Part shown: positions 1-32,000 of the stretch, in pieces
Layout of the letters: each line of letters starts with the position of its first letter
Position numbering within the stretch: position 1 is the stretch's first letter
Notes under the pieces: generated by a model
What the model was told of the DNA's origin: nothing
Seen by the model: only the letters and a program-made list of their open reading frames with translations
Database searches by the model: none
From: Promethearchaeia archaeon
GTDB taxonomy: Archaea > Asgardarchaeota > Lokiarchaeia > Sigyniarchaeales > SOKP01
DNA: 32,000 nt
Reading direction: 5' to 3'
NCBI GenBank assembly: GCA_046497275.1
Contig: JAWOFX010000035.1
Span: 1-32,000, forward strand
Position numbers and translations under genes: made by a program

Positions 1-926
1 TTTAATCCTCCCACTTTTCCTTCATGAGTTAATTTTCCGTCTCGCATATGGAGGGTTCTACTGGCAAATTCTGAAACCGCCGCGTCATGGCTTACGGCCA
101 CAAATGTAGCACCTCTTGCATTCAAGTCTCTTAATAAATTTAGAATAAGTATTCCAGTTTTAGAATCTAAATCACCAGTGGGTTCATCTAATACACAAAT
201 TGCAGGATCGTTAGCAAATGCACGGGCGATAGCAACCCTCTGTTGCTCTCCCCCACTCAATTCACTCGGAGTATGGTGTGCTCGCTCTTCTAAGCCTACC
301 AAATTCAGAAGATCCATTGCACGTTTTTTCTTTCCTCTCTTGCTTAATTTACCTTTAAAATGAAGAGGAACCATTACATTTTCAAGTGCAGTCATCTGAG
401 GAAGAAGATTATAAAATTGAAAAACAAATCCGATTCGATCTCGCCTAATATCCGCTAAATTGTTATCAGATAACATAGAGATATTTTGACCTTCAAGAAA
501 AATCTTCCCTCTCGTAGCAGTATCAAGACCCCCAATTAAATTCAAAAGAGTAGTTTTTCCGCTTCCGGAAGGACCCATTATAGACACGAATTCTCCCTTA
601 TCTATTGTTAAGTCAATTCCACGTAACGCTGCTACTGCAGTAGTTCCAAGTAGATAAGTTTTATGAAGATTCTCAACAACAATAAGATGGTCATAATCGC
701 TCCCCGCTTTTTTCCCCTCATCAAATCCTTTTTGAAGTTTCTGCTTTTCTCGTTTAGAATATAACAGTTTTTCTCTTTTTTTAGATTTAATTTGTTCCTT
801 TTCTTTTTTCTTTTTCCATTTATGATAGCCTTCTGTGATCTCACCGTTCCAAATGGCTAAATTACCAGTCTCTTCTTCATATTCCGTCATTAAAGATGTC
901 TTTTCAGGTTGATTTTGAGTTGTCAT
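1..926 (-). CDS. ABC transporter ATP-binding protein, LolD/MacB-like; 3' end runs off the window; ~80-aa N-terminal extension
   Basis: Absent from the ORF track because no stop lies in the window. Manual translation from ATG at 926: MTTQNQPEKTSLMTEYEEE...LIVVENLHKTY...GPSGSGKTT (Walker A)...GFVFQFYNLLP (Q-loop)...LSGGEQQRVAIARA (signature)...VLDEPTGDLD (Walker B/D-loop)...VSHD (H-loop). Confidence 0.93.
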   Translation of the reverse strand, partial: MTTQNQPEKTSLMTEYEEETGNLAIWNGEITEGYHKWKKKKEKEQIKSKKREKLLYSKREKQKLQKGFDEGKKAGSDYDHLIVVENLHKTYLLGTTAVAALRGIDLTIDKGEFVSIMGPSGSGKTTLLNLIGGLDTATRGKIFLEGQNISMLSDNNLADIRRDRIGFVFQFYNLLPQMTALENVMVPLHFKGKLSKRGKKKRAMDLLNLVGLEERAHHTPSELSGGEQQRVAIARAFANDPAICVLDEPTGDLDSKTGILILNLLRDLNARGATFVAVSHDAAVSEFASRTLHMRDGKLTHEGKVGGL

Positions 927-1340
927 TTCTATATTCTCAGTTCAAATTAATAACTCTAATATATTCAAATAGATTATGTTTAACTTTTTAAAACTTTTCA
1001 CTCATAAAATTTTAAACTTCTTTTCTATTTGAATTTAGCCATTATATTAAATATTGACATTCTATATGAGTAGAATGTTTTAAAAAAATGTCTTATAATA
1101 AAATAAAATTGAGAATCTCTCATATCTTGATTCATAAATTTATCTGATTGTAATTTTCCAAATTTAAGTTTATATCCTAAGTGTTAATCCAAATAAATAG
1201 AAAAATTTGTTTAAACACTAATAAATCTATCAAAATCAGCTTTTAAATAACACAATATATCTTATAAGATATAGAAATCTATAAAAGGAACCATTTTAAT
1301 CAAAGAAACAAGATTTCAAGAAGAGCGATAGAAATTTTAT

Positions 1341-1697
1341 TTACAAATCCTTTCTTCTTGCTTCTTCAATTTTATTTTTTAATAAAAGATTGTCCTCTCT
1401 CAATCTCTCAATTTCCTCAAATAAAGGTTTCACGATTGAAACCAGTTGTTCTTTTGAAAATAGATTATCATTATCTAGCTCTTGAATTTCTTGACCACGG
1501 ATTTTCCCTTCTTTGTCTATATAGAGTATTGTAAGTAATTCTCTTATTTCTCCACCCTCTATATTATCATGTAAAAAAACATAAGGAAAAGGATATTTAT
1601 TCCGACCTTCCAACATCTCTTTTGAAATCTTTATTTCATGCGTTTTATTACAATAATTACAGCGGTAATGTTTGACAATTGAATCTTTATCGGACAT
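1341..1697 (-). CDS. Hypothetical protein with N-terminal CxxC/His putative zinc site and C-terminal coiled coil
   Basis: 118-aa ORF with ATG start; C13xxC16, H20, H43; heptad-like tail EEIERLREDNLLLKNKIEE; begins 22 bp after the RNase III stop on the same strand. Confidence 0.8.
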   Translation of the reverse strand: MSDKDSIVKHYRCNYCNKTHEIKISKEMLEGRNKYPFPYVFLHDNIEGGEIRELLTILYIDKEGKIRGQEIQELDNDNLFSKEQLVSIVKPLFEEIERLREDNLLLKNKIEEARRKDL

Positions 1698-1719
1698 TAT
1701 ATAAAATAGGAAATATGAA

Positions 1720-2457
1720 TTATAAATTAAATTTTTTTCTCAAAACTTTTAACATTTTGTAATATAGATTTTGTTCTGCTTGCTTTTTAGTTCTTGATTT
1801 CTTGGATTCTAAATTATGTATTATTGAACTTATTTTTTCTAATAACTCATTATCTTGATTATAAATTCGAGGATTTTTGGCAATCCAGATTGGATTATTA
1901 TCAGGTCCTATTGATTCAAAATTAGTATTAATTATTGGGGTGAATCTTAATTTTGCTTGTAAAAATTCCAAAAGTTTATTCTTGTTTAAAATTGGGGAAT
2001 CTTTTACGATATTATCCCAATCTTCATAAAATTTGTTAATGATGCAGTTCTCGACCGTTTTTAAATTCTCTCCGGAATCTAAAAATAATGCCCCACATAA
2101 AGCCTCAAAAACATCTGCAAGAATTTTTGTTCCTTCTATATTTTGGCTTTCTGATTTGTAAATATAATTTTCTAATTTAAAATATTTTCGAGCAATTCTT
2201 TTAAGCATCTCATCATTTTCTAATTGTTGTTTTAATTGAGTTAATTTTCCTGGTGACCGAACCCCATCTTTATATTTTTTTAAAATAAATATCAATTTTA
2301 TCACGCTGTCTCCTAATGTTTCTAATATTTCATAATCTCTAACTCCATGTTCATGTCCATATTGTGGTGTTGTTAATGCCTGTTTTAGTAATTGCTTATC
2401 ACTAAACACATAATCTAATTTATTTTGAATTCCATTACTTTTATTCTCTTCAATCAT
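1720..2457 (-). CDS. rnc: Ribonuclease III (RNase III domain + dsRNA-binding domain)
   Basis: Signature EILETLGD (cf. ERLEFLGD); ADVFEALCGALFLD (cf. ADxxEAxxGAxxLD); C-terminal dsRBD-like NKLLEFLQ...GPDNNPIW...KKQAEQ. Confidence 0.9.
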   Translation of the reverse strand: MIEENKSNGIQNKLDYVFSDKQLLKQALTTPQYGHEHGVRDYEILETLGDSVIKLIFILKKYKDGVRSPGKLTQLKQQLENDEMLKRIARKYFKLENYIYKSESQNIEGTKILADVFEALCGALFLDSGENLKTVENCIINKFYEDWDNIVKDSPILNKNKLLEFLQAKLRFTPIINTNFESIGPDNNPIWIAKNPRIYNQDNELLEKISSIIHNLESKKSRTKKQAEQNLYYKMLKVLRKKFNL

Positions 2458-2475
2458 CTATTATCTTAATTTTTA

Positions 2476-2494
2476 GAAAGATTTAAAAATTTAG
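2476..2494. promoter_or_regulatory. Putative bidirectional TATA element between divergent genes
   Basis: GAAAG-ATTTAAAAAT-TTAG lies ~30 bp from both the ATG at 2457 (-) and the ATG at 2512 (+), within a 54-bp intergenic gap. This fits archaeal leaderless-transcript spacing. Confidence 0.45.
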
Positions 2495-2511
2495 AAGAAA
2501 CTAATAAATAT

Positions 2512-2949
2512 ATGGAAAGTGAAGAGAATTGGAAGCAAATAATCTCTAAAATAAAAAATATTGAACAAAAATATACTAATTTACACGAATATCTTTCCAG
2601 TTTAAATATTCCTTCTCGTGATTCTATTCTTGAAGAGATTCATAAAAATATCATAATGGACCACCCCATTTTCAAAGAATTTGGAAGTTTAAAGGATGAA
2701 ATGTTTATAGAAAAAACCAATAAAAAATCAAAAAAGATCCATAATTTTATCCAAACCACAATTAAAAACATTAAAGTCAATCCAGTTAAAAAAGTCTTTT
2801 ATTTACGTAAGTTTCTTGATAAATTTATAGATATCTCCGAATCAGACAAAAATGTTGTTATAAAATCCTTGAAAAATACGGGTATTGATGAATTAAATGA
2901 AAAAATGGAGTCTCTTATTAAAATTTTTAAGATTGAAGATATTGAATAA
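2512..2949 (+). CDS. Hypothetical protein (predicted helical, soluble)
   Basis: 145-aa ATG ORF filling the gap between genes; no motif recognised. Confidence 0.75.
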   Translation: MESEENWKQIISKIKNIEQKYTNLHEYLSSLNIPSRDSILEEIHKNIIMDHPIFKEFGSLKDEMFIEKTNKKSKKIHNFIQTTIKNIKVNPVKKVFYLRKFLDKFIDISESDKNVVIKSLKNTGIDELNEKMESLIKIFKIEDIE

Positions 2950-3029
2950 AATAAATTTACAGAATTCTTCCTAAAAAATAAAAAAATAAATAAAAGCGAC
3001 GAATTAGATTATTCCAAAACTAATTTCTA

Positions 3030-3413
3030 TTACAAATCAAATAATTCTGTTAATTTTAATACTTTTGAGATTCCTCTGATTTTTATCTTTCTTGTTATAA
3101 TTTTGCCTAACATTGAAAGTGTTGAGAGTTTACCAGCTGCAATTTTTAAAAATAATTCAGTACTAGTTGCTAACTTCCCATCCCATCCCAATACATCTTT
3201 TTTGAGATTTTTCTTTTCATCATTTTTAATACCATCAACTTCAACGTGTCCATCCTTTATTTTAATAAGAGCAGCATATCTTCCATCCGTAGCATTCAAT
3301 AGAATTTTAAGATCTGTATCTTTAAATTTTTTCTTGAATTTCTCATTATCGTTTAAAGGTTCAAATTGTTGAGAAATTATCTTAGCAAATCCGCGTAATT
3401 TTTTATCAGACAT
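3030..3413 (-). CDS. SCP2 (sterol carrier protein 2-like) lipid-binding domain protein
   Basis: 127 aa with the SCP2-type pattern ILLNATDG..ALIKIKDGHVEV...KLATSTELFLKIAAGKLS...IITRKIKIRG...KL..LF. Confidence 0.78.
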   Translation of the reverse strand: MSDKKLRGFAKIISQQFEPLNDNEKFKKKFKDTDLKILLNATDGRYAALIKIKDGHVEVDGIKNDEKKNLKKDVLGWDGKLATSTELFLKIAAGKLSTLSMLGKIITRKIKIRGISKVLKLTELFDL

Positions 3414-3467
3414 TTTTAAACTTCTAATTTATAGTAATTGTATTAATTATTCTTTTATATTGGAAAG

Positions 3468-3483
3468 AATATAAATCTTTAAA
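3468..3483 (-). promoter_or_regulatory. Putative BRE/TATA promoter of the SCP2 gene
   Basis: Minus strand reads TTTAAAGA-TTTATATT, ~60 bp upstream of the ATG at 3413. Confidence 0.4.
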
Positions 3484-3570
3484 CTATGAAATTATCTAAT
3501 GGTTTTAGATCAAGTATAATTAAATCACAGAATATTATATGAACTACCTTAAATTCTTTTAGAATGAGCT

Positions 3571-3819
3571 TTAATACCCAGATTCCTCGCTGCCTGTGAA
3601 AAACTCTTCATAGGCTTTTCTATCTTCGATAGATATCCTATCTGCTTTACTCTCTTTAATAACGATTGGTGATATTTCTTTATCGTCGTGCCTGATTTTT
3701 TTAATGATTTTATAATCATTTTCATCTTTACTAAACTCAAAATATTGATCACAGGCTTTGCAATATAATTTCTTATCCTTTGGAATTAGAATATTATCAC
3801 AATTTGGACAAAAGCGCAC
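3571..3819 (-). CDS. RpoM/TFS (RPA12/RPB9/RPC11-like) N-terminal zinc-ribbon protein lacking the C-terminal ribbon
   Basis: MRFCPNCDNILIPKDKKLYCKAC is a typical RNA_POL_M zinc ribbon. GTG start is preceded by a GGTGA Shine-Dalgarno-like motif. No second CxxC pair or RSADE motif. Confidence 0.82.
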   Translation of the reverse strand: MRFCPNCDNILIPKDKKLYCKACDQYFEFSKDENDYKIIKKIRHDDKEISPIVIKESKADRISIEDRKAYEEFFTGSEESGY

Positions 3820-4239
3820 AGTTTTTTCACCTTTTCTTTTTCTATAGTTCTATCTTTATCAATTTTTTACTTGTGATTCAAGGAATTTTTTTCTTACTAT
3901 TTTTTAGATCCTTATATTACATATTATTAGATCCTTTTGTAGTAAATTTTTCTTAACTTAATCATAAAATAAATAAAGGTATATAAACCTTTTTATAATC
4001 CAAAATGTTATAATCATCCAAGAAAACAATTATTAAAAAGTTTTGTTAAGGAATTATTAATTAATTATTTATCCTTAGATTCTGCTTTATTTTCTTTTAC
4101 TTTTTCATTTTAAACATTCCAAGGAAAAAGTTTTGGAATCCATTATTATGGGTGATTTTATTCTCAATAACTAATACACGATAAATTTACTCAAATAATC
4201 AAATTAATCTTAAAATTATACTATTCTTTATTTTATATT

Positions 4240-4569
4240 ATGGATGAAAAAGTTGAGGAATACTTTAATAAACAGCTCTCTCCCCAAAAAGAAATATGTC
4301 TTAAATTAAGAACGTTAATCATAAAAAGATTTCCAAATATTAATGAAAAAATTAGATGGGGTGTCCCTAATTATAATGATAAATTTTATATTGTAGGTTT
4401 AAAAGATAGTGTAAATTTAGGATTCTCCATAGAAGGTTTAAAGAAGAGTGAGATCTCTTTATTCCAAGGAACTGGAAAAACCATGAGACATTTGAAATTT
4501 AAAAAATTAAATGATATTGATTCGGAAAAAATAACCAAATTAATAGAACTCGTTTGGAAATCAAATTAA
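4240..4569 (+). CDS. DUF1801 (YdhG-like) protein
   Basis: VEEYF...LRTLI...EKIRWGVPNY...VNLGF...GTGKTMRHLKF matches the DUF1801 pattern. Confidence 0.85.
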   Translation: MDEKVEEYFNKQLSPQKEICLKLRTLIIKRFPNINEKIRWGVPNYNDKFYIVGLKDSVNLGFSIEGLKKSEISLFQGTGKTMRHLKFKKLNDIDSEKITKLIELVWKSN

Positions 4570-4692
4570 ATAAAATTTTATTAATTCAATTCTTTCTTAA
4601 ACTATTTAAAAATTAAAATATGAAAATAAATAACATAAATGATAAAAAGACCTAACTTATTATTTAATTTAAATTTGGTGTGAATCAGTTTT

Positions 4693-5412
4693 ATGAATGA
4701 AAATATATTATTAATTGGGCATCGTGGAGCAAATAAGGAGGCACCTGAAAATACTTTAAAATCATTTCAAAAAGCGATAGAACTTGGCGCAGATTATATA
4801 GAATTTGATGTCCATATGAGCAAAGATCATGAAATTATTATTATGCATGATGAGAATACATATCGCACAACAGGGTATGCAGGATTAATTAAAGAAATGA
4901 CTTTATCAGAATTAAAAGAATTAGATTGTGGCGAAGGAGAGCAAATTCCTACTCTTCAAGAATTGATAGAATTATCAAAGGGGAAAATAAATTTACAATG
5001 TGAAATAAAGGCAGAAGGTTTAGCTGATAAATTAGTAAAAGTTTTTCGAGAAGAAAATCTAATAACTTCTTCAATTATCAGTTCTTTCAATCATAAAGAA
5101 CTAAAAGAAGTGCAAAGATTAGAAAGCGATTTAAAACTAGCTGCGCTCGAACCAACTGGATCAGGATGGATAACAGATTGGGTTTCTAAGAAAAAAATTG
5201 TTGATAATGCTAAAGAAAACAAATTTTTTGGCATAAATCCACTATATAAACTTATAACAAAAGATTTAGTTGATTATGCTCACGAAAAAGGTTTAAGTGT
5301 AATTCCTTGGACAGTTGATTCAATAAATGCCATAAAAAAATTAATTGAACAAGAAGTCGATGGGATTATAACAAATGATATCAGAAAAGCGAAAAAAATA
5401 TTAAATCGATAG
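4693..5412 (+). CDS. Glycerophosphodiester phosphodiesterase (GlpQ/UgpQ family)
   Basis: IGHRGA, PENTL, IEFDVH, IMHD, IPTLQE, PWTVD and GIITN motifs. Confidence 0.93.
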   Translation: MNENILLIGHRGANKEAPENTLKSFQKAIELGADYIEFDVHMSKDHEIIIMHDENTYRTTGYAGLIKEMTLSELKELDCGEGEQIPTLQELIELSKGKINLQCEIKAEGLADKLVKVFREENLITSSIISSFNHKELKEVQRLESDLKLAALEPTGSGWITDWVSKKKIVDNAKENKFFGINPLYKLITKDLVDYAHEKGLSVIPWTVDSINAIKKLIEQEVDGIITNDIRKAKKILNR

Positions 5413-5559
5413 ATATCAATTAGTTTCAATCTTTTTCTTAGGAAATGCATAAATTAATTAAAATCTACGTTCTAAAGTGAATTTAATAAAATATTTTAGG
5501 AAATTACGACTTAATAATTCAATAATCAATAAGGAATTTATTAAGAGAAGAATGTAAAA

Positions 5560-7062
5560 ATGTTCTCTCAAACTATAGAAATAACTAATAAGATTGATTT
5601 TGACAAACTATTCTATCCTAGAGCTATAGGAATAATTGGTGCCTCCTACAATCCTACGGGAGGGGGTTATTTTGTCCAAGTTATGAAAGATCGATTACGC
5701 ATACCAATGTATCTTTTTAATCCAAGATTGAGAGGAAAAGAGCTCTATGGTAGAAAAGTTTATGCATCAATATTAGATATTCCCGAAGACAAACCAATAG
5801 ACTACGTAATTATTGCAGTTCCAGCTAAAATTGTTCCCAAAATAATGAAAGAAGTCGGTCAAAAAAGTGTACCTTTTGTAACTATCTTTAGTTCCGGGTT
5901 CAGTGAAGTTGGAAATGAGGGATTAGAGGATGAAGTACTAAGCATCGCTAAACAATTTGGGGTCAGAATTATCGGTCCAAACTGCATTGGAGTATACTGT
6001 CCCGAATCTGATTTATATTTTGGGAGGGATCAATCAAAAAAAACAGGAAATTTTGGTGGAGTATTCCAATCTGGAGGTCTTGCGGTAAATGCATCTCAAT
6101 TGGCTGTTGCATATGGGTGCTATATATCGAAAATGATTTCAATCGGAAATGCGATTGATCTTTCCCATCCAGACTTTCTTGAATATTTTTTGGAAGATGA
6201 TAAAACAGCAATAATAGGTTTATATTTAGAAAACTTGAAAAACCAGAAATATGGTAGGCGTTTTATGGATGCTGCGATAAAATGCAATTTAAACAGAAAG
6301 CCTGTCATATTATGGAGAGCTGGATACGGAGAGGCAACTAAAAAAGCTATACAATCCCATACAGGAGGTTTGGCAGGAAATAATGAAATCTGGAAAGCAG
6401 TAGCAAAACAAACAGGTTGTTGTTTGGTCAATAATTCCATTGAACTTTCTGCTCTTGCTGCGGCATTTAAATTAACTCATTTACCCTCTTCAAGAAACAT
6501 TGGATTGATAGGAATAGGAGGAGGCTCTACAATTGAGGCAAGTGACACATTAGAAAAGTATAATATAAAAATACCTCAATTAACAAAAAAAACTATTAAT
6601 ATAATGGCAAGATTTCTTCCAGAAGTGAATACTAATTTGAAGAATCCATTAGACCTCGGAGCTTTAGGAGCAATGCCTCATTTATATTATCGAACTATTA
6701 TAACTCTTGATAAAGACCCTAATATCTCTTCAATAGTTTTTGTAAAAGATCCAGAAAGATTTAAAAATTTAGAAGAAACAATGATTTCGAAAATGGGATT
6801 TAAGGAAGGTGTGGATTTAAATAGAGCTTTTATAAAATACATAACTAAAGCGAAAAGAGTATGTGATAAACCGATGTATTGTGTTATGCTTAAAATATCT
6901 GAGGGTTTTGAAGAATATAAAAGCCGCTACAAATTCAAGCTAAAGCTTCTCAATAGAAATGTGCCTGTATATGAGAATTTCGAATTAATCGGAACTGTTC
7001 TTGATCAAATGAATAAATATAGAGAATTCCTACAAGCGCACGGGAAATATCCAAAAAATTAG
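5560..7062 (+). CDS. CoA-binding protein; ADP-forming acetate/acyl-CoA ligase alpha-subunit family
   Basis: IGAS, IFSSGFSEVG, RIIGPNCIG, FQSGG, ISIGNAID, phospho-His motif QSHTGGLAG, NPLD; no ATP-grasp beta domain in the ORF. Confidence 0.88.
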   Translation: MFSQTIEITNKIDFDKLFYPRAIGIIGASYNPTGGGYFVQVMKDRLRIPMYLFNPRLRGKELYGRKVYASILDIPEDKPIDYVIIAVPAKIVPKIMKEVGQKSVPFVTIFSSGFSEVGNEGLEDEVLSIAKQFGVRIIGPNCIGVYCPESDLYFGRDQSKKTGNFGGVFQSGGLAVNASQLAVAYGCYISKMISIGNAIDLSHPDFLEYFLEDDKTAIIGLYLENLKNQKYGRRFMDAAIKCNLNRKPVILWRAGYGEATKKAIQSHTGGLAGNNEIWKAVAKQTGCCLVNNSIELSALAAAFKLTHLPSSRNIGLIGIGGGSTIEASDTLEKYNIKIPQLTKKTINIMARFLPEVNTNLKNPLDLGALGAMPHLYYRTIITLDKDPNISSIVFVKDPERFKNLEETMISKMGFKEGVDLNRAFIKYITKAKRVCDKPMYCVMLKISEGFEEYKSRYKFKLKLLNRNVPVYENFELIGTVLDQMNKYREFLQAHGKYPKN

Positions 7063-7104
7063 AATATTTTATTAAATATTTGCTCTCATATTTTATCTTC
7101 AACC

Positions 7105-7764
7105 TTATTTTTTGTATTTTTTTAAAATCATCATAATATCTGAGCCAAAATTTATAAATTTCGGGAGTGGAATAAAGCCCATCCAATAATAGTTCTTCTC
7201 AAGAATTATAAAACCTATTTTTTTTAATTTAGAAATTAAAACTCTTTCAGGAAGAATAGAAACATGTGTGGGATCATTTTCAAATCTTAAAAATTCTGTT
7301 ATTTTATATTGAGTGCGTATTGGTATTCTTAGTAGAAATATGCCATCTTCTGCCAAACATTTATGTATATTTCTTAGAGGTGCCTCAATATTATTAATAT
7401 GTTCTATAACATCCATACATATTATTACATTGAAATAATTTTTAGGATATGGAAGTTCCTTTGTGATATCATGAACCCAAAAATGTTTTTCATTTAAATC
7501 TGGTAAAATTTTCTTACACATTTCAATCGCGTGTTTAGAAATGTCGCATCCATAGATTTCAAACCACTTTTTCATAAAATAAAGCATAAATCCATAACTG
7601 CATCCAATGTCTAAAGCCTTGCCACTTTGAACATATTTTTTTATTAGATCTATTTTGCCTTTCCAAAATATTTCTCTCCTAAGAAAGAGATATCCCCCTG
7701 GTAATTTAGCGTAGTTTGATCCCGATCCTATATAATAATCTTCTTCATATTTTTCTGATTTCAA
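7105..7764 (-). CDS. Class I SAM-dependent methyltransferase
   Basis: Motif I ALDIGCSYG, GCDIS, FNVIICMDVIEH, DPTH. The TTG start position is uncertain. Confidence 0.88.
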   Translation of the reverse strand: MKSEKYEEDYYIGSGSNYAKLPGGYLFLRREIFWKGKIDLIKKYVQSGKALDIGCSYGFMLYFMKKWFEIYGCDISKHAIEMCKKILPDLNEKHFWVHDITKELPYPKNYFNVIICMDVIEHINNIEAPLRNIHKCLAEDGIFLLRIPIRTQYKITEFLRFENDPTHVSILPERVLISKLKKIGFIILEKNYYWMGFIPLPKFINFGSDIMMILKKYKK

Positions 7765-7859
7765 ATCATCAGAATTCTTCAGTTGAAATCGTCTCCCTTT
7801 CTTTTTAATTTTATAATTGTAAAACTTATGTTTAATTAATATTGTAAAATTTATTAAAA

Positions 7860-8654
7860 TTATTTTTTTTCATTTATTAAAGGTTTAGCCGGACTTCCCG
7901 AATAAAACCCTTGATCTGGTTTCCCTCTCCAGCCTTTATGCAAAACAGATAAAGGATATATAACATAATTACTTTTCGCTTCCGCATTTGGCCCAGCTAT
8001 AACTCCAGGATAGAATATAGTATTTTGACCTAGTTTAATCTCCATAATACTAATTTTTCCAAATATAGTATTTACTGCGTGACTTGAAATTGCTGCTGTT
8101 GGATAAAAAAAAGAATTTTTTCCAATATCTGTAAATTCTAATCCAACGAAGTTATCACAATATATAACATTTTCCTCAATTTTATTATGCCCTATTTTTC
8201 TTAATGCATGATTAACTAACCAAGGAAAAGGGGACTTTGAACTTAACCATACTGGAAACTTAATAATAAAGCCTCTTCTATGATAGTATTTTAAAATCTT
8301 TCCCTCTTCTGATTCCAAATCATTTAAAACCCTCTTAAAAACCCCTTGCTTTGGAGCAGATTTCTTATTCCATCTTTTAACCCAGAATGCTGAAAATTCT
8401 ATCAATATAAGTATATATAAATAATAGAGAAATAGAATTAAAAAAGATAATAAGACTAAATGTAAAAGCAAATTAATTGCGAATAAAATTCTAAAAACAT
8501 ATTCAAATAATAAAAATAATCCTAAACAAATATAAAAAGGAAATAGAAAACAAATGAAATTAATCAGAAAGAATTCTAATATAGGAAGCTCCACTTTCTT
8601 CTCAATATCACTGTCATTCATCTTTCTTAATTGACTATCTACATTAGCTTCCAT
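7860..8654 (-). CDS. Membrane protein with two N-terminal TM helices and a C-terminal hexapeptide/left-handed beta-helix acyltransferase-like domain
   Basis: Hydrophobic aa ~25-90; IG/LG-spaced repeats (KIGHNKIEEN, DIGKNSFF, KLGQNTIF); C-terminal YSGSPAKP. Confidence 0.72.
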   Translation of the reverse strand: MEANVDSQLRKMNDSDIEKKVELPILEFFLINFICFLFPFYICLGLFLLFEYVFRILFAINLLLHLVLLSFLILFLYYLYILILIEFSAFWVKRWNKKSAPKQGVFKRVLNDLESEEGKILKYYHRRGFIIKFPVWLSSKSPFPWLVNHALRKIGHNKIEENVIYCDNFVGLEFTDIGKNSFFYPTAAISSHAVNTIFGKISIMEIKLGQNTIFYPGVIAGPNAEAKSNYVIYPLSVLHKGWRGKPDQGFYSGSPAKPLINEKK

Positions 8655-8712
8655 AATATTATTATTTATAAACTATTATTAAAAATTAATCTTAAAATTA
8701 TTTTTTATTCAT

Positions 8713-9693
8713 ATGATTGACATATTCACTGTTATTGGCGGAATAATATTATCTTTAGTGGCAACATTTTGCTATGCGATAGGATTTGTGTTGCAAAAAA
8801 TGGGGCTTTTACAAGGTTTACCTGAGCTTCATTTTAATCGTGGAATAAAAACAATACTCAAATCCTTTTTACAATTTTTTGGGAATAAATTATGGATTTC
8901 AGGCTTCTTATTAAGCTTAATTGGATGGATCCCATTTATGATCGCCGTATCCCTAGTAGGAGTTGTGGTTGTCCAACCTCTAACTGGTGTAGGCTTAATT
9001 GTATCACTTATAGCTTCTCATATTTTATTGAATGAAAAAATTTCTTTCATAGAAACTATTTCTGCTGGATCTTTAGTTTTTGCTCCTCTCCTAATCACTT
9101 TTGCGGGAATAACTGATGTATCTATAAATTTATATGAATTTTTAGTTCGTTTCTTAATTTATTTTATCTTAAGTTTAATCTTTTCATCATTAAGTTTTTA
9201 TATTTCAAAGAAAATGAATAATAAGAGATATGAAGCTACATTTCTAACAATAACAGGTGTAATTTTAAATGCTAATGCTATTTTATTTACAAATATTATG
9301 TCTCAAGCCCTTAAAGATGCAAATATTAATTTGATATCATGTTTTGGTTGGGCAGAGGTAATTTTTGGAATATTTTGGTTTGATTATTACCACTTTTGGG
9401 CATTTATTTCATTTTGGGGTCTTGCAATCTTTTTTTTAATAGGTTTTATATTTTATCAAAGTGGATTCCAAAAAGGAAAGGCGTCGACAATGTATCTTAT
9501 CATAAATTCTTTATCAATTATAATTCCTATTATAGTTGGTATATTTATTTTTAATCAAAACTTCCAAAATATTGGATTGTTCATTTTAGCTGTTATAATT
9601 ATTATCTTAGCTGATATGAATCTAAGCAAATATCAAGCAGAAATTGAGAAATTAGATAAAATTAAAAAAATCAAAAAGAACTCTTCAATCTGA
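8713..9693 (+). CDS. DMT-superfamily transporter (NIPA/EamA-like)
   Basis: ~9 hydrophobic segments; GFVLQK, LWISG, VVVQPL, LLNEKI pattern. Confidence 0.75.
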   Translation: MIDIFTVIGGIILSLVATFCYAIGFVLQKMGLLQGLPELHFNRGIKTILKSFLQFFGNKLWISGFLLSLIGWIPFMIAVSLVGVVVVQPLTGVGLIVSLIASHILLNEKISFIETISAGSLVFAPLLITFAGITDVSINLYEFLVRFLIYFILSLIFSSLSFYISKKMNNKRYEATFLTITGVILNANAILFTNIMSQALKDANINLISCFGWAEVIFGIFWFDYYHFWAFISFWGLAIFFLIGFIFYQSGFQKGKASTMYLIINSLSIIIPIIVGIFIFNQNFQNIGLFILAVIIIILADMNLSKYQAEIEKLDKIKKIKKNSSI

Positions 9694-9715
9694 TTTATTG
9701 GGTCAAAATTTAAAC

Positions 9716-14103
<4,388 letters not shown>

Positions 14104-14253
14104 ACACTAATCACATTCACAATAATTTTGAAATATAATCTAAGATAACTCCTATTTTTAAATAAGATTTCGTAATAAAATACGATGTTTCTACTAAAAA
14201 TTTTCAGTTATTTTTGATAAAAATTTAAGAAGAAAAGAAAAAAAGATAAATTT

Positions 14254-15096
14254 CTAGACTTTTAAGAAATCTATGATGTGTTGATTAACTTCTGGGGCTT
14301 TTTCTTTCGGAGATTCGTGTCCAGCATTTTCAATTACAATTAGTTGACTATTTGGAATTTGATTGTGAATTTTTTCGTTCATAATTTTTGGGGTTTGACG
14401 ATCTTTCTCAGCAGTTAAAATTAGTGTTTCAGCTTTTATTTGCGGTAAATCATCATAGACATCATAAATACCCAGAGCATGGGCTTGGTTTTTAATATCT
14501 TGTGGTCTTGAGGGATTAGTTTTGCTTATTTCTATCAAGTCTTCTGCTGAAAATAGATTATAAAATTTCTTTTTAGGATTTTCTTCCATTTTTTTTCGAA
14601 ACTTTCGATCAAAACCCATTTTAGCACCCTCAAAAAATGAACTTTTAGGATCTTCTAACATTTTATGATATTTATCAATTTGGGATTGTTTATACATTTC
14701 TAACCCTGACTTATCTCCAGGCCATTGTGGTAAAGTATTGATTAATATTAATTTCTTTAATCTTTCCGGGTAATTAATTGCGAAGGTCTGAACGATCATA
14801 CCTCCTAATGACCAACCAAGAACGTGTGCTTTATCAATTCCCAAATGATCCATTAATCCTGCCACATCATCGGCAAACATATACATGCTATAAGGTTCAT
14901 CTGGTCGATCTGATTTTCCCGCTCCTCTATTATCAAATCTTACTACCTTAAAATACTTGGAAAGAGGTTCAAATTGTGCTATCCATACTTCTTTATCTGC
15001 TCCGAATCCATGAACTAAAATTAAAGGCTCTCCTTCACCTTTAACTTCATAACACATTTTTATTCCATTTATTTCAGCAAATTTTTCTTCACTCAT
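14254..15096 (-). CDS. Alpha/beta hydrolase (Abhydrolase_1)
   Basis: HGFG, FDNRGAGKS, nucleophile GWSLGG, AEKD, AGH. Confidence 0.92.
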   Translation of the reverse strand: MSEEKFAEINGIKMCYEVKGEGEPLILVHGFGADKEVWIAQFEPLSKYFKVVRFDNRGAGKSDRPDEPYSMYMFADDVAGLMDHLGIDKAHVLGWSLGGMIVQTFAINYPERLKKLILINTLPQWPGDKSGLEMYKQSQIDKYHKMLEDPKSSFFEGAKMGFDRKFRKKMEENPKKKFYNLFSAEDLIEISKTNPSRPQDIKNQAHALGIYDVYDDLPQIKAETLILTAEKDRQTPKIMNEKIHNQIPNSQLIVIENAGHESPKEKAPEVNQHIIDFLKV

Positions 15097-15141
15097 AATT
15101 AATCTTATATTGAATTTTATTATAAATTTTTATCTTTAAAT

Positions 15142-15978
15142 TTAATGTATTAAAAATTTGATTAAAATTTTATTTACTTCAGGAGCGTGAGAAAGATGAA
15201 GAAAATGTCCAGAATTTTCGATCACTTGAATTCTACTTTTAGGTATTCTCTTATGTATTTCCATCATTGAAATCTTAGGTGTTAGTCTATCATGGGAACC
15301 AGCAATCAATAGAGTTTCTTGTTGGATTTTTTCTAAATGATCTAAAATGTTATGGGATCTGAGAGTATTACTCAAATTTTCAATATCTTGAGGAGTTGAA
15401 GGATTTTTAATAGACTCTTCTATAAGATCATTAGCCGAAAAAATTCCATAGAATTTTTTATCAGGGTTTTTCTTCATCTTTTTTATGAAATTCCTATGAA
15501 ATAAATTTCGAGACTTATTCCAAAAAGATTTCTCAGGATCTTTTTGAAGTAGTTTGACTTCCTCAGTTCGCCCATTTTTTATAAATTCTACTGCGTTTTC
15601 ATCGGGTATTCGAGGATTTGTAGTCATTAATACTAATTTATCAACTTTTTCAGGATATTTCAGGACAAAATGTTGAGCAACCATTCCTCCTAGAGATCTT
15701 CCGATAATATGGGCTTCATCAATTTTTATGTAGTCCATCAAACCAGCAATATCGTCTGCAAGCATTTCCATGGTATAGGGTATATTTGGTCTGTCTGATT
15801 TTCCCACTCCTCTCATATCGAATGCTAAAACGCGGAAATGCATACTTAATTCATTTACTTGAGCAACCCAAGTCTCTTTTTTACCTCCTATCCCATGAAT
15901 TAAAACAATAGGCTTCCCTTTTCCAAAATCATTATAACATAATTTTACTCCATCTATAAATGCAAATTTTTCGGTCAT
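15142..15978 (-). CDS. Alpha/beta hydrolase (Abhydrolase_1), tandem paralogue of 14254-15096
   Basis: HGIG, FDMRGVGKS, GRSLGG, GSHD, SGH; collinear with its neighbour. Confidence 0.92.
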   Translation of the reverse strand: MTEKFAFIDGVKLCYNDFGKGKPIVLIHGIGGKKETWVAQVNELSMHFRVLAFDMRGVGKSDRPNIPYTMEMLADDIAGLMDYIKIDEAHIIGRSLGGMVAQHFVLKYPEKVDKLVLMTTNPRIPDENAVEFIKNGRTEEVKLLQKDPEKSFWNKSRNLFHRNFIKKMKKNPDKKFYGIFSANDLIEESIKNPSTPQDIENLSNTLRSHNILDHLEKIQQETLLIAGSHDRLTPKISMMEIHKRIPKSRIQVIENSGHFLHLSHAPEVNKILIKFLIH

Positions 15979-16081
15979 TTTAAATTTGAAATCTATTTTT
16001 TAATTTCTCTAGATTAAAATCATCAATCCTTTTATTCTCGTAGAAATATTGGAGCTCTTCCGTTCTTAATACAATAATTAA

Positions 16082-17059
16082 TTATAAGTGTTTGTTAATA
16101 AAAGCAGCTATTTCTTCGAATGCTTGCCTGCCAGTAGGGTGATTATCACCATATTTATGAAAATCATGTGGCATATTCTCCCATATTTTAAGTTCAACCT
16201 CAACTTCTTGATCTCTTGCTTTTTCAGCTAAATTTTTTGCATCATCAAGTAAACCATCATGGCTTCCAGCATGGATTAATAGTGGTGGTAGCCCATTTAA
16301 GTCTCCGAATAAGGGTGATAAATACGGATTTTTTTTGCTTTCACCTTTGGAATATAAATATGATATTGGTTTCAATCCGGTCCCTAATTCAGGTTCTAAA
16401 TCTCTAAATTTCTTAATTGATTTAGCTCTACATTTAAGATCAACCCAAGGCGAGATTAGAATTGCTGCTCTGGGCATTTCTAAACCTAAATCCCTAGCTT
16501 TTAGAAGCATTGCCATCGCAAGTCCTCCACCTGCTGAAGCTCCACCGATAAATATTTCATTCGATTCAAATCCATTAGATAAGAGCCAATCATAACCTTT
16601 AATCGCATCTTCCAAGGCAGCAGGAAATGGTTTCTCAGGAGCAAGAGAATAATCAATTCCAAGAACATTTAGATTCATATATTTAGATAGTAAATAACGC
16701 ACATAGCTGTTCTCGCTTAAGCTCCCCGCAACATAACCACCTCCAAAAAAATAAAGAAATGCTTTATTTTTAGGATTATTTGGAAGTATCGTCCATTCGG
16801 CTTCAGTTCTTTTAATATTAAAATGATCCGATATAACGTTATCGGGGATATGATTTTTCATAACTTTTCCAACATATTCAGTGGTATATCGTTCCAGTTC
16901 TAAAATCAAATTCCAATCTCCCTTCATTTCCATTGCCTCTTCAACTGGAATATCTTTCAATTTTGCAAACTCAAATGTCGCCTTTTTTTTTAATTCCTCT
17001 TGATTTTTTAAGATTTTTTCAAAAGCAGCATCTACTTGAATAAGATTAAGATTTACCAT
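16082..17059 (-). CDS. HSL-family (family IV, Abhydrolase_3) esterase
   Basis: YFFGGGY, DYSLAPE, GASAGG, LISPW, HDGLLDD, MPHDF. Confidence 0.9.
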   Translation of the reverse strand: MVNLNLIQVDAAFEKILKNQEELKKKATFEFAKLKDIPVEEAMEMKGDWNLILELERYTTEYVGKVMKNHIPDNVISDHFNIKRTEAEWTILPNNPKNKAFLYFFGGGYVAGSLSENSYVRYLLSKYMNLNVLGIDYSLAPEKPFPAALEDAIKGYDWLLSNGFESNEIFIGGASAGGGLAMAMLLKARDLGLEMPRAAILISPWVDLKCRAKSIKKFRDLEPELGTGLKPISYLYSKGESKKNPYLSPLFGDLNGLPPLLIHAGSHDGLLDDAKNLAEKARDQEVEVELKIWENMPHDFHKYGDNHPTGRQAFEEIAAFINKHL

Positions 17060-17123
17060 ACTACCAAAAATTCATTATTCAATTAAATCTCTTACGATTA
17101 TAATCTAATTCTTGCACTAAAAG

Positions 17124-18176
17124 TTATCTACTACAAACAGAATACCCACAATGATTACAATTACCTGTATCATCAATATCCAATTTTACTATATTAAATT
17201 CAGATCTTTTAATCACTGTATCTCCACAGTTCGGACAACTTGTATCGCTTCCTTTGCCACCTAAAATATTTCCCAGATACACATAATCTAATCCTGCTGC
17301 TTTCCCCATATAAAATGCTTTTTCTAAAATATCTAAATTAGTATTGGATGTGAAACCATAATCCTTAGACTTAAAATACGGAAATGCTCTGGTAAAATGT
17401 AATGGTATTGATTTTCCTAAGTCATCTTTTATACGATCTATTACTCCTTGAACTATTTTCTCGTCTGTATTGAAATCTTCTATTAAGAGATTAGTAATTT
17501 CAACATGAACATCATTATTGACAAAAAGTTTAGCATTTCTCCAAACTTTATCCACATCAGCCCCACAATATTTTTGAACCATTTGTGAATCGCCTTTAAT
17601 ATCAATATTAATTGCATCTAAACCATTCTCTATTAAATCTTTTACAACCATTTCAGTCATATAACCATTAGAGACATAAGTGGTATATAACCCTTCTTTT
17701 TTTGCTAATTGAAATGCATCTAAAGAATATTCAAACAAGAGAGTTGGTTCATTAAATGAAATAGAGATCCCTTCACAATTATTTTGTATAGCTTTTTCTA
17801 TAAATTCTTCTGGAGATAAATAATCTTTTAAATTTTTTACTTTCTCTCTGATTGGAGCTTCAGGGTGAGAAAGATGATAATTCTGACACCAAAAACAACC
17901 AAAATTGCAACCGTAGGTTCCCACTGTATAGGCTTTCGTGCCAGGATGAAAATTATAAAAGGGTTTTTTTTCAATAGGATTTATAGACTCTGCTGGGATC
18001 TTTCCATAAACAATTGTATAAATTTCACCATCTAAATTCATACGAGTCCCACAAAATCCCGTATTATCTTTTTTAATCTTACATTTTCTTTCGCAAGTGA
18101 GACATTGTGAAAGATTTTCATTGATTTTGAATTGAAATTTGCTTTTTCTTAAGAATTTCTCATGAATAGCCGACAT
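17124..18176 (-). CDS. amrS: AmmeMemoRadiSam system radical SAM enzyme
   Basis: CxxCxxxC...GFCGTR N-terminus, PIEKKPFYNFHPG, GCNFGCFWCQN, SFNEPT, NIDIK, C-terminal CPNCG...CNHCG. Confidence 0.9.
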   Translation of the reverse strand: MSAIHEKFLRKSKFQFKINENLSQCLTCERKCKIKKDNTGFCGTRMNLDGEIYTIVYGKIPAESINPIEKKPFYNFHPGTKAYTVGTYGCNFGCFWCQNYHLSHPEAPIREKVKNLKDYLSPEEFIEKAIQNNCEGISISFNEPTLLFEYSLDAFQLAKKEGLYTTYVSNGYMTEMVVKDLIENGLDAINIDIKGDSQMVQKYCGADVDKVWRNAKLFVNNDVHVEITNLLIEDFNTDEKIVQGVIDRIKDDLGKSIPLHFTRAFPYFKSKDYGFTSNTNLDILEKAFYMGKAAGLDYVYLGNILGGKGSDTSCPNCGDTVIKRSEFNIVKLDIDDTGNCNHCGYSVCSR

Positions 18177-18306
18177 TTTTTCCTAGCAAGAATAAACGAT
18201 TATGGAATATAAAAAATATGTTTGCAATTTATTTAATGGTAGAATCAATTAACTTTTATCACACAAAATCATTTGATATAAATACCACTATGACAAATTA
18301 TAATCT

Positions 18307-20535
18307 ATGATCAACTGGATTATTTTAATTTTTTATTTCTTGGATATCAATAACATAATCACTATTGATAGCATATTTTTCGTAAATTTTCCAATATTAC
18401 TAATATCACGTTTAATTCTCATTAGTACATTTATTTTAAGCCATAGAGAAGAATATCCAAATGATCTAACAAAAGATCAAATGTCTTTCGTTAAAAAAAA
18501 TAAAAAATATCGAATTCTAAAAGAAATAATTATCCTCCTCTTTGGTATAATTTATTCCCCAATAACGATTTTTTTGACTCTATACACACTTATGAGAGTA
18601 GGGCTTATTCTTGAGAATAGAGGAACATTAAAAAGAACACATAAACTTGAGATATGTGGGAAATTTATAATTTTTTTCTTTCCAACCGGAGCATTATTAT
18701 GGTTCAGTATCGTAAATGATTTATTTTCGCTAATAGCTACTTCTTTTAGTTTAATACTCTTCCTTTATAAGTATCGAAGAAACTATTTATCTAAGTTAGT
18801 AGAATATGTTGAAAAGCATAGAAATAGACGCATAAATAAAATGGGGAGAACAGGTACAATAATTAAGGTTATAGGGCTTTTTTTTCTGATATCATTTCCC
18901 TTTTCTTTCATTTTAATCACTGGAATATATTCTCCTCCTGAAAAAATTACTAGAATGGTTAAAATGGAAGATGGTGTGGAATTAGCCACAGATGTTTATC
19001 TAGCTCCCGGATCTTTTGGCTCCCCTAGACCAGTAATTTTAGTAAGAACGCCATACGGAAAAAATGCGATGGGTGAATATTATGGACTGTTATATAATAC
19101 CCAAAAATATCACATGGTTGTTCAAGATTGTAGAGGAACTTTTGATTCAGGTGGTAAAGATGACTTTATTATATTTATGGAGGCATTTAGCGATGGAGTG
19201 GATACGATTGAATGGATAATGAATCAGAGTTGGTGCAATGGAAAAATAGCAAGTGTTGGTCCATCTGCACTTTGCATCAATCAATATTTTTATGCCGGAA
19301 TGAATCCGAATGGACTTGTTGGACAATCTCTTATGATTGGAACACCTGATTTATATAAAACAAGTATTTTTCGTGGAGGAGCTTTTCAGCAAAATTTAGT
19401 GCTTGAATGGATTAAAGGTGTCGCACCAGAAAATTATGAAGAACAACTTCAAACAATCATAAGTCACCCTAAAAAAGACTATTTATATAACTCAACTTCA
19501 CTTTTTATGGAAACGGGTCCAAATTTCGGAAATGTTAGCGTTCCTGCGATTCATATTGGTGGATGGTATGATACCTTCCAGCAAGGCACTCTAGATGGGT
19601 ATATGGGATATGATGATGAATCGCAAGCTCAAGGAAAGCAACTTTTAATAATGACACCCTCCACTCACGGAATGCCCAGAGAAGGTAAGATCGGAAACTT
19701 GACTTTTCCCACAACAAACTATAATGGATTTAATTTATATTTAGATTGGGAACAGAAATTATTAGATCATGTCTTATTTGGAAAACCTTTTGATTGGTCG
19801 GGGAATAGAGTTGCTTATTATTTGATGGGAGATGTTGATGATAAAACTATAACTGCTAATGAATATAAATTTGCTGAAGATTGGCCAGTTCCTTACGAGA
19901 ATAATACTTGGTATTTAAATTCGACAAGTGGGATTGGATTTTCTAATGGAACTATACCTTCGATTAATTTAAATCATTCATATCTTTTCGATCCTCGACA
20001 CCCCGTTCCAACTGTTGGAGGAAATAACTTATTATTAGATTCGGGACCTTATGATCAAAGAAAAGTGGAAACAAGAGATGATGTGCTTGTTTTTACTTCA
20101 TCTTCTCTTGAAGAACCTTATACGATCGTAGGAAGAATGTGGGCAGAGCTTTTTGTGAAATCCAACTGCACAAATACTGATTTTACAGTAAAATTATGTG
20201 ATGTATATCCTGATGGGAGGTCAATTTTAATTACTGATGGAATTATTAATGCTGCGAGGAGAGATGGATTCAATAAAACAGCACCAGACTTGAATGCAAG
20301 TGGAGTTCAGAAAGTGATTATTGACTTATGGTCTACAGCCTACCAATTCAACACAGGACATAAAATCCGTGTTTCGATATCGAGTTCAAATTATCCTCGT
20401 TTTGGAATAAATCCAAATACAGGAGAAGAACCAAAATTATATTCATATCAATATCTTCAAAGAAATATCGCAAATAATACTATTTTCGCTGGAAATCCAT
20501 GTAATTCCTCTATAATTTTACCAAAGTTGCTATAA
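18307..20535 (+). CDS. CocE/NonD family hydrolase with ~210-aa multi-TM N-terminal region
   Basis: DGVELATDVY, VRTPY, QDCRG, DGVDTIEW, GPSALC, GGWYD, STHG, FDPRHPVP, RDDVLVFTS, GHKIRVSISSSNYPRF. Confidence 0.9.
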   Translation: MINWIILIFYFLDINNIITIDSIFFVNFPILLISRLILISTFILSHREEYPNDLTKDQMSFVKKNKKYRILKEIIILLFGIIYSPITIFLTLYTLMRVGLILENRGTLKRTHKLEICGKFIIFFFPTGALLWFSIVNDLFSLIATSFSLILFLYKYRRNYLSKLVEYVEKHRNRRINKMGRTGTIIKVIGLFFLISFPFSFILITGIYSPPEKITRMVKMEDGVELATDVYLAPGSFGSPRPVILVRTPYGKNAMGEYYGLLYNTQKYHMVVQDCRGTFDSGGKDDFIIFMEAFSDGVDTIEWIMNQSWCNGKIASVGPSALCINQYFYAGMNPNGLVGQSLMIGTPDLYKTSIFRGGAFQQNLVLEWIKGVAPENYEEQLQTIISHPKKDYLYNSTSLFMETGPNFGNVSVPAIHIGGWYDTFQQGTLDGYMGYDDESQAQGKQLLIMTPSTHGMPREGKIGNLTFPTTNYNGFNLYLDWEQKLLDHVLFGKPFDWSGNRVAYYLMGDVDDKTITANEYKFAEDWPVPYENNTWYLNSTSGIGFSNGTIPSINLNHSYLFDPRHPVPTVGGNNLLLDSGPYDQRKVETRDDVLVFTSSSLEEPYTIVGRMWAELFVKSNCTNTDFTVKLCDVYPDGRSILITDGIINAARRDGFNKTAPDLNASGVQKVIIDLWSTAYQFNTGHKIRVSISSSNYPRFGINPNTGEEPKLYSYQYLQRNIANNTIFAGNPCNSSIILPKLL

Positions 20536-20547
20536 ATATTAAAAATC

Positions 20548-20555
20548 TTTTTTTT
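20548..20555 (+). terminator. Putative oligo-T terminator of the CocE gene
   Basis: T8 run 13 bp after the stop codon, in a convergent intergenic region. Confidence 0.4.
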
Positions 20556-20648
20556 ATAATTATATTGAAAAAACTTCTCAACATTAGTTCTTCTTAAACC
20601 GTTTTATCCTCACAAAAATAAGAAATAAAAAGAAAATTAAGTTAAATA

Positions 20649-21188
20649 TTAAGGAATGATAATTAAACCAAAAAAATCCAATAAAATAAAAATCAAGGAA
20701 ATAAATTCGAGAAGAATCCACAGATTTCTCTTCAAACTTCTTAAACTTTTAAGACTTTTTCCAGAATAATTGATGTTATTATAAATTAAAATCAGTATCC
20801 ATGCGGTTATAAGAAATGTAATTGGTAATGCAAGTGTTAAATAATTTTTTCCAACGAAATCTATTAAATATTTATATCCTAAGAAGGTGAAAGCATTTAT
20901 AACAAATGTAAATCCTAATCCAAATGAATATTCCGCAAAAGAAACAAATTTATTAACTTTTTCTATATCAGCATCGCCTTGTTTTATTTGAAATTTCGCT
21001 GATGAATTAGCAGAAACTGAATTAACGAATAATATAAAAGCAATCATTAATAGAAATGTTGCGATAACAATACCATTACTCGGGACATTTTGCCAAATTA
21101 AAGCCAAAATAGTCAAGACAATTCCTATCATAGTTGTTGAAAGTACAATCCAATCTTTTACATTAATTTTATCTACTTTTGAGCTCAT
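20649..21188 (-). CDS. Hypothetical integral membrane protein (~5 TM)
   Basis: 179-aa ATG ORF with about five hydrophobic segments; upstream AAAAAC-TTAAATA promoter-like motif. Confidence 0.75.
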   Translation of the reverse strand: MSSKVDKINVKDWIVLSTTMIGIVLTILALIWQNVPSNGIVIATFLLMIAFILFVNSVSANSSAKFQIKQGDADIEKVNKFVSFAEYSFGLGFTFVINAFTFLGYKYLIDFVGKNYLTLALPITFLITAWILILIYNNINYSGKSLKSLRSLKRNLWILLEFISLIFILLDFFGLIIIP

Positions 21189-21389
21189 TTTAATTATTTA
21201 AGGTTAATTGAATATTATAGAAACAAAATTATTTAGAGATATTTAAGTTTTTATAATAACCTCTTTCTTAGATATAAATTATTTTATAAATATTAAATCT
21301 CTAAAATATCCCCTCTTAAAGAAAACGGTTGGATTTCAAAGAATATTTAAATTTTTATTTAGGTTAAGTCTAATCTTATTATTTTTTAG

Positions 21390-23555
21390 CTAAATAAAAT
21401 ATTCTTTTACGATAATTCTTGAGAATTGAATCATTTTTTCTCCAAGATCCGTTTTTTCTCTTGATTTTGCTAAGATCCAATACTTTCCATAAAGTTTATC
21501 TAAGTACTCCCCCTCAGCATCTATCGAAAAAGCAAATACATTAAATTTCTTTCTAACATCTTGAATTTCATCAATAGCATCATTCAATCCATAACCCGTA
21601 CCTGCAGGTTGTCCATCAGATATAACTATAATTATTTCATTACCTTCAAGTTTAGAGGCTTCATATTGAATAGATATACCATCTAAATTTGAATTGATAT
21701 ATCCATGACATCCAAATAAATCTAATTTTTTAATTTGTATTTGTTCATTGAAATCTTTTACTAGAATATTTCTTGCATCCCGTTCTCCAGTAAATAATAC
21801 GATTCTTAAGAAAGCAATATCCTTTAAAGCTTCACATAATAATATCATAGCTATTTTCGCAGCTTCTAATTTTATACCCCTCATACTCCCGCTGATATCC
21901 ACCATGAGCAATATTTTCAGAATTTTGCGGTTTAACTTCCTTGTAAAACATTTTTTGTAATTATAATTACTGGTTATTGCCTTAATGAATCCTTTATTCA
22001 ATCGCCCAATATTTTGAAAAGCATCATATTCTTTTTCATTATTTAAAGTGCTAAAGATGTTCTTTATTTTATTTACCATGTTATTATGCACTGAGAGAAT
22101 CTCTTTATAAGTTAAATCAATAGGATTCATTTTTTCATCCTCTATATTTGTATCTATAACTTTACACGATAATTCTTTTTTATTCTTTTCATCTTTAAGA
22201 GTTAAGGTTTCTAATCTTATGAATCTTTCTTTCATTTCCTCATCTGAAGTCTCAATTAAACCTAAGATATCATCAATTATCGCTTTTTTGGCATTAGATC
22301 GATCCAAGCTATTCTCTTCATTTTCAATAGGAATATAAGTTATTTTTTCGGAATCTTTTTCTAAATCCTTCAATTCAACCAAATCCTCCATATGATCATC
22401 TGATTCTTTAGATTCGAAACTATCAAGAATTTGACTTTTTTTGCTAAAATTATCGATCATTTTCTCAAAGTCTTCAGTTTCAGTAGGATTCTCTTGATTT
22501 TCTTCTTCCTTAATTTCTATTTTATTTAATAATTCCTTCAAATCTTCATGCTTAAGATCGTTTTTCTCAAGTTCTTTAATAGTTTCTTCACTTGATTTAT
22601 CAATATTCGATTTTTCCCTCTTTTCTTCTCGAAATGAGAAATTCTCGACCTGTGATAGAAATTCTTCATTATCTTGAATGTTTATAGGACCTATTCTTCC
22701 TAAATCTTCATCTTCTAAATAAAAAGGATCTGCTAATTTGTTTGGTTCATCAAGAGATGATATTTCGAATTCTTCTTTCTCTCTTTGATTACCATCAATG
22801 GATTCCTCATCTAAAATAACATAATCAGATCTATTTCTACAATTTCGATTATAATTATTACTAATAGAGTTATGTGCACCAGATCTTCCTTTTGGTTTCA
22901 TTATAACCTTTTTTTTTCGAAAATACTTTTTTAATATTTTACAGAATTGATCTATTACGATTATCGAAGTATTGGGAGTTAAGGATTTCAATAAAAGCTT
23001 CTTGATGGTTTTAATTGTTTCCCAATCTTCATTTTTCATTTCTCTAGTTGAAAAAACAGGTTTCATTTGGAATTCATGATAATCTTCCATAAAAAGATTG
23101 ATATAAAGTAAAATATCTCCTGATAATTGCATTCTTTTTATAAGCTGAGGTAATATTTCTAGAGTATATTTTCTTAAATAATAATAAAAACCAGGAAATC
23201 TCTGTTTGTTTATCATATCGATTCTTACATCTTCTACAATATTTACAATCCTTTTTACTAAATTCCCGGGTAAATCATATTTTTTTGATAAAACTCTCAC
23301 TAAATTCAAAATAGAGAGTTCAAAGGAACCATATCCTATATGTCCACTCTCATGAGCAATAAATCCTTGAGAATAAGTGATATTTTTTTTAAATTTTATA
23401 GGTATATATATAAAAGGACCATCAGTATAGATTAAAGATGTGTTTAAATATTGGATTTTTATATCTCTTTTTCCACTTATCCTTTTTGCTAGACTTGTCA
23501 ACGCAGACAAATCAGTAAAAAAGTCTGGCTCATAAAGCTTATATATTCCATCCAT
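21390..23555 (-). CDS. vWA/MIDAS protein with N-terminal HExxH metallopeptidase-like domain and long acidic linker (CobT/NorD-like architecture)
   Basis: TDG..IYIP...GFIAHESGH...NIVEDVRI...FPG; D/E-rich aa ~245-480; MVDISGSM, NLDG, ISDGQP. Confidence 0.88.
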   Translation of the reverse strand: MDGIYKLYEPDFFTDLSALTSLAKRISGKRDIKIQYLNTSLIYTDGPFIYIPIKFKKNITYSQGFIAHESGHIGYGSFELSILNLVRVLSKKYDLPGNLVKRIVNIVEDVRIDMINKQRFPGFYYYLRKYTLEILPQLIKRMQLSGDILLYINLFMEDYHEFQMKPVFSTREMKNEDWETIKTIKKLLLKSLTPNTSIIVIDQFCKILKKYFRKKKVIMKPKGRSGAHNSISNNYNRNCRNRSDYVILDEESIDGNQREKEEFEISSLDEPNKLADPFYLEDEDLGRIGPINIQDNEEFLSQVENFSFREEKREKSNIDKSSEETIKELEKNDLKHEDLKELLNKIEIKEEENQENPTETEDFEKMIDNFSKKSQILDSFESKESDDHMEDLVELKDLEKDSEKITYIPIENEENSLDRSNAKKAIIDDILGLIETSDEEMKERFIRLETLTLKDEKNKKELSCKVIDTNIEDEKMNPIDLTYKEILSVHNNMVNKIKNIFSTLNNEKEYDAFQNIGRLNKGFIKAITSNYNYKKCFTRKLNRKILKILLMVDISGSMRGIKLEAAKIAMILLCEALKDIAFLRIVLFTGERDARNILVKDFNEQIQIKKLDLFGCHGYINSNLDGISIQYEASKLEGNEIIIVISDGQPAGTGYGLNDAIDEIQDVRKKFNVFAFSIDAEGEYLDKLYGKYWILAKSREKTDLGEKMIQFSRIIVKEYFI

Positions 23556-23613
23556 TTCTAATCTTAATTTTAATAATTTAAAATTTAAAAAAATGAAAAT
23601 ATTTAAGTAAAAT

Positions 23614-24855
23614 TTAATAGCTTAATTGGCATTTTCCACTCAAGAATTCCCCTAATTCCTTATTTTTATTACTATAAACCCACTTAATATAAGTTAAAGT
23701 AAGGCCTCCTGCATATATATGAGTCTTCCCCGTCTTTCTTTTGAAATCATCATGCCAACCAAATTTTTCCGTTAATCTAAAAAACCTCTGAAGTGCTTTT
23801 TTATGATTTTTCCATAACCAATAAATAGATTTCCATAAAATTCCTCCTTTTTGCTCAAAGATGGATCTTCTTTTATGTATATGCAAATAATCATCTACTG
23901 CTTTCTTCATATCCTCAATTAAATATTTCTCTGTTTTATTATTACTATGATTTTGTGCTTGATGTTGCTTTTTTTTTCCATCTCCTCCAGATAAAATATC
24001 TTTAAGTCTCTCTTCGAACATTTTTCCGTCTAAAATCATAGCAATTGATTTTCTCTCTTCCTGATTTTCACCAAGTTTATTTATGATTATATTTTCAATA
24101 TTTTGTTTTAGATATTCTGGTGGCATTTTAGAAATAATATAACAAAAATTTACTATTAATCTTGTTGAAAAAATTTTCGTTAATGTGAAATCTTCAATGG
24201 CTTGTTTTCTTATTTGTTGAGCGGCATCAACAACTAACTCTGCTAGTTGTTGTTTACAATTCGTTATTTTTGTAGTTATAAAAACTTCTTTCTGTCTTTT
24301 AGGATAATTTAACTCTGGACAAACTACGAAACGATCTTCAAAGGCAGATTGTAATTGATTAACTCCAATAACTCCTTTATTCATAGTCCCAATAATTATT
24401 AATTTACTTTCCTGATTTAATTCGAATTTTTCGAATCCTTTGGAAATTAAATTAATATGGTTCTCAGAAAGAAGAGAATTAAGTGAAATCTGCTCACTAT
24501 CTCGTATAGCGTTTATTTCGTTAATAATAATAAATGAAATACCCTTCTCATTAGCTATTTTTATAGCTTGCGTTAACGGGCCATAATTAAATTTCGTACC
24601 ACCTTGAATTAGTTCCCAATATCCCTCAAGATCTCGACGATCTAAATCCGGAGAACCATCAATAATAAAATATTGAGAATCAAAACGATTTGCTAAAGAA
24701 ATAGCAAGTAAGGTCTTTCCTGTACCAGGAGGGCCATAAAGTAATATTCCTGCGCAGCTTCCTTTCTCAAGAGATTTTATTAAATCAAAAAGATAATCGA
24801 ATTCATTTTTTTGTTGAATATAATTTAAACTACTTTTTTCTTTTGATGCTAGCAT
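23614..24855 (-). CDS. MoxR-type (AAA_5; CbbQ/NirQ/CobS-like) AAA+ ATPase with extra C-terminal domain
   Basis: GPPGTGKT, DLEG, GPL, Walker B variant IIINEIN, sensor 1 TMN, Arg finger AFEDRF, sensor 2 STR. Confidence 0.9.
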   Translation of the reverse strand: MLASKEKSSLNYIQQKNEFDYLFDLIKSLEKGSCAGILLYGPPGTGKTLLAISLANRFDSQYFIIDGSPDLDRRDLEGYWELIQGGTKFNYGPLTQAIKIANEKGISFIIINEINAIRDSEQISLNSLLSENHINLISKGFEKFELNQESKLIIIGTMNKGVIGVNQLQSAFEDRFVVCPELNYPKRQKEVFITTKITNCKQQLAELVVDAAQQIRKQAIEDFTLTKIFSTRLIVNFCYIISKMPPEYLKQNIENIIINKLGENQEERKSIAMILDGKMFEERLKDILSGGDGKKKQHQAQNHSNNKTEKYLIEDMKKAVDDYLHIHKRRSIFEQKGGILWKSIYWLWKNHKKALQRFFRLTEKFGWHDDFKRKTGKTHIYAGGLTLTYIKWVYSNKNKELGEFLSGKCQLSY

Positions 24856-25052
24856 TTTGTATTCTTATCTACTATATCTATAATTTATTAAATTATACAG
24901 ATTTGATATCCTAATTTAAACGTCTTATGGTATAATTAATCGATAATTCTTTTCGAAAATAGTTATATTATCCATATTTGATTAAGTATAAAAACTACGA
25001 TAATAAAAAATATTAAAAAATGAGAGATATAAGAATCTAAAAATTAATTTAA

Positions 25053-26414
25053 TTATCTTGTGGTAAAAATCCTCATCATAAGAAGAAAAAATTTGCGATA
25101 AAATTTTCTAACAATGGAGAGATTAAATAAATGTCTTATAATTTTAAGTAGTGTATAATTTTTCGGTTTAAATGTGCTTTTTTCCAAATCATAACTAACC
25201 TCTTCAATAAAAAAATTTGATTTGAATAAAGATATAAACCACTCATATGAAATTATCGCAATTATATCCCATGCACGTTTAACATGATCTTGTGGATAAT
25301 TAAGTTTTTCTCCCATAGCCATTCTAACTATTTCAATAATATGATATATATCTATTTTACTTCCAAACAGTTCTCTTGTAGCCCATAATAAATAGATACA
25401 TCCCCCACAATAAGAAACTAAAGCCTCTGCCCCAGTCCGTTCCGCTTCATCAAACTTTTTGATTCCTTCATGGATAATATCGAATGGAATAGAAATGTTT
25501 CTTACCCATGAAGCACCCGCTCCAAATCCACAACATAAGGAATCTGCTCGATTGTGTTTCATTTCTATTATTTTACAACCGCATTTTTCAACAATCTTAC
25601 GTGGGGGTTCCCAATATTTACCGTTCGAAACTTTCGAATAACAATTATCATGTATGGTTACCGTCATATCTAATTTATTTTTGATATCTAAAACTCCTGA
25701 ATTAATCTTATCTAGCATCCACTCTTGAAGACTCTCAAATTCGTGAGAATGTTCTACCCCCATCTCTTCTGGATGAGCCTTTTCATAAATATATTCAACT
25801 GCATCTAAGCTAGCTACTATTTCTTTACTCTCCCATTTATCAAAATCCCTTTTAGTTTTTTGTGCAATCTTTTGAACAACATCCAAAAACCCTCCTTGAT
25901 ATAAATAAGCTCCACCTTCCCAGTGATCAATTAAATCCACAGGAATAAAATAATCTAAAATTTTACTCCCTCCTATGATAAAGGGAAAAAGATGAGTATA
26001 ATTTCCTATCAATAGAGGTATGTCTTCTGGTTGAGGGGTATTAGTCATCCAATTCAAAATCCATTTTATTTCTTTTCGGGATAAAAAGATATTTAGCAAT
26101 TGCCAAATATTTGGCTCCCTTGTTGGACAAACAAATGTATAAAGAGCTGGAGCACCTCGAATATAATATAGGTCATTCCATCGTTCCAATATTAGCTGAT
26201 AAGGATTAGCATCTTCTGGGCAATAGATATTACAGGAAAAACATGTATTGCATTTATAAAGAACCAAACTAGGTTCTTTTCCTTCAATTAATCGAATTAT
26301 TTCGGTTTTTGCTTCATCAATTGGCAGTTTAAGAACAGGACATTTATTAAAGCATATTCCACATCTAGTACATGCCTGTTCGTCAAATTTTGATTTTCTT
26401 TTTAACTCGGTCAT
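25053..26414 (-). CDS. (Fe-S)-binding protein, 2x[4Fe-4S] + CCG domains (HdrD/GlcF/GlpC-like); first CCG domain degenerate
   Basis: CTRCGICFNKCP, CNTCFSCNIYCP, HDNC, CCGFGAG, YCGGC. Confidence 0.88.
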   Translation of the reverse strand: MTELKRKSKFDEQACTRCGICFNKCPVLKLPIDEAKTEIIRLIEGKEPSLVLYKCNTCFSCNIYCPEDANPYQLILERWNDLYYIRGAPALYTFVCPTREPNIWQLLNIFLSRKEIKWILNWMTNTPQPEDIPLLIGNYTHLFPFIIGGSKILDYFIPVDLIDHWEGGAYLYQGGFLDVVQKIAQKTKRDFDKWESKEIVASLDAVEYIYEKAHPEEMGVEHSHEFESLQEWMLDKINSGVLDIKNKLDMTVTIHDNCYSKVSNGKYWEPPRKIVEKCGCKIIEMKHNRADSLCCGFGAGASWVRNISIPFDIIHEGIKKFDEAERTGAEALVSYCGGCIYLLWATRELFGSKIDIYHIIEIVRMAMGEKLNYPQDHVKRAWDIIAIISYEWFISLFKSNFFIEEVSYDLEKSTFKPKNYTLLKIIRHLFNLSIVRKFYRKFFLLMMRIFTTR

Positions 26415-26489
26415 CTCTTAAATCCACTTATTTACTAACTCTAATAATTTTATGATTTTAGTGTATATTAAAATTGAATTTTTTATAAT

Positions 26490-27764
26490 TTACCATGCTT
26501 TTTTATATTCAGGAGGTTTTTTGGGGATTTCCTCGATTTTAAATCTTTTTCTGGAGAGAAGCATAGGCATTTGATTTTTCATAATTCCCCAAAAAAAGCC
26601 ACTAGCTCTTTCTTTCTTTCTTTCTTCCGTTATAGCTGGTTCTTCCCCGATTGCTTTTTGAATCAATTCTATAATATGATAAATTTTCATATGCTTCTTG
26701 AAATATAACTTCTGAGCAGTTGTTAGAGTTGCTAAACAACCCGCACAATAAACACATATAGCATCTGCTTCCGTTTTTCTAAAATCCTTAAAATTTCTGA
26801 AAGAAGAACGCATAAGATTAAATGGATTATATGAGGAATCAACAGAAAATCCACCACCAATCCCACAACACCTCATATCTTCACGGCACGCATCAATTTC
26901 AATTATTTCACATCCTAAAGAATTTAATATTTTTCTTGGTAAATCCATGTATTCATCCCCAAACATTTTGGCATAACAAGATTCTTGAATTGTTATTATC
27001 ATATCTAATTCTTTTTTTATTACAATCTCATTATTCTCTAGTTTCTCCCATAAATACTGAATATAAGACTTAATCGAATCAAATGTATATTTTAAACCAT
27101 AATGGGGGAGAATATTTTTAAAAACATTTGTTCCGGCAGTACACAAGACTAGAAGATTTTTAGGCTTCAAAATATTAAACCATCTATCTAATCTTTGTGT
27201 CACCTCTCTCAATTTATCTTCGAATCCTGTTCGAAATAACGTCTCTCCACAACAATATTCCAATCTTCCGCGTATATCTAAATCCTTAAATAGTGAAGTT
27301 TGGGTAAGTTCAGCAAAAGTTATCACATTACATCCTGGATAAGTTAAAGTATCACTTTTCAATGGTTTTAAACTAGCCCATTCAGACACAAGATTCTTTG
27401 TATCCTCTGGGAGATGTTCCATTACATAACTACGAAAATTTGGATATTGAGGATAATGTGTAATATAATACTTAGCTCTCTTTTTTAAGCCTTCTTCCTT
27501 GTACTTCTCATTCCATCTTTTTAGAATTAAACTAGCAGGATGAGCATTTTGGGGACAATAAAAATTACACGTGAAACAGCTTTGACAATTCTCCAAAATC
27601 TCTGAGGATTCTCCGTTTATTAATTTTTTCATTTCCTCTACAGATTCTTCCTTCGAGATATCCATGATCGGACAGTTTAGAAGGCATTCACCACATAAAT
27701 TACATCTTTCTCTATTAAAAGGATCAAAAAAACTAATATCGATCGGTTCTATCTTTTCTTTCAT
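26490..27764 (-). CDS. (Fe-S)-binding protein, 2x[4Fe-4S] + CCG domains (HdrD/GlcF/GlpC-like)
   Basis: CNLCGECLLNCP, CQSCFTCNFYCP, YPGC, CCGE, LCTAG, QESC, CCGIGGG, YCAGC. Confidence 0.88.
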   Translation of the reverse strand: MKEKIEPIDISFFDPFNRERCNLCGECLLNCPIMDISKEESVEEMKKLINGESSEILENCQSCFTCNFYCPQNAHPASLILKRWNEKYKEEGLKKRAKYYITHYPQYPNFRSYVMEHLPEDTKNLVSEWASLKPLKSDTLTYPGCNVITFAELTQTSLFKDLDIRGRLEYCCGETLFRTGFEDKLREVTQRLDRWFNILKPKNLLVLCTAGTNVFKNILPHYGLKYTFDSIKSYIQYLWEKLENNEIVIKKELDMIITIQESCYAKMFGDEYMDLPRKILNSLGCEIIEIDACREDMRCCGIGGGFSVDSSYNPFNLMRSSFRNFKDFRKTEADAICVYCAGCLATLTTAQKLYFKKHMKIYHIIELIQKAIGEEPAITEERKKERASGFFWGIMKNQMPMLLSRKRFKIEEIPKKPPEYKKAW

Positions 27765-27922
27765 TTTATATTACTAATTGAGTAATAGGAAATAAAAATT
27801 TTTAATTTGCAATATAAAATAATTCTTAAGTATAATAAATATTGAAGTAATAGACTTTTGAGTAATGGATTAAGATTAAAACCAATAGAATATTTATTAA
27901 TAAAGCTAAAGGTTATTATTAA

Positions 27923-28603
27923 ATGAAGGTAGGAATAATTAAAAAATTCTTTAGAGGTCAGGCTTCTAAAACGCAGCATGGAATTATCATTGGTCTGGTT
28001 TTATCCATTGTTGCAGTATTATGGTTAAGTGCGCAAATATTATTCGAAGGAGAATACTCTATTCTTAATAATCATATAAGCAATCAAGGAAGACCGGATT
28101 TAAATCCTAAGGGATTTTTATTTTTCACAGTAGGTTGTATGATTTCTGGTATATTTTTAATTTTCCATTTTATATATCTTTATAATAACTATTCTCCAAC
28201 TTTAAAACCAATTCTCATATTATCGACAGCATTCGGTGTAATAGCGAGTATTTCATTTATTGTTGTAGGGTTTATACCAGGAACTATTAGCTGGTCAGTC
28301 CATAATTTTTTCGCTGATTTAGCATTTAGTTCCTTCTATTTAAGCAGTTTTCTTTTTCTAATAATAATGCTTAGAAAAATTCAAAAAAAGCAAGCTTGGC
28401 CTTCTATAAAAAAGGTGGGAATTGTATATGGAATTTTCTTTATTATTCTAATATTAACAATTGTAATTCCTCAATTAGATTTTCTGGCTGATGAGTGGAA
28501 TTTAGATGAAAGACTTTTTCAACCTCCACTATGGCAATGGACTTCTTTATTTAATATAGTAATTTGGTTATTGAATATTTATCTTATAATACCCTCCGAA
28601 TAA
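27923..28603 (+). CDS. DUF998-like integral membrane protein
   Basis: YSILNNHISNQG after TM1, VGFIP, HNFFA; ~6 TM segments. Confidence 0.65.
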   Translation: MKVGIIKKFFRGQASKTQHGIIIGLVLSIVAVLWLSAQILFEGEYSILNNHISNQGRPDLNPKGFLFFTVGCMISGIFLIFHFIYLYNNYSPTLKPILILSTAFGVIASISFIVVGFIPGTISWSVHNFFADLAFSSFYLSSFLFLIIMLRKIQKKQAWPSIKKVGIVYGIFFIILILTIVIPQLDFLADEWNLDERLFQPPLWQWTSLFNIVIWLLNIYLIIPSE

Positions 28604-28768
28604 ATTTAATCAGAATTTTTCTCACTCCGTAGAATTAAAAAGAAAAGCGATACTAAATAAAAGCAAGATTTAGTTTATAATATTATAGCATAATTTATTT
28701 AAGCTTCTTGAGAGATTAAATCAAAAATATTTAACCATTAGTATTAAATATAATTAAGTGATAAAATT

Positions 28769-29587
28769 ATGAGCAAAGGATTTAGATTATTACGGTTGGA
28801 ATATTTATTTACTGTGTTAATTCCACTACTCATCGCTATTTACTTAAATAATTACTCGATTATAGATAATATTGCAATTATAGGAGCTTTTGCTTTTTGG
28901 GCAATAACAGGGAATACATTAAATGATTTGAAAGATATGGAAAACCCAGATGATAAAGAAACGAGGGAAAGAATTATGGGTTATTCAAAAAAAGAAATTG
29001 CTGTTTTGGCGATATCTTCTTTCATTTTGGGGATTGCATTATTTTATAATCCGATTTTAGATAATCCTATAATCTCATTATATGTCTTTTTAACAGCTAT
29101 TATGGTTATATTATACTGTATTGCTTTGAAAAAAATATTAGGTATAAATTGGATCTTATTGGGGATTTCTCATATTTGGTTTCCATACTTTATAATAAAA
29201 TTAAACGCAAATATAACAGAATTTTTTCCTACTTTAGAAATATATGAGTGGTTCTTTTTAGTATCTGCGTCTCTTGTTGCTTTATCAGGTAATCTTATTC
29301 ATGAAGTCATCGATAATGATGCCATTACGCGTTTAAAACCAAGATATCAACAATTTATCATTTGGTTTGTATCTATATGTGCTATTGGGTTCAGTATTAT
29401 ATCAATTCTCCTTTTTACTGAAGAACTCTTTCTTCTCACCCCTGTGTTAATAATTCCCTTGGGAGTTTTGTATATGGCTCGATCAAAACATAATCTACCC
29501 CATAATGCAACTTCTATCAAGGATATAGGGATTATAATTGGAAATCTATTATTAGCATTTATAACAATTCTTCTTATAACTTTTTAA
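28769..29587 (+). CDS. UbiA prenyltransferase superfamily protein (divergent motifs)
   Basis: LLRL N-terminus, GNTLNDLKD, YCIALKK, GNLIHEVID; ~8-9 TM segments. Confidence 0.72.
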   Translation: MSKGFRLLRLEYLFTVLIPLLIAIYLNNYSIIDNIAIIGAFAFWAITGNTLNDLKDMENPDDKETRERIMGYSKKEIAVLAISSFILGIALFYNPILDNPIISLYVFLTAIMVILYCIALKKILGINWILLGISHIWFPYFIIKLNANITEFFPTLEIYEWFFLVSASLVALSGNLIHEVIDNDAITRLKPRYQQFIIWFVSICAIGFSIISILLFTEELFLLTPVLIIPLGVLYMARSKHNLPHNATSIKDIGIIIGNLLLAFITILLITF

Positions 29588-29620
29588 AAATAAGATTTAG
29601 AAAAGGGCAATAATCTGAAT

Positions 29621-30427
29621 TTATACATATAACATTTTCATAATAATTAGTGCTATAAAATATATCATAAGAAAATTCCCTATAAGGATTCCCACATCTT
29701 TAACGCCTTGCGTTGATTTTGTAGGGCGTCTAAATGTAAATATTGTTCCCAAAGGAACAAATAAAAATGGCAAGAAATAATAATCCAGAATCAGAAAGAA
29801 TGCCCACATTGCTAAAATTATTGTCAAGATGGAAAAAATCCAGATAACTATTTGACATTGCTTTAAACTTAAATGCTTTCTAATAGCATCATGGTCAATT
29901 ACTTCATGGACGAGTTGTCCTAAAACAGCAAATGTAAAAAATGCTGATAGAAATATCAATTCCCCAAATCCTATAGAAAATAAACCAGCATCGATTTTGA
30001 TTATAAAGTAGGGTAAAATAACGTGAGATAAAGCTAAGAAAATTTGATTTATAATCGGAATGGGTTTAATCCAAATGCAATATGTAATCACCATTACAAT
30101 TATTATTCCAAGAAAAATTCCATTGATATAATTTTCTATACACGTTCTCAAAAGCAGAGTGATTCCAAAAACAAAACTCCCTAACCCAATAGTAAATATT
30201 TCGCGTGGATGGTATCCTTCTATTCTTTTTAGGGTTTCTATTTCTTCTGGATTTTTCATATCAGTCACATCATTCCAAGTATTACCAGTAATCGCTAACA
30301 ATCCAAATCCGAATATAATATCAATATGCTCAAGTGGATTTAAATCATTTAAGTAAATTGCGATGAGCAATGGAACTATTACACTGAATAAATAATCTAA
30401 TCGCAATAAGTTAATTCTATTTGCCAT
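29621..30427 (-). CDS. UbiA prenyltransferase superfamily protein, convergent paralogue of 28769-29587
   Basis: LLRL, GNTWNDVTD, YCIWIKP, GQLVHEVID; 34 of the first 60 aa identical to its neighbour (manual ungapped count). Confidence 0.72.
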   Translation of the reverse strand: MANRINLLRLDYLFSVIVPLLIAIYLNDLNPLEHIDIIFGFGLLAITGNTWNDVTDMKNPEEIETLKRIEGYHPREIFTIGLGSFVFGITLLLRTCIENYINGIFLGIIIVMVITYCIWIKPIPIINQIFLALSHVILPYFIIKIDAGLFSIGFGELIFLSAFFTFAVLGQLVHEVIDHDAIRKHLSLKQCQIVIWIFSILTIILAMWAFFLILDYYFLPFLFVPLGTIFTFRRPTKSTQGVKDVGILIGNFLMIYFIALIIMKMLYV

Positions 30428-30624
30428 TTTCTCGATTTCTTTAAATTATCTTATGAAATTATATTAAATCATAACTATAAATTTTATTACTCTAAACATA
30501 GAATTAAACAGAGATATAAAAGTTATTATAAGCTTTTTTAAAATTTAATAAAAATAATATAAATAAAATTAATATTATCCGAATTGATTACCTGATTTAA
30601 GATAATGATGAGAACTAATTTAGG

Positions 30625-30660
30625 AGAAAAATACAGAAATAAAATAAAAAAAAATGAATA
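30625..30660 (-). terminator. Putative oligo-T terminator of the surface-protein gene
   Basis: T9 and further T runs on the minus strand just after the stop at 30666. Confidence 0.4.
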
Positions 30661-30665
30661 GTTAA

Positions 30666-32000
30666 TTAGGTTGATCTTCTTTTTTTTGTTATTTGAATCA
30701 TGAGATAGACTCCTAAAATGCCTGTTATTATCAATAGTAAGAAAATATCAAATCCAGGTATTCCTGATGATGGTGAAACCGGTTCTGACTCTACTGTGAC
30801 CTCAATTGTAGCTGAACAGAAATTATCATGAGGATCATATGCTCTAATCTCAATCGAGTAAGTTCCTGAAGAAAGTGTTCCCACGTTTGTGATGACTCCA
30901 TTAACATCAATCTGAAAATTTGTCGTATCATTGATCCAATAGTGGTCGATGCCTGCAAGATCGGACGCGTTTACCTCATAGTTAAAGGGAATACCAAACT
31001 CTATTATTTGATTAGAGGGACTTTCCAACCAATTAGGGATGGTCGTATCTTCCACCGTGATGTTAATAATACTACTTGTGATCAGCCCTATCGTATCATT
31101 AACGTGAATCTCAAGCCAATATACCTGCACTGTTAGTAATGAGCAATTTGTAATCAATCCGTTACTATTGATTTGAAAATTACTTGTATCATTGACCCAA
31201 TATGCATCAATTCCAGAAGCGTCCCAGGCACTCACATCACAACTTAAAGAATCTCCATATTCAAGATTTTGGTCTTCAAGGATATAAACCCAATCGGGCG
31301 GTGTTGTATCTTGAATCGTAATTTTAATCACGGTAGAATTTAAATTTCCAAGAGTATCATTCACGCTGATTTTTAGCCAATATACACCAACAGGAATCTC
31401 TATAAGATGTGTAATTAGTCCATTATCATCAATTTGAAAGTATGTGCTCTCGTTTATCCAGTATGAATCAATACCCGAAAGATCCAACGCGTTCACGTCG
31501 TACGCAAAGTTCGTACCAAATTCGTCTACTTGATCCATTGGGAGGGGATCCCAGCTTGGAGGCGAGGCTGGTTCGATGGTAATTTTAATGGTAGTTGAGA
31601 GGATATTACCGTATGTATCATTGACTGATACTTCAAGCCAGTATTCTCCCGCAAATAGAGTCGTGATATTAGTTATTATGCCAGCTAAATCAATCTGGAA
31701 ATTACTTGTATCATTAATCCAATATGCATTAATTCCCGAGGTATCAGAAGCATTTATGTCATATAAAAATGTGATTCCAAATTCTAAAGTCTGGTTGGTT
31801 GGCATTTGATCCCAGGTTGGAGGATGATTCTCTCCAGGTCCATCATCCCAAATCGGATATCTATCTTGACTTCCCGCACTCCCAGTAATATTGTAGGGTA
31901 TATCTCCGATTCCATCATCGTCGAGATCTACGCCTGAATACATTTCCCAGTAGTCACTCCAATAATTTCCTATTGTTCCATTATCCCATTGATTATTAAA
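30666..32000 (-). CDS. Cell-surface protein (5'-truncated): end of a NosD/parallel beta-helix-type region, four Ig/cadherin-like repeats and a Loki-CTERM-like anchor
   Basis: The frame stays open to the window edge (FNNQWDNGTIGNYWSDYWEMYSGVDLDDDGIGDIPY), so the ORF-track Met at 31943 is internal. Four 87-aa repeats; C-terminus IPGFDIFLLLIITGILGVYLMIQITKKRRST. Confidence 0.88.
   Translation of the reverse strand, partial: FNNQWDNGTIGNYWSDYWEMYSGVDLDDDGIGDIPYNITGSAGSQDRYPIWDDGPGENHPPTWDQMPTNQTLEFGITFLYDINASDTSGINAYWINDTSNFQIDLAGIITNITTLFAGEYWLEVSVNDTYGNILSTTIKITIEPASPPSWDPLPMDQVDEFGTNFAYDVNALDLSGIDSYWINESTYFQIDDNGLITHLIEIPVGVYWLKISVNDTLGNLNSTVIKITIQDTTPPDWVYILEDQNLEYGDSLSCDVSAWDASGIDAYWVNDTSNFQINSNGLITNCSLLTVQVYWLEIHVNDTIGLITSSIINITVEDTTIPNWLESPSNQIIEFGIPFNYEVNASDLAGIDHYWINDTTNFQIDVNGVITNVGTLSSGTYSIEIRAYDPHDNFCSATIEVTVESEPVSPSSGIPGFDIFLLLIITGILGVYLMIQITKKRRST
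30780..31823 (-). repeat. Four tandem 87-aa (261-bp) protein-level repeats
   Basis: Units start PPTWDQ / PPSWDP / PPDWVY / IPNWLE. They share Q..E(F/Y)G, A.D..GI..YW(I/V)N...FQI...G.IT and a Y.(L/I).(V/I)...D motif. Confidence 0.9.

Follow-up and report, generated by a model that had tools for sequence, protein, structure and literature searches.

Pairs of a MoxR-type AAA+ ATPase and a vWA-domain partner are known maturation factors, among them NorQ/NorD, CbbQ/CbbO and CobS/CobT. In the first two, which belong to the MoxR CGN subfamily, the vWA partner engages the pore of the ATPase ring and offers its MIDAS to the client. To our knowledge, tailed viruses, plasmids and scattered cellular lineages often harbor orphan CobS/CobT-like pairs, and no function has been shown for them outside cobalt chelation. 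CobS and CobT serve cobalt insertion in vitamin B12 synthesis; within the aerobic cobaltochelatase CobNST, one is the motor and the other the adaptor, and their structures are available from Brucella melitensis and Rhodobacter capsulatus (bioRxiv 10.64898/2026.07.21.739949, 10.64898/2026.10.09.757910). In CobST, the N-domain of CobT (CobT_N) has an M48C-like fold and docks on the small domain of the ATPase (bioRxiv 10.64898/2026.07.21.739949); no metal site has been reported for it, and the word “zinc” is absent from both of these papers. A two-gene cobST cluster is also known in many tailed bacterial and archaeal viruses, where it has been proposed to hijack the CobN of the host (Liu et al. 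2021, PMC8651126).

How does a pair of this kind in an Asgard archaeon compare with these systems? The window analyzed here comprises positions 1 to 32,000 of contig JAWOFX010000035.1 from Promethearchaeia archaeon GCA_046497275.1. (In two runs of salt-lake metatranscriptomes, the contigs hold about one-fifth of the sampled words, a figure that is not a measure of the pair’s transcription.) At positions 21390-24855 are two open, co-directional ORFs on the minus strand: an ATPase gene (P0001, CobS/NorQ-like AAA+, 413 aa; 23614..24855) and a partner gene (P0002, CobT-like adaptor, 721 aa; 21390..23555), separated by an A+T-rich spacer of 58 bp (23556..23613); the original prediction had seen two adjacent, co-directional genes at this distance. 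The corresponding gap in related loci is 8-60 bp, an arrangement that fits co-transcription. Because both proteins have many conserved homologues, a chance pair of ORFs is excluded: this is a real, conserved AAA+/vWA two-gene module, and its unusual features are conserved as well. The original prediction had gone further, proposing an undescribed system. That part did not survive, as both genes are of the CobS/CobT-like class already known as a two-gene cluster in tailed viruses (PMC8651126). The pair is best read as an orphan, virus-type CobS/CobT-like motor and adaptor, and not as an undescribed kind.

The ATPase matches AAA_5 at 2e-23, and the only other Pfam match is a marginal one to CbbQ_C in the lid (22.5 bits, cut-off 20.6). 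The closest solved folds are those of the CGN subfamily; the best Foldseek matches of its model include NorQ (9qh6/9qh9, E 1e-14, TM by target 0.78-0.81) and CbbQ (6l1q, E 1e-13). Its best PHROG is phrog_249, the phage CobS family (“porphyrin biosynthesis”; 3.3e-28). Among the 25 NCBIfam matches listed there was no CobS model; GvpN came first, with 41 bits where the cut-off is 267. Since the ATPase reaches no CobS-specific model, the designation “CobS-like” rests mainly on its partner and on the PHROG match.

The protein features given here and below all lie on the minus strand. Walker A (GPPGTGKT, aa 41-48; 24712..24735) is classical, with G41, P43, G44, G46, K47 and T48 invariant in alignment A3. 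The ATPase also keeps sensor 1 (N159), the arginine finger (R175) and sensor 2 (R232). Walker B (FIIINE, aa 108-113; 24517..24534) is atypical, as the original prediction had noticed: it carries Asn in place of the usual Asp, and N112 and E113 are invariant in 16 Lokiarchaeal homologues. This substitution could weaken or alter ATP hydrolysis. Among viral relatives, two (L090 and L091) share the NE form, while a third (L089) has DE.

The extra C-terminal domain that had been suspected is likewise borne out. Residues 305-413 (23617..23943) contain two Trp/Lys-rich repeats and are modelled confidently (pLDDT about 80-90) as helices with two small hairpins. The domain is basic (pI 9.8, net charge +12) and holds five Trp; W341, K342, W346, W348, Y389, I390, W392 and Y394 are invariant. 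It has no match in Pfam and no usable match in the Atlas, and it recurs in the viral relatives L089 and L091. With this added basic domain of 110 residues, the Asn-Glu Walker B and the classical GPPGTGKT Walker A, the Lokiarchaeal ATPase differs from CobS, in which the domain has no counterpart; NorQ and CbbQ, at about 260-270 residues, do not have it either.

The partner is, judged by its sequence, a member of the CobT family. A wider-family profile, built from alignment A4 of distant relatives with P0002 left out, found Brucella CobT as its best solved match (9uka_G, 7.3e-38) and another CobT further down (21vt_A, 7.6e-24). Second-best was NorD (8.9e-28), with a match confined to the vWA part; neither NorD nor CbbO matched in its N-region. 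Identity to CobS and CobT is too low for detection from single sequences, and searches of solved structures with the partner’s single sequence and with a profile of its N-domain gave no match.

That N-domain (aa 1-215; 22911..23555) was assigned as CobT_N-type, with a probable M48C/minigluzincin-like fold, by hhalign and fold searches. It aligns with the N-domains of PF06213-positive (Pfam CobT) proteins at 98.9% probability (E 2e-17), and CobT-type proteins lead the Atlas fold search (TM 0.49-0.59). Its model, which is moderately confident (pLDDT 72, below 50 around the HExxH motif), consists of a helix, a three-stranded sheet and further helices, the published CobT_N topology. Foldseek against the PDB returned nothing at E <= 0.001, and a VIA-wide search stayed below Z = 5 throughout. 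For residues 9-74, where the motif region is modelled at pLDDT below 50, the VIA matches were weak (Z 3.6-4.2) and fell on HtpX, abylysin and selecase.

Beyond the N-domain, an acidic, length-variable linker (aa 251-440; 22236..22805) has 61 Asp/Glu in 190 residues (net charge -36, pI 4.2) and is poorly conserved and rich in indels in alignment A1. A conserved block follows (aa 441-545; 21921..22235), in which R444, I471, M476, F501, Q514, G517, L519, N520, C536, F537 and K540 are the conserved residues. From its position, this pre-vWA segment is likely the equivalent of the CobT “shaft” (bioRxiv 10.64898/2026.07.21.739949), the N-terminal extension of the vWA domain, and would have the same function. 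The vWA domain itself (aa 546-721; 21393..21920) gave weak matches to VWA_3, CobT_C and VWA_2. Its MIDAS (D553-x-S555-x-S557 ... N623 ... D647) is invariant among Lokiarchaeal homologues and distant relatives, and it has the DxSxS..N..D pattern of CobT (D422/S424/S426/N518/D546 in Brucella, D410/S412/S414/N506/D534 in Rhodobacter; bioRxiv 10.64898/2026.07.21.739949, 10.64898/2026.10.09.757910). The combination of HExxH motif, acidic linker and MIDAS in one protein of 721 residues stands as the original prediction had described it.

Another possible relative was midasin (Rea1), in which AAA_5 modules are likewise followed by a D/E-rich linker and then a MIDAS domain. It heads the PDB matches of the ATPase’s single sequence, yet no single stretch of that match passes alone. 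Midasin is absent from the best 50 structural matches of the ATPase, and its tail (4.7e-13) ranks below CobT and NorD for the partner-family profile. Because CobT and NorD are far better matches and the pair was found in a single Lokiarchaeial family only, the other 232 Asgard genomes searched being without it, there is nothing to suggest that it is a specific forerunner of midasin. Restricted to that family and standing no nearer to midasin than do CobT and NorD, the pair has no direct bearing on the origin of eukaryotes.

Structure prediction of the ATPase-partner complex gave a score of 0.86, the best of three controls reaching 0.01. Among 80 solved complexes, 58 attained this mark, against 2 of 110 mismatched pairs; such counts apply only roughly here because our own alignments were used as input. 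The prediction runs share at least 85% of their contacts, with the partner at a pLDDT of at least 87. On the ATPase, the predicted interface comprises residues 214-224, 250-258 and 265-281, within the helices of the lid, or small AAA+ subdomain (aa 214-281; 24013..24216), and includes the invariant K269, M273, I274, D276, G277 and K278. On the partner, it comprises residues 3-30 and 120-125; residues 63 and 67 also lie in it. The lid residues and partner residues 3-30 and 120-125 are the invariant ones and correspond to the surfaces in contact in the crystal of the CobS small domain with CobT_N. The predicted docking of the N-domain on the lid is a point of likeness to CobNST. The C-terminal domain of the ATPase lies outside of the predicted interface.

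From these data, we consider it probable that the pair is an orphan motor and adaptor of the CobS/CobT-like, tailed-virus type, residing as a free-standing chromosomal module in some genomes of a single Lokiarchaeial family. Homology suggests a hexameric clade-7 AAA+ ring for the ATPase, and the N-domain of the partner, with its probable zincin (M48C-like) fold, would clamp the lid. The vWA domain would hang on the long acidic linker and reach into the pore of the ring with its conserved N-terminal extension; on the far side, the MIDAS face may grip an acidic residue of the client, which ATP hydrolysis would then remodel. The role as a client-remodelling motor is thus proposed by analogy with the described pairs.

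The CobST model leaves one feature of the partner unexplained. A zincin-type motif, HESGH (aa 68-72; 23340..23354), is invariant in 21 Lokiarchaeal homologues, in 50 distant relatives and in all 44 rows of the tree set. Among the 21 homologues, H68, E69, H72, E79, N105, E108, D109 and R111 are all invariant, and the last four of these fall in NIVEDVR (aa 105-111; 23223..23243), a candidate “glutamate helix” that may supply the third metal ligand. Such an invariant HExxH/ED site speaks for a role of the N-domain beyond docking. Here the Lokiarchaeal partner departs from CobT: the family profile could not align HExxH to Brucella CobT, in whose alignment the counterpart of NIVEDVR is DAVEQAR.

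Could the pair then be a protease? In such a case, it would be a split, two-chain, ATP-dependent metalloprotease, FtsH-like in function, in which a live zincin is fed by the ring and the MIDAS or else cuts its own linker. H68, E69, H72, N105, E108, D109 and R111 are invariant in Lokiarchaeal, viral and distant relatives alike, which amounts to a complete gluzincin-like signature, and every weak fold match of the part with the motif falls on an M48 or minigluzincin peptidase. However, CobT uses the same fold for docking and for contact with CobN, with no metal site reported, and the two residues beside the motif, 63 and 67, lie in the predicted interface with the ATPase. The motif region is also poorly modelled. 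We therefore judge a metalloprotease to be rather unlikely. The metallopeptidase domain of the original prediction is retained in part: the HExxH is invariant, but the domain is the M48C-like N-domain of CobT, whose shown role in CobST is docking (bioRxiv 10.64898/2026.07.21.739949). Proteolysis and an association with nucleic acids, both raised in that prediction, are conjectures. A broader form of this idea, that the pair and its relatives in tailed archaeal viruses together represent a novel kind of split AAA+ protease (an unfoldase ring of MoxR/CobS type, a tethered live zincin and a substrate-selecting MIDAS receptor), seems to us unlikely. If it were true, Lokiarchaea and their viruses would use the machine to cut or dismantle a specific protein complex of the host or of the virus, and the basic, Trp-rich domain would target it, nucleic acid and the acidic linker of the partner being two possible destinations.

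Returning to the motor and adaptor, what might be its client? As had been stated for the window, Pfam searches of its other ORFs revealed no cobN, nor, cbb or gvp gene; the pair therefore is not linked there to norB/C, to a form I/II RuBisCO operon or to gvp genes, in contrast to NorQ/NorD, CbbQ/CbbO and GvpN. The genome, which is 98.9% complete, contains no candidate of the CobN/ChlH family (PF02514), whereas five control genomes were matched, and no gene of the COX1/NorB family was found in it. A genome-wide search for gvp genes was uninformative, as it matched no control genome. In lacking CobN, the Lokiarchaeal genome differs from the CobNST setting, and the proposed hijack of host CobN cannot apply to this copy. 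Of the outcome that the original prediction had set against itself, one half came true: the genes are homologues of a characterized pair. The other half did not, since cobN is lacking from the genome and the atypical features are conserved.

The neighboring genes suggested themselves as clients, since related loci have the conserved, operon-like order UbiA-CCG-pair-rSAM. The pair might then be a chaperone or chelatase motor that inserts a cofactor into an enzyme of the cell; the adjacent CCG iron-sulfur proteins, which are HdrD-like, would be examples, as would RuBisCO or an unrecognized chelatase. Such a role would suit a MoxR/vWA pair, a class known for maturation factors; most loci have one or two CCG genes upstream in the same orientation, and the genome has two RuBisCO-family genes. 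Nevertheless, the two RuBisCO genes are unlinked to the pair, and RuBisCO is present in 5 of 5 pair-less genomes. CCG genes are kept without the pair in 4 of the 5 pair-less genomes tested, and the pair occurs without nearby CCG genes at six loci. At the same locus in a genome of the sister genus (G141), the order is UbiA-CCG-[350 bp]-rSAM, with the pair precisely missing, and in three genomes the pair sits elsewhere, between purE and pgk. Finally, neither CobN nor NorB was found, and the viral copies have none of these neighbors. These observations rule out the neighbors and make a cofactor-insertion role exceedingly improbable. The client is neither CobN nor a neighboring gene, and none is recognizable nearby, in keeping with the unknown client of the original prediction.

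The neighborhood comparison called for at the outset placed the pair in 18-19 of 68 genomes of a single Lokiarchaeial family, with the nearest relatives of both genes on tailed-virus contigs of IMG/VR that also carry genes for tape-measure protein, PCNA, methyltransferase and thymidylate synthase. Within genera its occurrence is patchy (13/28 and 4/22 genomes). The tree of the ATPase agrees with that of the partner, and in both the nearest outgroups are viral; by these trees, the two move as a unit. The two genes are adjacent in most loci examined, including viral L090, L091 and L094; in viral L089, they are about 5 kb apart. As in the viral cobST clusters, the pair is a free-standing AAA+/vWA module without cobN, its partner being of a type often annotated as a peptidase; the added C-terminal domain is found in the viral relatives too, and so, in some of them, is the NE Walker B. 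Unlike those clusters, the Lokiarchaeal copy is chromosomal, has ordinary cellular flanks and is diverged about as much as they are: identity is 60% for the ATPase, 61-68% for CCG and 54-59% for rSAM. This similarity to the chromosomal neighbors fits old vertical inheritance with losses better than a recent acquisition.

The patchiness within genera, the presence or absence at a fixed locus and the closest kin on tailed-virus contigs could also be taken to mean that a virus-derived conflict module, for anti-virus defence or superinfection exclusion, was retained by some lineages. Neither protein has a convincing PADLOC match, however; those of the ATPase are at the P-loop level (E 4e-5 and weaker, over 24-40 residues), and the partner has none. 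The flanking genes in both contexts are ordinary metabolic genes, not defence genes, and the divergence of the pair is again better explained by old vertical inheritance with losses. We accordingly regard a conflict module as quite improbable.

Read as an orphan motor and adaptor, the Lokiarchaeial clade sharpens the orphan-pair problem in three ways. A genome without CobN excludes the hijack of host CobN for this copy; the protease-like site does not vary among the chromosomal copies or among the relatives examined from viruses and other metagenomic sources; and a conserved domain has been added to the ATPase.

The viral side of this family was explored further in databases. No close relative of the pair was found among isolated phage genomes (INPHARED), where the ATPase had no relative and the partner only two matches at the level of the vWA domain. 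Comparison of pieces of the viral contigs with the Lokiarchaeal genome studied here gave no CRISPR or short nucleotide matches. Patterns drawn from Lokiarchaeal sequences only gave no match in IMG/VR; when viral rows were added to the alignment, three close contigs emerged. The module that they have in common marks a few IMG/VR contigs as possible Lokiarchaeial viruses.

The two genes lie on the minus strand, where an ATPase ORF of 413 aa (23614..24855) is followed after 58 bp by a partner ORF of 721 aa (21390..23555). The adjacent, co-directional AAA_5 and vWA genes of the original prediction were confirmed. In Pfam, the ATPase matches AAA_5 (2e-23) and, marginally, the CbbQ_C lid. An alignment of 16 homologues displays a classical Walker A motif (GPPGTGKT), a Walker B motif reading IIINE, in which Asn112-Glu113 is invariant, and a very strongly conserved insert (aa 116–143). 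Asp-Glu is the usual Walker B pair of AAA+ proteins. Sensor 1 (N159), the arginine finger (R175) and sensor 2 (R232) are all intact. The predicted structure contains an additional, well-modelled domain (aa 305–413; pLDDT about 80–90) made up of two Trp/Lys-rich repeats; it is basic (pI 9.8, net charge +12). Hence, the atypical Walker B and the extra C-terminal domain, both called from sequence alone, were borne out. Among solved folds, NorQ was the best match (E 1e-14; TM 0.78–0.81 by target) and CbbQ was also found; the top viral-family match was phrog_249, the phage CobS family (3.3e-28).

The HExxH motif, acidic linker and MIDAS originally ascribed to the partner also withstood scrutiny. 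HESGH (aa 68–72), NIVEDVR (aa 105–111) and the MIDAS residues of the vWA domain (D553, S555, S557, N623 and D647) are invariant among homologues; the linker (aa 251–440) varies in length, and 61 of its 190 residues are Asp or Glu. A conserved block (aa 441–545) precedes the vWA domain. The N-domain had no Pfam match of its own, and an exhaustive profile search with it returned 230 relatives, the distant ones being 550–720 residues long. When 50 of these were scanned, VWA was detected in 27, CobT_C in 17 and the CobT N-domain family PF06213 in nine; all 50 kept the HExxH, NxxEDxR and MIDAS residues. Profile–profile comparison matched the Lokiarchaeial N-domain to those of the PF06213-positive relatives (98.9% probability, E 2e-17). 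One such relative, P0218 (CobT, 48.7 bits; CobT_C, 107 bits), has HETLH at the position of HESGH.

As modelled by AlphaFold (pLDDT 72), the N-domain has a single helix, a sheet of three strands and a bundle of helices; its top matches among predicted structures were CobT-type proteins from Uroviricota, Bacillota and Pseudomonadota (TM 0.49–0.59). CobT_N of Brucella combines one helix with a three-stranded sheet and eight helices, has been likened to the peptidase M48 subfamily C domain, and binds the CobS small subdomain (bioRxiv 10.64898/2026.07.21.739949). Searched against solved structures, a profile of the wider partner family found Brucella CobT (9uka_G) best (7.3e-38), then NorD, over the vWA part only; the midasin tail scored 4.7e-13. 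The MIDAS pattern of CobT, DxSxS..N..D, is the same in the partner. From the profile, fold, MIDAS and phrog_249/NorQ/CbbQ matches, we conclude that the pair is a CobS/CobT-like motor and adaptor, and we identify the “metallopeptidase” domain as the CobT N-domain. Of the original interpretation, the conserved AAA+/vWA two-gene module stands; the claim of an undescribed system does not, as the pair falls in the CobS/CobT-like class, to which viral cobST belongs (PMC8651126). It represents a known kind, in a form specific to this lineage. A literature search found no paper on an Asgard copy.

Does the adaptor dock onto its motor? A complex prediction with the ATPase lid and C-terminal domain (aa 180–413) and the partner N-domain, each with its own alignment, scored 0.86; the highest-scoring of three controls gave 0.01. 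In calibration, 58 of 80 solved complexes attained such a score, as did two of 110 mismatched pairs; these rates apply only roughly to our custom alignments. At least 85% of the contacts agreed between runs, with a partner pLDDT of at least 87. The predicted interface joins lid residues 214–224, 250–258 and 265–281 to partner residues 3–30, 63, 67 and 120–125; these are the invariant positions on both sides, and they correspond to the interface helices of the CobS small domain and CobT_N. The model supports binding between the two proteins. The extra C-terminal domain is absent from the predicted interface and would therefore be free for another role.

The pair is best read as an orphan CobST-type remodeller. 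The ATPase would form a hexameric ring, with the partner N-domain clamped on its lid; the acidic linker would tether the vWA domain, the conserved segment at aa 441–545 would plug it into the pore, and the MIDAS face would hold a client. The steps beyond docking we infer from CobST and NorQD. In CobT, a “shaft” N-terminal to the vWA domain inserts into the CobS pore, with CobN on the MIDAS side (bioRxiv 10.64898/2026.07.21.739949). Three conserved features lie outside the CobST model: the invariant zincin-like site, the Asp-to-Asn change in Walker B and the basic C-terminal domain. In the wider-family profile, the zincin-like part is not alignable to Brucella CobT, and neither CobT structural preprint mentions a metal at the corresponding site. 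On account of this site, a protease function is a less likely alternative.

What might such a remodeller act upon? The window belongs to contig C9 of a 3.85-Mb Lokiarchaeial genome that is 98.9% complete (GC of the window, about 29%), and homologues of the pair are labeled Promethearchaeota or Lokiarchaeota. Consistent with the original prediction, none of the remaining ORFs in the window was recognised by Pfam as a cobN, nor, cbb or gvp gene. The genome also had no CobN/ChlH family member, while control genomes matched, no further CobT or CobT_C gene and no NorB-type gene. Its two RuBisCO-family genes are unlinked to the pair and occur in all five pair-less relatives tested. It had been allowed at the outset that the genes might be orthologues of a known pair, with cobN in the genome and unconserved peculiarities; the CobS/CobT-like kinship is real, but cobN was not found and the features are conserved. 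Elsewhere in this genome (C64:2871-4891; L002 230-2250, minus strand), a second, ordinary MoxR-type pair encodes a 301-aa AAA_5/AAA_3 ATPase and then a 307-aa vWA protein; this ATPase is only 33% identical to the window's over the core.

In most related loci, UbiA is followed by one or two HdrD-like CCG genes, then by the ATPase and partner genes, radical SAM, alpha/beta hydrolases and MFS. Inconsistent co-occurrence of the pair and the CCG genes contradicts the idea that the pair serves these adjacent proteins as a chaperone. In the sister-genus genome G141, UbiA and CCG are followed at this locus, after 350 bp, by radical SAM, and the pair is cleanly missing; three pair-carrying loci lack CCG genes; and in three genomes purE and pgk flank the pair. 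The conserved order is therefore inherited and not a functional unit. In the window, the HdrD-like genes (25053-27764, minus strand) are tandem Fer4 + CCG paralogues of about 30% mutual identity, conserved across the family and retained in genomes without the pair. The UbiA-family paralogues (28769-30427) are convergent and both fall under the Pfam cut-off; one UbiA gene is the constant left-hand neighbor across the family. The radical SAM gene (17124-18176, minus strand) exceeds the TIGR04337 cut-off (AmmeMemoRadiSam system enzyme, 254 bits) and has a C-terminal zinc-ribbon-like match. Between it and the CobT-like gene lie a plus-strand Peptidase_S15/PepX_C gene (742 aa) and a 179-aa ORF without a family match (18307-21188); both are confined to the window and L006, its closest relative, and therefore represent a lineage-specific insertion into the conserved order.

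Among 301 sampled Asgard genomes (E <= 1e-30), the ATPase was present in 18 of 68 genomes of the window's family, its own excluded (genus g1, 1/1; g2, 4/22; g5, 13/28), and in 0 of 232 genomes of 29 other families. The partner occurred in the same genomes except G255 (short contig), and complete genomes without the pair exist in the same genera. Identities across related loci were about 60% for the ATPase, 42–48% for the partner, 61–68% for CCG and 54–59% for radical SAM. Because the pair is about as diverged as its chromosomal neighbors, these sequence data fit a long-standing presence of the pair in the family, with recurrent later loss and a single relocation. In G297 (C42:317-1516), a single TAA stop breaks an ATPase orthologue, and a different contig of this genome holds a second, partial copy; either gene decay or misassembly could account for this. 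Another Lokiarchaeial family harbors a different CobS/CobT-like pair, with 426-aa AAA_5 and 723-aa HEGGH/CobT_C genes in divergent orientation (L074, G094:C18, 1096-4610). That CobT-like protein is 29% identical to the partner and clusters among other metagenomic proteins, suggesting a separate acquisition.

The nearest relatives outside the Lokiarchaeial clade reside on contigs of 44–99 kb (GC 31–36%), three of them IMG/VR viral genomes, carrying tape-measure, PCNA, DNA methyltransferase, thymidylate synthase, dUTPase and many small unknown genes. Lokiarchaeial sequences group into a single clade in both trees (support: ATPase, 88/94; partner, 100), and their nearest outgroups are the viral sequences; therefore, the two genes travelled together. 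No close relative was found in isolated phage genomes. A two-gene cobST cluster is carried by many tailed viruses that infect bacteria and archaea, and viral cobT is frequently annotated as a peptidase (Liu et al., PMC8651126). This viral kinship and the patchy distribution are the sole points in favor of a defence role, against which stand the lack of a convincing PADLOC match and of defence genes among the neighbors.

The ATPases of the viral contigs are 38–54% identical to the window's; two have the C-terminal Trp-rich domain, and two have the Asn-Glu Walker B, with the usual Asp-Glu in one. The ATPase at 8916-9998 of L090 (IMGVR_UViG_3300027901_000002) lacks the Trp-rich domain and instead bears about 75 additional residues at its N-terminus, zinc-ribbon-like and containing CxxC pairs; the motor's accessory domain is therefore exchangeable. 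Finally, a 258-aa ORF without family assignment (C79:9102-9878, minus strand; L172) lies between a histone-deacetylase-family gene and a CoiA-like nuclease gene in the window's genome. It is 46–54% identical to a 139-aa gene beside the cobST-like genes of viral contigs L089 and L091 and is, by sequence identity, a second gene common to this genome and those contigs.
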